In this document: positions 1-64,000 of the stretch, piece by piece
Position numbering within the stretch: the stretch's first letter is position 1
How the letters are laid out: each line of letters opens with the position of its first letter
Assembly: GCA_965242655.1 (NCBI GenBank)
Contig: OZ251482.1
Location: 4,137,480 to 4,201,479 of the forward strand
Source of the DNA: Caldilineaceae bacterium
GTDB lineage: Bacteria; Chloroflexota; Anaerolineae; Caldilineales; Caldilineaceae
Length of the DNA stretch: 64,000 nucleotides
Reading direction: 5' to 3'
Program-made: the position numbers and the translations under genes
Notes under the pieces: generated by a model
Seen by the model: only the letters and a program-made list of their open reading frames with translations
What the model was told of the DNA's origin: nothing
Database searches by the model: none

Positions 1-1972
1 CCGCGTCCGGGGCCGGATGCGGCGACGCCTGCGCGGCCAGAATTTCGCGCAGGCGCGGCGCGCTGACGCAGGCGCTCGCTTGGGCCATCCGCGCCTGAAA
101 ACGGGCCTGGTCTCCGTAACGGACGGCGTCCACCATCAGCTCGCGCAGTTGCCGCGCGTCGAGCGCGAGGCCCAAAACGTCGTACACGCGCCCGCCCAGC
201 GTCGCGCGCGCCTGCTCCAGTTTTTCCAACAGACGCGCGTAGACGTCGCCTTCCCGCGTCCCTTGGGCCACCAGATTCCACAGATGGCAAACCTGCGTCT
301 GGCCGATGCGGTGGATGCGTCCGAAACGCTGTTCGAGCCGGTTGGGGTTCCACGGCAGGTCGTAGTTGACCATGAGATGCGCGCACTGGAGATTGATGCC
401 TTCGCCGGCCGCGTCGTTGGCCACCAAGATGCAGGCGTCGGCATCTTGGGTAAAACGCGTCACGGCGCGCTGGCGCTCGCGCCATGCGAGGCCGCCGTGA
501 ATCTCGACTACGGCCTCGGGACGTCCCAGACGCGTCCGTATCCTCTGGGCCAGATACGTCAGCGTATCCCGGGCTTCGGTGAAGACAATCAGCTTGCGGC
601 TCTGGTCCGCGCCCATGACGCGGGGATCGTCCAGGATGCTGTTGAGTTGAAGCCATTTCGCGTCGCGGCCTGAGCGCAGCAGCGTACGCGCCTGTTCTTC
701 CAGCCGCGACAGGGTCTGGATTTCGGCGCGCAACTCGGAGGCCGTCGTGGCCGCCGTAGCCCGGTCCAGCACTTGCTCTTCCGCGTGCGCGATTTCCTCT
801 TCGGGCGCGTCTTCCAGCCATTCGGGCGTGAAGACGGCGGACGGGTCTGCCAAGGCGCGGAAGGAAGCCTCAGGCCGGGAGGACGCGCCCCGCTCGATCT
901 GGGGCAGCCGTTGCTGGAGCCGTTGGCGGCGGCGCTGGAGGCTCTTGTGAATGGCGGCCGGCGAGGAAGCCAGACGCCGCTGCAGCAGCTGCAGGGCGAA
1001 ACCTACCGTCTGTTGCCGGTTGCCTTGGCGTTCCCCGATCCGTTCCGCCCGGTTCATTTCTGCGCGCACGTAATGCGTGACGGCTTCGTACAAGGCGGTT
1101 TCGGCCGGGGACAGGGCGAAACGCGCGGTATAGGCCCGGCGTTCCGGGAACAAGGGAGTTCCATCGAAGCGCAACAGTTCTTCCTTGGTCAGGCGGCGCA
1201 TCAAACCCCGGGCTTCCGCCCTGTGGATGCCGCTCCGGAACTTGCCGGCGAAACGATCCGGGTCCAGCAGAGCCATGAACAGCTGGAAATCTTCCTCTTT
1301 GCCGTTGTGCGGAGTGGCGGTCATGAGCAGAAAGTCCCGGCAGCGCGCCGCCAGCGCTTCGCCCAACCGATAACGCTTCGTCTTGCGCACCTCGGCGCCG
1401 TAGTAGCTGGCGGACATGCGGTGCGCTTCGTCGCAGATCACCAGATCCCACGCCGCGGCCGTCTTGAGCAGGGCTTGATTCTTCGCGTTGCGACTGAGCG
1501 TGTCCATGCGGGCCAGCAGGAAGGGATGCCGATCGAAGGGATTGCCCGCGCGGGCCTCGGGTTCGGAGCCGCCGAAAACCGCGAACGACAGGCCGAATTT
1601 GGCGGACAATTCCCAACGCCACTGCGCGACCAGATTGCCGGGCACGACGATCAGGCAGCGCTTCAAATCCCCGCGGGCCTTGAGTTCCTTCAACAGGAGG
1701 CCCGCCATGACGGTTTTGCCTGCCCCCGGATCGTCGGCGAGCAGGAAACGCAACGGACGCCGCGGCAACATCTCGTCGTACACGGCGGCGATTTGATGCG
1801 GCAGCGGCTCAATCTGCGAGGTATGCAGGGCCGAGTACGGATCGAACAGGTAAGCGGAACGAATGCGGTAGGCTTCCAGCGCCAGCTGAAACGCGCGTCC
1901 GTCCGCGTCGAACGGCCACGGGACGCGTGGCGACCCGCCAACGGGCTTGCGCTGATGCAAGGTTGCGTTCAT
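1..1972 (-). CDS. SNF2/Rad54-family (COG0553-like) superfamily-2 helicase, N-terminal ~657 aa; C-terminus runs off the left edge of the window
   Basis: Own minus-strand translation from ATG at 1972. It reads MNATLHQRKPVGG..LFDPYSALHTSQIEPLPHQIAAVYDEML..LLADDPGAGKT (motif I), VICDEAHRM (DEAH), LLMTATPHNGKEEDF (III), LVANDAAGEGINLQ (V), NPNRLEQRFGRIHRIGQ (VI). The frame is open to position 1. It is absent from the ORF track because it is open-ended. Confidence 0.85.
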   Translation of the reverse strand, partial: MNATLHQRKPVGGSPRVPWPFDADGRAFQLALEAYRIRSAYLFDPYSALHTSQIEPLPHQIAAVYDEMLPRRPLRFLLADDPGAGKTVMAGLLLKELKARGDLKRCLIVVPGNLVAQWRWELSAKFGLSFAVFGGSEPEARAGNPFDRHPFLLARMDTLSRNAKNQALLKTAAAWDLVICDEAHRMSASYYGAEVRKTKRYRLGEALAARCRDFLLMTATPHNGKEEDFQLFMALLDPDRFAGKFRSGIHRAEARGLMRRLTKEELLRFDGTPLFPERRAYTARFALSPAETALYEAVTHYVRAEMNRAERIGERQGNRQQTVGFALQLLQRRLASSPAAIHKSLQRRRQRLQQRLPQIERGASSRPEASFRALADPSAVFTPEWLEDAPEEEIAHAEEQVLDRATAATTASELRAEIQTLSRLEEQARTLLRSGRDAKWLQLNSILDDPRVMGADQSRKLIVFTEARDTLTYLAQRIRTRLGRPEAVVEIHGGLAWRERQRAVTRFTQDADACILVANDAAGEGINLQCAHLMVNYDLPWNPNRLEQRFGRIHRIGQTQVCHLWNLVAQGTREGDVYARLLEKLEQARATLGGRVYDVLGLALDARQLRELMVDAVRYGDQARFQARMAQASACVSAPRLREILAAQASPHPAPDA

Positions 1973-2176
1973 CTCGAAAGACGTACGAAACATAGGCTTA
2001 GGTGCGCGTCAAACGTAACGGGACCGCTGGAATCCAAGCCGCCGCCTCGGGCCAGGCTTCGCGGTTTTAGTTCGTGCGATGGCTGCCCTCGTCCCCTGCA
2101 GACGACGGCGCTGAGCGTTATAGTAAGGCGTTGCGACGATGAACCATGCTTTTCCTTGCACGAGAGGCCTGCCCGT

Positions 2177-3151
2177 CTAGGCCAATCCCAACCGCTTAAG
2201 TTTGGCTTCGGCCTGTGCCGCGCGCGCTTCCGCCTGCTCTGCGCGTTCCGCGGCTTGGGCCGCCCGCGCCGCTTCCCGATCCGCGCGTTCCGCTTCCTGA
2301 TCCACGCGTTCCGCGGCTTGGGCCGCCCGCGCTATTTCCCGATCTGCGCGTTCCGCGGCTTGGGCCGCCCGCGCCGCTTCCCGATCCGCGCGTTCCGCTT
2401 CCTGATCCACGCGTTCCGCGGCTTGGGCCGCCCGCGCTATTTCCCGATCTGCGCGTTCCGCGGCTTGGGCCGCCCGCGCCGCTTCCCGATCCGCGCGTTC
2501 CGCTTCCTGATCCGCGCGTTCTGCTTCCTGCAGATCGGGAAGGATCCAAGCGTCCTCTTTCGGATTCCACAGGCGCAACTCATCGCGCGCGCCCAAGGAT
2601 CCCCAATACGTATCCAGCACGGTACTGTAGAGCATCGTCGCCTCTTGTTCCTGGTCGTAGCGGGAGGGGATGGGGACGTAGCGTCCCTGTTGCAGAGCCC
2701 AGCCTTGCAAACGCGGAGCGAGCAGGTCGCCGTGGGGATCGTATTGCCAGTACTCGTCAATACCCAACCGTTGGTAGAGCCGATGCTTGATGACTTGGTC
2801 CACCGCCTTGACGGTGCTGGGCGATGCCACTTCCATAACCAGAGCGGGCGGCTTGCCCACCTCCCACAGCAGGTAAGGCGTCCGGGGCGGCAACTGGACG
2901 TCATAGGCCAGGATCACGTCCGGAGCCACCCACTTCTTGGGGTTGCCTTCTTCGTAATACAGGAGAAAATCCCCGGTGATCAGGTGCGCATCCTCAGCGG
3001 CCTGCCAATGCCTTTTCAGGTGCTTCCGAATGGCGCTTACGGCATACGTCAAGGCATCGTACTGTTCGCGGGTTTCGCACATAGGATCTTCGTTGTCGCA
3101 CGGATACTCGACCGTAGGCTCGGCCGAGACCATAACTGCTGTCGCTTCCAT
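2177..3151 (-). CDS. Uma2-family (DUF820) PD-(D/E)XK-like endonuclease with C-terminal heptad-repeat coiled-coil tail
   Basis: ORF track 2177..3193. Motifs are PCDNEDPM, PDVILAYD, LVMEVASPST, IDEYWQYDP, typical of the Uma2 family. I moved the start to ATG 3151 because GGAGAGG lies 8 nt upstream and TGGTATAAT lies just beyond it; 3193 remains possible. Confidence 0.8.
   Translation of the reverse strand: MEATAVMVSAEPTVEYPCDNEDPMCETREQYDALTYAVSAIRKHLKRHWQAAEDAHLITGDFLLYYEEGNPKKWVAPDVILAYDVQLPPRTPYLLWEVGKPPALVMEVASPSTVKAVDQVIKHRLYQRLGIDEYWQYDPHGDLLAPRLQGWALQQGRYVPIPSRYDQEQEATMLYSTVLDTYWGSLGARDELRLWNPKEDAWILPDLQEAERADQEAERADREAARAAQAAERADREIARAAQAAERVDQEAERADREAARAAQAAERADREIARAAQAAERVDQEAERADREAARAAQAAERAEQAEARAAQAEAKLKRLGLA
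2241..2530 (-). repeat. In-frame tandem repeat, 105-nt unit (5 x 21 nt), about 2.75 copies, encoding AAERVDQ EAERADR EAARAAQ AAERADR EIARAAQ
   Basis: The same string gcgcgttccgcggcttgggccgcccgcgccgcttcccgat recurs at 2241, 2346 and 2451, a spacing of exactly 105 nt. Confidence 0.9.
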
Positions 3152-3159
3152 CGCGTTCA

Positions 3160-3181
3160 CCTCTCCGTTGCCATTATACCA
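3160..3181 (-). promoter_or_regulatory. Candidate extended -10 (TGGTATAAT) plus Shine-Dalgarno (GGAGAGG) for the Uma2 gene
   Basis: The minus strand reads TGGTATAATGGCAACGGAGAGGTGAACGCGATG. Motif match only; no experimental support. Confidence 0.35.
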
Positions 3182-3389
3182 TCCTGACGGCATCGCCCGC
3201 GGAAGCGTTCATTTGGCTTAGCGATGCGCAAACGCCTTGCCGCGCTTCGAGGGGCATGTACGGTCCTATACGCGGCCATGCCTTTGACGCGCTGGACAGC
3301 GCGCGCGGTGCCGCGGCGGCCGCCCGCGGCCACGCCGTCTGTCCGCCCTTGCGCGCGAGGCGCGTGCCACGCGCGTATCCCCCGCCGCG

Positions 3390-6300
3390 TCACTCTGCTT
3401 CGAATGCGCAATTCTGGAATTTCAGGGCCGCGCAGTTTTCCTTGATCGTGCGCATATCCTCCGCGGAAAGGCCGTCCGGCACGCGCGCCCGGATCTCGAA
3501 GCTGACTTCCACCTGCGCGTTCGGCTGGGACGTAAGATAGGACAATATCTCTTCCGCAATGCGTCCCGCTTCCCGGCCCAAACGTTCGGGATCCGCATGG
3601 ACGGTCCCAAAGAAACGGGTGCGTTTGGCGGGCGGCGGGGGCGGAGGATCGTCGGGCCGATCCGTAGGGGAAGACGTAACAGAATCCAGTTCTGATTCCT
3701 GATCGCGCGCGTCGGCTTGGGTGCGGCTCTCGTCCTCTTCAATCTGCGCCTGCGCGGCTTCCCGCTTGACCAGCAAACTCCGTTCGCCCAGCGTCGTCCA
3801 AGGCTCCGCCTCCCCCTCCAGCACGAGATGCGCGTACCGGCCTGAGGCGTCATCGAAATCCTGGGCGAAGGCGAAGGCGTCGTTATGGATTTGCGCTACG
3901 GCCGCCCGGATCGCGTCATGGAGGAGACCCCGATGCGTCAGGCGCGGCAAGTACAGGTAACTGCAGAGGTCTTCCCAGATCCGTTGGATGCTTACGTGCG
4001 GCTGATTGCGCCACAGATCGTGTTCGTCCAGCAGCATATGCAGGCGCCGCGGTCCCAGTTTGACGTAGAGATCCTCGTCCCGGATCAGGCGCTCCGCCAC
4101 GCGGTGGGCCAAGTCGCCCGTGCCGCCCAGGTGGAAGACGCGCCAGGCAATGTTGCCGTCCGCATCCGCTTTCTGGGGCAGCATCACGCGATGCCAGGCC
4201 TCCGGGATGCGCGTCCGCACGATGTCCTCCGCCTCGGCGCGGCGCCGTTGCGCCAAAGCGCTTTGCTGGGCATCCAAGGCCAGGCTTTCGCGTTCCGCCA
4301 CGATGGATTCCCACGCGAGCAGGGAGCGGACGGCGGCCGCGACGGAATCCGTGCGCGCCTCGTCGGCGGCCAGGAACGCGAGCATGTTGCGGAAACGGCG
4401 CTGCGCGTTCCCGCGTTTGAGCAGAAGCTCCCGGCCGAAGGCATGCGCCTGGCTGCGTTCCTCGGCGGAGGCGAAGGTATGGTCGGGTCCCAGCACGACC
4501 AGGCGCGCGCTGTCGATATCGGGAACGTCCTCGGTGAGTTGCGGCGCTACGTGAACGCGGTCGAAGGCGCCGCGCCCGCTCAACGCGCGCAGAAATTGCA
4601 CCGTTCGCTCGGCCACGTCCTCGGCCGGACACGCGCCGGCTCTGTCTTCGGCCAGTTTGGCGACGCTGGGCTTGGTGGCGAACCATACGCGGGAGCCGTC
4701 CTGGTAGAGATACGTAGCCTGGGCCGCGAAGCGGCGCAGGGCGTCGCCGTAACTCTGGTGGACTTCGCCGGGTTGCGTGCTGCCCAGCCGGATCTGCCGT
4801 TCGTCGATGCCGGGATGGTCGCTCGTTTCGAAGGTCGGCGCGGTGCCCATGAAGAGGCAGCGCGCGACGCGGCGCGTGGCGGAGTAGCGACTCAGGTTGG
4901 GAATGCTGTTGTCGATTTTGCGGGGCACGGAATTGGCGCCCTCGATATCTTTGTCCAGAACGGCCGTCCAGTCCCGATCCAGACTCTTGAAAATCTCCGC
5001 CTGCACTTCGCTGTCGTCCAGCCGCACCATGGCCGGCAGGATCATGCGGTAGTCGGAGGCGTTCTCCCAGTTGATGCGTACGATGGTGGCGATCATGCGC
5101 AACACGCCGCGGGTGCGCTGAAAACGATCCAGGCTGCCCCAGTCCTGGTACAGTTGGTCGAACAGGGCCGGATGGATGGGGTAGGCTTTCTGCATGCGCT
5201 CCCTGTATTCGGCTTCGCTGCAGTCGGGCGGAAACTCCTGGCGGGCCGCGCGATAGGTCTGCCAAAAGGCGTCGATGGTGCGCTCGCGCTCGCGCAAACG
5301 TTGCGGATCCGTTAGCGGTTCGAACAAGCGCCGCCGCACGATTTCGAAACTCTCGTCCGCCGTGGCCGCGCGCCAGGGGCTCTCCATGCGCCCGAACACG
5401 CTTTCCAGGTGCTTGAGCGCCACGCTTCCGCCTTCGCCGCCGATTTCGATGGCGGATTCAGGCAGGCTGGCCACGACCACGGCGCCGGGTACGGCGCGGG
5501 CCGCTTCCGTCAAGGCCTGCACGAAAGTCAGGTTGGCGTCGAAGGATCCAGCCGGCGGCGCCTTGTCCAGGCGGTAGAGCTGGCGAATGAAAGCCACCCA
5601 TTCGTCGATCAGAATGAGGCAGGGACTGGCCAGGCGCAACAACTGTGACAGCGCCGTGGATCCCGGGGCCGTGCCGCCCTGATCCGCCGCGGCCACGAGA
5701 TCGTACCCCTGGCGTCCGCCCAGTTGCCAGGCCAGGCTGCCCCACATGGTATGGACGCGGGCGCCGTCGGCCTGGAGATCGACGTCGCTTACGCCGCGCA
5801 TCGTCCCTACGAAGACGGCTCTGCGAGCTGGGGGCAAATCCGTCAGTCCGAGTTCGCGCAAAAGATCGTCCATGCCCGGGAGATGCTTGGCCGCGGGGCC
5901 GGCGCCGCTCATGTGATACAGGGCCAGCATGGAATGCGTCTTGCCGCCGCCGAAGCCCGTTTGCAGCTCGATGACGGGATCGCCGCCCTTGCCGGCGAAC
6001 CGGCGCGCCGCGCTCGCCAGCAGGGCGTTAAGCCCCGCCGTCAAGAAGGTGCGTTTGAAGAATTCGCCGGGATCGCCGTATTCCGCGCGCGCCTCGCCGC
6101 GGGAAACCTGTCCCAGATCCGCGGCGAATTCCGCCTCGGTGAAGGTATCGGCCAAGACGTCCGCATGCGGCGTCACGACGGCCCGCCAGGGCGTGCCGCT
6201 GACGTTGCTGCCCGCGCTCACGTCGGCGCTGGTCCGTTTCGCGCGGTTCTGGCTCGCGACCGTGGTGCGCATCAACTCTTCGTACAGATTGACCGCCTCT

Positions 6301-6683
6301 CCGTATTGCTTGCGCGCCGCGATATCGCTCAGCAGTTTGCGGGCATGGCCCAACGCCTGTTGCGCGTCGAAAGACGTGAACGCGCGTTCATGCGCGTAAC
6401 TGTTGCGCGTGTCGAGCAAGGCGTGCGCGGTCGTGCGCGTGTCGCGTCCGAGTTCCGTCCGGAAGGCATCGTCCCAGCGATAGCACAGCACTTTCAACAG
6501 CAGATGGCTGTCCCACTGTATCGGTTCGTTGCCTCGGCCGTGGATGGATGGCTCGTTCTGACGCAGGCGACTGGGCCAGTGCTGGCCCCAAGTCGCGCGC
6601 AGGCGTCGTTCCACGAAAGGCTGCAGCCCTTCCCGGAGCAAATCAAGGATTTTCTTGATGCGTTCGCTGTTCGTATAGGCCAT
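3390..6683 (-). CDS. DUF499-type (COG1483-like) P-loop ATPase with N-terminal Swt1-like HEPN domain
   Basis: ORF track 3390..6815; start moved to ATG 6683 (MAYTNSERIKKILDLLREGLQPFVERRL). The HEPN Rx4H motif is present as RNSYAH. TPWRAVVTPHADVLADTFTEAEFAADLGQV and IELQTGFGGGKTHSMLALYH (P-loop) match my recollection of DUF499 proteins. Confidence 0.85.
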   Translation of the reverse strand: MAYTNSERIKKILDLLREGLQPFVERRLRATWGQHWPSRLRQNEPSIHGRGNEPIQWDSHLLLKVLCYRWDDAFRTELGRDTRTTAHALLDTRNSYAHERAFTSFDAQQALGHARKLLSDIAARKQYGEAVNLYEELMRTTVASQNRAKRTSADVSAGSNVSGTPWRAVVTPHADVLADTFTEAEFAADLGQVSRGEARAEYGDPGEFFKRTFLTAGLNALLASAARRFAGKGGDPVIELQTGFGGGKTHSMLALYHMSGAGPAAKHLPGMDDLLRELGLTDLPPARRAVFVGTMRGVSDVDLQADGARVHTMWGSLAWQLGGRQGYDLVAAADQGGTAPGSTALSQLLRLASPCLILIDEWVAFIRQLYRLDKAPPAGSFDANLTFVQALTEAARAVPGAVVVASLPESAIEIGGEGGSVALKHLESVFGRMESPWRAATADESFEIVRRRLFEPLTDPQRLRERERTIDAFWQTYRAARQEFPPDCSEAEYRERMQKAYPIHPALFDQLYQDWGSLDRFQRTRGVLRMIATIVRINWENASDYRMILPAMVRLDDSEVQAEIFKSLDRDWTAVLDKDIEGANSVPRKIDNSIPNLSRYSATRRVARCLFMGTAPTFETSDHPGIDERQIRLGSTQPGEVHQSYGDALRRFAAQATYLYQDGSRVWFATKPSVAKLAEDRAGACPAEDVAERTVQFLRALSGRGAFDRVHVAPQLTEDVPDIDSARLVVLGPDHTFASAEERSQAHAFGRELLLKRGNAQRRFRNMLAFLAADEARTDSVAAAVRSLLAWESIVAERESLALDAQQSALAQRRRAEAEDIVRTRIPEAWHRVMLPQKADADGNIAWRVFHLGGTGDLAHRVAERLIRDEDLYVKLGPRRLHMLLDEHDLWRNQPHVSIQRIWEDLCSYLYLPRLTHRGLLHDAIRAAVAQIHNDAFAFAQDFDDASGRYAHLVLEGEAEPWTTLGERSLLVKREAAQAQIEEDESRTQADARDQESELDSVTSSPTDRPDDPPPPPPAKRTRFFGTVHADPERLGREAGRIAEEILSYLTSQPNAQVEVSFEIRARVPDGLSAEDMRTIKENCAALKFQNCAFEAE

Positions 6684-6861
6684 GGCGTTTTCTCTGGTGA
6701 ACAAGACGTGGGAGATTGCCGGAACGAACCCGGGAAGAAGGTCGATCCTCTTCGGCACCGGATCCGGTTCGCGCGCGGTCGTTGTAGTGTAAAAGTATTC
6801 ACGGCGCCAAGCCAAAGCCGCGGCGCCGTCTAGGCACGCAAGGCCGCGCCTGCGTTACGGG

Positions 6862-6957
6862 TCAGGTCGTGTCGAGGTGGGATTGCAGCCAGATCCAAAC
6901 CCCTGCCAAATACAGAAAACCCAGGAACCGTTGCGCGTATTTGCCATAGCGGTAGGT
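6862..6957 (-). mobile_element. IS5-family DDE transposase, extreme C-terminal remnant (pseudogene fragment)
   Basis: The minus-strand translation TYRYGKYAQRFLGFLYLAGVWIWLQSHLDTT* resembles the conserved ..ATRYDK...FLGFLxLAxxxIWL C-terminus of IS5-type transposases. A stop lies immediately upstream. Confidence 0.5.
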
Positions 6958-7099
6958 TCACAGATAGCTGGGCTGTCCCAAGGCCAAGTCGTCTGGGACA
7001 GGCTTATCAAGCGTCCTTGGCGCGATCGTTTTACTCATAGACGATCAGGCAGCCAAGGGCGCCGCGCGTAGCATCCATCACAGGGCTTTCGCTCGTTCT

Positions 7100-7402
7100 T
7101 CAAGATGGCATTTTCATCTGGGGGGCAGCCCTTCTTTCTTTACGCGTCGTTCTTAACCGTCGCGCGGCTTCCAACCGTCCCTCAGCCGTCAGCCTGAGTC
7201 TCAGATCCGTTTGTCTTGGACTGGCCGTCAGCTCTATAGGGTATTGCCGCGCAAACGCTTTCAAAAGTCTTTGCGCCACGGCCTTCGCCTCTTCATGGCT
7301 GTCTACGAAGGGTAAGGCTTCGATCTCTTCCAAGGTAATCTGAGCATTGTGCAAAAGGAGCATGCCGGCCAAACGCACGGAAATGGCAAAAGTGTCAACC
7401 AT
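7100..7402 (-). CDS. Hypothetical 100-aa protein, translationally coupled to the upstream protease gene
   Basis: ORF track 7100..7462. ATG 7402 is preceded by AAGGAGGAG. Its start overlaps the protease stop by 8 nt (ATGGTTGA). The sequence MVDTFAISVRLAGMLLLHNAQITLEEIEALPF... ends in a basic C-terminal tail. I recognise no family. Confidence 0.6.
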   Translation of the reverse strand: MVDTFAISVRLAGMLLLHNAQITLEEIEALPFVDSHEEAKAVAQRLLKAFARQYPIELTASPRQTDLRLRLTAEGRLEAARRLRTTRKERRAAPQMKMPS

Positions 7403-8354
7403 CTTCTCCTCCTTTGGTATCAGGGGAAGCCTCTGGACGAACAATGTCAGGAGGCAACTCATCCAAAAGAGCGGGCGGCAATTTTTTGAGTTGCTCCGTC
7501 ATGTCTTGCTTGAGTTGCGCTTCCTGTAACTCGGCTTTCCGTCGCACCAACTTGTGAATTCGCCATACGAGGCGAAATGGGTCGGGGCAAAGATCATCCA
7601 CTACCAAGCCTAAGGATCTCGCTTCATCAATGTTGATGCAAAATCCATGGTCGGCGTAATCTTCGACTAACCGAGTCGCGATCTGTCGCGCGGACGCCTC
7701 CTTGTCCTTAAGCATACGCGAGGACAGCAGATTGTTCGCATACTGTTTTCCAATCTCCAAAGATTGCTTGACGCCGCCCAGCGTAATCGGAAACTGGAGC
7801 CTCTGCAATAGCCCTTCAGCCAAAGCGGTGTGTCCTTGATCGAACTCTTTCCTGATCAACTCCAGCGTGAATTCAATATGTAGGGGCGAAAAAGATTCGA
7901 GTCTCTGCTCCAGAGGATTCATCTGCGTTATCTGAGGGTCCAAGGGACCCGGTTCAGCTACGGGCGTCATCATTATCGAGTCGCCCCCGCATACCAAAAG
8001 CGTCGCAGCACTTTTCGCCCAGCGAGGCACAATATACGTTAAGCGCTTACGTCCGTACCTTTGAAGGAGCAAAGCCAGATTGTATGCGGCATCTATATCG
8101 CCGCCACCGGAATCAACCACTACGATGAGGCGCTGATCGTTATCAAGACCGATGCGATCGAGCAGAGCGTCAAATACGTTATCAACTGTCTTAGCCGTAA
8201 TTTGGTCCTCTGCAAACAAGAATGGATGGCAGGCCTCGCCGTCGTCTCCGCAAGCCTTGGCGAGTTTGCCAAGAAGATCCTCTATTTCCGTATCAATAGC
8301 GGCTATATCGTCCATAGCAGCGACATCATTTGAAGACATTTTGTACTCTGACAT
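7395..8354 (-). CDS. SDH-family (serine dehydrogenase proteinase-like) ClpP/crotonase-fold serine protease
   Basis: ORF track 7395..8564; start moved to ATG 8354 (MSEYKMSSND). The core LIVVVDSGGGDIDAAYNLALLL..TYIVPRWAKSAATLLVCGGDSIMMTPVAEPGPLDPQ matches the ClpP-fold SDH/SppA-like pattern, with a Ser nucleophile in AKSAAT. GC is visibly lower than in the flanks. Confidence 0.75.
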   Translation of the reverse strand: MSEYKMSSNDVAAMDDIAAIDTEIEDLLGKLAKACGDDGEACHPFLFAEDQITAKTVDNVFDALLDRIGLDNDQRLIVVVDSGGGDIDAAYNLALLLQRYGRKRLTYIVPRWAKSAATLLVCGGDSIMMTPVAEPGPLDPQITQMNPLEQRLESFSPLHIEFTLELIRKEFDQGHTALAEGLLQRLQFPITLGGVKQSLEIGKQYANNLLSSRMLKDKEASARQIATRLVEDYADHGFCINIDEARSLGLVVDDLCPDPFRLVWRIHKLVRRKAELQEAQLKQDMTEQLKKLPPALLDELPPDIVRPEASPDTKGGEDG

Positions 8355-8639
8355 CAGTATTTTGCGCCTTTCAGAGAAAAATCCCAAGACCACTGTAGCA
8401 AACCATGGGGTACATACCCAAACGGCAGAAGCACTGAGATTATGCCGCAGTATGATGGGCCTTCTTTGATCTTGCCCTGTGTCCAAGAAATTGGACTGGT
8501 AAGGCCGCCCGGTGGATGGACACCCGCAGATCCGCATCCTATCTTTTCTGAACGTCGGTTCCAAGCGGTCGGCCGCGTACGGGAAGGGGAACGCGGTCTA
8601 TCGCCGCCAGGCCCGCGGAGCGATCAGGGCATCGGGCCG

Positions 8640-9047
8640 CGCCGGATGGCCCACAGGCACCGCCGCGTGGCGGAACGGCACGGTAGTCCGCGCCACGATC
8701 GTCCCCAAGCCCGGACCTTGGTCAAAGTCTGGATCGGCGCGCTCCAGTCCTGCCTGATCGCGGATCGGGCCTATGACCGCGATGCTTTCCGCGCCGGGGT
8801 GGCGCAACAGGGCATCCAGGACGTCATGCCCGCGCGCGCCCGATGCCTGGAGCCTCAACCCCACGACTTGGAGGCGTACCGGCGCGCCACGCAGCCGCAA
8901 CTGGCTCAAGGGTGGCGGCGCGCGGCCACTCGCTACGACCCTATACGCACATCGTTGCTTGGGTTGCCTGTGTTGGGCAGAGGGGCTTGGATCTGGATGA
9001 AGTCAAAGTTCTGTACGACTTGGGGCCAGAGCCGCCGCCGGCCATAA
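8640..9047 (+). mobile_element. IS5-family DDE transposase, 5'-truncated and degenerate C-terminal half (pseudogene)
   Basis: The frame of ORF 8442..9047 reads ..HDRPQARTLV..LIADRAYDRDAFRAGVAQQGIQDVMPARARCLEPQPHDLEAYR...WRRAATRYD...AWIWMKS, which is the IS5-type DDE region. No N-terminal half is present. Confidence 0.6.
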
Positions 9048-9154
9048 CCAGCCAGCCTGCTGGCCCGGACGACACGGTGCCAAGGCTGGGAACAAGTTGC
9101 ACCGAAATCCCGCGTGGAGCGATCTACGCGCGCCTATCCCTAATTATTCTCAGT

Positions 9155-11365
9155 TCATGAGCATACAGGCAGACTGATAGACCCTATGTCATGGCGTATC
9201 CCGGGATTCCACGGCATCCCTGCCGGAATGCATCCGGTAAAATTGTTGCCGGCCAGGAACAGGCTTGCAACCCTCAATTGGGCCAAGGACGAGGGGATCG
9301 ATCCGCTCAAGTTATTGCGCTGCAAAAACAAAAATTCCAAATTGGAGAGATTCCCCAATTCCGACGGAATGGAGCCCGAGAACTTGTTGTCGTCCAGTGC
9401 CAACCAAATCAAGTTGGAGAGATTCCCCAATTCCGGCGGAATGGGGCCGCTCAAGCGATTGCGCGTGGTGCCGCTGCTGCGTTGCCCTACATCCAAGTGC
9501 GTAAGATTGGACAGGTTGCCCAGTTCCGCGGGGAGCGCGCCGCTGAGGGGGGTGCTCGTAAAAAAGAGGCGTTCCAGGTTGGTCAGTTGGCCTATCCATG
9601 GCGGGATGGAACCCGTCATGCGCAATATCCGCAGTCCCAGCCGTTCCAGGTTGGTCAGTTGGCCTATCCATGATGGAAAGGAACCTGACACCGGCATGGT
9701 TTCTATCTCCAGCACCCTCAAGTCATCCAAGCGGGAGAAGGCCGTTGAAAGAGTGCCGGATACCTTGCGGCATTTCAGGCTGACTTCCCGTACCCGCAAG
9801 GGAGTGCCGCCGAGCGTAATGCCGCCCCAGGACGCAATGGGCGTATTGACGCTCCAATCCCAGGGATGGCCCGTCCGGTCGCTCAGGCTGCCGAAATAGC
9901 ATGTCTCACCGGGACTATAGGTTTGGTCAGAGGGAATCTCCGTGAACGTATTCATGTGGGCGAGCGCGGTCAGCAAGGCGTTGCAGTCCGTAACCAGGCC
10001 TGAATTCATTTTCTGCGTAGCCGTGAGCGCCGTCGTCCCTGCGCCGTCGCATACGGAAAGCAGCGTTACCGGGGGCGGGGGCGGAAGAGCGATGAGGGGG
10101 GCGGAGGGAGGATCCAGCACGGTCGCGGGCGTTTCCATCACCGCGGCCTGCCCGCGCGTATCGCACGGGGTAAACCCGTCCAGCAGGCTGACGTGCGTGC
10201 GCGCCGGCTCGTGTTGAACCAGGAAAACCAGTTCGGCCCGCGGGCTGATCTTCGTGCCGGCCTCATCTTCCGCCCAAGCGGTCACGGTATAGATGCCGTC
10301 CGTGTCAAAGACCGCGCGGGGCACGTCGTAATGCGCGACCGGCCCCGGCGCGAACTGCGTATTCAGCAACGCGTAATCGGTAGTCTCGACCAATGCCCAA
10401 CGATTCACCTGCGGATGGGCCATCCCGCCCGTGGCCCGCGCGGTTTCGCGGATGGTGGCGAACGCCCCGGCGCGGTCCTGCGCCGCGTTGTCGGCGTGAT
10501 CCAGCAGGTGCAGAACCTGGGTTTCATAAATCGGCACCGGCACGGTTGCCGGCGCGAAGTCCAGGACGTCGCCGTCGGCGGCGCGGGAAACGGTCAACCG
10601 ATAATGCTTGAAGTCCGACGCGTCGGGATCGCTCCCCGTGCCGTGGGACAACCCGATCCGGAAATGGGACTCCGCGTCCGCGTCGGTCAGGCGAAAGGCC
10701 GGACCGTAGCCGATATAGTAGAAGCGCCCCGCCGTGGGCACCAACCCCGCCGCCGCGGCGCCTTGCGCGGTGAGCACGCCGCCCGCCGGCAGCGCGGCCG
10801 GCACGGCGAAGAAGGCCGAACAGAATGCGGGCGTCGCCATGCTGGACACGAAATCCAGGGTCGCGATATCGCTGATGACGTGATCCTCATGCGTAAGGGC
10901 CAGACTCGCCTCCCATTCCGTTGAGGTCGCCAGGCCGTCGAACCGGATGGCGCGCGCCCCGAGCGGAGCCGAGCGTTCCAGCTGTGCCTGCCGGCTCTGC
11001 AACAGGACGGTGATCTGGGCCTGGTAGCGCTGTTCCTCCGTGAACGCATCCAAGGCCGCCTGCGTCAGCGGGCGCCACGCCACAATGATTTCGTCCTCTT
11101 CTTCCGTGTACTCGACGGCCATGCCCTCCACGCTGTCCAGGCGCAGAGCGGCGGGACAGTTGTCGTATTCGTCGGTGAAAGCGCTGCGGCCCCGTACGTC
11201 TACGCTCCAAAGCGCCGTAAGCACAAGGGCCAGCGCGAGGCTTGAGGATAGGAGGCGGAGACCGGAACGTCGCGCACGGGGGGGGGGGGGGGGATTTACT
11301 GGTACGGCATCCAAGGACGCGGGCCCCGCCGGCCTAACCCTACTGGGCTTTGCATGTTGCTTCAC
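9155..11365 (-). CDS. Secreted or membrane-anchored protein with C-terminal plant-type (24-residue, LxxLxLxxNxLSGxIPxxLGxL) leucine-rich repeats
   Basis: ORF track, 736 aa. The N-terminus has PPPPP, then a hydrophobic helix LLSSSLALALVLTALW. An LRRNT-like cap DCNALLTALAHMN..W.GITL precedes about 8 LRRs (LGNLSNLEFLFLQRNNLSGSIPSSL). Confidence 0.8.
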   Translation of the reverse strand: MKQHAKPSRVRPAGPASLDAVPVNPPPPPRARRSGLRLLSSSLALALVLTALWSVDVRGRSAFTDEYDNCPAALRLDSVEGMAVEYTEEEDEIIVAWRPLTQAALDAFTEEQRYQAQITVLLQSRQAQLERSAPLGARAIRFDGLATSTEWEASLALTHEDHVISDIATLDFVSSMATPAFCSAFFAVPAALPAGGVLTAQGAAAAGLVPTAGRFYYIGYGPAFRLTDADAESHFRIGLSHGTGSDPDASDFKHYRLTVSRAADGDVLDFAPATVPVPIYETQVLHLLDHADNAAQDRAGAFATIRETARATGGMAHPQVNRWALVETTDYALLNTQFAPGPVAHYDVPRAVFDTDGIYTVTAWAEDEAGTKISPRAELVFLVQHEPARTHVSLLDGFTPCDTRGQAAVMETPATVLDPPSAPLIALPPPPPVTLLSVCDGAGTTALTATQKMNSGLVTDCNALLTALAHMNTFTEIPSDQTYSPGETCYFGSLSDRTGHPWDWSVNTPIASWGGITLGGTPLRVREVSLKCRKVSGTLSTAFSRLDDLRVLEIETMPVSGSFPSWIGQLTNLERLGLRILRMTGSIPPWIGQLTNLERLFFTSTPLSGALPAELGNLSNLTHLDVGQRSSGTTRNRLSGPIPPELGNLSNLIWLALDDNKFSGSIPSELGNLSNLEFLFLQRNNLSGSIPSSLAQLRVASLFLAGNNFTGCIPAGMPWNPGIRHDIGSISLPVCS
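11278..11293. repeat. G16 homopolymer (C16 on the coding strand) inside codons 24-29 of the LRR gene
   Basis: Counted directly: g at 11278-11293. It encodes NPPPPPR. Confidence 0.9.
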
Positions 11366-11554
11366 TACAGTTTCCTTTCACTTACGCTTTTATTCGTCTT
11401 AGGGTGGGAACTGCAGGCAATGCGCAAGGCATCATTCATCTAAAGGGCCAACGGAGCTATGCCATTAGGCACGCGCCCATGATCCGATGCGCCGCGTCTA
11501 TTAGAGACGACTTCTGCAAAAGAAACCAGGTCGCGCGCCAAATCCGTTAGATAA

Positions 11555-11574
11555 GGGGGGGGGGGGGGGGGGGG
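11555..11574. repeat. G20 homopolymer about 190 nt upstream of the LRR gene start
   Basis: Counted directly: g at 11555-11574. Confidence 0.9.
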
Positions 11575-11938
11575 CAAGATTTCGCCTCAAGAGGGGCGAC
11601 TCCGCTGCCTTTCTCATCATGAGGATCGCTTTGCATTGTCTACCATAACCAAAACCTCTATGGCTAATTTTAGCAGATTGCACAGCCCAGGTGATGTGGA
11701 CAATTCTGATTTCCGACCGTGTAAAGAGTCTGGACATGGGCGCGACATAGCCCCCGGTACCGCTACCGTTCATGCCTGCCAGGCACGGCAATAGGGGGCT
11801 GAATACGCTCGCACGGCAGGCAGCCGCAAGAACGGCCCCCAATCTGAATCCGACAGTATCCAATCTGCTCCGGTAGCCCAGAAACTGCGAATAGACCGCT
11901 GTCTCTGGAACTTAGCCGGGCGGAATGGCCTGGTGAAC

Positions 11939-11968
11939 TTGACTGCGCATATATGTTCAGACTAGACT
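11939..11968 (+). promoter_or_regulatory. Candidate sigma70-type promoter for the phd/vapC operon (TTGACT, 18 nt, TAGACT), overlapping a short inverted repeat GACTAG..CTAGTC
   Basis: Motif match 38 nt upstream of ATG 12006. Speculative. Confidence 0.3.
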
Positions 11969-12005
11969 TATGGCTAGTCAGCATCTGGCATCGTGAGGCG
12001 TTGCT

Positions 12006-12266
12006 ATGAACGGAACTTGGCAGGTCCAGGACGCGAAAGCGAAATTTAGCGAGTTGCTTGCCGCCAGCCTGGCGGACGGACCGCAGATCGTGACCAAACG
12101 CGGCGTGGAAACGGCCGTGCTCGTCTCCATGGAGACGTGGCAACATTTGCAGGCTTTGGCAAGACCAAGTTTGAAGGATTTGCTGCTGGCTCCCGAAGCG
12201 CGGACGGAGACGCTGACTCCGGCGCGGCGTCCTTATCGCTATCGCTCTTCCCCCGTATTGGAGTAA
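12006..12266 (+). CDS. Phd/YefM-family type II antitoxin
   Basis: MNGTWQVQDAKAKFSELLAASLADGPQIVTKRGVETAVLVSMETWQ is a typical Phd/YefM N-terminus. The gene lies directly upstream of a PIN toxin gene. Confidence 0.85.
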   Translation: MNGTWQVQDAKAKFSELLAASLADGPQIVTKRGVETAVLVSMETWQHLQALARPSLKDLLLAPEARTETLTPARRPYRYRSSPVLE

Positions 12267-12271
12267 GCCCC

Positions 12272-12679
12272 ATGTACCTTCTGGATACCGACGTGGTTTC
12301 GGAATTGCGACGTCCGCGCCCGCACAAGGCAGTGTTGCAGTGGTTGGCGCAGGTACCGGAAACCCAGATTTTCATCTCCGCCGTTACCGTTGGCGAAATA
12401 CAGGCGGGCATTGAAAGCGCACGCGAGCGGGATAAGGCCAAGGCAGAGGAGTTGGGCGCTTGGCTGGACCAGCTCCTCGCGTCTTACAATCCGGTACCGA
12501 TGGATGCAGCCGCTTTTCGCGCATGGGGACGCCTCATGCATAGAAAACCGAAGGGCCTCTATCAAGATGCCATGATCGCCGCTACAGCCCTTGTACGCGG
12601 CTTGGTGGTCGTTACGCGGAACGCGCGCGATTTCGACCAGTTAGGCGTAGAAATACGGGATCCATGCCAAGACGCTTGA
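12272..12679 (+). CDS. vapC: PIN-domain type II toxin (VapC/FitB-like ribonuclease)
   Basis: MYLLDTDVVSEL.. (Asp), TVGEIQ (Glu), DAMIAATAL (Asp), VVTRNARDF. The ATG at 12272 lies within ORF-track 12137..12679. Confidence 0.85.
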   Translation: MYLLDTDVVSELRRPRPHKAVLQWLAQVPETQIFISAVTVGEIQAGIESARERDKAKAEELGAWLDQLLASYNPVPMDAAAFRAWGRLMHRKPKGLYQDAMIAATALVRGLVVVTRNARDFDQLGVEIRDPCQDA

Positions 12680-12939
12680 CTCACCTTGACGCCGGCGCAT
12701 TCAATGGGGCCGGAAGGCCACGCGGCTAGCCTGAACGCAACCGTGGCGTTCGGGTTAGCGGTTCTGCAAGGTTTTCATCTCGGAATGCCCTACGGTTCCT
12801 GACCGCGCCTGCGCGGCCGTTTCCGTGGACGTGCCCGCTGGGGACAGGCTCCTTGCTATTCCGACCGTATGCGTAGCGACTCCGTCTGGGAGCAGGCCGT
12901 CAGCGATGCAAGGCCCTGTTCTATAGGGGCCGATGGGAA

Positions 12940-12959
12940 GGCAGGCGGCGCCGCCTGCC
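12940..12959. terminator. Perfect 20-nt GC palindrome (ggcaggcggc/gccgcctgcc) between convergent genes; possible bidirectional terminator
   Basis: Read directly. It lies between the vapC end (12679) and the minus-strand TIM-barrel gene end (12989). There is no clear U-tract. Confidence 0.4.
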
Positions 12960-12988
12960 GGTTTGAGCGGAACCCGGCAGCCCAGCGC

Positions 12989-13771
12989 TCAGGCGTTCAG
13001 ACGCGAGGCAATGAAGGCGTAACTGCGGGTAATGCTGGCTACGTGATCGGCCGGCATATCGTGTTCCACGATATACCATTGCGCCCCGGACGCCCGCGCC
13101 TGCGGCAGGATGGCGGCCCAGTCCAGACGGCCGTGCCCTACGTCCTCCAGGCCCATGCGATCCGCGTTCTGGCCGGGAGGGGCCAAGTCCTTCATATGCA
13201 CGCAAGGGCAACGGTCGGCGTAGCGTTGCAGGAGCGCCACGGGATCCGCGCCGCCTTTGACGGTCCAGGCGCAGTCGAGTTCCAGTCCCACATGGCTGGG
13301 CGTCGTTTCGCTCATCATGATATCGATCGCCAACTGGCCGTCGAACCGCTGCATCTCTTGCCAATGGTTGTGGTACAGCAGGGTCAGGCCGGCGGCGCGG
13401 CACGCGGCCCCCAACTCTTCCAGGTGCGCGCCCAAAGTCCGCCAGTCGTCCGCGGTCGGGTCTTCCCCGGCCCACAACTTGCGATTCGGAACCGGGATGG
13501 CCACGATCTCCGTGCCCAGATCCGCGTAGCGTTGCAACGTGCCGGCCTGATCCGCGGCGAAGGCTTCCAGGGGCACATGCACCGAGACGGCTTGCAGGCC
13601 GTGCCCGTCCAGCTGGCGCCGCCAGGCGGAGGCCGAAATGTCCTGTCGATGCATGGCTTCGACGTAGCCGTATCCGGCCCGCGCCGCCGCGTCCAGCCTT
13701 TCGTCTTCCGACGCGTCCATGGCGCGCAGCGTGTAGAGTTGCAAAGCGATGGGCAGGGAGGCTTCAGACAT
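12989..13771 (-). CDS. Sugar phosphate isomerase/epimerase (xylose-isomerase-like TIM barrel)
   Basis: ORF track 12989..13834; start at ATG 13771 ([16 protein letters not shown]...). The composition HNHWQEM, LELDCAW, VHMKD is typical of the family. Confidence 0.8.
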   Translation of the reverse strand: MSEASLPIALQLYTLRAMDASEDERLDAAARAGYGYVEAMHRQDISASAWRRQLDGHGLQAVSVHVPLEAFAADQAGTLQRYADLGTEIVAIPVPNRKLWAGEDPTADDWRTLGAHLEELGAACRAAGLTLLYHNHWQEMQRFDGQLAIDIMMSETTPSHVGLELDCAWTVKGGADPVALLQRYADRCPCVHMKDLAPPGQNADRMGLEDVGHGRLDWAAILPQARASGAQWYIVEHDMPADHVASITRSYAFIASRLNA

Positions 13772-16196
13772 GAAAAAACCTTTCTTCGCCGAAATGTGAA
13801 TAGGCCGGCGCGGAACCGCCCGCAGACCGGACATGGTTCACCGGCCACGGTGCCTGCGGGTGCATCAGGCTTTCGTACAAGGCGGAATTGCGCTCCGCTA
13901 CCTGGGCGTTGCCCACGGCCCGGTGCAGGGCCGCGCGTTGCCCGACGATCACCACCAGTCGCTTGGCGCGCGTCAGGGCAGTATACAACAGGTTGCGCTG
14001 CAGCATGATGTAGTGCGCGTTCATCAAGGGCAGGATGACCGCCGGGTATTCGCTGCCCTGGCTTTTGTGAATGGTGACGGCGTACGCCAGCGTGATTTTG
14101 GGCAGTTCCTGCGCGGTGTAGGGCACGATCCGCTCCTCGAACCGTACGCTGGCCTCCCCTTTTTCCGGGTCTACGGACGCCAGCATCCCCAGATCCCCGT
14201 TGTACACCATCTTGTCGTAGTCGTTGCGCACCTGCATGACGGGATCGCCGGGGCGCAGGATCATGTCGCCCTGGCGCAGGCAGTCCGGGTTCTTGTCCGC
14301 CGGATTCAGGCCGGCCTGCAAGGCCTGGTTCAGGGCTTCCACCCCCACGGCGCCCCGGCGCATCGGGCTGAGCACCATGATCTCGTGCGGCTCAATGCCG
14401 AAATACGTGGGCAGACGCTCGCGCGCCAGCTGCAGGCAGAGCGCCTGGGCGCGTTCGGGATCGGCTTCCGGCAGGAAGAAAAAGTCCTTGAAGCGCCCGT
14501 TTTGGATGAGCGGCATGTCGCCCTTGCGGATGCGATGCGCGTTGGTCACGATGGCGCTGTCCTGGCTCTGGCGATGGATCTCGTCCAGACGCACGACCTG
14601 CGGTCGGTGGGCGGACGCGGCCCAGTCCGCGGCCTCGTTCTCGATCGCGTGGATGATGTCTTGCAACACGTTGCCCGCGCCCACGCTGGGCAATTGGTCC
14701 ACGTCGCCTACCCACAACACGTGCATATGGTTGGGAATCGCCTTGCTCAGATGGTAAGCCAGGTGCAGGTCCAGCATGGAGGCCTCGTCCACGATCAGCA
14801 TGTCGCCCTCCAGGGGAGAGGAGTCGTCGCGGTGAAAGCGCATGCTGCCGGACGCGGCGGTCGCTTCCAGCAAGCGATGCACCGTCCGGGCGGGCTGGCC
14901 GGTCGTTTCCTGCATGCGCTTGGCCGCGCGGCCGGTGGGCGCGGCCAGCAAGGCTGTCCGTTTGAGCGCGCGGCACAAATCCAGCAGCGCATGGATCGTC
15001 GTGGTCTTGCCCGTGCCCGGCCCGCCGGTCAGGACGGCGAACGGGCTTTGCACGGCCGCCTGCACGGCGCGCTTTTGCAAGTCCGTCAGCGGCAGTTCCT
15101 GCGCGCTGCGCGCCCAGTAGCCGCTCCAGTCATAGCGCGCCATGCGGCGCGCCAACGGCGTCGTGCGCCACAGCAAGCGCGCCAGGTTGGCGGCCAGCCC
15201 GTTTTCGCATTGGTAGACCCAAGGCAGGTACACCGTCAGTTCGCTCCAGTTCAGGGCGGGAACCGACGGCGAGGACGGGGCCGCGGGATCGGCGGCGGCG
15301 TCTGGCTGGCCTGCCGCGGGCAAATAGAGGCTGGGTTCCGGCCAGCGCGGCAGGAAGCGGCCGCCGCCCGGCGCGCAGGCGGCCATGGCTTGCTCTTGCC
15401 CCAGCATCTGGAGCAGGCACTCCTGCACGCGTTCCGGCTGCGCCCGCACCAATTGGCCGGTGCGTTGGACCAATTCCGCGCCGGAAAGATAGGCATGGCC
15501 CTGATTCAGCGCCAAATCCAGCGTATAGCGCAGTCCGGCTTCCACGCGCTCGTACATATCGCCCTGGATGCCGATGCGCGCGGCGATGGCGTCCGCGCGC
15601 TTGAAGCCGATGCCCGCGATGGAGCACAGCAGGAAAGGATTGCGCTTGATCCGGTCGGCCGCGCCGGGTCCCATTTCGGCGTGAATGCGTTTCGCCATGA
15701 GCAGGGACAGGCCGAACTCCTGCAGGAGCAGCATGAGGCTGCGCGTGGACTGGTTGCGCTGCCAGGCCTCCGTAATCCGCTTGACCTTGCGCGGGCCGAA
15801 CCCCGGGATCTCGGCTAACCGCGCGGGATCGGCGTCCAGCATGTCCAGGGCCTTCGCGCCCCAGGCCTGCACGATGGTCCGCGCCGTGGCCGGACCCAGG
15901 CCCTTGAAGAGCCCGCTGCCCAGGAACCGGGCTATGCCGTCCTCGGTTACGGGCATGTCCATGGACAGCGAGGCGACCCGCAATTGCGGACCGTACGCCT
16001 TGTGCTGCTCCAGGGTTCCGGTGACCTGGACGGAGTCTCCCGTCTTGACGGGCGGCAGTACGCCCACTATCGTCAACGGCTCATTCCCGGCCAGGCGCAC
16101 GCCGCGACTCGCCTCTACGTTCAGACGCGCCACGGTGAACCCGGTGTCTGGGCTATAATAGGTAAGATTGCGAATCGTGCCTGTGACCTCGGCCAT
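13764..16196 (-). CDS. recD2: ATP-dependent RecD-like (RecD2, SF1B) DNA helicase
   Basis: 810 aa. The N-terminal OB/HhH region ([12 protein letters not shown]), the P-loop [11 protein letters not shown], and [13 protein letters not shown] near the C-terminus are all present. Confidence 0.9.
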
Positions 16197-16313
16197 AGCG
16201 CTTTAAGTATAAACAACTTCTTTGAGTTCCCGTCCCCCCCTCTTGGCCGGCAACCCGCAGCGCCGCGCCCGGCGCGCCGGAAAGTCCGCCTGCAGTGCAA
16301 GGAAAACGCCATC

Positions 16314-17324
16314 GTGAGCGCGCGTTATTACGGAGGCCAGGCCATCCTGGAAGGAGTCATGATGCGCGGGGCCCGCACCTTCGCGGTCGCGGTCCGCACG
16401 GCTTCCGGCGACATCAAGCTGCACCACGAACCGTTGACGGCCTGGATTTACACCAGCCGCTTCGGGCAATGGCCCTTCGTCCGGGGGCTGGGGCTGTTGT
16501 GGGAGGCGCTGGGGCTGGGCGTGCGCGCCATTCTCTGGAGCGCCGACCTCGCGACCCAGGACCTGGCGGCGGAGGAAGCCGCGCGCGAGGGGAAAGATCC
16601 GGCGGCGGAAGGCCAGGAAGTGCGCTTTCAGGGGCCCGTGGCCTGGTCTACCGTGGCCCTGAGCTTCGCCCTGGGCATCGGTCTGTTTTTCCTGTTGCCG
16701 ACCTTGGCCAGCCGCTGGGTGGCGAGTTTTTTCGCGGAGAACGCCTTCCTGGACGCGTCGGTCGAGGGCGCGGTGCGCGTGGCGCTGTTCGCGCTCTACT
16801 TCGCGGCCATCAGTTTCATGAAGGACATTCGCCGCATGTTCGGCTTTCACGGGGCGGAACACAAGGCCATCAACGCGTTCGAAGCCGGCGCCGATCTGAA
16901 GATCAAGGACGTGCAGCGGCACAGCGTGCAACACGTGCGTTGCGGCACGAGTTTCATTCTGTTCGTCGTCATCATCAGCATCGTTCTCTTCTTCCCCCTG
17001 TCCTTCGCGGGCGTGGAACCGGACTGGCTGGCCTTGATCCTGCGCTTCCTGACCCGGTTGGCCCTGCTGCCCGTCATCGCCGGCATCGCCTACGAACTGA
17101 TCCGTTTCAGCGCCGGCCACAAGGACAATCCCCTGCTCCGGTTCTTCATCATGCCGGGCCTGTGGTTGCAGAAGGTGACGACCCGCCCGCCCGACGACGA
17201 CATGGTGCAGACGGCCGTGGCGGCCCTGATCCCGGTGCTGGAAGCGGACGGCGTGCCGGTCAACGCGGACGCCAAAGCCCTGGTGTGGGAACGCGTGGTG
17301 CCCACCTCCATGTCCTCCGCCTGA
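16314..17324 (+). CDS. DUF1385-domain membrane protein
   Basis: GTG start. [32 protein letters not shown] and HVRCGTSF are motifs I associate with DUF1385. Confidence 0.75.
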
Positions 17325-17353
17325 TCCATGGCGCGGACGGGACGCCAGCGCCT

Positions 17354-17587
17354 TCAGTCCCGGAAGGCGACCCGCAGCGCCTGGCCGCGATACGCCACCT
17401 CGTCCCCGTGAAACAGTTTGCGCCCGCGGCGGCGTTCGATCCGGCCGTTGACTTTCACGGCGCCGCCCTTGATCAGCCATTTGGCCTCGCCGCCGGACGC
17501 GGCCAGTCGCTGCACCTGCAGCCACTGGTCCAGACGAATGAATTCCGGCCCGGAGCGGGCCGGCGGCGGCGCGTCCGCAGGGTTCAT
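17354..17587 (-). CDS. S4-domain RNA-binding protein (YbcJ-like)
   Basis: IRLDQWLQVQRLAASGGEAKWLIKGGAVKVNGRIERRRGRKL; start at ATG 17587 preferred over 17635. Confidence 0.7.
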   Translation of the reverse strand: MNPADAPPPARSGPEFIRLDQWLQVQRLAASGGEAKWLIKGGAVKVNGRIERRRGRKLFHGDEVAYRGQALRVAFRD

Positions 17588-17820
17588 GGCAGGCCAGCGG
17601 GAAACAGGCGTTGCAGGGAGAAGGGCGGCGGCCAAGACGCAGAGCCTCGACCTGATCCTGTCATTTTGCTTTACTTTTACTCGGAAGCGGGAAATCCGCG
17701 CCGGCGCCGGGCGTATCGGAAGCCGGGCGCCGCGCGGTTTTGCGTCTATGTCCCCGCAGGTTGCGGCAGGTGCCGTCGCGTCTGCGCGCGGCGCGCCGAA
17801 GAGCCGAAGAGAGGTGCATC

Positions 17821-18774
17821 ATGTTCAGCCTAGAAGAATTCCGGGCTTCGCCGGAGGCCTACCAGCAGCTGGCGGACATAGAAACGGCGATCTGGCCGGA
17901 TACGCCGCGCGCGGGCGCGGAGACGGCCCGCGCGGACCGGAGCCGCGCGGCCGATGCCCCCGTATACCGTTGGGTGGGCCAGCGCAACGGCGCGACGGTC
18001 GGCTTCGTTGCCTTCGAATTGGATGCCTGGCAACGCGCGCCGGGACGCTTCCATTGCTTCGCCGCCGTGCATCCGGATTTTCAGGGTCAGGGTTTGGGCC
18101 GGCAGTTGTACCAGTTCGGACTGCGTCAGGTGCGCCAGCGGGAAGGCGTCAGCGAACTCGTCTGCGATACGCGCGCGGATGCGCCGCGCGGCATCCGGTT
18201 TCTGGAAGACAGAGGCTTCCGGCTCCACAAAACCACCTGCCAGACGCAGCTGCGGGTAGCGGACTGCGATCTGGACGCCTATGCGCATTGGCCGCGACGC
18301 CTCCGGGAGGCCGGCGTACGCATTGCGACCATGGAAACCCTGCAGGCCGCGCACCCCGACTGGTTTGCGGAGTATCACGCCCTGTTGCGCGACTTCCAGG
18401 CGGATATGGTGTTCCCGCCCACGCCCCTGTCGCAGGCGGACCATTGGCGGGAACATGCCGCGGACGACGCCTATGATCCCGCCCTGTCCTTCGTGGCGTT
18501 GGTCAACGATGAATGGGCCGCCTATACGTCTCTCAAACGCTCCCTGGCCGATCCCGGCTTCTATTGGACCCGGCTGACGGGTACGCGCCGTCCCTTTCGG
18601 CGCCAAGGCCTGGCGGCCGGCTTGAAATACGCCGCGATTGAAGCGGTCCAGGCCTTGGGCGGCCATGCCCTGCGCACGGACAACCATCCCCGGAATCCCA
18701 TGTACCGGATCAATGTCCAGTTCGGTTTCGCGGCCTTGCCGGATCTGCTTTCCTACGTCCGGACGGCGTCCTAG
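17821..18774 (+). CDS. GNAT-family N-acetyltransferase (two-lobed)
   Basis: VHPDFQGQGLGRQLY and RRPFRRQGLAAGLKY are acetyl-CoA-binding-type motifs. ATG at 17821. Confidence 0.75.
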   Translation: MFSLEEFRASPEAYQQLADIETAIWPDTPRAGAETARADRSRAADAPVYRWVGQRNGATVGFVAFELDAWQRAPGRFHCFAAVHPDFQGQGLGRQLYQFGLRQVRQREGVSELVCDTRADAPRGIRFLEDRGFRLHKTTCQTQLRVADCDLDAYAHWPRRLREAGVRIATMETLQAAHPDWFAEYHALLRDFQADMVFPPTPLSQADHWREHAADDAYDPALSFVALVNDEWAAYTSLKRSLADPGFYWTRLTGTRRPFRRQGLAAGLKYAAIEAVQALGGHALRTDNHPRNPMYRINVQFGFAALPDLLSYVRTAS

Positions 18775-18834
18775 ACCGCCCCGCGCGGGGCGGTTGCGGT
18801 CCAACGCTTCCCCTCGCGCGCCACAGCTCCCCGC

Positions 18835-20415
18835 ATGCCTGATCCCGCGCCGTTGCTGATCGGTCTGGATCTCGGAACCACCCACATCAAGGCGCAGGCC
18901 TTTACGGCCGCCGGGGAGGCCGTAGGCTCCGCGCGGCGTCCCACGCCCATGACTCACCCGCGCCCCGGATGGGGGGAAATGGATCCGGAGGCCCTGTGGG
19001 ACGTCTGTTGCGCGTTGTTGCGGACGTTGGCCGCCAGGACCTCCGCCCGGGGGACGGTCGCGGCCATCGCCGTCGCCAGCGTGGGCGAAGCCGGCGTTCC
19101 CCTGGATGCGCAGGGGAACCCCGCCTACGCGTCGATTGCCTGGTACGACACGCGGCCCCAGCCGCAGGTGGACGAACTGGCCCGGCGCCTGGGCGCCGAG
19201 GCGATCTTCGCCGCCAGCGGACAGGCCCTGCATCCCATCTTCGGCGTCTGCAAACTGCTCTGGCTGCAGGCCAACGAACCGGACGCCTTCAGGCGCACCT
19301 GCCGCTGGCTGCCGCTGTCCGACTTCGTCGCCTGGCGTCTCTCCGGCGTCATGGGGATGGAATACTCCCTGGCTTCGCGCACCATGGCCCTGGACGTGCG
19401 CCGCCGGCGCTGGGCGGATGCGTTCCTGCAGGAGATCGGCCTGTCCGCGGCCCTCTGGCCCGCCCTGCGTCCCAGCGGACAGGTTTTGGGGCGCGTACGG
19501 CCGGAGGTCAGCCGTCGCCTGGGGTGGCCGGCCTCCGTCCAGGTCGTGACCGGGGGCCATGATCACGTCGTGGCCGCCTTGGCCCTGGGCGTGACCGCGC
19601 CGGGGATCCTGCTCGATTCCATGGGCGGGGCGGAAGGCCTTTTCCTGCCCTTGGACGCGCCGCTGTCCGCAACGCAGCTGGGCGCGTACGGGTACTCCCA
19701 AGGCATTCACGTTACGGGCGGCCATTACCTGATGGCCGGCCTGTATACGTCGGGCGTCGCGGTCGATTGGTTCCGCGAGCAGTTCGCGCCGCAGGACAGC
19801 TACGCGGCCTTGACGGCCGCCGCGCGCGCCGCGCCCGCCGGCAGCCGCGGGGTGCTCTTTCTGCCCCATTTGCGCCTGGCCCATCCAGGCTACCCGGCCG
19901 CTTCGTCGCGGGGCGCCTACGCGGGCCTCTCCTTCGATACGGACAAGGGCGCCCTGTTCCGGGCCACTCTGGAGGGCGTGGCGCTGGACGCGCGTTATTC
20001 CCTGGATCAGGCGCTGGCGTTGGGTTCTATTCCGGAGCCTGAGCGCATCGTCCTCACGGGCGGCGGCACCCGCAACCCGCTCCTGATGCGCATCAAGGCG
20101 GCGGTCATGCGCAGGGAACTGCATATTGCCCATAGGGACGACGCCGCGACGTTGGGGGCCGCGCTGTTGGCGGGCGTAGGGGCCGGACTGTACGGTTCCT
20201 GCGCGGAAGCGGCGGCCGCCGTCCAGGTCGGCGCGGACGTAGTAGCGCCCGACCCCGCGGACGCCGCTTGCTACGCGCGCCTCTATACCGATGCGTACGT
20301 CCGTTTCTACCGGGATCTGCAGCCGCTGCATCAGGCCTTGATCCGCCTGCACGGCCGCGCGCCGGCGCCAGGCGAACGCCGCGCCGGGCTTGCGCGCGGA
20401 GACGGCGCCGCCTAG
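18835..20415 (+). CDS. FGGY-family carbohydrate kinase
   Basis: LLIGLDLGTTHIKAQ at the N-terminus, 526 aa, VLTGGGTRNPLL near the C-terminus. Confidence 0.85.
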   Translation: MPDPAPLLIGLDLGTTHIKAQAFTAAGEAVGSARRPTPMTHPRPGWGEMDPEALWDVCCALLRTLAARTSARGTVAAIAVASVGEAGVPLDAQGNPAYASIAWYDTRPQPQVDELARRLGAEAIFAASGQALHPIFGVCKLLWLQANEPDAFRRTCRWLPLSDFVAWRLSGVMGMEYSLASRTMALDVRRRRWADAFLQEIGLSAALWPALRPSGQVLGRVRPEVSRRLGWPASVQVVTGGHDHVVAALALGVTAPGILLDSMGGAEGLFLPLDAPLSATQLGAYGYSQGIHVTGGHYLMAGLYTSGVAVDWFREQFAPQDSYAALTAAARAAPAGSRGVLFLPHLRLAHPGYPAASSRGAYAGLSFDTDKGALFRATLEGVALDARYSLDQALALGSIPEPERIVLTGGGTRNPLLMRIKAAVMRRELHIAHRDDAATLGAALLAGVGAGLYGSCAEAAAAVQVGADVVAPDPADAACYARLYTDAYVRFYRDLQPLHQALIRLHGRAPAPGERRAGLARGDGAA

Positions 20416-21395
20416 CTGCGCGGCCGGCTGCGTTCGTCTTCGCGGTCCGTAGCCAGGGCCGGCGTATAGGACAACGCCGAGACGGCGCGCCGCAAGTCGT
20501 CGTCCATGGCCAGTTCGACCGCTTGCAGGGAAGGTTCCAGCTGCTCCAGGTTGCGGGCCCCGATGATAGGCGCAGTCACGCCTGGATGGCGGAGCACCCA
20601 AGCCACGGCCAAGGCCGCCGGCGCGATGCCGCGGGCGCGGGCGAAGTCGGCGAACCGCTGGGCGATATCGAAGTCAGTCTCTTCTCCGTACCGCGCCTGG
20701 TACATGGCGTTTACCGCCAGGCGCGAACCTTGGGGCCTGTCCTGGAACGTGTACTTGCCGGACAGAATCCCGCCGGCCATCGGACTGTAGGGAATGACGC
20801 CGAGTCCTTCCGCCAGGGCCAGCGGGAGGATCTCCACTTCCGCCTGGCGCTTGATCAGGTTGTACATGGGTTGAATGCACTCGAAACGGGCCAGGCCGGC
20901 GCGGGCGCTCCAGCCGAGCGCCCGCGCGATTTGCCAGGCCGCCCAGTTGCTCACGCCCAGATACAGGACCTTGCCCTGCCGCACGAGTTCGTCCAGCCCG
21001 CGCATGACCTCGGGAATGGGGGTATGGGGATCGAAATGATGCACGAAGTAGAGGTCGATGCGATCGGTGTCCAGACGGCGCAGCGACGCTTCCACCTGCA
21101 GGCGGATATGACGCCGCGACAACCCGCGCTGGTTGGCCCCGTCGCCTACGGGCGACGCGACCTTGGTCGTGAGGACGATCTCGTCCCGTACGGGCTTGAT
21201 CAGTTGCCCCAGGATTTCCTCCGACCGGCCGCCGGCGTAGGTGTTGGCGCAGTCGAAAAAGTTGATGCCGGCTTCCCGGCAACGATGGAACATGCGCGCG
21301 GACGTTTCGGCGTCGGCAATGTCGCCGAAAGACATGGTGCCGAAGCACAGCGCGGATACGTGAACGCCGGTCTGGCCCAATAACGCGTATTTCAT
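20412..21395 (-). CDS. Aldo/keto reductase
   Basis: MKYALLGQTGVHVSALCFGTMSFG...INFFDCANTYAGGRSEEILG. Confidence 0.9.
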   Translation of the reverse strand: MKYALLGQTGVHVSALCFGTMSFGDIADAETSARMFHRCREAGINFFDCANTYAGGRSEEILGQLIKPVRDEIVLTTKVASPVGDGANQRGLSRRHIRLQVEASLRRLDTDRIDLYFVHHFDPHTPIPEVMRGLDELVRQGKVLYLGVSNWAAWQIARALGWSARAGLARFECIQPMYNLIKRQAEVEILPLALAEGLGVIPYSPMAGGILSGKYTFQDRPQGSRLAVNAMYQARYGEETDFDIAQRFADFARARGIAPAALAVAWVLRHPGVTAPIIGARNLEQLEPSLQAVELAMDDDLRRAVSALSYTPALATDREDERSRPRS

Positions 21396-21623
21396 GATTC
21401 AAGCTCCCTTGGCGGAACGGAAGATGCGTGAGCGGAATGTACCACAGAGCCGGCTACTGACGGGCCTACCGCGCGTCCGGCACGGAAGAGTACGCGGGCG
21501 CGTACCTGGACCTCGGTCGCGGAGAGCGTGGGTTCCTGCCTGAGCCCAGCGCATCCAGTCCGTCAATGCGGGTTCCTGCGCCCCCGGGGCGCCGCGGGCG
21601 GGCAGCGCAACGGCTCTGGTTTT

Positions 21624-23519
21624 TCACGGCGTCTCGCAAGCCCGCGTAGCGACCAGATGAAAACCGGCATCGTAAAGGAAGCCGGTATCGCCGTCGTTGT
21701 TCCACGCGGGCGTCGTCGACAATTGAATGTCGCCCTGGGCATCGCCCGTGGCCAGCGATACGCTGGCTCCGGCCTGCAACGCCCAACGCGGGAGACGGAA
21801 ACGGTTTTCGTTGCCGGCATCATGCAGGTGCCAACCCTCCAGATTCACGGTCGCCGCACCGCGGTTGACGATGGTTACGAGCTCCGTCCGCGCGTTGCAC
21901 TGCAGGGCAAGGCGGAAACCGGGAACAGACGGGGATTCGTCCGCGCGGGCGTCCGCGGAGGCCGTAACGGCCAGGGAAGAGTCGTCGCAGGTAGCCAGAA
22001 CGTCGGCCAGCACCCTTTTTTCCGCCTTGTCCACGGCCAGATCCCAGCGCCCTTTGGCGCTGATCCAATCCATGGCGTAGCGACAACGGCCATGGCGCTC
22101 CGCCGGCAGCCACGCCGCGGGATCCGCGGCGCCGCGGGCCTGCTTCATGCTTTGGCTGATGATGGCCAGTTGGACCGGATCGCGGCTGCTGTCGCGAAAC
22201 CGCGCGCGCTGTTCCTCGTTCCACAGCCACCCTTCGGAATTATGCACTTCAAAGAGCGGAAGCAACGGCTCCGCCCGCACGACGGACCAGTCGCGGGTCA
22301 TCCGGTTCTCGTACCGCAAGAACCAGGCACCGTCCGCCCGTTGCGCGGCCTGAAGCGCGGCGCAGGCGGCGTCGCACGCGTCCGCCGCGGGGGCGGGCGC
22401 GTAGGCCGCGCGGTCGTATCTCCGCCCGCCGCTGCCCGCGGGAAATTCTTTCAGCGCCTCCAGCGCCTGCGCATAGCCTTGGATGAAGATCCGGGTCCCC
22501 AGCACCAGACTGTCGTCGGCCGCCCGCTCCAGCAACGTGTCGGGCGCAGGCGCCAAGCGGTCCGCCGGTACCCAGGCGCCTGCCGCGTACGCGTGCGTCG
22601 GCTGAATCCGGGCCCATCGTTCGCCCTGGCCGTTCTCCCTGATCGATGACGCCACCACCCAGCTGCCGGCCTTCACCGCGTACGCGACGTCCGCCGCGGC
22701 ATCGGGTTGGGTGAAGGCCTGCGTAGGCTCCATGGCATAGGCGATGCCGGAAAAGAGTTCGCCGCGCGACCAGAGCTGCGCCAGGGTGCGCCGCGCCACG
22801 ACCTGGCTGGCGCCGGTCACGCAGGTCAAACGGACCAGGGAACCGAAGACCCAAGCGGCCCGGGTATCGCCGGCCCGCAGAATGCGAATCCAGGCGCCGT
22901 TCTCCGTCTGTTCCACCGCGGGATACGTCTCGTCTCTGGCTACCGTACCCAAGATGCTGGCCTCGGCGTTGGGCGCGGCGCGCACGCGCAGCCGATCGGC
23001 TTGAATCACCGCAGCCTGCTGTCCGGGCGGGCAGGCCTCTGCTGACGCCGTCAAGGCGGAAGCCGCCGCGGACGCGCTGTCCGCGACCAGGGCGGCATCC
23101 AGCGGTTGACAGGGCGCGAATTGGATCAGAGAACGGAAAACCCACGCTTCGGCGCGGCTGTCCGGCAGCTGGATCCGCACCCAATCGACTGCGGTTGCCG
23201 AGTCCAAAACGGGAAACTCGTCCGCGCGCACCACGACGCGCAGGATGCCGGCCTCGAAGCTGGGCGCGGAACGCACGCGCAACCGATCGGTATGGACGAC
23301 GGCGACGTTCCCGTCCGCGCTGCATCCCGGAGCGTAGACGGGGATCAGCCGCGTTGCCTCCGCCCGCGTCTGCACCGTCGCGGCGTCATCCGGTGCCGGC
23401 ACGATCAAGGCCGGACGGCAGGCGGCGCACAGCAAGGCCGCCGCCCATAGGCATAAAAGTCCCAGACGCCGTCGGTGGCGCTGTAGGGCGGCGGCGTCCG
23501 CAGGCTTGCTTCCATTCAT
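21624..23519 (-). CDS. Secreted lipoprotein-like protein: SH3b-like repeats + DUF1524/HNH-like nuclease-type region + C-terminal lamin-tail domain
   Basis: Signal peptide LLCLWAAALLCAAC. Two clear SH3b-like repeats (DRLRVRSAPSFEAGILRVV.., DRLRVRAAPNAEASILGTV..). A region ..EVHNSEGW..DPAAWLPA...CRYAMDWISAKGRWDL..AEKRVLADVLATC resembles secreted DUF1524 nucleases. The C-terminus ELVTIVNRGAATVNLEGWHLHD is lamin-tail-like. Confidence 0.65.
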   Translation of the reverse strand: MNGSKPADAAALQRHRRRLGLLCLWAAALLCAACRPALIVPAPDDAATVQTRAEATRLIPVYAPGCSADGNVAVVHTDRLRVRSAPSFEAGILRVVVRADEFPVLDSATAVDWVRIQLPDSRAEAWVFRSLIQFAPCQPLDAALVADSASAAASALTASAEACPPGQQAAVIQADRLRVRAAPNAEASILGTVARDETYPAVEQTENGAWIRILRAGDTRAAWVFGSLVRLTCVTGASQVVARRTLAQLWSRGELFSGIAYAMEPTQAFTQPDAAADVAYAVKAGSWVVASSIRENGQGERWARIQPTHAYAAGAWVPADRLAPAPDTLLERAADDSLVLGTRIFIQGYAQALEALKEFPAGSGGRRYDRAAYAPAPAADACDAACAALQAAQRADGAWFLRYENRMTRDWSVVRAEPLLPLFEVHNSEGWLWNEEQRARFRDSSRDPVQLAIISQSMKQARGAADPAAWLPAERHGRCRYAMDWISAKGRWDLAVDKAEKRVLADVLATCDDSSLAVTASADARADESPSVPGFRLALQCNARTELVTIVNRGAATVNLEGWHLHDAGNENRFRLPRWALQAGASVSLATGDAQGDIQLSTTPAWNNDGDTGFLYDAGFHLVATRACETP

Positions 23520-23739
23520 GGGGAGACATTGTAGACGCAAGAGCGGCTCTCGCACCGTAATCCGTCCGCGAGGGGAAGATCAAAGCGGCAAGCCCATGGC
23601 TATGCCTGCGCACAGGCCAAGTCGGAACGCGCTGCCGGTTGCACGCGTTCGCCGCGGCCCCCAGGATGCGCAGAGGGGCTGCCGCCGTTCCGCGGCGTCG
23701 CGAGCGCTCTGCGGGTCGGGCGCCGCCTGGGCCAAGGCG

Positions 23740-25008
23740 TCACAGGTTCAAGGCATCATTGATGGCGGACTGATAGCGATCCAGGTCCCCTTTGAGCACC
23801 GCGTCTACGGATACCGCGGCGCCGCATTCGGCAGACTCCAGCAACGCGTATATCACGGCGAGCGCCCGCGTGCCTTGCCAGGCATCGACCTCGATTGCCT
23901 GCTCGCCGCGTATGGCTCCGGCGAACTCCGCGTATTCCGTGGCCAACAGCTTGCGGTCTATCGCCTCGAAGGCCAAATCGTAGGTGGCTAGGCGCTCGCC
24001 GCCGAAGAGCGCGGCGGTCGCGGCATCCAGCGCGAAATCCGGCGCGAGGGCCAGCAGATCCGCCCCGGCGATCTTGTCCTTGCCGTCGGCATGCACGACC
24101 AGGGAGCGTCCCGTTCTGTCCGGCGGCAGCTCCATGGAACCGGCGGCTCCGTAAATGACGCGTTGCCAAAGGGGAGCGCCCCATCCCGCGTGATCCTCGC
24201 TGAATTGCGCGACGGCGCCGTTGGCGAAGACTATCGTGCCGTAGAGCGCGTCTTCCGCGTCCGGCGCGAACGAGGCAGGCATTTGCGCCTGCCACCGGGA
24301 ATACGCGCCGCCGGGATTGCTCAGAACCCCGACGTCCTGCCCTGCCCTTGGGTTGATGCGCGTTTGCTCGTGCAATCTCTTCTGGCCGTAGACCGATTGC
24401 GCAGGCCCCATGAAGTATTCCATGACGTCGCCGTAGTGAACGCCCATGTCGACCAGAATGCCGCCCTCTTGCTTCCGGTGCCGCCACAGCGTGATGAGCA
24501 GACGGTTCTGGCCGCTCACGGAGTTCATGAGCATCAGGCGCGGCGCGCCGATCGCGCCGGCCTCCAGCAACGCCCGCGCCAACCGGTTCACGGGATCGCG
24601 GCGATAGTTTTCGGCGACGCTCACGATGCAGTCGCTTTGGTCGGCCGCCGCGCAGATGCGGAGCGCCGCGGCCACGGTGAGACCGACGGGTTTCTCCGTC
24701 ATGACGTGCAAGCCCAAGGCCAACGCCTCTTCAATCAGGGAATGGTGCAGAGCCGGCGGCGAAGTCAGATCGATGGCTTGCACCCCGTGGGCCGGCAATT
24801 GCTCCAGACGCGCCGCGACCGCCGGCTGCGCGCCGAAATACGCGCCGGCCGCTTGCGCCAGGGATTGCGCGTTGTCCGTTACCGGGTCGCAGGCGGCCGC
24901 CAGTTCCCAGTCCGATATCCCGTGGCGGTGCAGTTCCTGCAATCCCAGCAGGTGGCGATGCCCCATGCCGCCGCAACCCACAATCGCCAATCGAAGGCGT
25001 TCCGCCAT
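23740..25008 (-). CDS. Gfo/Idh/MocA-family oxidoreductase
   Basis: Start at ATG 25008 (MAERLRLAIVGCGGMGHRH); Rossmann N-terminus, EKP motif (MTEKPVG). Confidence 0.85.
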   Translation of the reverse strand: MAERLRLAIVGCGGMGHRHLLGLQELHRHGISDWELAAACDPVTDNAQSLAQAAGAYFGAQPAVAARLEQLPAHGVQAIDLTSPPALHHSLIEEALALGLHVMTEKPVGLTVAAALRICAAADQSDCIVSVAENYRRDPVNRLARALLEAGAIGAPRLMLMNSVSGQNRLLITLWRHRKQEGGILVDMGVHYGDVMEYFMGPAQSVYGQKRLHEQTRINPRAGQDVGVLSNPGGAYSRWQAQMPASFAPDAEDALYGTIVFANGAVAQFSEDHAGWGAPLWQRVIYGAAGSMELPPDRTGRSLVVHADGKDKIAGADLLALAPDFALDAATAALFGGERLATYDLAFEAIDRKLLATEYAEFAGAIRGEQAIEVDAWQGTRALAVIYALLESAECGAAVSVDAVLKGDLDRYQSAINDALNL

Positions 25009-25046
25009 CGCTCCGTCTCCTGCTCGCTGGAGTGCGGCTGGCCGCG

Positions 25047-26042
25047 CTAGGGCATTTCGCCGCACGCGCGGATCAACGTTTCCTGTACCAGAAGTTCGTG
25101 GTCGTACGGCCTGTCCCTTTCCCGCGCGCCCTGCACGGCCTCCAGCAACGCGGCCAACTCCAGAACGTAGAGGGACTGCCGCGTCTGGGGCTGAACGGGA
25201 ACCATCATGGCTCCTTCCGGATAGCCGCCCGCGGCCTCCGCCAGGCACAGGCGAATCAAGGTGGCCGGTTCGAACGGCTCCAGGATGACGGCGCTGCCGG
25301 CCGTGCCGTACACTTCGAAGCGCCGCGCGTTCGGCTTGGGTTCCATGGCCGCGATGTCAATCGTCGCCATGGCCTTTGCGTATTCGAACACGCCCAACGT
25401 GTTGTCGCTGAAACCGGGCGCCTGGCCCGTATCGTTCCGGAAGAAGGCGGTCACCTTGTCCGGCCGTCCCAAGAGCCAGACGACTTGATCCAGCATGTGG
25501 CTGGCCAGGTCGTAGAAAATGCCGCCGGGATGGACGCGCACGCGTTTTCTCTGCTCCAGGCCTATGGACGTGGACATATGCGCGCGCACGGCGAAAACGT
25601 CGCCCAGGAATCCGCTATGGACCCACTCCGCAATCCGGGCGAAGGCGTTGTGGTAGCGAAACATGTAGCCCATTTGCACTTCGGTGTTCTGCGCGCGGGC
25701 CTGGGCCACTACGCGCTGCCATTGCGCCCAGTTTTGGCCGGCGGGCTTGTCGTACCACACGTGCTTGCCCGCCTGCACCAAGGCCTCCGTGTGATCCAGA
25801 CTCTCGGCGTTGGATCCTTCCGAAGATACGAGGGCGATGGACGCGTCGTTCAGTATGTCGTCGAGGGAAGCGAACCAGCGCTGTCCGGCATACGGCTCCC
25901 GCTCCGCCACGCGGTCGCGTTGGGCGGCGTCGGGTTCGAAGACGCCGACGACTTCGACGCTTGGGTTATCCAGCATGGCCTGCAGTTTGCCTGCAGCATG
26001 CCCGTGCTTCGTGCCTACTTGCGCCATGCGGATGGTTGCCAT
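25047..26042 (-). CDS. Gfo/Idh/MocA-family oxidoreductase
   Basis: Start at ATG 26042 (MATIRMAQVGTKHGHA); WYDKPAG motif. Confidence 0.8.
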   Translation of the reverse strand: MATIRMAQVGTKHGHAAGKLQAMLDNPSVEVVGVFEPDAAQRDRVAEREPYAGQRWFASLDDILNDASIALVSSEGSNAESLDHTEALVQAGKHVWYDKPAGQNWAQWQRVVAQARAQNTEVQMGYMFRYHNAFARIAEWVHSGFLGDVFAVRAHMSTSIGLEQRKRVRVHPGGIFYDLASHMLDQVVWLLGRPDKVTAFFRNDTGQAPGFSDNTLGVFEYAKAMATIDIAAMEPKPNARRFEVYGTAGSAVILEPFEPATLIRLCLAEAAGGYPEGAMMVPVQPQTRQSLYVLELAALLEAVQGARERDRPYDHELLVQETLIRACGEMP

Positions 26043-26351
26043 GTCGGGTCGCTCCTGCGTCGTTCCGGGAACAGCGGTTCGCCTCCCTAGATTCTGCGTC
26101 ATAGTCGCGCATTTGGCAATCTTGAGAGGGGCGGCAAGAGCGTTGTGCCCGGAAGCCGCGGGAGGCATTTCATGGCCCGCTCTGCGCTTGACGCGTATCA
26201 GGGCCAGGGATCTGCGATAGGACGCGGCTCTCTCTCAGCATTGTTGGCGATGAGGGCCTATTGCATCTGCGCCTAAACTGGCGCGACGCCTCGCTTCGTC
26301 ATCGCCAGCGCCGGCGCTTCCCTGCCCATTCTTGCGCGGGATGTTCAGGAC

Positions 26352-26822
26352 CTACAGAGCCTCGAGAGCCAGACTGCCGAGTTTGCGACGCAAATCGTCA
26401 AGCAAGGCCTTCAAGGAATGATTGGATTTTCCCGCGCGATAGAAATCCGTGGCGCTCACCAAGTCCGCGGCGAATTCAATGCCGCCCAAGGTAGCGGAAC
26501 GACCTCCCGCGCGGACGGCGTCGGCCAATATCTGCTTGTAATTCAGCCGTGACGGTCTGGCCGTTTCCAGTTGCGGTCGCGCTCCGATAACTTTTTCGAA
26601 AGACGTTGGATCCGCCATATACCAACGCTCTATATAGGGGTCGGGACAGGCAAGAACCAGTCTGTCGGCGAGATTGGGACTTGTGGCTGCTCGAATCTGC
26701 GCGCGTTTCTTGGCGAAGGACTCGCCGTTGCAATCGACCGCGACAATCACGAGATCGGAATCCGCGGCGCTCGGTATCATTTGGTCGAATACATTCTGGT
26801 ACAGGCGAAATTCCTGCATCAC
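26352..26822 (-). CDS. Toprim-like DUF4276-type protein, C-terminal 155 aa (downstream reading frame of a split gene)
   Basis: ORF track. DLVIVAVDCNGESF (DxD-like) and PDPYIERWYMADP (ElEaW-like) fit my recollection of DUF4276. See the N-terminal fragment 26819..26968. Confidence 0.6.
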   Translation of the reverse strand: MMQEFRLYQNVFDQMIPSAADSDLVIVAVDCNGESFAKKRAQIRAATSPNLADRLVLACPDPYIERWYMADPTSFEKVIGARPQLETARPSRLNYKQILADAVRAGGRSATLGGIEFAADLVSATDFYRAGKSNHSLKALLDDLRRKLGSLALEAL

Positions 26823-26968
26823 GCGCGCGCGTGTCCGCCGCGCGCGGAACGCACATGCGTCGTAACGGCCAGATGCGCTTCGCAGGCGATGCGGGAAACC
26901 AGCGGTCGCATGAAGACTTCTTGCGCGCGATCCTCAACGAACAGTTCCGCAGTCACGGGTTCAGGCAT
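26819..26968 (-). CDS. N-terminal 49-codon fragment of the DUF4276-type gene, in a different frame from the rest
   Basis: Own translation: MPEPVTAELFVEDRAQEVFMRPLVSRIACEAHLAVTTHVRSARGGHARA*. The ATG overlaps the ATPase stop (ATGCCTGA). The TGA shares its A with ATG 26819 of the downstream frame. A (CG)5 run lies at the junction. Confidence 0.5.
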   Translation of the reverse strand: MPEPVTAELFVEDRAQEVFMRPLVSRIACEAHLAVTTHVRSARGGHARA

Positions 26969-28208
26969 CAATCAGGCCTCGCAACAAGAGACCGCTGAAT
27001 ATGCGGGTATCGTCCGCCGCGAGGGCCGCGCGGATTTTATCGTCGCGAAACAGCGGCCCTTGCAGGTCCAGCGGCTCTACCTCCGTCGCCTGATTGCGGT
27101 AGCGAACCAGATACATCCCGATATCGCGACCGTACGGCGTCGCAAGGTTCAGAATCGTATCGCAGAAAAGCGGCGAGTGAGTCGTTACGATGACTTGGCA
27201 GCGCTTCTGCATGGCAACGGAGAGCAGAAGCTCCGCGATCAGCTCCAGGCGACGGGGATGCACGCCGTTTTCCGGTTCTTCGAAAGCAAGCAGCGAACCG
27301 CTCCATGGGTTCTCGGCAATGGCGCATAACGCAAGCACGCGTAGGGTGCCTTCGGATAGGACTCGAGAGGAATAATCCACTCCGCCTTGCCGGATGCGCA
27401 AATCCAAAGTCCCGCGCTGCGCATTGAGATCGACCGCTATTTTTTCGACATTCGGCACGATGGTGCGTAGCGTACGTCCCAAATCCTCAAATTTTTGCGG
27501 ATGCTCGGCCTTGAGTTTGAAGAGAAAGGGGGCGATCGATTCCCCGGCTACGCCAATATTCCAGATGTCGGCAGGCGCGGCCTCCGCGCGCATCGAAAGT
27601 CTGGGATCCAAATAGTACGTATGCCAGTTGGAGAATTCGGTGCGCACTTTTTCCAACCAAGCAAAGCCGGCGTCGCTGCTCAAACTCCGGTCGGACAGAA
27701 GGGCATGATTCAGGCCGACGGGCTCATTGCGCGGACGACCTCTTCCGCCCCTGCCTTTACGCCTGACGTGCAGCTGGGAGTCCTGCTTTTCAATGGCAGG
27801 CAATCCTTTGGGTTGGCCTTTGGCTCCTATCTGGGCCAGATATTCGTCGGCTACGCGGAGCCGTCCGGATTGCATGTCGATGCTGGGCGCGATGCGATAT
27901 CGGTATCGTTCTTGGCCAGCCGTCAAATCGGCCTCAAGGCAGAACTGGATAGACTCTTGTCGAATCAAGGCCGGGATGCCGCCGGCAGGCATAGCGAAGG
28001 CTTCAAAACTGTATCCGCGTACGGGCCGCTGACGTCCAAGAGCCTCATCCAGAGTGGAAGCATTGCCTATCCAGGACAAAGCCTGCACAGCTTCTGCCAA
28101 CGTGCTTTTGCCGGCGGCATTGGGACCGAACAAAACGGTCAATTGAGGCAGTTCAACCGTGACCTCATGCAAAGACTTGAAGTTGCGGACGGTCAATTTA
28201 TTGAGCAT
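26961..28208 (-). CDS. ABC-type (AAA_15/AAA_21, OLD/AriA/RecF-like) ATPase
   Basis: MLNKLTVRNFKSLHEVTVEL..LFGPNAAGKST (Walker A), LSEGTLRVLAL (signature-like), LLAFEEPENGVHP (Walker B/D-loop), VTTHSP (H-loop). Confidence 0.85.
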   Translation of the reverse strand: MLNKLTVRNFKSLHEVTVELPQLTVLFGPNAAGKSTLAEAVQALSWIGNASTLDEALGRQRPVRGYSFEAFAMPAGGIPALIRQESIQFCLEADLTAGQERYRYRIAPSIDMQSGRLRVADEYLAQIGAKGQPKGLPAIEKQDSQLHVRRKGRGGRGRPRNEPVGLNHALLSDRSLSSDAGFAWLEKVRTEFSNWHTYYLDPRLSMRAEAAPADIWNIGVAGESIAPFLFKLKAEHPQKFEDLGRTLRTIVPNVEKIAVDLNAQRGTLDLRIRQGGVDYSSRVLSEGTLRVLALCAIAENPWSGSLLAFEEPENGVHPRRLELIAELLLSVAMQKRCQVIVTTHSPLFCDTILNLATPYGRDIGMYLVRYRNQATEVEPLDLQGPLFRDDKIRAALAADDTRIFSGLLLRGLIDA

Positions 28209-28501
28209 GGTCTCGATACGCTCATGAACAGGCGAACGAAATAGGCTAGAGACAAGTCAAGGCCAAAGGCGGAATCATCTCAGTCGCCCAGGATAAGAAT
28301 ACAATAGACGGTTTTTCCGAGGCGACGACAAGGATCATTTTTTCTTGCTGCTCTTTGGACTTCCTGCGCCATCCGGCAAAAGGCAACCTTATGGGCTCCA
28401 GAGTCAGGAAAAGGTCGCTTTATTGGAAGGAAGCTTGCAGGCAGGCTGACGGCCGGCGCGTCGTTTCAGGGCTAAAGCCTTTGGCCCCTTGATTCTCAAT
28501 A

Positions 28502-28531
28502 GAAAAAATCCCCCGTCATTGACGGGGGATT
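28502..28531 (-). terminator. Rho-independent terminator downstream of the MBL gene
   Basis: The minus strand reads AATCCCCCGTC-AAT-GACGGGGGATT followed by TTTTTCT: a perfect 11-bp stem, 3-nt loop and U-tract. Confidence 0.8.
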
Positions 28532-28618
28532 CCAGAGTCATGGCCGTTAGGCAAAGGGATGACGGCACGCCGCCGGGTTAGCTCCCCATGGCTGGACCGC
28601 GCGCTCTGCGCTTCAATA

Positions 28619-29698
28619 TCAGTCGCTGTGGTAAATCGAAATGAGCATTCTCTGCACATGCCGCGGGAACGAATTGTCGTAATTCGTCCAGTCCTGGTAT
28701 TTTTCCAGGTTCAGCGTCTCCGGCAGCGAATCATAGAGGCCGTACGCAGCAAAGGGACCGCCTTGGGCCACGGCCTGCTGAATGGCCTCTTGCACGGCAA
28801 CGTACAAATCGTTGTAATATTCGACGTTTTCGTACAAATCCTGCGGGTTGGTGCCGGGAGAATGGGCGTTGATGGCATGCGTGAGCGGCCACTGGCTAAT
28901 GGTGTTGAGAATATGCCGCGTACCGACGAAATGCTTGTCTTCGACCCAGTTCCGGTGGGTGAGGGCCCGCGGCTCGTACATATCCGCCGTAACGACAATC
29001 TGTTCTTCCGGCATATAGATCACCGTGGTGGCCTCGCCGTCGCCGGGGCCGAGGTGATGCAACTCAACGGTCTTGCCGCCCACGTCAAGAGCCAGATAGT
29101 CCTCGAAGGTATGGGCCACTTTAGGCACGTCGCCCACCGCATAGTCGAAGAGGTCAAAGGCCGGCAGGCAGTTTACGTGGCAGAAGACTTCCGCATCTTC
29201 GAAAATGAGAGAACCGCCTACATGGTCGTAATGCTCGTGCGTCATGACGATCCGGGTAACGGGCACGTCCGTGATTTGGGCGATTTCGTCCTTGAGGGAC
29301 TGGGCGCGCATCTCGTTGTTCGTATCCGTAATCAGAACGCCGTCGTCCGCGATGACCACCAAGCTGCTGCTGAAAAATCCGAAGTAATGATAGACGCTGT
29401 CCGCCAACTGCGTCATCGTGGGCGGCGGCATTTGCGGCATTGGGGCCGCCTGTTCCGTATCGCCGTCTTCCGCGGCCATAGCGTCGTCCGCATCGGCGTC
29501 CATATCGGCGTCATCGTCGTGGCCGGCGGCGTCCGCATCGGCATCCATGCCGGCATCGGCATCGCTATCCGTCGCCATTTCCTGCATATTCGAGGCAGGC
29601 ATAGCGGGCGGCGCGACCATGGGTTGTCCGACGCACGCGACCAGCGCCAGCAGGGCAACGGCGCAGGCCGTCAACGTCAAGCTCAGTTTCGCTTTCAT
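28619..29698 (-). CDS. MBL-fold metallo-hydrolase lipoprotein with acidic D/A-rich linker
   Basis: Lipobox LALVAC, linker DSDADAGMDADADAAGHDDDADMDADADD, metal motif MTHEHYDHVGG. Confidence 0.85.
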   Translation of the reverse strand: MKAKLSLTLTACAVALLALVACVGQPMVAPPAMPASNMQEMATDSDADAGMDADADAAGHDDDADMDADADDAMAAEDGDTEQAAPMPQMPPPTMTQLADSVYHYFGFFSSSLVVIADDGVLITDTNNEMRAQSLKDEIAQITDVPVTRIVMTHEHYDHVGGSLIFEDAEVFCHVNCLPAFDLFDYAVGDVPKVAHTFEDYLALDVGGKTVELHHLGPGDGEATTVIYMPEEQIVVTADMYEPRALTHRNWVEDKHFVGTRHILNTISQWPLTHAINAHSPGTNPQDLYENVEYYNDLYVAVQEAIQQAVAQGGPFAAYGLYDSLPETLNLEKYQDWTNYDNSFPRHVQRMLISIYHSD

Positions 29699-29805
29699 GC
29701 ATTTCCTCTCAAGGCTAACAAATTGGGTTGGACGTATGGATAAGAAGCTCGTACTTTATCATCATTAAAGCATGCCGTCGGCGGAAAATCGCCGAAAGAT
29801 CCCTT

Positions 29806-30954
29806 TCAATGCGCGCGCAACGCGCCGTCGGTCCGTGGCCGTTCGGTATCGGACAGCATATGCTCGCCGCGCAAGCGCATCGCGCGAATGTCGTAACGGC
29901 CGGGACGTTCCGGCGCCAGATGTCCGGATTCCACCATCAGATCCAGAGGATTCACGCGGGTTTGGAGAGGCATGGACACCTTTTCGTGCCGGCGCGCGGA
30001 CTCGTAGATGCCATGTACCATCTGCAAAGCCTTGTACCCGTCCTCGCCCGTGCTGCGGTAGGGTTCCTGGCCTTCCACCCAGTCCGCCAGGCCGTCCGCC
30101 TGCGCGGCGCCGCCTTCCAGCCACTCGAAGCGGTCGCCTTCGCCGTCCACCGTATAGAACTGGCCGTCGGGCGCATGACGCTGCCAGCCGCCCGCGGTCT
30201 CGCGGTTGCACAACTGCAAGTCCTGGGTCGAGAGATCGATCATGCCCTCCGAACCGTAAATGCGGGCGCCCTGAAAAACGAGAGGCAGCACGTCGCTCAG
30301 GATGAGGGCCTGGGCGCCGCCCTGGAAATGAAAGACGCCGACGGCCATGTCCTCGATGCGGGTGTTGCGTTCGTATTGATCCGTCTTGCGTTCGACGTTG
30401 CCCATGACCCAGGCGCACTCGTCGTCGTGCAGGAGAAAGCGGTACATGTCCATCTGGTGCGAGGCGAAATTGGGCAGCCCGTTGCCGGCGAAACTCTGGA
30501 TCAGCCGCACCTGGCCGATCCGGCCTTCCGCGATCATCGCGCGCGCCAAGACGTACGCCGGCAGGAAGCGGCGCTGGTGGCCGATGGCCAACTTGACGCC
30601 GTTGCGCTGGCAGGCGATCAGCATCCGCTCCGCATGGCCCGCCGTGTCGGCCATGGGCTTTTCGCAGAGGATGGCCTGGGGCCGGCGCGCGGCGGCGGCG
30701 ATGGTCCACTCCGCGTGCCCTGCGTGCCAGGTGCAGACGGATACGACGTCCGGCCGCATTTCGTCCAGCATCTGGCGCGCATCGGTGAAATGCCGCGGCG
30801 TGATGCCGAAGGCCGCGTCCTTTTCGCGCATGGCGTCCGGATTCAGATCGGCCAAGGCCACGATTTCGTAGCGTCGGGTATCCAGGTACCCGCGGATATG
30901 TTGCTGGGCAATGCCCCCGGCGCCGATGACGGCGGCGCGGATTTTCTCGGCCAT
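29806..30954 (-). CDS. Gfo/Idh/MocA-family oxidoreductase
   Basis: MAEKIRAAVIGAGGIAQQH..., CEKPMA motif. Confidence 0.85.
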   Translation of the reverse strand: MAEKIRAAVIGAGGIAQQHIRGYLDTRRYEIVALADLNPDAMREKDAAFGITPRHFTDARQMLDEMRPDVVSVCTWHAGHAEWTIAAAARRPQAILCEKPMADTAGHAERMLIACQRNGVKLAIGHQRRFLPAYVLARAMIAEGRIGQVRLIQSFAGNGLPNFASHQMDMYRFLLHDDECAWVMGNVERKTDQYERNTRIEDMAVGVFHFQGGAQALILSDVLPLVFQGARIYGSEGMIDLSTQDLQLCNRETAGGWQRHAPDGQFYTVDGEGDRFEWLEGGAAQADGLADWVEGQEPYRSTGEDGYKALQMVHGIYESARRHEKVSMPLQTRVNPLDLMVESGHLAPERPGRYDIRAMRLRGEHMLSDTERPRTDGALRAH

Positions 30955-30979
30955 ATCGGTCTTCGCTCCGGTCCGGCTC

Positions 30980-31750
30980 TCAGATGGCGGTATAGCCGCC
31001 GTCCACGCAGAGCACCTGGCCCGTCACCATGCGCGCCGCGCCGGACGCCAGGAACACGACGGCGCCGGCGATCTCCTCCGGTTCGGCGATGCGGCCCATG
31101 GGCACCTTTTCCAGGTTCTTGGCGAAATCCGGACTGCGCGCAATGCTGGCTTCCAGCAAAGGCGTACGCGTAAAGGTGGGCGCGACGGCGTTGACCGTGA
31201 TGTCCGCGCGGGCCCATTCCAGCGCCAGCGACCGCGTAAACTGGCCCACCGCGCCTTTGGCGGCGGCGTAGATCGAGCGCAACGGCCCTCCCACCACGCC
31301 GACCTGGGAACTGATGGTAATGACGCTCCCCGCGCATTGCCGTTCCATCATGACTTGCGCGCAGGCGGTCGACATGAAATAGGCGCCCTTGAAATTGATG
31401 TCGGCAATCTGATCGAATTCCGCTTCCGTATAGTCCAGGGCCGGCTTGGGCACATTGTAGCCCGCGTTGTTCACCAGGCTGTCGATGCGTCCGAAGCGCT
31501 CCGCGGCCTGCGCCACGAAGGCTTGAATGCTGTCCACCTGCGCGACGTCCAGATGCGCGGCCATGGCCTGCCGCCCCAGCGCGCGGCAGCGCTCCGCCGT
31601 CTCCTCGCATTCCGCCACCGTGCGGCTGCCCAAGGCGACGTCGGCCCCGAAGCGCGCGGCGGTCTCGGCGATGGCTTTGCCGATGCCCTTGCCGGCCCCG
31701 GTCACGATTATTACCTTGTCGGTCAAGTCGAAACTTACGTCAATCGTCAT
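30980..31750 (-). CDS. SDR-family oxidoreductase
   Basis: VTGAGKGIGKA, NNAG, YAAAKGA. Confidence 0.9.
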   Translation of the reverse strand: MTIDVSFDLTDKVIIVTGAGKGIGKAIAETAARFGADVALGSRTVAECEETAERCRALGRQAMAAHLDVAQVDSIQAFVAQAAERFGRIDSLVNNAGYNVPKPALDYTEAEFDQIADINFKGAYFMSTACAQVMMERQCAGSVITISSQVGVVGGPLRSIYAAAKGAVGQFTRSLALEWARADITVNAVAPTFTRTPLLEASIARSPDFAKNLEKVPMGRIAEPEEIAGAVVFLASGAARMVTGQVLCVDGGYTAI

Positions 31751-31771
31751 GGCTTTTTCCTCTGGGATGGA

Positions 31772-32650
31772 TTACGGAGCGGGAGAGCTGACGGGCGCGG
31801 GTTGGGCCGCCCGGAGCCGGGGCGTTCCGCCGGCGGCCTGCCACGCGGCGTCGGCATGGATACGGCCTTGACGCAAGCCGGCGCGGCCCGTGCCGCTGGC
31901 CTCTTCCACGCTGATCCAGCCGTCGAAACCGGCAGCCGCCAGGTACGCGGCGATCTCTCGGTGCGGGCTGGCACCCGTGCCGATGACGACCGGACGGAAC
32001 GAGCCCGGTTCCTTGACGTCGGCCCAATGCACGGCAGTCACGCGCGCGCCCACTTGGCGCAGGACGGACAGGGGATCATCGTAAAGCGCCAGATTGTTGG
32101 CGGTATCGAAAAGCAGGCCCAGTTCCGAGTCCCGCGTGGCTTCCGCGAGCGCCAAATACCGATCCGCGGCTTGCGAAAAGTCGTTCCATGCCCACACGGA
32201 GCCGCGCGTATGATTTTCGTAGAGCGCCTGCACGCCCCGCGCCGCGGCCAAATCCGCCGCCCAGCGCAGGCCGTCCGCCGCCCAGCGCAAGCCTTGGCGG
32301 GGATTCACGCCGGGCCAGGCCTGCCCGGCCGTCAGCCGGATATAGGCCACGTCCAGACAGGCCGCCGCCTCAATCTGGCGCTCCAACCGCGTCCGCTGGC
32401 GTTCTCTTTGCGCCGCCGTAGGCAGGGTGAAATCGGAATAGGCCACGAGCATGGCGATTTTCAAGCCGTGGGCGTGGGCGCGGTCCCGGAGACGGTGCAG
32501 GTAATCCGGTTCGTACGAGCGCAGATGCGCCACGCTGAGATCCGCGCCGTCCAGTCCCAATTCTCGAGCCCACTGGAACCAGGTCTCCAGCGACAGGTCT
32601 CCGCGCCGGAAATCCGCGTACAGCGAGACGGGCAGGCAACTCAATTGCAT
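31772..32650 (-). CDS. Sugar phosphate isomerase/epimerase (xylose-isomerase-like TIM barrel)
   Basis: 292 aa; MQLSCLPVSLYADF..., YENHTRG, typical family composition. Confidence 0.75.
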   Translation of the reverse strand: MQLSCLPVSLYADFRRGDLSLETWFQWARELGLDGADLSVAHLRSYEPDYLHRLRDRAHAHGLKIAMLVAYSDFTLPTAAQRERQRTRLERQIEAAACLDVAYIRLTAGQAWPGVNPRQGLRWAADGLRWAADLAAARGVQALYENHTRGSVWAWNDFSQAADRYLALAEATRDSELGLLFDTANNLALYDDPLSVLRQVGARVTAVHWADVKEPGSFRPVVIGTGASPHREIAAYLAAAGFDGWISVEEASGTGRAGLRQGRIHADAAWQAAGGTPRLRAAQPAPVSSPAP

Positions 32651-32674
32651 GGCAGGACGACGGGGCGCGGGCCT

Positions 32675-33904
32675 TCAATCCAGCAGAAGCAACGGCGCTT
32701 CAAGGTATCCGACCAGCGTCTGCAGGAAGCGGGCCGCGGTGGCCCCGTCCACGACGCGGTGATCGCAGGACAAGGTCAATTCCAGCACGGGCCGCACGCC
32801 GGGTTGCCCGTCCACGGGCACGACCTGGTCCCGCACCGCGCCCACGGCGAGGATGGCGGCCTCGGGCGGATTGATGATCGCGCCGAAGCGCTCCACGCCG
32901 AACATGCCCAGATTCGTCACCGTAAACGTGCCGCCGGTCATGTCGTCCGGGGCCAGCGCGCCCTTGCGCGCGGCCGCGACCAGACGCTCGCGCGCAACCG
33001 CGATGTCGGGAACGGCTTTGCGCTGCGCCGCGGGGATCACCGGCACCAGCAGGCCGTCCTGCACCGCCACGGCCAATCCGATATTGATCTCCGGATGGCG
33101 CACGATCGCGCCGTCGTCCCGCCAACTGGCGTTGAGTTCCGGATGTTCGCCCAGCGCAACGCCCAAGACCTTGACCAGGAGATCGGTCAGCGTGATCCGC
33201 GGTGGATATTTGCCTTGGCAGGCGTTCCGCCACGCCTGCAGTTGGGTCGCATCCACGGCGCGCGCGAGGTAGAAGTGGGGCGCCGACTGCCAGCTCTCCG
33301 TCAGCCTCCGCGCCATGACCTGCCAGAGCCGCCCGGTCGGCTGCGCGCCGTCCGCGGGCGCGGCGGGGGGCGGAGCGGTCCCGACGTCGAGATCGGCGGC
33401 CAAGACCGCGCCCTGCGGTCCGGAGCCCCGTATCTGCGCGAGATCCGCGCCTTGCTCCCGGGCCAGGCGCCGCGCCTTGGGCGAAGCCAAAACGCGGTCG
33501 GAAGCAACGGCCTCCTGCTGCGCCAGGTAGGCTTCCACGTCCTCTTTGGCGATGCGCTTGCCTTGCGTCGGCACGGCGCGCAAATCAATGCCGCGGGCCT
33601 CCGCCAGGCGGCGCGCGACGGGACTGGCCGCCGGAGCCGACCGGAGCGCAGGCGGCGCGGTTTCGCCTTCGGCCAAAATGAGGGCCACGGTCTGGCCAAC
33701 CGGGATTTCCTCGCCTTCCTGCGCCCGGATTTGGGACAGCACGCCCGCCGCCGGGGCTTCAATCTCCACCGTGATTTTGTCGGTGGCGATCTCCATGACC
33801 GCGTCGCCCTTCTGCACGCGGTCGCCTTCCTGGCATAGCCAGCGCACCAGGGTGCCGGTGTCCTGATTCATGCCCAATACGGGCATGACGAGCTCGCGGG
33901 CCAT
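32675..33904 (-). CDS. 2-oxoacid dehydrogenase E2 (dihydrolipoamide acyltransferase)
   Basis: Lipoyl domain EIATDKITVEIEAPAAG, E3/E1-binding region SPVARRLA, catalytic SCDHRVVDG. Confidence 0.9.
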   Translation of the reverse strand: MARELVMPVLGMNQDTGTLVRWLCQEGDRVQKGDAVMEIATDKITVEIEAPAAGVLSQIRAQEGEEIPVGQTVALILAEGETAPPALRSAPAASPVARRLAEARGIDLRAVPTQGKRIAKEDVEAYLAQQEAVASDRVLASPKARRLAREQGADLAQIRGSGPQGAVLAADLDVGTAPPPAAPADGAQPTGRLWQVMARRLTESWQSAPHFYLARAVDATQLQAWRNACQGKYPPRITLTDLLVKVLGVALGEHPELNASWRDDGAIVRHPEINIGLAVAVQDGLLVPVIPAAQRKAVPDIAVARERLVAAARKGALAPDDMTGGTFTVTNLGMFGVERFGAIINPPEAAILAVGAVRDQVVPVDGQPGVRPVLELTLSCDHRVVDGATAARFLQTLVGYLEAPLLLLD

Positions 33905-33919
33905 GTGACGCCGGTTCCC

Positions 33920-34921
33920 TCAGGCGCGCCCGCACAGAGTCTTGGCCGTCTCGAAAATGCGCGCGGCATCGGGGATGGTCAGTTTCTCCAACGCGGGCGA
34001 AAACGGCACGGGCACGTCCAGCGCGCCCAGACGTTTCACGGGCGCGTCCAGGTAGTAGAACGCGCCGTCCGCGATCACGGCGGCCATTTCCCCGGTCACG
34101 CCGTAGCGCGTGCAGCCTTCGTCCACCACCAGCGCGCGGCTGGTCTTGCGCGCGCTGGCAATCAACGCGTCGGCATCCAGCGGCGTCATGGTGCGCGGGT
34201 CCACCACCTCGGCTTCCACGCCCACCGCGGACAGCCGATCCGCCGCGGCCAAGGCCTCATGCACCATGCTGCTGGTGGCGACGAGCGTGATGTCGGTCCC
34301 GCGGCGCTTGACGTCGGCCTGCCCCAAAGGAATGACGTAGTCGCCGGCCGGCACTTCGCCCTTCAGGGCGTACATCATCTTGTCTTCGAAGAACGCGACC
34401 GGGTTGTCGTCGCGGATGGCGCTCTTGAGCAGGCCCTTGGCGTCCTTGGGCGTGGAAGGCACCGCGACTTTCATGCCCGGCACGTGGCTGAGCCAGACGT
34501 GCAGGGACTGGGAATGCTGGGCCGCGGACGCCCGGCCCGCGCCCATAGTGGTGCGCAGGACCATGGGCACGGTCAGCTTGCCGCCGGACATGTAGTGCGT
34601 TTTGGCCGCCTGGTTGGCCATCTGGTCCATGACCAGCGTCGTGAAGTCGCCGAACATGATGTCCACGACGGGGCGCATGCCGGTCATGGCCGCGCCGACG
34701 CCGAGGCCGGCGATGCCCGCCTCCGAAATGGGCGAGTCAATGACGCGCGCCGCGCCGAACTCCGCCTGCAATCCCGTGAAAATCTTGAAGACGCTGCCCG
34801 CCGCGCCGATGTCTTCGCCGATCAGGAAGACGCGGTCGTCGCGCCGCATTTCTTCCGCTACGGCCTCGCGAATGGCTTCGCCGAAGGTGATCTCGCGCCC
34901 GGCGGCGTCAGGCGTAGACAT
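33920..34921 (-). CDS. 2-oxoacid (pyruvate/acetoin-type) dehydrogenase E1 beta subunit
   Basis: 333 aa; ITFGEAIREA..DDRVFLIGEDIG, transketolase-like C-terminal part. Confidence 0.9.
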   Translation of the reverse strand: MSTPDAAGREITFGEAIREAVAEEMRRDDRVFLIGEDIGAAGSVFKIFTGLQAEFGAARVIDSPISEAGIAGLGVGAAMTGMRPVVDIMFGDFTTLVMDQMANQAAKTHYMSGGKLTVPMVLRTTMGAGRASAAQHSQSLHVWLSHVPGMKVAVPSTPKDAKGLLKSAIRDDNPVAFFEDKMMYALKGEVPAGDYVIPLGQADVKRRGTDITLVATSSMVHEALAAADRLSAVGVEAEVVDPRTMTPLDADALIASARKTSRALVVDEGCTRYGVTGEMAAVIADGAFYYLDAPVKRLGALDVPVPFSPALEKLTIPDAARIFETAKTLCGRA

Positions 34922-35888
34922 GGCGTTGCACCTCCTGCGCTGGGGGAAACGGTTCGGCCAGGGCGTAGGCCGCGGCTTGCTCCACCTCGGCGCGCACTTG
35001 CGCCTCCAGCTGCGCCGTGACCGAGGCGTCCACGCCCAGGGCGGACGCCAGCCACTGGCCGAGATTTTGCAACGGATCCCGCTGTTCTTGCCACTCTCTC
35101 TCTTCCGCGCGGGTGCGGTAGGGACGATCCACGTCGCCCACGTGATGCCCGCGGTAGCGATAGGTGGCGCACTGCAGGAAAGCCGGGCCCTCGCCGCGCC
35201 GGGCCCGGCCGACGACTTGCGCCGCCGCGTCCCGCACCGCGCGGACGTCCTGGCCGTCGACTTCCAGCGCCCGCAGGCCGAACGCGCGGGCCCGATCCAG
35301 AATTTCGCCGGCGATGGTCTGGTCGTTCGGGGTGTATTCGCCGTACTGGTTGTTCTCGCACGCGTAGATGACGGGCAACCGCCACAACTGGGCCATGTTC
35401 ATGGACTCGTACAGTTGGCCCTGCCCCAGCGCGCCGTCGCCGAAGAAGGCGACCGTCACCTGCTCCGTGCCGCGCAGGCGCGCGGACAAGCCGGCGCCCG
35501 CCGCGATCGCCGTGCTGCCGCCCACGATGCCGTTGGCTCCCAGATTGCCCGTGTCCTGATCCGCGATGTGCATGGAACCGCCCTTGCCGCGGCAGTAGCC
35601 GGATTCCTTGCCCAGCAACTCCGCGAACATGCGCGCCGCGTCCGCGCCCTTGGCCAGGCAATGGCCGTGGCCGCGATGCGTGCTGGTGATGTAGTCGTCG
35701 GCCCGCAGGACGCTGCAAATGCCTACCGCGACCGCTTCCTCGCCGATATAGAGATGCGCGATGCCCGGCATCTGGCCGCGGGTGTACAAATCGTCGGCCG
35801 TTTCCTCGAAACAGCGAATGCGAAACATCTGCTCGTAGAGACCCAGCCAGTATTCCGCGTCCAACGGGGCCTCTTGCTCTTCCGCCAC
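34908..35888 (-). CDS. 2-oxoacid dehydrogenase E1 alpha subunit (TPP-dependent)
   Basis: GTG start with AAGGAGG upstream; GDGALGQG TPP motif, YRYRGHHVGD. Confidence 0.9.
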   Translation of the reverse strand: MAEEQEAPLDAEYWLGLYEQMFRIRCFEETADDLYTRGQMPGIAHLYIGEEAVAVGICSVLRADDYITSTHRGHGHCLAKGADAARMFAELLGKESGYCRGKGGSMHIADQDTGNLGANGIVGGSTAIAAGAGLSARLRGTEQVTVAFFGDGALGQGQLYESMNMAQLWRLPVIYACENNQYGEYTPNDQTIAGEILDRARAFGLRALEVDGQDVRAVRDAAAQVVGRARRGEGPAFLQCATYRYRGHHVGDVDRPYRTRAEEREWQEQRDPLQNLGQWLASALGVDASVTAQLEAQVRAEVEQAAAYALAEPFPPAQEVQRHVYA

Positions 35889-35930
35889 GGGTGATTGCCT
35901 CCTTCCGGTAGTCGGGAATCCCGGTGCGCC

Positions 35931-37472
35931 CTAGATCCGCACTTCAATGAAACGCGGCCCGCGCGCCCGGATCGCGGACTGCAATTGATCGCACAGTTCC
36001 GCGCAATCGCGGGCCCAGCTGGCTTCCACGCCCAGGCCCTGGGCCAGGCGAACCCAATCCAGATCCGGCCGGCCCAGATCCAGCAGGGACGCGCTCCGCG
36101 TCCCTGGCGCGTCCGGGCACAGGCGCTCCAGTTCGCCTTGCAGGATGCGGTAGGCGCCGTTGTTGAACATGACGGTCACCACGTCGCAGTTCTCCCGCGC
36201 CATGGACCACAGGGCTTGCAGGGTGTACATGGCCGAACCGTCCGACTCCATGGCGAACACCTGGCGGTCGGGGCGCGCCACGGCCGCGCCCAGGGCGACG
36301 GGCAAGCCCTGGCCGATGGCGCCGCCCGTGATGTTGAGCCAGTCGTGGGGCGGCGCGCCGGCCGTCTGGGCCATGGCCGAGCGCCCGGACGTGACCGCCT
36401 CGTCCGAGACGATGGAATCGGCGGGCATGAGCGCGGCCAGCGCCCCCCAGACTTTTTCGATGGTGACGTCGCCCGTGGGCAACGGCGGCCGCGGCGCGGC
36501 CGGCTCCGGCTCCGGCAACGGCGCGTTGATTTCCTCGGCCAGCATGGCGAGGGCCATGATCACGTCCTCTTGCGCGTCCGCCAGCACGTGGAACGCGCAG
36601 TCCGGCGGGGCCGTAAGGCTGGGTTGGCCCGGGTAGGCGAAGAAGCCGACCGGCACGGTAGACCCCGCCAGGATCATGTGTTTCGCGCCGCGCAACAATT
36701 CTACGGCCTGCGGCACCGGATAGGGCAAACGTTCCAGAGGGGGACGGCCCGCGCCCCGTTCCATGCGGCCGTTGACCCGATCGCCCAGGACCCGCACCTG
36801 CGCGGCGCGGCCGATGCGCTGGGCGTAATGCAGGCCTTCCGCCATGAAGGCCTGGCCCCCGACGAGCAGCACGGTTTCCTGCCCGTGCGCCAGCAACCGG
36901 GCGATCTCCGTTACGCGTTCCGGCGGCACCGGTCGCGGATGCGGACGCTCGATCTTGCCGGCGGGCGGGCCGCCCGGATCCCAGGCGCAGTCGGAAGGCA
37001 AGGCCAGCGTCGCGACCTGGCCCGGCGGTTCCAGGGAGGCGCGGACCGCGGCGGCCGTATCCGCCGGCAACGCCTGGGCCGTGGCGGAGGAACGGTACCA
37101 GCCCGAAACGGAACGGGCGATGGCCTCTACGTCGCAGGTCAGCGGCGCGTCGTACTGCAGATGGTAGGTGGCGTGGTCGCCGACCACGTTCACCATGGGC
37201 GTGCCGGCGCGCCGCGCGTTATGCAGGTTGGCCAGGCCGTTGCCCAGGCCCGGTCCCAGGTGCAGCAAGGTGCAGGCCGGCCCTTGCGCCATGCGTCCGT
37301 ACCCGTCCGCCGCGCCCGTAGCCACGCCCTCGAAGAGGCAGAGCACGCCGCGCATGTCCGGAATCCGGTCCAGCGCCCCGACCGAATAGATTTCGGACGT
37401 GCCGGGATTGGCGAAACAGACCGTCACGTCATTGTTGACCAAGGTCTGCAGCATGCTCTGCGCGCCGTTCAT
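35931..37472 (-). CDS. Thiamine-pyrophosphate enzyme, acetolactate-synthase-large-subunit-like
   Basis: MNGAQSMLQTLVNNDVTVCFANPGTSE..., 513 aa, C-terminal TPP-binding MESDGSAMYT. Confidence 0.85.
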   Translation of the reverse strand: MNGAQSMLQTLVNNDVTVCFANPGTSEIYSVGALDRIPDMRGVLCLFEGVATGAADGYGRMAQGPACTLLHLGPGLGNGLANLHNARRAGTPMVNVVGDHATYHLQYDAPLTCDVEAIARSVSGWYRSSATAQALPADTAAAVRASLEPPGQVATLALPSDCAWDPGGPPAGKIERPHPRPVPPERVTEIARLLAHGQETVLLVGGQAFMAEGLHYAQRIGRAAQVRVLGDRVNGRMERGAGRPPLERLPYPVPQAVELLRGAKHMILAGSTVPVGFFAYPGQPSLTAPPDCAFHVLADAQEDVIMALAMLAEEINAPLPEPEPAAPRPPLPTGDVTIEKVWGALAALMPADSIVSDEAVTSGRSAMAQTAGAPPHDWLNITGGAIGQGLPVALGAAVARPDRQVFAMESDGSAMYTLQALWSMARENCDVVTVMFNNGAYRILQGELERLCPDAPGTRSASLLDLGRPDLDWVRLAQGLGVEASWARDCAELCDQLQSAIRARGPRFIEVRI

Positions 37473-37502
37473 GGCTGGCTCTCCTGGAAACTAGGGGACG
37501 GG

Positions 37503-38345
37503 TCAGGAACGGGAGACGCCCGCCGTAACGAAAGCGGCGTTCAACACTTCGTAGGTCCGGGCCGCCGCCTGGATCGGATCGTAATCCGGACGGCGTTGCA
37601 CCATGACGCTGATTTCGGCGGAAATGAACCCCGTATATCCGTGCGCCTGCATCGCCTTGAGGTACGCGACGTAGTCGAAATCCCCTTCGCCGGGAATCAG
37701 GAACTCGAAGTCGGGCGCCGTGCCGCGTTCGTCTTTCACGTGCGTATGGACGGTCGCGGGCGCCAACGCCGCAACGGACGTCTCGATATCAATGCCCATG
37801 ACGTTGAAATGGGAAATGTCGAAGTTGACCTTGAGATAGGGACTGCTGAACTGCTCCAGCAAGCGCAACACCTTGGGCGGGGTGTCCAGCAGGCTGCCCA
37901 CGTGCGGTTCGATGGCGATGACCACCTCGCGCGCGGCCGCGTACGAGACCAATTCGCCCAAACGGTCGACTAGCAGGCCGCCCAGCGCGTCCCAGTCGTC
38001 GGGGCCGCCGCCTGCCGTGGTGTCGATGCAGGGCGGTTGTCCCTGCCGCGCCAGATCCACGGCCAAATCCACGGTTCCCTTGAGGCGCCGCATGTTGTCC
38101 GCGGCTATCTCCGGATCCTGGACCACCAGACTCCGATGGCCCGCCAGGGCCGGCAGTTCCAGAGCATGCATGTCCAGGAGCCGGGCGATGTATTTGCGGT
38201 ATCCGGCGTCCAGACTGTCCAATTCGATGGAGTACCCGGGAATGACCGTCAACTCCACGCCGTCGTAGCCCAGCTGGGCCAAACTGGCGATGATCGTGTC
38301 CACGGGCACGTTGGGCATGCCCCAAGAACTGAATCCAAGTTTCAT
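37503..38345 (-). CDS. Sugar phosphate isomerase/epimerase (xylose-isomerase-like TIM barrel)
   Basis: MKLGFSSWGMPNVPV..., AIEPHVG, VHTHVKD. Confidence 0.8.
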   Translation of the reverse strand: MKLGFSSWGMPNVPVDTIIASLAQLGYDGVELTVIPGYSIELDSLDAGYRKYIARLLDMHALELPALAGHRSLVVQDPEIAADNMRRLKGTVDLAVDLARQGQPPCIDTTAGGGPDDWDALGGLLVDRLGELVSYAAAREVVIAIEPHVGSLLDTPPKVLRLLEQFSSPYLKVNFDISHFNVMGIDIETSVAALAPATVHTHVKDERGTAPDFEFLIPGEGDFDYVAYLKAMQAHGYTGFISAEISVMVQRRPDYDPIQAAARTYEVLNAAFVTAGVSRS

Positions 38346-38567
38346 AACCTCACCAACCTCGTATCAAAATGCTCCGTCGGCCTCAAGCCAGCCCTTGCCC
38401 TGAGAGAGTTTTGCGGCCAACGATGAGAGGGATGGAACGCGCGGCTCCGTCCATACCGCGGCGCGGCCGCGTCTCCGGGGTTTGGCTGCAACGTCCACCT
38501 CAATCCTATGGCCACCGCGGTTGGTTCAGAAGCGTCCGCGCGTCGCGAACGCGTCGCCGCGCGCCTC

Positions 38568-39527
38568 TCAATTGACGAGCGCCAAGGGCGCCTCGCCGCG
38601 AGCCACGCGGTCGATGTTGGCGAAGACGAACTCCCCGCGCCGGGCGAAGGAATCAAAGGTCACGCCGGCCGTATGGGGCGTGAAGATAACGTTGTCCAGG
38701 CCGAAGAGCGGGTGATCCGGCGCCGGCGGTTCCGCGACCATTACGTCCAGGGCTGCGCCCCCGATGCGCCGCTCCCGCAGGGCCAGCGCCAAGGCCTCTT
38801 CGTCCACCACTTCGCCCCGACAGGTATTGACGAGCAGGGCATGGGGTTGCATGCGCGCCAGCGCCGCGGCGTCAATCATTCGCCGCGTAGCGTCGTTCAG
38901 AGGGACGTGAAGGGTGACGATATCCGCTTGGGACAGCAGTTCCTCAAAGGCCACCCTGCGCGCGCGCAGGGCCTGGCATACGTCATCCGGCGGCGGAAAG
39001 GCGTCGCAAAACAGGATACGGACGCCGAAGGGGGCCAGCAGCTGGGCCACGCGCTGGCCGATCTTGCCCAGGCCGACGATGCCCACCGTCTTGCCGGCCA
39101 GCGTAAAAGTGGCCTGCGCCGAGTCAAGGCCGCGCCACGCGCCGGCCTTGACGAACCGATCGAAATCCGCGAAGCGCCGTAGGAAGGCCAGCATGAACAT
39201 CAGGGCGTGCTCGGCCACGTCGGGAGCGTTCGTCCCGCCGTTATTGGCGACGGGCACGCCCAAGGCGCGGCACAACCGGACGTTGATGCGGTCGAAGCCG
39301 GCGCTGACCAGTTGGACCAACTTGAGATGGCGGCCCGCCTGCACGGCGGCATCGTCCAGCGCGCTGGGAAAAAGGACGAGATATTCGTGTTGCTTGACGA
39401 GACGCTGAATCTCGGCCGCGTCCTGCCGGGGATTGGCCGTGCATACCGCGTCCGCCGCGCCCGCGTATTGGGTGACTTGGGCTGACAGCCGCGGAGCCAA
39501 GGTAGACAAAAAGAGGATCTTGCGCAT
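38568..39527 (-). CDS. D-isomer-specific 2-hydroxyacid dehydrogenase family protein
   Basis: GKTVGIVGLGKIGQRVA NAD-binding motif, NTCRGEVVDE, TPHTAG; start at ATG 39527 (MRKILFLS). Confidence 0.85.
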   Translation of the reverse strand: MRKILFLSTLAPRLSAQVTQYAGAADAVCTANPRQDAAEIQRLVKQHEYLVLFPSALDDAAVQAGRHLKLVQLVSAGFDRINVRLCRALGVPVANNGGTNAPDVAEHALMFMLAFLRRFADFDRFVKAGAWRGLDSAQATFTLAGKTVGIVGLGKIGQRVAQLLAPFGVRILFCDAFPPPDDVCQALRARRVAFEELLSQADIVTLHVPLNDATRRMIDAAALARMQPHALLVNTCRGEVVDEEALALALRERRIGGAALDVMVAEPPAPDHPLFGLDNVIFTPHTAGVTFDSFARRGEFVFANIDRVARGEAPLALVN

Positions 39528-39997
39528 GGGGCTGGATGCCTGGACCGAATGCAACAGCTATTCGCGAGTATTCCATTATATAGGCGATCGGCATTTGCCG
39601 TTTCATATGGCGGCAACGGAACGCGCTGCCCGCGTCCAAACATCCATGGAACCAGAGCCTCTGAAAGGCTCGCGAACCAGGCGTGAAGACGCGTAGACGG
39701 TTGGGGGACGCTGCGACCAGCGGACAAAGCGTCCGTATCGCTTGGCAGAGCGGAATGCACCGACCTGAAACTGGACGCGTGCTACGCGTCCACTCTTACT
39801 GCCATATTTCCCTGAGTATTTGGCGCTTCGGGTTCGTAACCCCGTTATCTACGCGGATGCATGCGTACGGCGCTGGCTCGCCCCGCGCTTGCACTCCCCG
39901 CTGTCGCAACAGGAACCGACCTGCTCTGACCGCCGCTTTCCTCCGGCGGTAGGGGATACCTCCCTGCTTGAACGGGCAACGGCGCCTGTGCCCGCGG

Positions 39998-40213
39998 TCA
40001 GACGAAAGGAATGAACCGCAAGGCGGTCAACACGGCCACGACGGCACCCATCTGGATCCACGGCCACCGCATCAAATCGGATTTGAGTTCGGCTATGTCC
40101 TGTTTGGTCGCGAACTGCGACCAGTCGGGGATGTGGGACGCTATGATCTCCGCGTGCTTTTCCGCCATCTGCGCGTCCCGCAATTCGCGGTAGACCGTTC
40201 GGTTCATGGCCAT
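39998..40213 (-). CDS. DUF1640-like tail-anchored coiled-coil protein, paralog 1 (71 aa)
   Basis: MAMNRTVYRELRDAQMAEKHAEIIASHIPDWSQFATKQDIAELKSDLMRW + C-terminal TM (IQMGAVVAVLTALRFIPFV). TATAAT lies upstream on the minus strand. Confidence 0.65.
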   Translation of the reverse strand: MAMNRTVYRELRDAQMAEKHAEIIASHIPDWSQFATKQDIAELKSDLMRWPWIQMGAVVAVLTALRFIPFV

Positions 40214-40376
40214 GGGATTACTGCCTATCCGGTAATTATATGAACTCTGCTACCCTGAGGGTGATCATTATACCCGTAAACATCCTATTGTGTCCGCATT
40301 GGTCGGATATTGATTTTCCCTGCGCCGGTAGGGCATACCTCCCTGCTTGAACTGGAAACGGATCCTGTGTCGGCGG

Positions 40377-40628
40377 TCAGGCGAAAGGAATGAACCGCAA
40401 GGCGGTCAACACGGCCACGACGGTGCCCATCTGAACCCACTGCCACCGCATCAAATCGGATTTGAGTTCGGCTACATCCTGCTTGAATTCCGATTTGAGT
40501 TCAATGATGTCCTGCTTGAATTCGGCCTTGAGTTCAGCCAAATCCTGCTTGGTTGCAAACTGCGACCAGTCGGGGATGTGAGACGCTATAATCTCCGCCT
40601 GCCTTTCTTCCATCTGCGCACCCCGCAA
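40377..40628 (-). pseudogene. DUF1640-like paralog 2, 5'-truncated (no ATG; homology to paralogs 1 and 3 breaks at 40644/40645)
   Basis: Identical to paralog 3 over ..cgcaattcgcggtagaccgtt, then unrelated. An in-frame TAG lies 5 codons upstream. Only a TTG start is available. Confidence 0.5.
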
Positions 40629-41038
40629 TTCGCGGTAGACCGTTATACCCTACGGCGTTTTGAGCCTCGTGCATCGGTCACCACAGAGAATTCTAGCCAA
40701 TGTCCTCATACCTGGATGTTGCTTGGAGCGGTATCCTGGGGTGGCTGCCTTGGGCTTGTTGTTGCTGTCCGAACTGGTTACGCTGGGCAACGGGCCGTAT
40801 ACGGTTCTGTCGAGCTTGGTCGGAAACCTGATCGGCATGGAAACGCCGAGTTGGCCGATGGCGATCTGGTTATGGGAGGGTTGGTGGCTGATGAAGGCGC
40901 ACTGGCCGAGCCTGCGTTCGCACGATGACGCGAACCCTTACCTTGACGATGATCCGGCCGATGCCTGGTCTCCGTATCGCACGAGCGGATTGGCCGCCGA
41001 TCCGGTGGACAGCCCGGTTGCTGCCAAGGATGCGCGGT

Positions 41039-41203
41039 ATGGGCGACAGGGCCTTTACCGAAAGCGCAGTGCTTGCTCTGCACAATGACGCGCAAGCGTT
41101 GCGCGCATCCGGTTACACATTCGCCGAGATGGGCCGCATGCTGGGCGTCAGCCGGAGCGCGGCGCTGGGCCAAGTCGTTGTACGGCCATTGCGAACGACC
41201 TGA
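41039..41203 (+). CDS. Possible 54-aa helix-turn-helix protein (GcrA-like or excisionase-like HTH)
   Basis: MGDRAFTESAVLALHNDAQALRASGYTFAEMGRMLGVSRSAALGQVV; AAGGA lies 7 nt upstream of the ATG. Weak. Confidence 0.3.
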   Translation: MGDRAFTESAVLALHNDAQALRASGYTFAEMGRMLGVSRSAALGQVVVRPLRTT

Positions 41204-41366
41204 CGACAGGCGGGCCCAGTGGCTCATCCATGAGAGCATGCTGCGGCGCAGGCGGCGGGTAGTCGTTTACGCTGACTGCGGACGGGGTTCCATTGAGATT
41301 GCATTTTCCCTCCGGCGGTAGGGGATACCTCCCTGCTTGAACTGGAAACGGATCCTGTGCCGGCGG

Positions 41367-41660
41367 TCAGGCGAAAGGAATGAACCGCAAGGCGGTCAAC
41401 AGGGCCACGACGGCGCCCATCTGAACCCACTGCCACCGCATCAAATCGGATTTGAGTTCGGCTACATCCTGCTTGAATTCGGATTTGAGTTCAACGATGT
41501 CCTGCTTGAATTCGGATTTGAGTTCGGCCTTGAGTTCGGCCAAATCCTGCTTGGTCGCGAACTGCGACCAGTCGGGGATGTGGGACGCTATGATCTCCGC
41601 CTGTCTTTCCTCCATCTGCGCGTCCCGCAATTCGCGGTAGACCGTTCGGTTCATGGCCAT
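41367..41660 (-). CDS. DUF1640-like tail-anchored coiled-coil protein, paralog 3 (97 aa)
   Basis: ORF track 41367..41717; start at ATG 41660 (MAMNRTVYRELRDAQMEERQAEII...). It has extra 11-aa units (ELKSEFKQDIV) relative to paralog 1. Confidence 0.65.
   Translation of the reverse strand: MAMNRTVYRELRDAQMEERQAEIIASHIPDWSQFATKQDLAELKAELKSEFKQDIVELKSEFKQDVAELKSDLMRWQWVQMGAVVALLTALRFIPFA
41448..41545 (-). repeat. 33-nt in-frame tandem repeat (about 3 units) encoding ELKSEFKQDI(V/A)
   Basis: ggatttgagttcggctacatcctgcttgaattc / ggatttgagttcaacgatgtcctgcttgaattc / ggatttgagttcggcc... Confidence 0.8.
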
Positions 41661-42341
41661 AGGATCACTTGCTCCTTGGCGGTTATTACGAACTCTGCTT
41701 GATTGTACCCTGACCATGCCTTGGGTTACCAGGGAATGTTGGGATTTAGCCTGTCCGGAGACGGTTATTCTGCCCGCGCTGGATTTTTCGAGGGCCAGAT
41801 GGGATGCGCTCGGTTGTCCGCGCTGCCGTGCGGTGGTTCTGCACCGGTCTGCACATCTACGGTTAGGTGCGCGGCGCTGCCGTATCCTGCCCTAAGAATA
41901 GCCGTTACGGCGTCCGTGCATGCATGGGAAGAAGGCGCGACCCGACCGAATCGCGGAGGGACAAGGAGACGCGAGCGGGGAATGGGATATCGGGACTATA
42001 GGCTTTTGCGTACGTTGTCCGTCTTGGCCAGAGTTGACGTTCGGTATGGAAGTAACCGTACGGAATTGCAGGCTGGGCAGTTGGAACCCGGGCGGGTTGA
42101 GGATGCCGTCGAGGCGGCGATAACCCTCGGCCTCGGATCCGCGGCGCCTGCCAGCGCGTTGCGCGGTTTGCGTTTGGCCTTGAATTTGGCGATACTATCG
42201 GTTGCTGTCAGCGCGCCAAACCCATTTCCTTCACGAACGCGCAAGGAGCCTTGGCTCCTGTCGCTATGGCCTGTTGCGCGCCCGAGGAACTCTGGGTTTG
42301 AAGGCCGCGCTGGTTCCTGTCCCGTAACGAGGAGGTTTCCC

Positions 42342-44072
42342 ATGCAGAGCGCACGATTCTTGGTTTTCTGGCACGGGGCCCTGGGCTTGGCGCTGGCTTG
42401 GGCGGTCGCCGCCTGCGGCGCAGCGCCTGCGGCGGAACCGGCCGCCCCTGAGCCCGCGGCGGCGGAAGCCGACGCGGAAGTGGTCCAGATCGAGGCCGTG
42501 GAGGAAGAAGAGACGACGCTGGCCGGCGAGATCGTGATCAGCATCCCGTCCAACGACGTGCAGACCTACCAGGCCTTGGCCGATGCCTATATGGCGATGC
42601 ATCCCGACGTGCGGGTGGAAGTGGAACTCAAGGCGCCCGACGTCGATGCCTATCTGCAATGGATCCGCACGCAGTTCACGTCGGCGGAACCGCGGGTCTC
42701 GCTCATCGAATCGCCGCATTTGCGGGAATTCGCCCAGGAAGACCGTCTCGTCAACTGGGCGCCGTACCTGAACCAGATCAATCCCTATACGGGCGCGTCC
42801 TGGGAAGACAGCTTCGAGGCCTGGGGCTTGAATCTGGTACGCGATCCCAGCACGGGCGAAATGTACATGATGCCCTATATGTCGGTGCAGACGTTCTGGG
42901 TGTACAACAAGGAGATCTTCGCCGAAGCAGGCATTACGGACGTGCCGACGCAGCCGACATGGGATCAATTGGCGGAATACAGCCGGAAGGTCCGCGATGC
43001 GGGCTACATCCCGATTGCGATGGAAGGCACGACGGAGCAGATCTGGGGCGGCGGCCGCATGCCGTGGCTGATGCGCTCGGCCATGGATCAATATCACCGG
43101 GACGAACTGCAGATCATCCGCTGCCAGGAGGGCGACTGGTGTTTCCGCGCCGGCGTGGATGACGTATGGACGTACGACCCGTCCGACGTGCGCAACGACG
43201 ATCCGGACAAGGTGTCCATCAACATCGTCCGGCACTTGCGGGCCCTGCAAGACGGCGCCATCGACTTCGACTCCGCCTGCACGGTGGAAATGATGGAGAA
43301 CGTCGGGCGCGTGTTCAAGACGGAACACGGCTTCGTCCCGGAGGGATGGGCCGGCATGGCGGACGCCTATCCCCTGTTCCTGACGCAACAAGCCGCCATG
43401 CGCATGGTGACGGGCGGTTTCTACACCAGTTTCCCCCGGGACATCCGCGCGTTGGCCCAAGGCGAATATGCGGGAGCCGGAGAGGTGGAGGAGGACCAGG
43501 CGGTCGCGGCCGCGGAGTTCGAGTACGGCCGTTTCGCCTTCCCCACGATAGAGGGTCCCTGCGTCCAGGGCACGGCCCGCGCCAACGAATTGACCCAGGG
43601 CTACCTGGCCCTGCCCAAGAAGAACCGGGTCCAGAACGATCTGGAAGTCGATTTCGTCATGTTCTGGACCAGCCCTGAAGGCATGCGCATCTTCCTGGAG
43701 AACAAGCTGGATGCCGACAACCTGCAGGGCGGCATTGCCGGCCCGCCGTTGATCAGAGGCGTGGAATTGCCGGATCCCTGGAAGGACGTCTTCGCCAACA
43801 GCGTGTTCATCGGCAACTACGAGAAACCGGGCGCGCCCGGCGACGCGGTCGCCCGCGGCTTTTTCAAGCACGAGGAATCCAAACGCATCTGGTCGATCAT
43901 GGTGCAGGAATTCTTCGCCGGCGAACGGACGGCCGAGGCATTCGCGGCGGACTATCAGCAACTCTTGGACGATACCTTCGACAGTCTGCTGGCCTATCTG
44001 AACCTGACGGCCGAAGACCTGGAGAATCCGGAAAAACGGCCGCCCGGCTGGGTGGCCGCCGGTCCCTACTAA
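42342..44072 (+). CDS. ABC transporter extracellular solute-binding lipoprotein (family 1, sugar-type)
   Basis: ATG 42342 with GAGGAGG upstream; signal LALAWAVAACG; 576 aa. It is the downstream part of ORF-track 41703..44072. Confidence 0.85.
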   Translation: MQSARFLVFWHGALGLALAWAVAACGAAPAAEPAAPEPAAAEADAEVVQIEAVEEEETTLAGEIVISIPSNDVQTYQALADAYMAMHPDVRVEVELKAPDVDAYLQWIRTQFTSAEPRVSLIESPHLREFAQEDRLVNWAPYLNQINPYTGASWEDSFEAWGLNLVRDPSTGEMYMMPYMSVQTFWVYNKEIFAEAGITDVPTQPTWDQLAEYSRKVRDAGYIPIAMEGTTEQIWGGGRMPWLMRSAMDQYHRDELQIIRCQEGDWCFRAGVDDVWTYDPSDVRNDDPDKVSINIVRHLRALQDGAIDFDSACTVEMMENVGRVFKTEHGFVPEGWAGMADAYPLFLTQQAAMRMVTGGFYTSFPRDIRALAQGEYAGAGEVEEDQAVAAAEFEYGRFAFPTIEGPCVQGTARANELTQGYLALPKKNRVQNDLEVDFVMFWTSPEGMRIFLENKLDADNLQGGIAGPPLIRGVELPDPWKDVFANSVFIGNYEKPGAPGDAVARGFFKHEESKRIWSIMVQEFFAGERTAEAFAADYQQLLDDTFDSLLAYLNLTAEDLENPEKRPPGWVAAGPY

Positions 44073-44170
44073 TCCCCATGAGGGCGTCCCGGCCTCCGCG
44101 CCGGGCGCCGGGCCCCAAGGGAAGTCGCGCGTGACGGCGGCTTCCCTTGGCCCGCGTTTTCCGCACCGCC

Positions 44171-46165
44171 ATGGCAGGGAGCACAATGCGCCGCGCTTGC
44201 GCGCTCGCGGTCTGGCTGTGCCTGTGGTCCGTTCTGCGGCCGGCGCCCGCCTGGGCGCAGAGCGGCGTCTTGTGGTCGGACGCGCAGGACAGCCAGGTAT
44301 CCGCCGTATCCATTGCCGCCGCGGGCCGGCGCGTGGCCTTCGGCACCCGCGGCAACGTCGTGCGCGTCTATGACGCGGACGGCAATCCCCTTTGGCAGTT
44401 CGAAGCGGCCAACAGCGTAACGGGCCTAGCCTGGAACGCGGACGGCTCGCGGCTGGCGGTCGCGTCGGAAGATCGCCGCGTCTACGTCTTGGCGGGCGAT
44501 ACGGGCCAGGCGCTGTGGGACTTTGAGGCCGCGCGTACCGTCAACGACGTGGCCATGGCGCGGGACGGTTCTCTGGTCGCCGTTACCTCTGACGATCAGA
44601 ACGTCTACGTGCTGGACGGCGCCGGCCAGCTGCTTTGGAGCCAAGACAAGGGCCAGGGCGTGGAAGCCGTGGGCGTCTACGGCGAGGGCGCCCACGCCCG
44701 CGTGGTCGTGGGCTCCGACGACGGCCGCGTGAACGTGCATGCCCGCGCCGGGGAAACGCTCCTCTCGACGCGCCTGGACTACGACGTCAAGGCGCTGTCG
44801 GTCTCGCGCACGGGCGCGCGTATCTTGGCGGGCGCCAGCGACGGCACGCTCACGTTGCTTAACGGGGCCAATGGCGCGCCGTTGTGGGAAGTCGCCGGCG
44901 ACGACGATATTGCCGACGTAGCCATGTCGGAAGACGGCGGCGCCATCCTGGCCGCCACCGAGGCGGGCACGGTCTATTTTCTGGACGGTGCAGGCAACGT
45001 CACCCAGCGCCTCCAACCGGAAGTGTCCATACGGAGCGTGGCCCTGTCGCGCGACGGCGCCCGCCTGGCGCTGGGCGCCAAGGACGGACAGGGCGAATTC
45101 CTGAATCGCGCGTTGCAGGCCCAAGGCGTAGCGCTGCGCGCGCGCCAGCGCGCCTTGATCGTGTCGGGCGCGGCCGGGCTGCTGGCGCTGATCGCGGCCG
45201 GCGCCGTTCTGCTGGTGCTTTTCACGGATCGGGGCCAGACCGTCTGGGAGCGGCAGGCCGCCGGACCGCGTCGCGGCCTGGCGGCCGTCTGGAAGGCGCG
45301 TTATTCCTACCTGCTCATCGTGCCCACGCTTGGCTGTTTGCTGACGTTCAACTACTATCCCGCCTTTTCGGGCCTCTACCACGCCTTCACGGACTGGAAT
45401 CCGGCGGGACGGTCGCCGTGGGTCGGACTGGAGAACTTTCGGTTCCTGATGGAGGATCGTTTCTTCCTGGCCAGTTTTCGGAACGCGCTCGTGCTGGTCG
45501 TCGTGAGCATCGCCAAGACGATGACCATGCCCTTGCTGGTCGCGGAATTGATCTTCAACCTGAAGCACCGGTACGCCCAGTACTGGATGCGCACCCTGTT
45601 CGTAGTGCCCATCGTCTTGCCGGCCGTGGTCGAAATTCTGGTCTGGAACAATATCTACGATCCCGCCATCGGGTTGCTCAACGAAAGCCTGAAGCTGCTG
45701 GGCCTGGAGGAATGGACGCGCGTATGGTACGGCGATCCCAACGTGGCCCTGAGCTCCGTTCTGTTTATCGGCGTGCCTTGGGTCAACGCCTTCGCCCTGC
45801 TCATCTTCTACGGCGGCCTGATCTCCATTTCCGACGAGATCATCGATTCGTCCAAAGTGGACGGAGCCAACGCTTTCAGGCGTTTCTGGAGCATCGACCT
45901 GCCGCTGCTCATGGGGCAGGTCAAATTGCTCCTCATTCTCAATTTCATCAACGCCGTCCAGACCTTCGAATTGGTGTTCCTGACCACCGGCGGCGGGCCG
46001 GGCGCCGCCACGTACGTGCCTGCCCTGGAACTCTATTACATGGCCATGCGCATGGACCGGATGGGGGTGGCCTCCGCGATCGGCATGATCCTGTTCGTCA
46101 TCATTCTGCTGGGCACGATTCTCAATATGCGCTTCGTGCGGTCCTCCACGGAGTTTCAGGCTTGA
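44171..46165 (+). CDS. Fusion protein: signal peptide + about 7-bladed WD40/PQQ-like beta-propeller + TM + CUT1 sugar ABC permease (MalF/UgpA-like)
   Basis: About 40-aa repeats (DG.RLAVAS.D..VYVL...G..LW). A TM helix (LIVSGAAGLLALIAAGAVLLVLF) is followed by a canonical permease start (YSYLLIVPTLGCLLTFNYYPAFSGLYHAFTDW) and the EAA-like region SKVDGANAFRRFWSIDLPLL. One uninterrupted frame. Confidence 0.8.
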   Translation: MAGSTMRRACALAVWLCLWSVLRPAPAWAQSGVLWSDAQDSQVSAVSIAAAGRRVAFGTRGNVVRVYDADGNPLWQFEAANSVTGLAWNADGSRLAVASEDRRVYVLAGDTGQALWDFEAARTVNDVAMARDGSLVAVTSDDQNVYVLDGAGQLLWSQDKGQGVEAVGVYGEGAHARVVVGSDDGRVNVHARAGETLLSTRLDYDVKALSVSRTGARILAGASDGTLTLLNGANGAPLWEVAGDDDIADVAMSEDGGAILAATEAGTVYFLDGAGNVTQRLQPEVSIRSVALSRDGARLALGAKDGQGEFLNRALQAQGVALRARQRALIVSGAAGLLALIAAGAVLLVLFTDRGQTVWERQAAGPRRGLAAVWKARYSYLLIVPTLGCLLTFNYYPAFSGLYHAFTDWNPAGRSPWVGLENFRFLMEDRFFLASFRNALVLVVVSIAKTMTMPLLVAELIFNLKHRYAQYWMRTLFVVPIVLPAVVEILVWNNIYDPAIGLLNESLKLLGLEEWTRVWYGDPNVALSSVLFIGVPWVNAFALLIFYGGLISISDEIIDSSKVDGANAFRRFWSIDLPLLMGQVKLLLILNFINAVQTFELVFLTTGGGPGAATYVPALELYYMAMRMDRMGVASAIGMILFVIILLGTILNMRFVRSSTEFQA

Positions 46166-46167
46166 CC

Positions 46168-47037
46168 ATGGCCGCCCCTGCCGTTGCGCCCGCCGCCTTC
46201 CGCGCCCGTTCCCGGTTCCGGTTTTCGCTGGCCCAGGGCCTGATGCTGGCCGGCCTGTTTTTCCTGCTCTTCCTGACGTTCGTGCCCATCGGCTATCTCG
46301 CGGTGTTGGCGCTGAAGGACAACGGCCAGATCTACGGGCGTTTCTGGTCTCTGCCCAACCCGTATCGCTGGGAGAATTTCGCCTTGGGCTGGCAAGTCAT
46401 CGCCCGTCCGATCCTGAATTCCATCATCACGTCCGGCACCGCGTGCTGCGTCACCATCGTGCTGGCCAGCCTGTCCGGGTACGTGTTCGCGCGGCATCGC
46501 TTTCCGGGCAAAGAGGTCATCTACACGGGCATTCTGGCCTTGCTCATGATCCCGCCCATCCTGACCCTGATCCCGGCCTACGTCCTTATTCTCAACATGG
46601 GCCTGGAAAATACGTACTGGGCCTTGATTCTGCCCTGGACCTCCGGCGGCCAGGTGTTCGCGCTCTTGCTGTGCCGCAGTTTTTTCGCCACGTTGCCGGA
46701 AGAGTTCTTCGACGCCGCCCGTATCGACGGCGCGACCGAATTCCAGTCCTTCTGGCGGATCGCCGTGCCGCTGTCCATGCCCATCCTCGTCACGGTCGCA
46801 GTGGTGCGGCTGGTGACGACCTACAACCAGTTCATGTGGCCGCTCGTCGCCATTTCCTCGCCGAAACGCCAAGTGGTGGCGGTGGCCTTGACGCAATTCA
46901 CGTCCGAGATCGGCGTCACGGACATCGGACCGCGCATGGCCGCCTACATCACGGCGTCCATCCCGTTGATCCTGCTGTTTTCTTTCGGCATGCGCCATTA
47001 CGTCCGCGGTTTGACGGCGGGCGGCTTGAAGGCGTAA
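46168..47037 (+). CDS. Carbohydrate ABC transporter permease (MalG/UgpE-like)
   Basis: ATG 46168; AARIDGATEFQSFWRIAVPL EAA motif. It is the real part of the artefactually long ORF 44884..47037. Confidence 0.85.
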   Translation: MAAPAVAPAAFRARSRFRFSLAQGLMLAGLFFLLFLTFVPIGYLAVLALKDNGQIYGRFWSLPNPYRWENFALGWQVIARPILNSIITSGTACCVTIVLASLSGYVFARHRFPGKEVIYTGILALLMIPPILTLIPAYVLILNMGLENTYWALILPWTSGGQVFALLLCRSFFATLPEEFFDAARIDGATEFQSFWRIAVPLSMPILVTVAVVRLVTTYNQFMWPLVAISSPKRQVVAVALTQFTSEIGVTDIGPRMAAYITASIPLILLFSFGMRHYVRGLTAGGLKA

Positions 47038-47148
47038 CGCGGGCCAGGCTGCCTGCCCGTGCGCGAGCGGGCCAAGCGACGTTACGGCCTTGAACCGCTC
47101 CGGATGATCAGCCGCGCGGGCATGGAGCCGTAAGCCGACCTTCGTTCA

Positions 47149-47844
47149 TCAGGCTTCCTGCGGCAAAATCCTCGCCGCGGACATCGTTTCTCCATTGCGA
47201 GCGTTCCAAGGACCTGTCAACGCGCCCTCAATCCGGGCCGTACGCTCACCGATAGCCCGCAACTCCTCGTGTTGCGCTTCCAAACCCCGTTCCATCTTTT
47301 CCGTCACCGTTTGCAGGCTTTGCTCCAGCCGGGCTATATCCGCCTGCAAGCGTTGCTCCAGCTGAGTCATGTTCGCCTGCAAGCGTTGCTCCAGCTGAGC
47401 CATGTCCGCCTGCAGGCTTTGCTCCAGCTGAGCCATGTCCGCCTGCAGGCGTTGCTCCAGCTGAGCCATGTCCGCCTGCAGGCTTTGCTCCAGCTGAGCC
47501 ATGTCCGCCTGCAGGCTTTGCTCCAGCTGAGTCATGTTCGCCTGCAAGCGTTGCTCCAGCTGAGTCATGTTCGCCTGCAAGCGTTGCTCCAGCTGAGCCA
47601 TGTCCGCCTGCAGGCTTTGCTCCAGCCGAACCAAACTCTGCTCTAGCCGCGCCATGTCCGCCTGTCGATTTTGTTCCAGTTGGTCTATGCGGTTCTCCAC
47701 GCGGTTAATCAGCAGGAGAAGGCTATCCTGCAGAGCCTTGGTTCGGCTATGCACCAAGTACAGGGTAAGCGGTACAAGAACGCCCAGCAACGCCACGCCG
47801 ACGCCGATAATGCTCCACACAATAGTCCACGCTTCACGATCCAT
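47149..47844 (-). CDS. N-terminally TM-anchored hendecad-repeat coiled-coil protein, paralog A (about 11 repeat units)
   Basis: Start at ATG 47844 (MDREAWTIVWSIIGVGVALLGVLVPLTLYLVHSRTK). Repeats are QLEQ(S/R)LQA(D/N)M(A/T). The conserved C-terminus is RTARIEGALTGPWNARNGETM. Confidence 0.7.
   Translation of the reverse strand: MDREAWTIVWSIIGVGVALLGVLVPLTLYLVHSRTKALQDSLLLLINRVENRIDQLEQNRQADMARLEQSLVRLEQSLQADMAQLEQRLQANMTQLEQRLQANMTQLEQSLQADMAQLEQSLQADMAQLEQRLQADMAQLEQSLQADMAQLEQRLQANMTQLEQRLQADIARLEQSLQTVTEKMERGLEAQHEELRAIGERTARIEGALTGPWNARNGETMSAARILPQEA
47311..47675 (-). repeat. 33-nt in-frame tandem repeat array, about 11 units
   Basis: ctgcaagcgttgctccagctgag(t/c)catgt(t/c)cgc units are read consecutively. 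Confidence 0.9.
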
Positions 47845-47878
47845 GAGGAAACCTTTGTATCGCAATGCCCACGGCGCT

Positions 47879-47907
47879 ATTGTAATGTCATATTGTTGCG
47901 AAACCAA
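47879..47907 (-). promoter_or_regulatory. Candidate promoter of paralog A (TTGGTT, 17 nt, TACAAT)
   Basis: Motif match, identical in front of paralog B. Confidence 0.4.
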
Positions 47908-47972
47908 ACGCGGAATTTCCCGTTGCCTAATCCGCAGCGGCGCGGGTCAATAGATCCAGCCTTCTTCGTTCA

Positions 47973-48383
47973 TCAGGCTTCCTGCGGCGAAACCCGCGCT
48001 GCGGACATCGTTTCTCCGTTGCGCGCGTTCCAAGGGCCTGTCAACGCGCCCTCGATGCGGGCCGTACGCTCATCGATAGCCTGCAGTTCCTTGCGTTGCG
48101 CTTCCAAACCGCGTTCCGTCTTTTCCGTCGCCACTTGCAGGCTCTGCTCCAGCCGGGCTATGTCCGCCTGCAGGCTCTGCTCCAGCCGCGCCATGTCCGC
48201 CTGTCGATTTTGTTCCAGTTGGTCTATGCGGTTCTCCACGCGGTTAATCAGCAGGAGAAGGCTATCCTGCAGAGCCTTGGTTCGGCTATGCACCAAGTAC
48301 AGGGTAAGCGGTACAAGAACGCCCAGCAACGCCACGCCGACGCCGATAATGCTCCACACAATAGTCCACGCTTCACGATCCAT
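47973..48383 (-). CDS. TM-anchored hendecad coiled-coil protein, paralog B (3 units)
   Basis: Same N- and C-termini as paralog A; start at ATG 48383. Confidence 0.7.
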   Translation of the reverse strand: MDREAWTIVWSIIGVGVALLGVLVPLTLYLVHSRTKALQDSLLLLINRVENRIDQLEQNRQADMARLEQSLQADIARLEQSLQVATEKTERGLEAQRKELQAIDERTARIEGALTGPWNARNGETMSAARVSPQEA

Positions 48384-48417
48384 GAGGAAACCTTTGTATC
48401 GCAATGCCCACGGCGCT

Positions 48418-48446
48418 ATTGTAATGTCATATTGTTGCGAAACCAA
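48418..48446 (-). promoter_or_regulatory. Candidate promoter of paralog B (TTGGTT, 17 nt, TACAAT)
   Basis: Motif match. Confidence 0.4.
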
Positions 48447-48511
48447 ACGCGGAATTTCCCGTTGCCTAATCCGCAGCGGCGCGGGTCAATAGATCCAGCC
48501 TTCTTCGTTCA

Positions 48512-48955
48512 TCAGGCTTCCTGCGGCGAAACCCGCGCTGCGGACATCGTTTCTCCGTTGCGCGCGTTCCAAGGGCCTGTCAACGCGCCCTCGATGCGGG
48601 CCGTACGCTCACCGATAGCCTGCAGTTCCTTGCGTTGCGCTTCCAAACCGCGTTCCGTCTTTTCCGTCGCCACTTGCAGGCTCTGCTCCAGCCGGGCTAT
48701 GTCCGCCTGCAGGCTCTGCTCCAGCCGCGCCATGTCTGCCTGTCGATTTTGTTCCAGCTGAGCCATGTCCGCCTGTCGATTTTGTTCCAGTTGGTCTATG
48801 CGGTTCTCCACGCGGTTAATCAGCAGGAGCAGGCTATCCTGCAGAGCCTTGGTTCGGCTATGCACCAAGTACAGGGTAAGCGGTAGAAGGACGCCCAGCA
48901 ATGCCACGCCGACGCCGATAATGGTCCACACAATAGCCCACGCTTCACGATCCAT
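48512..48955 (-). CDS. TM-anchored hendecad coiled-coil protein, paralog C (4 units)
   Basis: Start at ATG 48955 (MDREAWAIVWTIIGVGVALLGVLLPLTLYLVHSRTK). Confidence 0.7.
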   Translation of the reverse strand: MDREAWAIVWTIIGVGVALLGVLLPLTLYLVHSRTKALQDSLLLLINRVENRIDQLEQNRQADMAQLEQNRQADMARLEQSLQADIARLEQSLQVATEKTERGLEAQRKELQAIGERTARIEGALTGPWNARNGETMSAARVSPQEA

Positions 48956-48995
48956 GAAGAAGCCTTTGCGCACGCGCCACAATGTCTACGGCACT

Positions 48996-49024
48996 ATTAT
49001 AACGCCATATTTTTGCGCAACCAA
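48996..49024 (-). promoter_or_regulatory. Candidate promoter of paralog C (TTGGTT, 17 nt, TATAAT)
   Basis: Motif match. Confidence 0.4.
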
Positions 49025-49549
49025 ACGCGGAAATTCCCGTTGCCCAATCCGTAGCGGCGCGGGGCGATGGGTTCAGATTCCTTGCGCAAGTCAAGGCCGC
49101 GTTGAAATTTTAATTTAGCCGGATCCAAGCCGCCGCCAGGTACAGGATATCCAATCAATCTCAACGCTGCCTGGGTTTTCCTGCGGCGATTGCGGGCGCT
49201 ATTCGCGCCGATCCATATCCAGCGATTTCATGCCTCCGCGGCCCGCGACTACCCTCCCCTCTCTTGCGCCTAGACCCGCCTATCCAAGGTTGTCCGCGTC
49301 TTGGCAGTGGCCTGCTGGATCAAAAATCAGCCAGTGCTGCAGCGGGGCGCCCCGCGCCCGGGCGCAGGTGCGTTGGGTTAGCAGCCTTTGAATAAAGACA
49401 GCTCTCTATCTTTAACTGGGGGCTCTTCGCTGCCCTGAATGGGGCTCCGTAGGTTTTGGGGACTGCTATGAAGTGCTCCGCAGGAGAATCCCCATTCTTC
49501 CGCGCGTATCTACGATAGGGATATGCGGACGCTGCGCCGCGAAGCGAGG

Positions 49550-49571
49550 ACAGCCCCCCGCAGGGGACTGT
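49550..49571 (-). terminator. GC-rich hairpin just downstream of the solute-binding protein gene (no U-tract)
   Basis: Minus strand ACAGTCCCC-TGC-GGGGGGCTGT. Confidence 0.3.
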
Positions 49572-49594
49572 TCTCGCGTTTATGGCGTTCGGTA

Positions 49595-50947
49595 TTACTG
49601 ATCCGCCAAAATCTCGTTGGCCTCGACCGTCAAATCGGCGAGCGAGGAAGCTACGTCCGCGCCGTCCGCGATGGCGGCCATCACTTCGCCGACCCTGTCC
49701 CGCACGAAGTCGTAACCGGGCATGGGCGGTTCGGATCGACCGTAGGGCAGCAAATCGAACGCGGTCCGGTACGCGGGGTTCTGCGCGAAGTATTCGCTCA
49801 TGTTTTCCGCCACGCTTTGCCGAACGGGAAAATAATTGCTGACCTGCGCCCAGGTAGCCTGCACTGCGGGCGAAGTGTAGTATTTGATGAAGAGCCAGGC
49901 GGCCAGTTCCTTTTCCGGGGTGGACTCGCCGATGCTCACGCTGGCGCCGTAGACGTTCACCACGGGATCTTCCGTCCGGCGCGGCAGCGGCGCTATGCTC
50001 CAGGCGAAGGCCGCGCCCTCGTCCGCCGCCCGCGTGTAGTAGGGCAGACCGGAACTGGAACTGATATTGAACAGGGTCGTGCCGTTGCCGAAGTCCGTCT
50101 GATCCCCGTACCGCTCTGCCGGGATGGCCGCGCACCCTTCGGCGAACAATGCCTGCACCAGGGTCATGGCCTCTACCGTGGCGTCCCCGTCGTAGACGTA
50201 GGCGACCTTGTCGTAGTCGAAAATGTCGCCGCCGAAGGCGAAGGTCAAACTGGCGAGGGTGGAGGGGTCAATGGCGAGCTGGTACCCCAAGGGCGAGGAA
50301 TCCCCCACGGCCCCGCTGAAGGGCTGGGCCGCCGCCGCGCACGCCATTGCCTGGAACTCTTCGGGCGTGCCGGGAGGTCCGTCGTAGCCGAGCTCCGTCA
50401 GCCAGTCCATGTTGTAGTAGAGCACCTCTATGGAGCGGTTGGGCGGGAAGCCCAGCCGCGCATTATCGAAGGAAGGGAACAGATCCGCGTTGTAGAAACC
50501 GGGGAAGAAATCGGCCTTTTCCGCGTCCGTCAGGCCCCATTGGGGGCTGTCCACCAAGGCCCGCATGTCTACCAGGCCTGCGCCCAACTGGTAGGTAGCG
50601 GCTTGATTCTGGTAGGCCACGACCAGATTGGGCACGTCTTCCGTGCCGATTACGTTGATCATCTTGTTGAAGATGTCCCCGTATCCGCCCTGATATTCGC
50701 CGTTGACCGTGATGCCCCATTCGTTGGCGGCGTTGAAGTCGGCGATGATGGCCTGCAGGGCTTCTTCCCGGCTGCCGGAATGCTGATACCAGAAGGAAAT
50801 CTCCTGACCGGAAGGATCCACGCCCTCCCAGCCCTCCATGGACGCGGCCGATTCCGCCGGCGTTGCGGGCGGGGCCACGGCGCAGGCCGCCGACAAGACG
50901 ACGGCGCTCAAAGCCAAGGCAATGATCTTCAAAACTCTCGGTGTCAT
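49595..50947 (-). CDS. ABC transporter extracellular solute-binding lipoprotein (family 1, sugar-type)
   Basis: 450 aa; lipobox VLSAAC; typical CUT1 SBP composition. Confidence 0.85.
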   Translation of the reverse strand: MTPRVLKIIALALSAVVLSAACAVAPPATPAESAASMEGWEGVDPSGQEISFWYQHSGSREEALQAIIADFNAANEWGITVNGEYQGGYGDIFNKMINVIGTEDVPNLVVAYQNQAATYQLGAGLVDMRALVDSPQWGLTDAEKADFFPGFYNADLFPSFDNARLGFPPNRSIEVLYYNMDWLTELGYDGPPGTPEEFQAMACAAAAQPFSGAVGDSSPLGYQLAIDPSTLASLTFAFGGDIFDYDKVAYVYDGDATVEAMTLVQALFAEGCAAIPAERYGDQTDFGNGTTLFNISSSSGLPYYTRAADEGAAFAWSIAPLPRRTEDPVVNVYGASVSIGESTPEKELAAWLFIKYYTSPAVQATWAQVSNYFPVRQSVAENMSEYFAQNPAYRTAFDLLPYGRSEPPMPGYDFVRDRVGEVMAAIADGADVASSLADLTVEANEILADQ

Positions 50948-51029
50948 CGGTTGGGTACTCCTTGTGAATCGATGGAACGCGAATAGAGACGCCTGTAAGC
51001 CATAATGAACCCGCGCTGCCAGTGCAGCC

Positions 51030-51941
51030 TCAACCCTTCAGCCCCGTCAGCGCGATGCCTTCGGTGTATTGCCGCTGGGTCAGGAAATAAATCGCCAGGA
51101 TGGGCCAGATGGTAATGACGGAACCCGCCATGAGCAGATGGGTTTCCGGGCCCGCTTCCCGGGAATACCGCCATAATTCCACCATAAGCGGGCGCCACCG
51201 GTCGGTCGTGGTGACCAACAGGGGCCAAAGGAAATCGTTCCAGGCGTTGATGAAGGCGAAAATGGCGACCGTGAACAAGGCCGGCTTGCTCATGGGCAGG
51301 ACCACCCGCGCCAGGAACGTGTTGTGGCCGGCGCCGTCGCTGCGCGCCGCGTCCCAGAGTTCGAAGGGAATCTGGGCGAAGAACTGGCGCAAGAGAAAAA
51401 TGCCGAACACGCTCGCCAGATAGGGGGAAACGATGCCCTGCAGCGAGTTGAGCCAGGAACCGCCCGGCAGGGGCAGGAAGGGCACGCGATTGGAAATCAC
51501 CAGGAAATTCGGGATCATGGTCACCATGCCGTGAATCATCAGCGTGCTGAGCATGATGCCGAAAATCAGGTGGCGGCCCTTGAACGCGATGCGTCCGAAA
51601 GCGTAACCCGCCAGCACGGACGTGAACAGCTGCCCCCCCAACGTGGTCGCGGTGATGAGGACGCTGTTGAGGAAATGGCGGGCGAAATGGGCCTCCTGCC
51701 AGACCCGGGCGTAATTCGCGAACTGGGGTGCGTCCGGGAACCAGCGGCGCGTCGCGGTCTCGCCGTACGTCATGAGGGACGCGGACAGCATCCACGCGAA
51801 AGGCAGCAGCGAGACGCACGCGCCGCCCAGCAACAGGACGTACAAAAGGCCGCGGGCGCTCCGGAACTGCCACGCCCAGCGCCGGCGGACGGCGCGCGGA
51901 CGCGCACCGGCCAGCGGCAGGGACAGGGCGCCTTTAGCCAT
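51030..51941 (-). CDS. Carbohydrate ABC transporter permease
   Basis: DAARSDGAGHNTFLARVVLPM EAA motif; 6 predicted TM segments. Confidence 0.85.
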   Translation of the reverse strand: MAKGALSLPLAGARPRAVRRRWAWQFRSARGLLYVLLLGGACVSLLPFAWMLSASLMTYGETATRRWFPDAPQFANYARVWQEAHFARHFLNSVLITATTLGGQLFTSVLAGYAFGRIAFKGRHLIFGIMLSTLMIHGMVTMIPNFLVISNRVPFLPLPGGSWLNSLQGIVSPYLASVFGIFLLRQFFAQIPFELWDAARSDGAGHNTFLARVVLPMSKPALFTVAIFAFINAWNDFLWPLLVTTTDRWRPLMVELWRYSREAGPETHLLMAGSVITIWPILAIYFLTQRQYTEGIALTGLKG

Positions 51942-53148
51942 AGAAGACCCTCTCGCCCATGATCTTGGATTGCGCGAAGGTCAGATACAGAATGATGCCG
52001 AGCAGCAGAATCGCCTGGGCCGACGCGTAGCCGAACTGGTTGCCTTTGTAAAACGTGTTGAACACGTTCACGCTGGTCGTGGTGACCGTGCCTTGCGCCG
52101 AGGGCTCCAGCATGACGTAAATGTGATTGAAGGCCTTGAACGTGCCGATGAAGCCGATGATGGACAGGTAGAACGTAATCGGCGACAGCAACGGCACGGT
52201 GATGTGCCGCAACTGGTGCCAGCGGGTAGCCCCGTCAATTTCCGCCGCCTCGTAAAAGACGGCGTCGATGTTGCCCAGGCCGGCCAGGAAAATCACGGTG
52301 TTGTAGCCCACGTACGTCCAGATGCCGAACAGGATGATGGAGACCAGGGCGAGACTCGGACCGGCCCAGAAGCCGTCGAACTGGGCGCCGAACAGGATAT
52401 TGAGCGCGCGTTCGGGTTCGAAGAGCCACTTTTGGGGCTCCCAGTTGAACGCGGTCATGACGCGGTTGACGATGGAAATCTCCCGCGGACTGAACAGGTT
52501 GCGGAAGACCAGCGCGGTCGCGATGACCGGGGTGATGTAGGGCAGAAAGAAAATCACCCGAAAGACTTCCTGGCCGCGTATCTTCTGGAAGAGCGCGTAG
52601 GCCAGTCCCAGGGCAATCGCCAGCTGCAGGGGAATGGAGCCGAAAGCGAAATAGAAGGTGACCGGCAGCGAGTTGAGAAACCGCTGATCCCCCGACGCCT
52701 GCATGAGCCGCCAGCCTTGGGCGATCAGATACAGGCAGAGGATCACCAAAAGGCCGCTGCCGAGGCGGGCCGCCCGATAGCGGGCCTGGCGGGGCTGTCC
52801 CAACCGGGACCACGCGTAATAGGCCGCCAGCAAGCCCGCGAAGCCCGCGGCGAACTGCAACGCGCCTTGGGGGGAACCGAGAGCGTCCGCGTAATTCTCC
52901 AGGCCCACGAAGCCCCGATCGGTCACGCGCCAGCGGCGCAGGCTCATGTAAAAGGCGTACCCGACGGGGAAGAGGCCGAAGCAGAAGATGAGGAGGCTGG
53001 CGGGGAAAACGTAGGCGTACCCGGTAACGTGATCCCGTATCCTGGACCATCGTACGGCGGCCCACAGGCCTGACCGCGCCGCGGCTTCCGTCGTTACCGC
53101 TGTCACGTACCGGCACTCTCCGTCGTTGCCTGGCCGATGCCAAGACAA
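51934..53148 (-). CDS. Carbohydrate ABC transporter permease (start uncertain)
   Basis: YVFPASLLIFCFGLFPVGYAFYMSL, EAAEIDGATRWHQLRHITVPLL. Confidence 0.8.
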   Translation of the reverse strand: MSWHRPGNDGECRYVTAVTTEAAARSGLWAAVRWSRIRDHVTGYAYVFPASLLIFCFGLFPVGYAFYMSLRRWRVTDRGFVGLENYADALGSPQGALQFAAGFAGLLAAYYAWSRLGQPRQARYRAARLGSGLLVILCLYLIAQGWRLMQASGDQRFLNSLPVTFYFAFGSIPLQLAIALGLAYALFQKIRGQEVFRVIFFLPYITPVIATALVFRNLFSPREISIVNRVMTAFNWEPQKWLFEPERALNILFGAQFDGFWAGPSLALVSIILFGIWTYVGYNTVIFLAGLGNIDAVFYEAAEIDGATRWHQLRHITVPLLSPITFYLSIIGFIGTFKAFNHIYVMLEPSAQGTVTTTSVNVFNTFYKGNQFGYASAQAILLLGIILYLTFAQSKIMGERVFYG

Positions 53149-53243
53149 GGCGTCTTGCGCAGGGCTGTCCGAGCGGAGTAAGTATACAATACGGATAACC
53201 TTGGCCTTAGGCGCGATGTCAAGCCGAAAGTTAGGATTCCCTT

Positions 53244-53720
53244 ATGGAAGCCAATCGCCTGGCGCAACCCTCATCCCTCTACTTTGAAGATTTCGAAATC
53301 GGCGATGCCGTGGAAAGTTGGGGACGCACCCTCACGGAAACCGACGTCGTCAACTTCGCGGCCTTGTCCGGCGACTGGAATCTGATTCACACCGACGCGG
53401 AGTTCGCCCGGAGCCAGTTTTACGGCCAGCGCGTCGCGCATGGCTTGCTGGTGCTGAGCGTGAGCTCGGGCCAGATGGTGCGCCTGGGCTTCCTGGACGC
53501 AACGGTCGTGGCGTTCCTGGGCCTGGAGTGGCAGTTTCGCCGCCCCGTGTTCATCAACGACACCGTGCGGACGCGCTTGCAGGTCCAGTCCAAAAAGGTC
53601 ATGAAGCGCCTGTCCGGCGGCGTCGTCCAGTTCAAGGTCGAGATCCTGAATCAAAAGGACGAAGTCTGCCAGCGCGGCCACTGGGATCTGGTGTGCAAAG
53701 CCAGGGAAGCCCCGGCGTAA
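53244..53720 (+). CDS. MaoC-like (R)-specific dehydratase (hot-dog fold)
   Basis: FAALSGDWNLIHTDAEFA...GQRVAHGLL. Confidence 0.85.
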   Translation: MEANRLAQPSSLYFEDFEIGDAVESWGRTLTETDVVNFAALSGDWNLIHTDAEFARSQFYGQRVAHGLLVLSVSSGQMVRLGFLDATVVAFLGLEWQFRRPVFINDTVRTRLQVQSKKVMKRLSGGVVQFKVEILNQKDEVCQRGHWDLVCKAREAPA

Positions 53721-53750
53721 GGGGCCGGCCCTGCGGAGCGCCGGACAGGG

Positions 53751-54554
53751 CTATCCGTACACGTCAGGGCGCCGGTCGGCCAGGACGGGGATGCGCCGGC
53801 GCACCTCCGCGACCTGATCCAAATCCAGCGTAGCCGTAAACGCGCCCTCGGCCGCGCCCGCGTCCAGCACGGTCTCGCCCCACGGATCAATAACGGCGCT
53901 GTGCCCGCAGAAAGACACGCCCGCGCTGGCGCCGACGCGGTTGCACGCGACGACGAAACACTGGTTTTCGATGGCGCGGCTGCGCAACAGCGTACGCCAG
54001 TGCCGGCTCCGGGGATGCGGCCATTCCGCCGCCAGGAGCATGAGCGGGCACCCCGCCAAGGCGTATTGGCGAAACAGTTCGGGGAAGCGCAGATCGTAGC
54101 AGACGGCGAGGCCGGCTTCATGGCCGCGCAGAGGCGCCGTCTGCATGGCGGAACCGGCGGCCAGGAAACGGGGTTCGTCCAGCATGGGCACCAGGTGCAG
54201 CTTGCGGTAGCGGGCCTGCAAGCGGCCTTGCGCGTCATACAGGACCATGGTGTTGTAAATGCGCTCGCCGTCCATCTCCAGCAAGGAGCCGGCCACGGCC
54301 AGGCCGAATTGCCGGGCCAACGACGCGAACCGGCCGAACCAGCCGGGATCCTCGTCGGAAACCGCGACCGGGGCCGCGAAACGGGCGGCCGTCTCCAGCG
54401 CGTAGGCCGAAGGCCACAGTTCCGGGAACAGCGCGAGGTCCGCGCCGTGCGCGGCGGCTTGCCGCATGTACTCCGTCGCCGCGCGGAAATTCGCCTCGGG
54501 ATCGCCCAGCTGGCAATCCATCTGCACCAGGGAAACGGTCAAAGAGTCTGTCAT
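53751..54554 (-). CDS. Carbon-nitrogen hydrolase (nitrilase-superfamily) protein
   Basis: Start at ATG 54554 (MTDSLTVSLVQMD); FPELW (Glu), YRKLHLVP (Lys), AVCYDLRFPE (Cys). Confidence 0.85.
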   Translation of the reverse strand: MTDSLTVSLVQMDCQLGDPEANFRAATEYMRQAAAHGADLALFPELWPSAYALETAARFAAPVAVSDEDPGWFGRFASLARQFGLAVAGSLLEMDGERIYNTMVLYDAQGRLQARYRKLHLVPMLDEPRFLAAGSAMQTAPLRGHEAGLAVCYDLRFPELFRQYALAGCPLMLLAAEWPHPRSRHWRTLLRSRAIENQCFVVACNRVGASAGVSFCGHSAVIDPWGETVLDAGAAEGAFTATLDLDQVAEVRRRIPVLADRRPDVYG

Positions 54555-54570
54555 GGCGGCGCGCGTTCCT

Positions 54571-55416
54571 TCAGCGTTGCAGTTCATGGAGGACGATAGC
54601 CGTCGAGCCCGGTACGGGCCCGTCCGTTTCCAACAGCACGTCCGCGGTGCTGCGGTAGCCGGTCGCGTGCGCATCCTCCCCGCTGGTTGCCACCGCGGAC
54701 GCCGGCGGGGAAAACTGGTACATTTGCGGGAAGAGATAGGCGCTGACGACGACCAGAATGCCGGTTCCGACCAGAATGGCCGGCCACCAGTCCGTCCAGC
54801 TGTCCAGCCGCCATTGCGCCAGCACCGCGGCGTCCATGGACGTCATGAAGGCGAAGAAACCGTACAGCGCCATGACGAAGCCCGGTATGGGCGCCCACCA
54901 GAAACGGCTTTTGTCGCCTTGCAGGAACAGGAGCAGGAACACCAGGCCCAGGCCGCCGAACGCAATGGCGCCCAGGGCGTCGATGGAATTGAAGGGCGCT
55001 TTTTGGCTCAAGAACGTAATCGCGCCCAGCACGGCCATCAAACCGGCCATGATCAACCCCCACCAGCGTTCCTGGGTATCGATCACGTAGGCCAGCAGAA
55101 AGCTCAAGGCCATGCCCCACAGCAAGACGGCCGCGCTGAGACGGGGGTCGAAATCCGGCAACGTGGTCATGTACAGCATGGCGGCCAGGGACAGACAGGT
55201 GAAGGAGGGAATCAACTGCCACCAGTTGGTTCTCTGCATGAAGAAGAACCACGCGAAGGCGAGGCCGCCGACCAGGAGCAGAAAGGACAGAAAGTACTGC
55301 AGGCGCGGCGAAAGGAATTCCAGCAGGGCGAGATTGATGAGAATCAGCAGGACGCCCCCGACGACGAGGGAACCTGACAGCACCAAGACGGCCAAACGCG
55401 AATGTTTCTGCAACAT
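54571..55416 (-). CDS. Polytopic membrane protein of unknown function
   Basis: 281 aa, about 8 hydrophobic segments; I recognise no family. Confidence 0.6.
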   Translation of the reverse strand: MLQKHSRLAVLVLSGSLVVGGVLLILINLALLEFLSPRLQYFLSFLLLVGGLAFAWFFFMQRTNWWQLIPSFTCLSLAAMLYMTTLPDFDPRLSAAVLLWGMALSFLLAYVIDTQERWWGLIMAGLMAVLGAITFLSQKAPFNSIDALGAIAFGGLGLVFLLLFLQGDKSRFWWAPIPGFVMALYGFFAFMTSMDAAVLAQWRLDSWTDWWPAILVGTGILVVVSAYLFPQMYQFSPPASAVATSGEDAHATGYRSTADVLLETDGPVPGSTAIVLHELQR

Positions 55417-55620
55417 GCTCCGCTCGTGCGTTCCGGCGTCCGCCCGCGTTTCCGGCCTGCGGCCGACGCCTTTTCCTGTCCGCGACGCCTTTCATTATAG
55501 GATAGGACGCAAGGGCGGCAAGCGGTTTCCGCACGGTTTGGCGCGCGCGGCCCCAAACGGCCCCGCGTCGGCGTTAGCCGCCGCCCGTTCGGCTTGCGGT
55601 TTTCGCCGCGCGCAGGTTCC

Positions 55621-56250
55621 ATGAGGATACCCACGACGATACTGGCCGCCGCTGCGCCCGAGCTCCGGAGCCGGGTGCAAGCCGCCGCCGCCGCGCATCA
55701 GCCTTTCGCGTTGCCCACCGACACCGTATACGGCCTCAGCTGTCCTTTTGACGACCGCTTGGCCATTGAAGCCTTGTATCGCGTCAAAGGGCGCAGCAAG
55801 GACAAGGCCATCCCGGTTCTGTTGGGGACGAAGGCGCAATTGGCGCTGGTTGTCCCGCCTTGGCCTTCGGCGCTGGTCAAACGCCTGGCGGATCATTTTT
55901 GGCCCGGTCCCCTGACCATCGTGATGGAGGCGCGTCCCGGGTTGCCGTCCGCGTTGCTGGGCGGGGGCGACACGGTCGCGGTGCGCGTGGTCGATCATCC
56001 GGTCTTCCAGGCCGTCACGGCCTTCACCGGACCGCTGGCCACCACCAGCGCCAATCTGTCCGGGCGTCCCGACTGCAGCGACGCGCAGGCGGTGCAGGCG
56101 CAACTGGAAGGCCGGATTCCCTTGATCGTGGACGGGGGCCGTTCGCCGCAATCCCAGCCCAGCACGATTGTGCAAGCGCACGGCGAGCGGCTTAGGATCC
56201 TGCGCGCAGGATCGTTGTCCGAGGCCGTGCAAAACCTGCTGCGCGCGTAA
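55621..56250 (+). CDS. tsaC: L-threonylcarbamoyladenylate synthase (TsaC/YwlC/Sua5 family)
   Basis: LPTDTVYGLSC, RVKGRSKDKAIPVLL, TTSANLSG. Confidence 0.85.
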   Translation: MRIPTTILAAAAPELRSRVQAAAAAHQPFALPTDTVYGLSCPFDDRLAIEALYRVKGRSKDKAIPVLLGTKAQLALVVPPWPSALVKRLADHFWPGPLTIVMEARPGLPSALLGGGDTVAVRVVDHPVFQAVTAFTGPLATTSANLSGRPDCSDAQAVQAQLEGRIPLIVDGGRSPQSQPSTIVQAHGERLRILRAGSLSEAVQNLLRA

Positions 56251-56271
56251 TCCCTGCCCCGGCCTTGGCCT

Positions 56272-57417
56272 ATGTCCCGGCCCGTGATCGGCGTGGACGC
56301 CTCGCGGTGCTTCCAGCGCCAGCCGACAGGCACGGAAAATTATGCGCGCCGCATTCTGCAGGGTCTGTTGGAACTGGAAGAGGCGCCAGCCTACGAATGG
56401 CGCCTGTACGTCGATACGCCGCCTCCGATCCCCGGCGCGCCGTGGGTCGGCCTGGCCCATGCCGCGCCGATCTGGTTGCCGCGCGTCCGCATGTGGACCC
56501 ACCGGGCCCTGGCGCGGGAGGTGCGGCGCAATCCGCCGCACGTCCTGTTCGTACCGGCCCACGTATTGCCCTTCGCCTGGCGCCCGCGGGCCGCGCCGCC
56601 GGCGGTCATGACCGTGCATGACCTGGGGTACATGCATTTCCCGGAGGCGCATCGGCCGTGGGCGCGTCGCTATCTCCGCTGGACCACGGGCTATGCAGTG
56701 CGGCGGGCCTGCCGCCTGATCTGCGTCAGCCGCGCCACGCGCGCCGACGTGATGAAGTTTCACGGCGCGGAGGCCTCCCGCCTGGACGTCATCCATGAAG
56801 GCTGCATCGCGCGCGACCGCCCGGATCCGGAGCCGGCCGCCGCGTGCCGGCAGGCTTTAGGCCTGGAGCGGGATTACGCCCTTTTCCTCAGCACCCTGCA
56901 GCCGCGCAAAAACGCGGAACGCCTGATCCGCAGCTACGCCGGCCTGGCCCAAGCCGAAGCGCTGGACTGGGATCTGGCGTTGGCGGGGCAACCGGGGTGG
57001 CTGAGCCAGCCCATCCTCCGCGCCGCGGAGCAATCGCCCGCGCGCCGGCGCATTCATGTACTGGGGTACGTGGACGAGGCCCAGGCCGCGGCGCTCTATG
57101 CGGGCGCGCGTTTTTTCTGCTATCCTTCCTTGCATGAAGGCTTTGGACTGCCGGTGCTGGAGGCCCAGACGCTGGGAACGCCCGTCATGACGTCCCGCCA
57201 TTCCGCCTTGCCTGAAGTCGCGGGCGACGCGGCCTTGCTCGTCGACCCGGAAGACGAAGAAGAGATCGCGCAGGCCATGCTGCGATTGAGCCGGGACGAA
57301 AAGCTGCGCCAGACGCTGATTCAGAAAGGGTACGCCAACGTCAAACGCTTCTCGTGGGAAAAGGCGGCCCGCGCCACCTTAGCCGTCCTGGAAAAAGCCA
57401 TGCAGCGGGATCCGTAA
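56272..57417 (+). CDS. Glycosyltransferase family 4 (GT-B)
   Basis: YPSLHEGFGLPVLEAQ motif; 381 aa. Confidence 0.85.
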   Translation: MSRPVIGVDASRCFQRQPTGTENYARRILQGLLELEEAPAYEWRLYVDTPPPIPGAPWVGLAHAAPIWLPRVRMWTHRALAREVRRNPPHVLFVPAHVLPFAWRPRAAPPAVMTVHDLGYMHFPEAHRPWARRYLRWTTGYAVRRACRLICVSRATRADVMKFHGAEASRLDVIHEGCIARDRPDPEPAAACRQALGLERDYALFLSTLQPRKNAERLIRSYAGLAQAEALDWDLALAGQPGWLSQPILRAAEQSPARRRIHVLGYVDEAQAAALYAGARFFCYPSLHEGFGLPVLEAQTLGTPVMTSRHSALPEVAGDAALLVDPEDEEEIAQAMLRLSRDEKLRQTLIQKGYANVKRFSWEKAARATLAVLEKAMQRDP

Positions 57418-58172
57418 TGGAGCCCGCGGCGGCGCGACTGCCGGCGCAGCGGATCCTCGGCATTCCCGTTCATCCCGTCGATTACGAGCAGGCCCTGGCC
57501 CAGATCGAGCGCTGGCTCCAGGGCGACGGCGCGGCCCCTTTGCGCCATATCTGCACGGTCAATCCGGAATTCATTATGGCGGCCCGCGCGGATCCGGCTT
57601 TCCGCGCGGCGTTGCTGAGGGCCGAACTCAACGTGCCGGACGGCTTCGGCATCCTGTGGGCGTTGCGCCTGCGCGGCGTCAAACTGCGGCAGCGCGTAAC
57701 GGGCGCGGATCTGATTCCGCGCGTAGCGCGCCGGGCGCAACAAAAGGCGTGGCGGCTGTTCCTGCTGGGAGCCGGTCCCGGTGTGGCGGCGCGGGCCGCG
57801 GCCCAGCTGCGCCGGCGCTTTCCGGCGCTCATCGTCAGCGGCGTTCACAGCGGCTCGCCCGCGGCGGCGGACTGGCCTGAAATCCAGCGGCTCATCGCGG
57901 CCAGTCGGCCCCATATCCTGCTCGTGGCTTTCGGACACCCGCGCCAGGATCTGTGGATCGAGCAACACCGGCAACAGTTGCCGGGCCTGGTGGCCATGGG
58001 CGTAGGCGGCGCTTTGGACTTCCTGGCCGGCGACGTGCGCCGCGCGCCGCGTTGGATGCGCGAGCGGGGACTGGAATGGCTCTTTCGCCTGGGGTTGCAA
58101 CCTTGGCGCTGGCGTCGCATGCGCAGGCTGCCTCTGTTCGCGCTCTTGGCGCTGTTGGATCGGCGGGGATAG
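57417..58172 (+). CDS. WecB/TagA/CpsF-family glycosyltransferase
   Basis: ATG overlaps the previous stop (TAATG). ILGIPVHPV, CTVNPEFIM, PDGFGILWA, FGHPRQDLWI. Confidence 0.85.
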   Translation: MEPAAARLPAQRILGIPVHPVDYEQALAQIERWLQGDGAAPLRHICTVNPEFIMAARADPAFRAALLRAELNVPDGFGILWALRLRGVKLRQRVTGADLIPRVARRAQQKAWRLFLLGAGPGVAARAAAQLRRRFPALIVSGVHSGSPAAADWPEIQRLIAASRPHILLVAFGHPRQDLWIEQHRQQLPGLVAMGVGGALDFLAGDVRRAPRWMRERGLEWLFRLGLQPWRWRRMRRLPLFALLALLDRRG

Positions 58173-59041
58173 GGGTCTACGGCAAAGTTTGAGACGGATG
58201 GGACATCCTGCCGCCAGCCGTTATCTTCCCCCAAGGCGATTCCCCCCCCATTTCCGCGCAGACGGCCCCTGATGACTGATACCCCATGGCTTCGCATCCG
58301 ATCTTTTCTGGATACATGTTGCTTTATAGTTGTCCGGCGTCGGTTCAGGCTGCACTGTCATGCGACTTCTGTTAGGTTATAATTCAGACGCTACCGTTTA
58401 AACGCGGTCAGATGCCGTACGTATTGCGGAGACATGCGATCCTCCTTGGGGCTGGCGCTGACAGTGAGAACGATAGTACAACCTAACAGCATACACATGA
58501 CTGCGTACTAAGAGAAAGGCTGCGGTTCCCAAAGCATGGCTGGGCTCATTCGCGTCGGGATACGGATCCGCGCGCAGATCCGGTGCGTCTGGACGTTACT
58601 TGCGCGTCCAAGCCCCGCGGGACGAACGGCTGGATGCTAGCAAGCGGTACAGAAACAGCCGGACGCGGTTTTGACGCGCAAAGCGCGGCGGCCCGCCAAG
58701 CCCTTGAAGACAGCGCGGCCTGCGCGGCGTAACGGTCGTCACGCCGCGGGCAGGCGTACGGTCGCGGATCGGGCGCACGTTGCTGGTTTCTGCATGCCCG
58801 GACATTCAGGCTGAACTCGCGGTCTGGGCGTGCCGTCGGCTGAATACGCCCGCGCACCTTGCGCTACCGACGAGCCTAGGCGGCTGTCATGGACTTGATC
58901 ATCCTGCATGCGGAACGGTGATCTGTAAGTAGAGACGAATCTAGGCTCTGCAACCACCCGACAGCGTCTGATACGCTTGACGACATAGCGTATAATTCAA
59001 TTATACGGTTAATCAAGCGCTACGGCGCAAGGGAGCAACGG

Positions 59042-59899
59042 GTGAATCGTATGCCTGCGGCCGTTACGATACGAACGACAGACGATATTCTGCACGCGCT
59101 GGACGCCCATCCGGAATGGTTAGCGGCCGTGCGCGCCAAAATTCTGACGCAGGAGCTTTTGGACTTGCCCCGCAAAGTAGCGCAGCTGGCGGAGACGGTA
59201 GCGCAGCTGGCGGATAGAGTAACGCAGCTGGAAGACAAAGTAGCGCGGTTAGCCAATACGGTAGCGCAGCTGGCGGAGACGGTAGCGTATTTGGTCAGGG
59301 AAATGGATGGCGTCAAGCAAGAGGTAAATGGCGTCAAGCAAGAGGTAAATGGCGTCAAGCAAGCGATAAACGGTCTCGAAAAACGAGTAGGGAAATTGGA
59401 AGAAGGCCAGCAACGGCTGGAAGAAGGCCAGCAGTGGCTGAAAGAAGGCCAGCAACGGTTGGAAAACAGGGTAGCCGAGATATCAGGCCGATATGCCGAA
59501 GAAACGGCCGAGAAAGAAATAGCCCTGTTGATCCATAATATGGATCTGCGCCATGTCTGCACCTTGTCTTTGGCCGAAGTGGTGACCATGGCCGTGCCTG
59601 ACTTGGCGCAACATGCCTCCAAGAACGACGTCGCCAGTTTTTGCCGCGCCGATCTGATTGCGACTGCCGTCGACGACGCGGGCCAGGCCTGGTACGTCGC
59701 GGTGGAAGTCTCGTATACGGCTGATGAGAGAGACACGACCCGCGCGCTGCGCAATGCCGATTACCTGACGCGCCTGACAGGACAACCGGCCCGGGCCGCG
59801 GTGGCAGCTGTCAAAATTGACAATCGCATTCAGGAGACTCTGCAACGCGGCGTCGTGTATTGGCACGCGTTGGAACCGGAAAAGCTGACCATGGCCTAA
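59042..59899 (+). CDS. Heptad-repeat coiled-coil protein with C-terminal PD-(D/E)XK-like globular domain (DUF3782-like architecture)
   Basis: N-terminus ILHALDAHPEWLAAVRAKILTQELLDLPRKVAQL, then 14 consecutive 21-nt units (59177..59470). The C-terminus ..ADLIATAVDDAGQAWYVAVEVSYTADERD.. GTG start 59042 or ATG 59051. Confidence 0.7.
   Translation: MNRMPAAVTIRTTDDILHALDAHPEWLAAVRAKILTQELLDLPRKVAQLAETVAQLADRVTQLEDKVARLANTVAQLAETVAYLVREMDGVKQEVNGVKQEVNGVKQAINGLEKRVGKLEEGQQRLEEGQQWLKEGQQRLENRVAEISGRYAEETAEKEIALLIHNMDLRHVCTLSLAEVVTMAVPDLAQHASKNDVASFCRADLIATAVDDAGQAWYVAVEVSYTADERDTTRALRNADYLTRLTGQPARAAVAAVKIDNRIQETLQRGVVYWHALEPEKLTMA
59177..59470 (+). repeat. 14 consecutive in-frame 21-nt (heptad) units in three sub-families (VAQLAET-type x6, (V/I)NG(V/L)(K/E)(Q/K)(E/A/R)-type x4 with first unit MDGVKQE, QQRLEEG-type x4)
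   Basis: Parsed directly: gtagcgcagctggcggagacg ... cagcaacggttggaaaacagg. Confidence 0.9.
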
Positions 59900-60314
59900 C
59901 GCTGCAGGTTGCGGAAAGCGGAAGAAGGAAGGTCGCCGCGTTCAGGCGCGTAAGCCGGTACTGTCCCGCGCCGTATTGCGCCAGGACGCCGGCGCTGTCG
60001 ACGGCCGTCAGCACCAAACCGTGCCGTCCCGGCGGACGGTTGCGCCCCAGCACGCTCTCCGTTTCCCCGAGCGCGTCGCGCGGTTGCGCGAACGCCTGCC
60101 AGCTCAGGGCGTATTCGACGTTCGTGATGACGCCCTGCGCATTGCGGTAGAATAGTCTGAGCAAAAATTCGGCGTTGACGGCTTGGTTGACGCCCGTTTC
60201 GCTTGTCGCGCCGTTGACGCGGCATTCGTAGGTCGCCGCGGGATTCGGGAATACCAGCTGCAGGCGCATAGGCGCGCGGTCGCTGGCGCGGATGCGTTGG
60301 CGCAGGGATGGCAT
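59811..60314 (-). CDS. Hypothetical protein (weak call; its 3' end overlaps the convergent gene by about 90 nt)
   Basis: ORF track only. The N-terminal two-thirds look protein-like (MRLQLVFPNPAATYECRVNG...). The C-terminal part looks like read-through. Confidence 0.3.
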   Translation of the reverse strand: MPSLRQRIRASDRAPMRLQLVFPNPAATYECRVNGATSETGVNQAVNAEFLLRLFYRNAQGVITNVEYALSWQAFAQPRDALGETESVLGRNRPPGRHGLVLTAVDSAGVLAQYGAGQYRLTRLNAATFLLPLSATCSVRPWSAFPVPTRANTRRRVAESPECDCQF

Positions 60315-60540
60315 TCAGTCCGCTTCCATGGTTTTCCGGACTTGGCGGAGCGCGGTACGGTAGCCATACCCATGCGGACAGGCACGCAGGCGAGGTATCG
60401 CGATCAGGGCCGGTACATCATCCCCCTTCCGCATCGTCCGCGCGGTCACCTTTGCCCTCAAACTTGCCTCCCGCAGCCCTGCGCCGCAATGCGCCCGCCG
60501 TTTTCCGTAACCGCTCTGTCCTGCACACGCCCTGTGCCCA

Positions 60541-61566
60541 TTAATCGGCCTTGAGGCCTTGGCCGAAAGCGCGGACGCGCGTGACCGGCCCGGTATGCGT
60601 CAAAACCGTGCCCGCGAAGGCCGCCTGACTCCCCGATTCCAACACCGAAACGGCGAGCGGCAGCACGCGCACGCCGACGACTTGATCCTGCGCGTTGTAG
60701 AGAGTGACCACGATCTCGATTTCCGTCGCGGCGAACGTTCCCGTATTGCTGAGTTGGCCGCTGACCCGGACCGCAGCGCCGCGGCTCGCGTCGAACGCCA
60801 GCGCGTCCACCGCCAAGGCCGTATAGAAAAGGCCTTCATGCGCCGGCAAGGACTGGGATACGGCCAAGAGCCAAGTATCCGCCGCCTGCGTCCCGGACTC
60901 AAAGCGCAACACGAAGGGGGCGATTGCCTGCGGAGGCGTAACGTACCGCAGGGCCACCGTCTGGCTGCGGGCGATTTCCCATTTCTGCGCGTCCAGCAAA
61001 ACGCCCTGCACGCGCATCTGCTCTACAGACGCGGAGTGTTCGTTGATCACTTCGCCCATGCTCCAAGGCACGCCCAGACCGTCCACGTAGGCGGTGACCC
61101 CTCTCACGGCGTAAGGCAAGGGCGTCGCGGCGCTCGCCGCAGGCGCGGCCGTCGCCCGCGGGATGACCAACGTCTGCCCAATCTGCAAGGTGCGCGGATC
61201 CGCGATGTCATTGGCCTGTTGCAGGACCGCGGCGGGTACGCCGAAAGCGTGGCCGATGCCGATCAACGTGTCTCCCGCCTCAATCCGGTACGTTTGCCGC
61301 GTGGGCGTCGGAGCCGGCGTGCCTTGCCGCGGGCGCGTCGCGATGCGGATCCTGGGCGTGGGCGTGAAAGTGGGTACGATATCCGGCGTCCGGTTCCGTA
61401 CGGGAGTCGCCGCGGGGGGCGCGACCCTGGACGCGACGGCCGGAATCGCGGCCGGTTCCGAACGACCGACGCAGGCGGCCAGGCCGAGGGCGCAGAGCCA
61501 CAGCGGCAGCCGCGGCAGAACTTGGCGCCGCCGAACGGCGCCTCTGTTTTTGAGACCGGAAAGCAT
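60541..61566 (-). CDS. LysM-domain lipoprotein
   Basis: Lipobox LGLAAC; LysM YRIEAGDTLIGIGHAFGVPAAVLQQANDIADPRTLQIGQTLVIP. Confidence 0.8.
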   Translation of the reverse strand: MLSGLKNRGAVRRRQVLPRLPLWLCALGLAACVGRSEPAAIPAVASRVAPPAATPVRNRTPDIVPTFTPTPRIRIATRPRQGTPAPTPTRQTYRIEAGDTLIGIGHAFGVPAAVLQQANDIADPRTLQIGQTLVIPRATAAPAASAATPLPYAVRGVTAYVDGLGVPWSMGEVINEHSASVEQMRVQGVLLDAQKWEIARSQTVALRYVTPPQAIAPFVLRFESGTQAADTWLLAVSQSLPAHEGLFYTALAVDALAFDASRGAAVRVSGQLSNTGTFAATEIEIVVTLYNAQDQVVGVRVLPLAVSVLESGSQAAFAGTVLTHTGPVTRVRAFGQGLKAD

Positions 61567-61634
61567 GTCAAAGCGTATTATAGGGATATGGCCGCAGGGC
61601 CCCGCGCGACCGCGCTGCAGGAGAGAGAAGCCGC

Positions 61635-62135
61635 ATGACCAAGATCGCCGTTCTGTCCGACAGTCACGACAACATCTGGAATCTGGCCCGCGCCCTGGAG
61701 CAGGTGGCGGACGCGCAGGCCGATATCCTCTTGCACTGCGGCGACTTCGTCGCCCCGTTCGTCATGGCCCAATTGCGGGACGCCTTCCCGGGCCCGATCC
61801 ACGGCGTCTTGGGCAACAACGACGGCGACGCGCGTCAACTCCTGCGCCAAGCGCAGAAACGGGATAACGTCGCGTTGCATGGACACTTCGCGGAACTGGA
61901 CCTGGACGGCCTGCGCGTGGCCCTGAATCATTACCCGGACGTCGCCCGTCCCCTGGCGGAGTCCGGGCGCTACGACGTCGTCTTCTACGGGCACAACCAT
62001 TGCCAGAACTGGGAAAGGGTGGGCGCGTGCCAACTCATCAATCCCGGGGAAATCATGGGCAAGGGCGGCGCGCCCAGTTGGGGCCTGTTCGACGCGTCCG
62101 ACCGCACCTGGAGCCTGCGCGCCCTGGAAGCCTGA
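61635..62135 (+). CDS. YfcE/MJ0936-family metallophosphoesterase
   Basis: [26 protein letters not shown]. Confidence 0.85.
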
Positions 62136-62163
62136 CCCAGGCCTTCCCGGCGGACGAGCGGCC

Positions 62164-63195
62164 ATGTTCGAAATTCAATTTCTCGGCACGTCGGCCTCCG
62201 CGCCGACCGTCCAGCGCGGTTTGAGCAGCGCCGTGGTCATGTTCGGGGCGGAGCGTTTCCTGGTGGATTGCGGGGAAGGCACCCAGCGGCAAATCCTGCG
62301 CAGCGGCCTGGGATTTCGGCGGCTGAACAAAATTCTCCTGACCCACCGACACCTGGATCACATTCTGGGCCTGGGCGGCCTGGCGAGCACCTTCGGGCGC
62401 TGGGAAGCCATGGAGGCCATGGAAATCTACGGCAGCCCGGACACGCTCCGGCGCGTGCGGGATCTAATGAAAGTCGCCTTCAATCCGCACTGGGAACCCG
62501 ATGCGCGCATCGCTCTCGTGCCCCTGGAGGAAGGCGTATGCTTCGAAAACGACAAGATGACGGTCGAAGCGTTCCGGGTGGAGCATCGGCAAACGCCCTG
62601 TTTCGGGTTCCTGTTTCAACAGAAAGCGCAACGCAAATTCCTGGTCGAAAAAGCCGAAGCGCTGGGGGTGCCCTTCGGCCCTGTCCGGCGCAACCTGGTC
62701 CGCGGCCGGGCCGTCACCCTGGATTCCGGCCGCGTCGTGCAGCCGGAGGAAGTCTTGGGGGAGGCGTCGGCCGCCAAAGTGTGCTTCGTCAGCGACGTCT
62801 CGCGTACCGGCCCTTTGCATCGGATTGCGCGCGCCGCCGATTTGCTCGTCATCGAGGGCACCTATCTGGAACGCGACCGCGCGCTGGCCCGGCAGCACGG
62901 CCACATCACCGTGGCGGCCGCGGCCAAACTGGCCCGGAAGGCCGCGGCGCGGCATCTGGTTTTGCATCACGTCGGCCGCCGCTATGCGGTCCGCGAGATA
63001 CTGGAGGAGGCGCGCAGCCATTTTCCGGAGGCCATCGTCGTCGGCGATCTGGATTACGTCGCCGTGAAAACGGGCCAACCGCTGACTTGGGAACGATGGG
63101 CGGAGCGACGCCAACGCGTGCGGGAAACCGCGCGCGCAACCGATGCGCCTCTCGATCCGGCGCGGAGCGTTGACCCGGCGCGTCCTGCGCCCTGA
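62164..63195 (+). CDS. rnz: Ribonuclease Z (MBL fold)
   Basis: [15 protein letters not shown].., [22 protein letters not shown]. Confidence 0.85.
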
Positions 63196-63233
63196 AGGCG
63201 CGGCCTAGCTCCCGCGCGGACGCGGCGCCGGCG

Positions 63234-64000
63234 TCATCCCGCGCGCAGTTCCCCGCCCGTGGCCTTGGCCACGGCCTGCGCGATTTTGCGGCGGATACGC
63301 GTCGTCTCCTTTTCGCCCAGATTGCGCGTCAAGGACTGATACGCCACCTGGAAAGCCAAGGATTTCTTGCCGGGCGGCAACGACGCGCCCTGGTAGAGAT
63401 CAAAGAGTTCCGCGCGCGCCAGCTGCGCGCCGCCGCCCGCCCTGACGGCGTCGGCTACGCGCTGGGCCGGCACGTCCGCGTCCACCTGAAAAGCCAGGTC
63501 TTCCACCACGGCCGGATAGGGACTCAAGGGCGTCATCTGCGCCGCCGCCGGAGCCGCGGCCAGCGGCTCGACGTCCAGGCGGGCGATGGCGATCCGCGCG
63601 GCCGGCAATTGATAAGCCTGACGCACGCGCGGATGGAGTTCCCCGGCCAGGCCGACGGGTTCGCCGCGGAGGACGATCCGCGCGCAGTACGGCCCGTAGC
63701 GGGGATCCTGCGCCGCCTCGAAACGAACGTCCGCGGCGAGGTTGAGGCGGTCGAACAGCGTTTCCAGCACGCCCTTGAGATCGAAATAGTCGAACGACGC
63801 GGCGTCGTCTCCCGAGGTCTCGAAATGGGGCAGGGCGCGCGGGCCCGTCAGGATCAGTTGCAGCGCGCGCCGCTCCAGGGGATACGGCGGCGCGCCCGCT
63901 TCGGGCAGGTACTCCAGGCCGATTTCGTACGCCGCCAGGCGCGGGGCGAAGCGGATGTTGAACGCCAGGTTTTCCAGCGCGCTGACCAGCAAGTCCCGTC
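63234..64000 (-). CDS. pheT: Phenylalanine--tRNA ligase beta subunit, C-terminal part (N-terminus off the right edge)
   Basis: C-terminal FDX-ACB-type region PLSPYPAVVEDLAFQVDADVPAQ..LFDLYQG..LPPGKKSLAFQVAYQS. The frame is open to 64000. Confidence 0.85.
   Translation of the reverse strand, partial: RDLLVSALENLAFNIRFAPRLAAYEIGLEYLPEAGAPPYPLERRALQLILTGPRALPHFETSGDDAASFDYFDLKGVLETLFDRLNLAADVRFEAAQDPRYGPYCARIVLRGEPVGLAGELHPRVRQAYQLPAARIAIARLDVEPLAAAPAAAQMTPLSPYPAVVEDLAFQVDADVPAQRVADAVRAGGGAQLARAELFDLYQGASLPPGKKSLAFQVAYQSLTRNLGEKETTRIRRKIAQAVAKATGGELRAG

Follow-up and report, generated by a model that had tools for sequence, protein, structure and literature searches.

The window, as we call the whole stretch of 64,000 nt that was analysed, carries a two-gene islet inside a metabolic cluster: an intact ATPase gene followed by a small gene broken into two pieces. 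What kind of system these genes represent, how they came to lie there and whether they still work in this genome are the questions addressed here. The reading that we favour, with a probability of about 65%, is that of a HEC-01-type two-gene candidate anti-phage module with sensor-effector logic, inherited vertically and with its effector frameshifted in this copy. The features on which the analysis is based are collected in Table 1.

Table 1. Position of the ATPase and DUF4276 genes, their motifs and their flanks in the window.
Feature	Position	Strand	Basis
ABC-type (AAA_21/AAA_15) ATPase gene, HEC-01A-like, intact, 415 aa	26961..28208	-	ORF listing, Pfam and PADLOC matches
Walker A GPNAAGKST, aa 28-36	28101..28127	-	Motif position in ATPase
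ABC signature-like LSEGTLR, aa 284-290	27339..27359	-	Motif position in ATPase
Walker B / D-loop region LLAFEEPENGVHP, aa 306-318	27255..27293	-	Motif position in ATPase
H-loop TTHSP, aa 342-346	27171..27185	-	Motif position in ATPase
DUF4276 (HEC-01B-like) gene, frameshifted pseudogene, repaired product 204-205 aa	26352..26968	-	ORFs, Pfam, ortholog alignment
N-terminal fragment, 49-50 aa: strand 1, Glu-Asp (FVEDRA), helix 1, strand 2	26819..26968	-	ORFs, AlphaFold2 model
C-terminal fragment, other frame, 155-156 aa: D-x-N, E-R-W motif, helical C-terminal part	26352..26822	-	ORFs
(CG)5 run with +2 (CG) insertion; (CG)4 in intact orthologs	26822..26831	-	DNA alignment with L001, L002
Upstream spacer, 410 nt, AT-richer (GC 54.1%)	28209..28618	-	Composition
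Intrinsic-terminator-like hairpin, 13-bp stem and T run, ends upstream MBL gene	28505..28533	-	Sequence
Upstream flank, metallo-beta-lactamase-fold (MBL) gene, GC 58.8%	28619..29698	-	Pfam Lactamase_B, E 4.9e-11
Downstream flank, Gfo/Idh/MocA oxidoreductase gene, 331 aa	25047..26042	-	Pfam GFO_IDH_MocA domains; synteny with L001

The sequence-only reading had described the first gene as a 415-aa ATPase with Walker A, signature-like, Walker B and H-loop motifs and a long insert, and all motifs were located as claimed, with a distance of about 250 aa between Walker A and the signature. Profile searches matched amino acids 23-350 to the complete AAA_21 profile of Pfam (E 1.6e-29, profile 1-304/304) and also detected AAA_15 (E 2.7e-21), placing the protein in the OLD/PARIS-related radiation as had been proposed. 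The best PADLOC match was a HEC-01A model (PDLC04184, E 1.8e-45), a second HEC-01A model (PDLC04182) aligned over amino acids 2-352 (E 1.7e-40), and HEC-01A models accounted for 10 of the top 25 PADLOC matches; models of AriA, MAD3, AbiLi, Old and GajA were all weaker than HEC-01A.

The stop codon of the ATPase gene was correctly read as overlapping the start of the next gene, the overlap being 8 nt long (ATGCCTGA; ATG 26968..26966, TGA 26963..26961), and the two pieces of the latter, estimated at about 200 aa together, gave 204-205 aa after repair of the frame. The proposed membership of this product in the DUF4276 family was supported by an alignment over the full Pfam profile (PF14103; E 6e-6, 26.8-27.1 bits, profile 1-191/192), the score lying about 3 bits below the curated gathering cut-off of 30.2 bits, and by matches of 71 of its 72 orthologs to the same profile (best E 3e-12). 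Most homologs of the small protein also carried a precomputed PF14103 annotation. The DxD pattern reported earlier was not found; the central motif is really D-x-N (VAVDCNG), in which D78 is invariant and N80 nearly so. Among 124 diverse representatives, 26-45% identical to the window protein, D78, E113 and W115 were invariant, while E12, D13, N80, D119 and K144 were conserved in at least 90%, and the repaired window protein has every one of them. Judged by this conservation, E12/D13, D78-x-N80, E113, D119 and K144 are candidate catalytic residues. An hhalign comparison equated VED, DCN and IERWY of the window lineage with VEG, DED and YEAWF, respectively, of a canonical HEC-01B.

The evidence on the Toprim-like character attributed to the small protein was divided. 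DUF4276 has been placed in the Toprim superfamily in the literature, where it also corresponds to Mad4 of MADS (PMC12065111). In the AlphaFold2 model of the repaired protein (pLDDT 92.4), E12/D13 come after strand 1, D-x-N after strand 3 and E113 after strand 4, and this predicted order of elements fits that of Toprim, with the second Asp replaced by Asn. The searches, however, recovered no Toprim: Foldseek against the PDB, with either the full model or an N-terminal 130-aa model, returned nothing at E <= 0.001, none of the top 50 chains was a Toprim, and hhalign against the Toprim region of P2 Old gave a probability of at most 5%, in what is a weak profile-profile test given an Old Toprim profile built from five fragments only. 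Searches of PDB sequences with profiles yielded no match, neither the small protein nor its 72 orthologs matched DUF4435/AriB, and PF20469 was not detected at the locus, the positive control P2 Old being recovered at E 1.2e-17. Structurally, the model came closest to a viral RloB-like protein (TM 0.55/0.53, probability 1.00, Foldseek E 4.8e-3).

Analysis of 80 genome loci from many phyla revealed that the ATPase gene lies directly upstream of the DUF4276 gene on the same strand in 79 of them, the ORFs mostly overlapping or abutting, and the sole exception is located at a contig edge; the adjacency of the pair, which had been put forward as a check on the proposal, is thus a property of the family. 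The same was true of the suggested enrichment beside defence genes, as a strong association links the family to Hma, Ppl-like, type I RM and SoFic systems. HmaC was found just downstream of the pair in 24 loci, and in 19 of the 62 loci (about 31%) whose downstream sequence spans 3 kb or more; the HmaB methylase was just upstream in all six loci checked, in which the pair sits between HmaB and HmaC. Further neighbours were Ppl-like genes (13 loci), Schlafen/AlbA_2 (6), type I RM (4-5) and SoFic (3). At one locus (L035), a canonical HEC-01 pair stands beside a window-type pair inside a single Hma system. No recognised defence gene was present within 10 kb in about two thirds of the loci, nor in the whole clade of the window, and no relatives of the pair were found in IMG/VR viral contigs.

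The pair is an already catalogued kind of system, and not the uncharted combination for which it had been taken: it corresponds to the PADLOC candidate HEC-01 (Hma-embedded candidate 01; PADLOC-DB v2; Payne et al. 2024 preprint), DUF4276 also occurs as Mad4, and DUF4276 partners are annotated in the tree of the PARIS paper (PMC11464382). HEC-01 has been described as an ABC ATPase with a TOPRIM-like protein that has a conserved metal site, and gave no protection in its first published test (10.1101/2024.01.29.577857), while another study found E. coli B carrying a HEC-01 representative to be protected from one or more of phages T4, T5 and T7 (PMC12881386); the pairs assayed in both studies came from outside the window sub-lineage. 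Like HEC-01, the window pair consists of a co-oriented AAA_21 ABC ATPase gene followed by a DUF4276/TOPRIM-like gene of about 200 aa, and its orthologs hold the defining position between HmaB and HmaC. It differs in that the repaired small protein matched HEC-01B only weakly (E 2e-4, 19 bits), one HEC-01B model being reached by 55 of the 72 orthologs with a best E of 5e-8, as compared to 2.5e-52 for the canonical neighbour at L035; in the D-x-N motif of the window lineage, where canonical HEC-01B has D-E-D; and in that the window copy lies outside Hma and defence islands with a frameshifted B gene.

Other known systems resemble the pair less closely. PARIS likewise comprises two genes, an AAA_15/21 ABC ATPase and a separate small putative Toprim-type nuclease, and AriA models matched the window ATPase at E 7.6e-27; this match is partial and below that of HEC-01A, the window small protein has no DUF4435/AriB match, and PARIS is often borne by phages or satellites, whereas no relatives of the window pair were found on viral contigs. 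The OLD family (P2 Old, Gabija GajA) shares the combination of an ABC ATPase with a metal-dependent nuclease module, putative in the window pair, and P2 Old shows local motif likeness (LLVEGKTE and IVAVDGKG, against LFVEDRAQE and IVAVDCNG in the window), but these proteins carry ATPase and Toprim (PF20469) fused on a single chain, where the window has two genes, and no UvrD/GajB-like helicase as in Gabija was found near the window pair. MADS of Pseudomonas aeruginosa includes an AAA ATPase (Mad3) and a DUF4276 protein (Mad4), and MAD3 was the top NCBIfam match of the window ATPase (E 8.4e-37). Its score of 127 bits is nevertheless far from the 420-bit MAD3 equivalog cut-off, the small protein had no mad4 model among its PADLOC matches, and the eight-gene context with a methylase and the mandatory Mad6-8 is absent around the window pair. 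RloA/RloB and AbiL (AbiLi/AbiLii) also combine an AAA_21-type ATPase with a small protein of RloB type and frequently occur at RM loci, and AbiLi matched the window ATPase at E 4.9e-22; none of the 72 orthologs of the small protein matched Pfam RloB, however, and the structural likeness to RloB reached just the Foldseek value given above.

Regarding the local setting, the flanking genes were confirmed by Pfam as Gfo/Idh/MocA and MBL genes, and at the syntenic locus L001 the genes within 10 kb of the pair are metabolic. The terminator-like hairpin ends the MBL gene, and the ATPase and DUF4276 genes therefore form a separate transcription unit, whose own promoter presumably lies in the spacer upstream. 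This spacer, noted before as about 400 nt of AT-richer DNA, measured 410 nt; a promoter scan found no sigma-70-like site in it, and no Rfam family scored above threshold in the spacer or elsewhere in the window. The lowered local GC reported for the islet was also observed (57.3% in the ATPase gene and 58.2% in the DUF4276 gene, against a window mean of 64.4%), although its extent had been drawn too narrowly, since the GC of the neighbouring MBL gene is low as well. GC3 of the ATPase gene was 0.64, while the Gfo/Idh/MocA and SDR genes that flank the pair had 0.81-0.85. A 15-nt direct repeat that brackets the islet was considered as an insertion footprint and dismissed, being patchily conserved in relatives and near chance expectation.

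Comparison with close relatives revealed how the small gene was broken and how long the pair has been in place. The +2 (CG) frameshift falls after codon 49 of the DUF4276 gene. An independent metagenome scaffold (L003), 99.4% identical over 1245 nt with about 7 differences, carries (CG)5 too, indicating that the allele is inherited rather than an artefact of assembly. We rejected phase variation here, since a (CG)n run of 4-5 units is short and simply encodes His-Ala-Arg-Val in a GC-rich genome. An intact DUF4276 gene of 203-204 aa occupies the same site in 9 of the 12 close-relative loci examined, while in another same-site relative (L086) the gene is deleted. The ATPase is intact in every same-site locus that holds its full length, L003 and L088 containing only part of it; apparent 210-aa fragments in some relatives, which suggested pseudogenes, proved to be gene-caller artefacts, since in-frame alignment showed intact ORFs. 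No empty-site relative was found, every same-site close-relative locus examined keeping at least the ATPase. Because the pair occurs at this site throughout the clade, with copies diverged by dS of about 0.25-0.3, it is not a recent insertion, and it is inherited vertically within the clade between the MBL-fold and Gfo/Idh/MocA genes. The ATPase is under purifying selection (dN/dS 0.13-0.17 against orthologs); for DUF4276, two intact copies gave a dN/dS of 0.32 and pairs that include the window copy gave 0.39-0.53. With its effector frameshifted, the module is most likely non-functional in this genome, leaving an intact orphan ATPase.

Three other explanations were weighed against this reading. 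The pair might serve methylation-based systems (Hma, type I RM, MADS-like) as an accessory or regulatory component, such as a nuclease arm acting on unmodified DNA, so that the window clade would hold a stranded, decaying remnant. The frequency of HmaC next to the pair, the position between HmaB and HmaC wherever this was checked and the pairs within type I RM loci all point in this direction, as do the homologs Mad3 and Mad4, deletion of either of which lowers MADS defence, and the loss of the effector in the window clade by both frameshift and deletion. In about two thirds of the loci, however, neither Hma nor RM genes occur within 10 kb, HEC-01 alone gave some protection in one study, and the constraint on both ATPase and intact DUF4276 in a clade without Hma indicates that a function is maintained without this partner, which makes the accessory role unlikely.

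That the module still works here, either because the 49-aa and 155-aa fragments reassemble as a split enzyme or because the C-terminal fragment or the ATPase functions alone, appears very unlikely. The frameshift does create a TGATG stop-start overlap (TGA 26819..26821, in-frame ATG 26817..26819) that could allow translation of both fragments, the allele is common to at least two strains, and constraint on the ATPase is not relaxed in comparisons that include the window copy. On the other hand, the break falls inside the predicted alpha/beta core, separating strand 2 from helix 2, the small gene has a higher dN/dS when the window copy is included, a sister lineage has deleted the gene outright, and we know of no Toprim or DUF4276 enzyme that is split in this way. 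There is hardly any likelihood of a housekeeping role, be it as a RecF/RecN/SMC-like repair ATPase with a small nuclease, a cofactor of the sugar-catabolism operon or a transporter subunit, even though the pair is syntenic, vertically inherited in a metabolic cluster and under purifying selection. The weak N-terminal matches to RecF, RecN and SMC_N, like those to ABC transporters, are short, mostly confined to the P-loop and far under the curated cut-offs; a full-length ABC_tran match was sought and only amino acids 16-44 aligned (17.6 bits, cut-off 25), so that the transporter or repair affiliation that would have spoken against the original proposal was not found. Moreover, no permease gene adjoins the ATPase among the ORFs of this locus and of the syntenic L001, the pair forms its own terminator-bounded unit with GC and GC3 below those of the operon, the same pair recurs across many phyla in unrelated settings, frequently defence islands, and its effector is dispensable within the clade.

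In the preferred reading, that of a HEC-01-type module, a mechanism can be proposed by analogy with PARIS, in which AriA releases the AriB tRNase, and with P2 Old, also a tRNase. PARIS provides the template, as its ATPase scaffold sequesters the nuclease until a trigger releases it. A homo-oligomeric ABC ATPase, translationally coupled to the small DUF4276/RloB-like protein, would keep the putative nuclease inactive and serve as infection sensor; ATP-dependent sensing of a phage protein or an aberrant nucleic acid would then release or activate the nuclease, which may cleave an essential nucleic acid (tRNA or DNA) and thereby abort the infection. The identities and adjacency of the genes, the frameshift, the link of the family to defence islands and Hma, and the purifying selection are shown by the data above, and we infer the nuclease activity, the sensor-effector logic and the nature of the target from these relatives.

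A more tentative idea, to which we give a low probability, is that a distinct DxN sub-lineage of HEC-01-like pairs has become a long-term chromosomal resident outside defence islands, in which the ATPase is kept under purifying selection and the nuclease partner is repeatedly lost, this genome and L003 having a frameshift and L086 a deletion. If so, either the ATPase functions without the nuclease or the clade is a natural experiment in purging a toxic effector.

Pairs of an ABC ATPase and a nuclease are a major and poorly understood theme of bacterial immunity. To our knowledge, there has been no biochemistry on HEC-01/DUF4276 so far, just two conflicting phage assays. The locus alone adds little, its kind being catalogued and its effector broken, and the comparative data are more useful: close relatives in which the effector at one site is intact, frameshifted or deleted are possible natural controls, and the family data define a widespread, very tightly coupled sub-lineage that is barely detected by current HEC-01B profiles. 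This sub-lineage comprised 902 representative clusters (50% identity) at E <= 0.001, of which 282 matched at E <= 1e-30, distributed over many phyla.

Sequence analyses revealed two overlapping genes on the minus strand within 26352..28208, the first encoding an ATPase and the second, which is frameshifted, a protein of the DUF4276 family. All the ATPase motifs listed in the sequence-only reading were present in the 415-aa protein, and the stop of its gene shares bases with the start of the DUF4276 gene, as ATGCCTGA. The ATPase matched Pfam AAA_21 over its full length (E 1.6e-29) as well as AAA_15, and its top PADLOC family was HEC-01A (E 1.8e-45), followed at lower scores by PDC-M07A, AriA, mad3, AbiLi, NsnB, Old, and GajA; the top NCBIfam model was MAD3, at 127 bits against a cut-off of 420 bits. 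An assignment as RecF, RecN, SMC, or transporter was rejected, since the matches covered only short stretches, mainly the P-loop region.

Features of the ATPase-DUF4276 locus and its surroundings in the window
Feature	Position	Strand	GC (%)	GC3	Remarks
ATPase gene	26961..28208	minus	57.3	0.64	ORF, 415 aa
Walker A GPNAAGKST	aa 28-36 of ATPase
LSEGTLR	aa 284-290 of ATPase
LLAFEEPENGVHP	aa 306-318 of ATPase
TTHSP	aa 342-346 of ATPase
DUF4276 gene			58.2
DUF4276 gene, first piece	26819..26968	minus			49 aa, then TGA
DUF4276 gene, second piece	26352..26822	minus			155-156 aa, other frame
Upstream spacer			54.1		410 nt
Terminator-like hairpin	28505..28533				strong; at end of MBL-fold gene
MBL-fold gene	28619-29698	minus	58.8	0.75	upstream flank
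Flanking Gfo/Idh/MocA and SDR genes			64-66 (two Gfo genes)	0.81-0.85
Window mean			64.4

The two pieces of the DUF4276 gene together give a product of 204-205 amino acids. Alignment at the DNA level with two orthologous loci that carry an intact gene placed the break in a CG run, which reads (CG)5 at 26822..26831 in the window and (CG)4 in the orthologs, and thus the lesion is a +2 insertion. The same (CG)5 is found in L003, an independent metagenome scaffold with 99.4% identity to the window across 1245 nt (~7 differences), and the 155-aa product is recorded in three assemblies; this marks the frameshift as an inherited allele and rules out an assembly error. A TGATG stop-start overlap arises by chance from the frameshift, so that both fragments could be translated; that they form a functional split enzyme in this way is unlikely. 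The break in the effector frame falls after strand 2 and before helix 2 of the predicted structure, and for this reason the module is probably inactive in this genome.

With the insertion undone, the repaired small protein covered the DUF4276 profile from one end to the other (positions 1-191 of 192; E 6e-6), its 27 bits being slightly below the 30.2-bit cut-off, and was matched weakly by HEC-01B models. DUF4276 was detected in 71 of 72 orthologs (best E 3e-12) and one HEC-01B model in 55 of them (best E 5e-8), in support of the DUF4276 partner that had been proposed. Relatives of both proteins are very numerous: an exhaustive profile search with the small protein gave 902 representative clusters at E <= 0.001, 282 of them at E <= 1e-30, a widespread sub-lineage that current HEC-01B profiles scarcely detect.

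The AlphaFold2 model of the small protein, based on 72 sequences, was confident (pLDDT 92.4, pTM 0.89) and showed strands 1 to 4 alternating with single helices, ahead of a helical C-terminal part. Numbering from Met1 of MPEP (the modelled sequence had an extra N-terminal Met, shifting model numbers by +1), E12/D13 come after strand 1, D78-x-N80 after strand 3, and E113 after strand 4. Among 124 diverse representatives D78, E113, and W115 were invariant, while E12, D13, N80, D119, and K144 were conserved in at least 90%. The claim of a Toprim-like protein is borne out in part, as the predicted element order and motif placement are those of Toprim, while fold searches did not recover the relationship. 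Foldseek searches of the PDB returned generic alpha/beta hits only, without a Toprim chain among the top 50, and no hit of any kind reached E <= 0.001 with the full model or with one of the N-terminal 130 aa (pLDDT 83.6); profile searches of PDB sequences returned nothing, and in hhalign comparison with the P2 Old Toprim the IVAVDG motif alone was aligned (probability 5% or less). The sole notable structural match was a predicted RloB-like viral protein (E 4.8e-3, probability 1.00, TM 0.55/0.53). Support for the Toprim relationship comes from the literature, where HEC-01B, DUF4276, and RloB were assigned to the superfamily by structure comparison (10.1101/2024.01.29.577857; PMC12065111).

Adjacency of the two genes in other genomes was assessed in 80 loci, collected via the small protein from one-genome-per-species contigs and spanning Acidobacteriota, Planctomycetota, Chloroflexota, Gemmatimonadota, Desulfobacterota, Verrucomicrobiota, and others. 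It held in 79 of them, where the ATPase lies directly upstream on the same strand, mostly with overlapping or abutting ORFs; the lone exception is at a contig end. Clustering of the flanking ORFs and annotation of representatives placed HmaC (DUF499 ATPase) directly downstream of the pair in 24 loci (19/62 among those with at least 3 kb downstream) and the HmaB adenine methylase directly upstream in 6/6 loci checked, and this HmaB-HmaC interval is the "Hma-embedded" position by which HEC-01 was defined. Other neighbours were a Ppl-like ATPase (13 loci), Schlafen/AlbA_2 (6), type I RM methylase and restriction subunits (5 and 4, respectively), and SoFic (3), and no relative was found in IMG/VR viral contigs. 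Locus L035 (8773-12451) has a tandem of two HEC-01-type pairs between HmaB and HmaC of one Hma system, the window-type pair being directly followed by a canonical HEC-01 pair (A, E 5.6e-101; B, E 2.5e-52), which makes the window type a divergent sister lineage of canonical HEC-01. By hhalign, the window-type VED / D-C-N / IERWY correspond to VEG / D-E-D / YEAWF of canonical HEC-01B. Apparent frameshifts in distant members, located in the ATPase of L006 and of L039 and around residue 41 of DUF4276 in L048, may reflect genuine decay or errors in long-read assembly; in L039 the ATPase remnant also lies ~1.4 kb from the DUF4276 gene.

The lowered GC noted for the islet is real, and its limits had been drawn too narrowly: the GC of the MBL-fold gene indicates that the low-GC stretch runs on into it. 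The hairpin ending that gene makes the pair a transcription unit of its own. Metagenome scaffolds of close relatives share the gene order (TPP enzyme, 2-oxoacid dehydrogenase E1 and E2, AP_endonuc_2 protein, SDR, Gfo/Idh/MocA, MBL, the pair, two Gfo/Idh/MocA, LTD/SH3 protein, aldo-keto reductase, and FGGY kinase), and thus the pair is ancestral at this site within the clade, where it stands alone in a metabolic cluster without a defence neighbour. Among the twelve loci compared, the ATPase ORF is whole in each one that holds its full length (L003 and L088 include it in part only). Nine of the twelve have an intact DUF4276 gene and two, the window and L003, the frameshifted form; the remaining one, L086 (10946-11073), has a deletion of ~790 nt from codon ~9 of the gene to ~100 nt before the next gene and retains an intact 415-aa ATPase. 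Nei-Gojobori dN/dS of the ATPase was 0.13-0.17 in most pairs and 0.22-0.28 in pairs with L086; for DUF4276 it was 0.32 between intact copies and 0.39-0.53 against the window copy, and flanking genes gave 0.05-0.34. Selection has kept the pair in this clade, and effector loss in the window is recent. The main interest lies in this allelic series at one chromosomal site, with the effector intact, frameshifted, or deleted and the ATPase conserved, together with the poor detection of the widespread sub-lineage by HEC-01B profiles.

In three of these relatives (L087, L089, and L090), public gene calls break up the intact 415-aa ATPase ORF, giving one call of 210 aa for its C-terminal part and a spurious ~195-aa opposite-strand ORF; such 210-aa calls are gene-caller artefacts and inflate the number of apparently truncated ATPases in the protein collection. 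The MBL-fold protein varies in length among close relatives (354-378 aa), and its N-terminal region is acidic, Asp/Ala-rich, and repetitive (repeats at 29454-29543). The islet is flanked exactly by an imperfect direct repeat of 15 nt, which reads AAGCGCAGAGCG[C/G]GC in gene orientation and has its copies 2424 nt apart. One copy, at 28599-28613, is just past the MBL stop; the other, at 26175-26189, is located after the DUF4276 stop and before the Gfo/Idh/MocA start. L087 keeps both copies, and L001, L084, L089, and L091 keep one only; a match of this kind is close to chance expectation.

The proposed PARIS/OLD-like architecture with a DUF4276 partner, read as a candidate conflict module, proved right, and the feature is real and ordinary for the field. 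The suggestion that ATPase-DUF4276 pairs are uncharted did not hold: HEC-01 is catalogued in PADLOC-DB v2, with no protection in one test (10.1101/2024.01.29.577857) and, in another, protection against one or more of T4, T5, and T7 (PMC12881386); Mad3 (AAA ATPase) and Mad4 (DUF4276 protein) both contribute to defence in MADS, and NsnC proteins of Menshen can carry DUF4276 effector domains (PMC12065111); and DUF4276 partners are annotated in the AAA_15/21 tree of the PARIS paper (PMC11464382). The locus is not PARIS, since DUF4435 is absent, nor OLD or Gabija, since its genes are unfused and lack PF20469, nor MADS, since the ATPase falls below the MAD3 cut-off and the MADS context is absent. 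With D-C-N in place of the canonical HEC-01B D-E-D, it belongs to a divergent DxN lineage, sister to HEC-01, and is stand-alone and pseudogenised here.

These analyses establish a tightly coupled ABC ATPase-DUF4276 pair with conserved acidic residues, recurrent inside defence systems. In PARIS, AriB is sequestered by an AriA hexamer and, upon ATP-dependent detection of a phage protein, is released and cleaves tRNA-Lys; P2 Old is an ABC-Toprim tRNase activated by destabilisation of its tetramer. By analogy with both, the ATPase would, in the most likely working model, act as sensor and scaffold and control the DUF4276 protein, a putative metal-dependent nuclease that would serve as abortive-infection effector.

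Elsewhere in the window, a PIN-domain ORF at 12137-12676 (+) (Pfam PIN E 8.7e-18; GC3 lowered, about 0.6) adjoins a small unannotated ORF at 11766-12146 (-), and the two may be a toxin-antitoxin-like islet. In addition, an ORF at 7398-8564 (-) encodes a ClpP-like SDH-type serine protease domain (E 2e-11). Its GC3 of 0.54 is the lowest of the ORFs called in the window, a 120-aa ORF without a Pfam match comes after it, and it looks like a further islet of foreign appearance.
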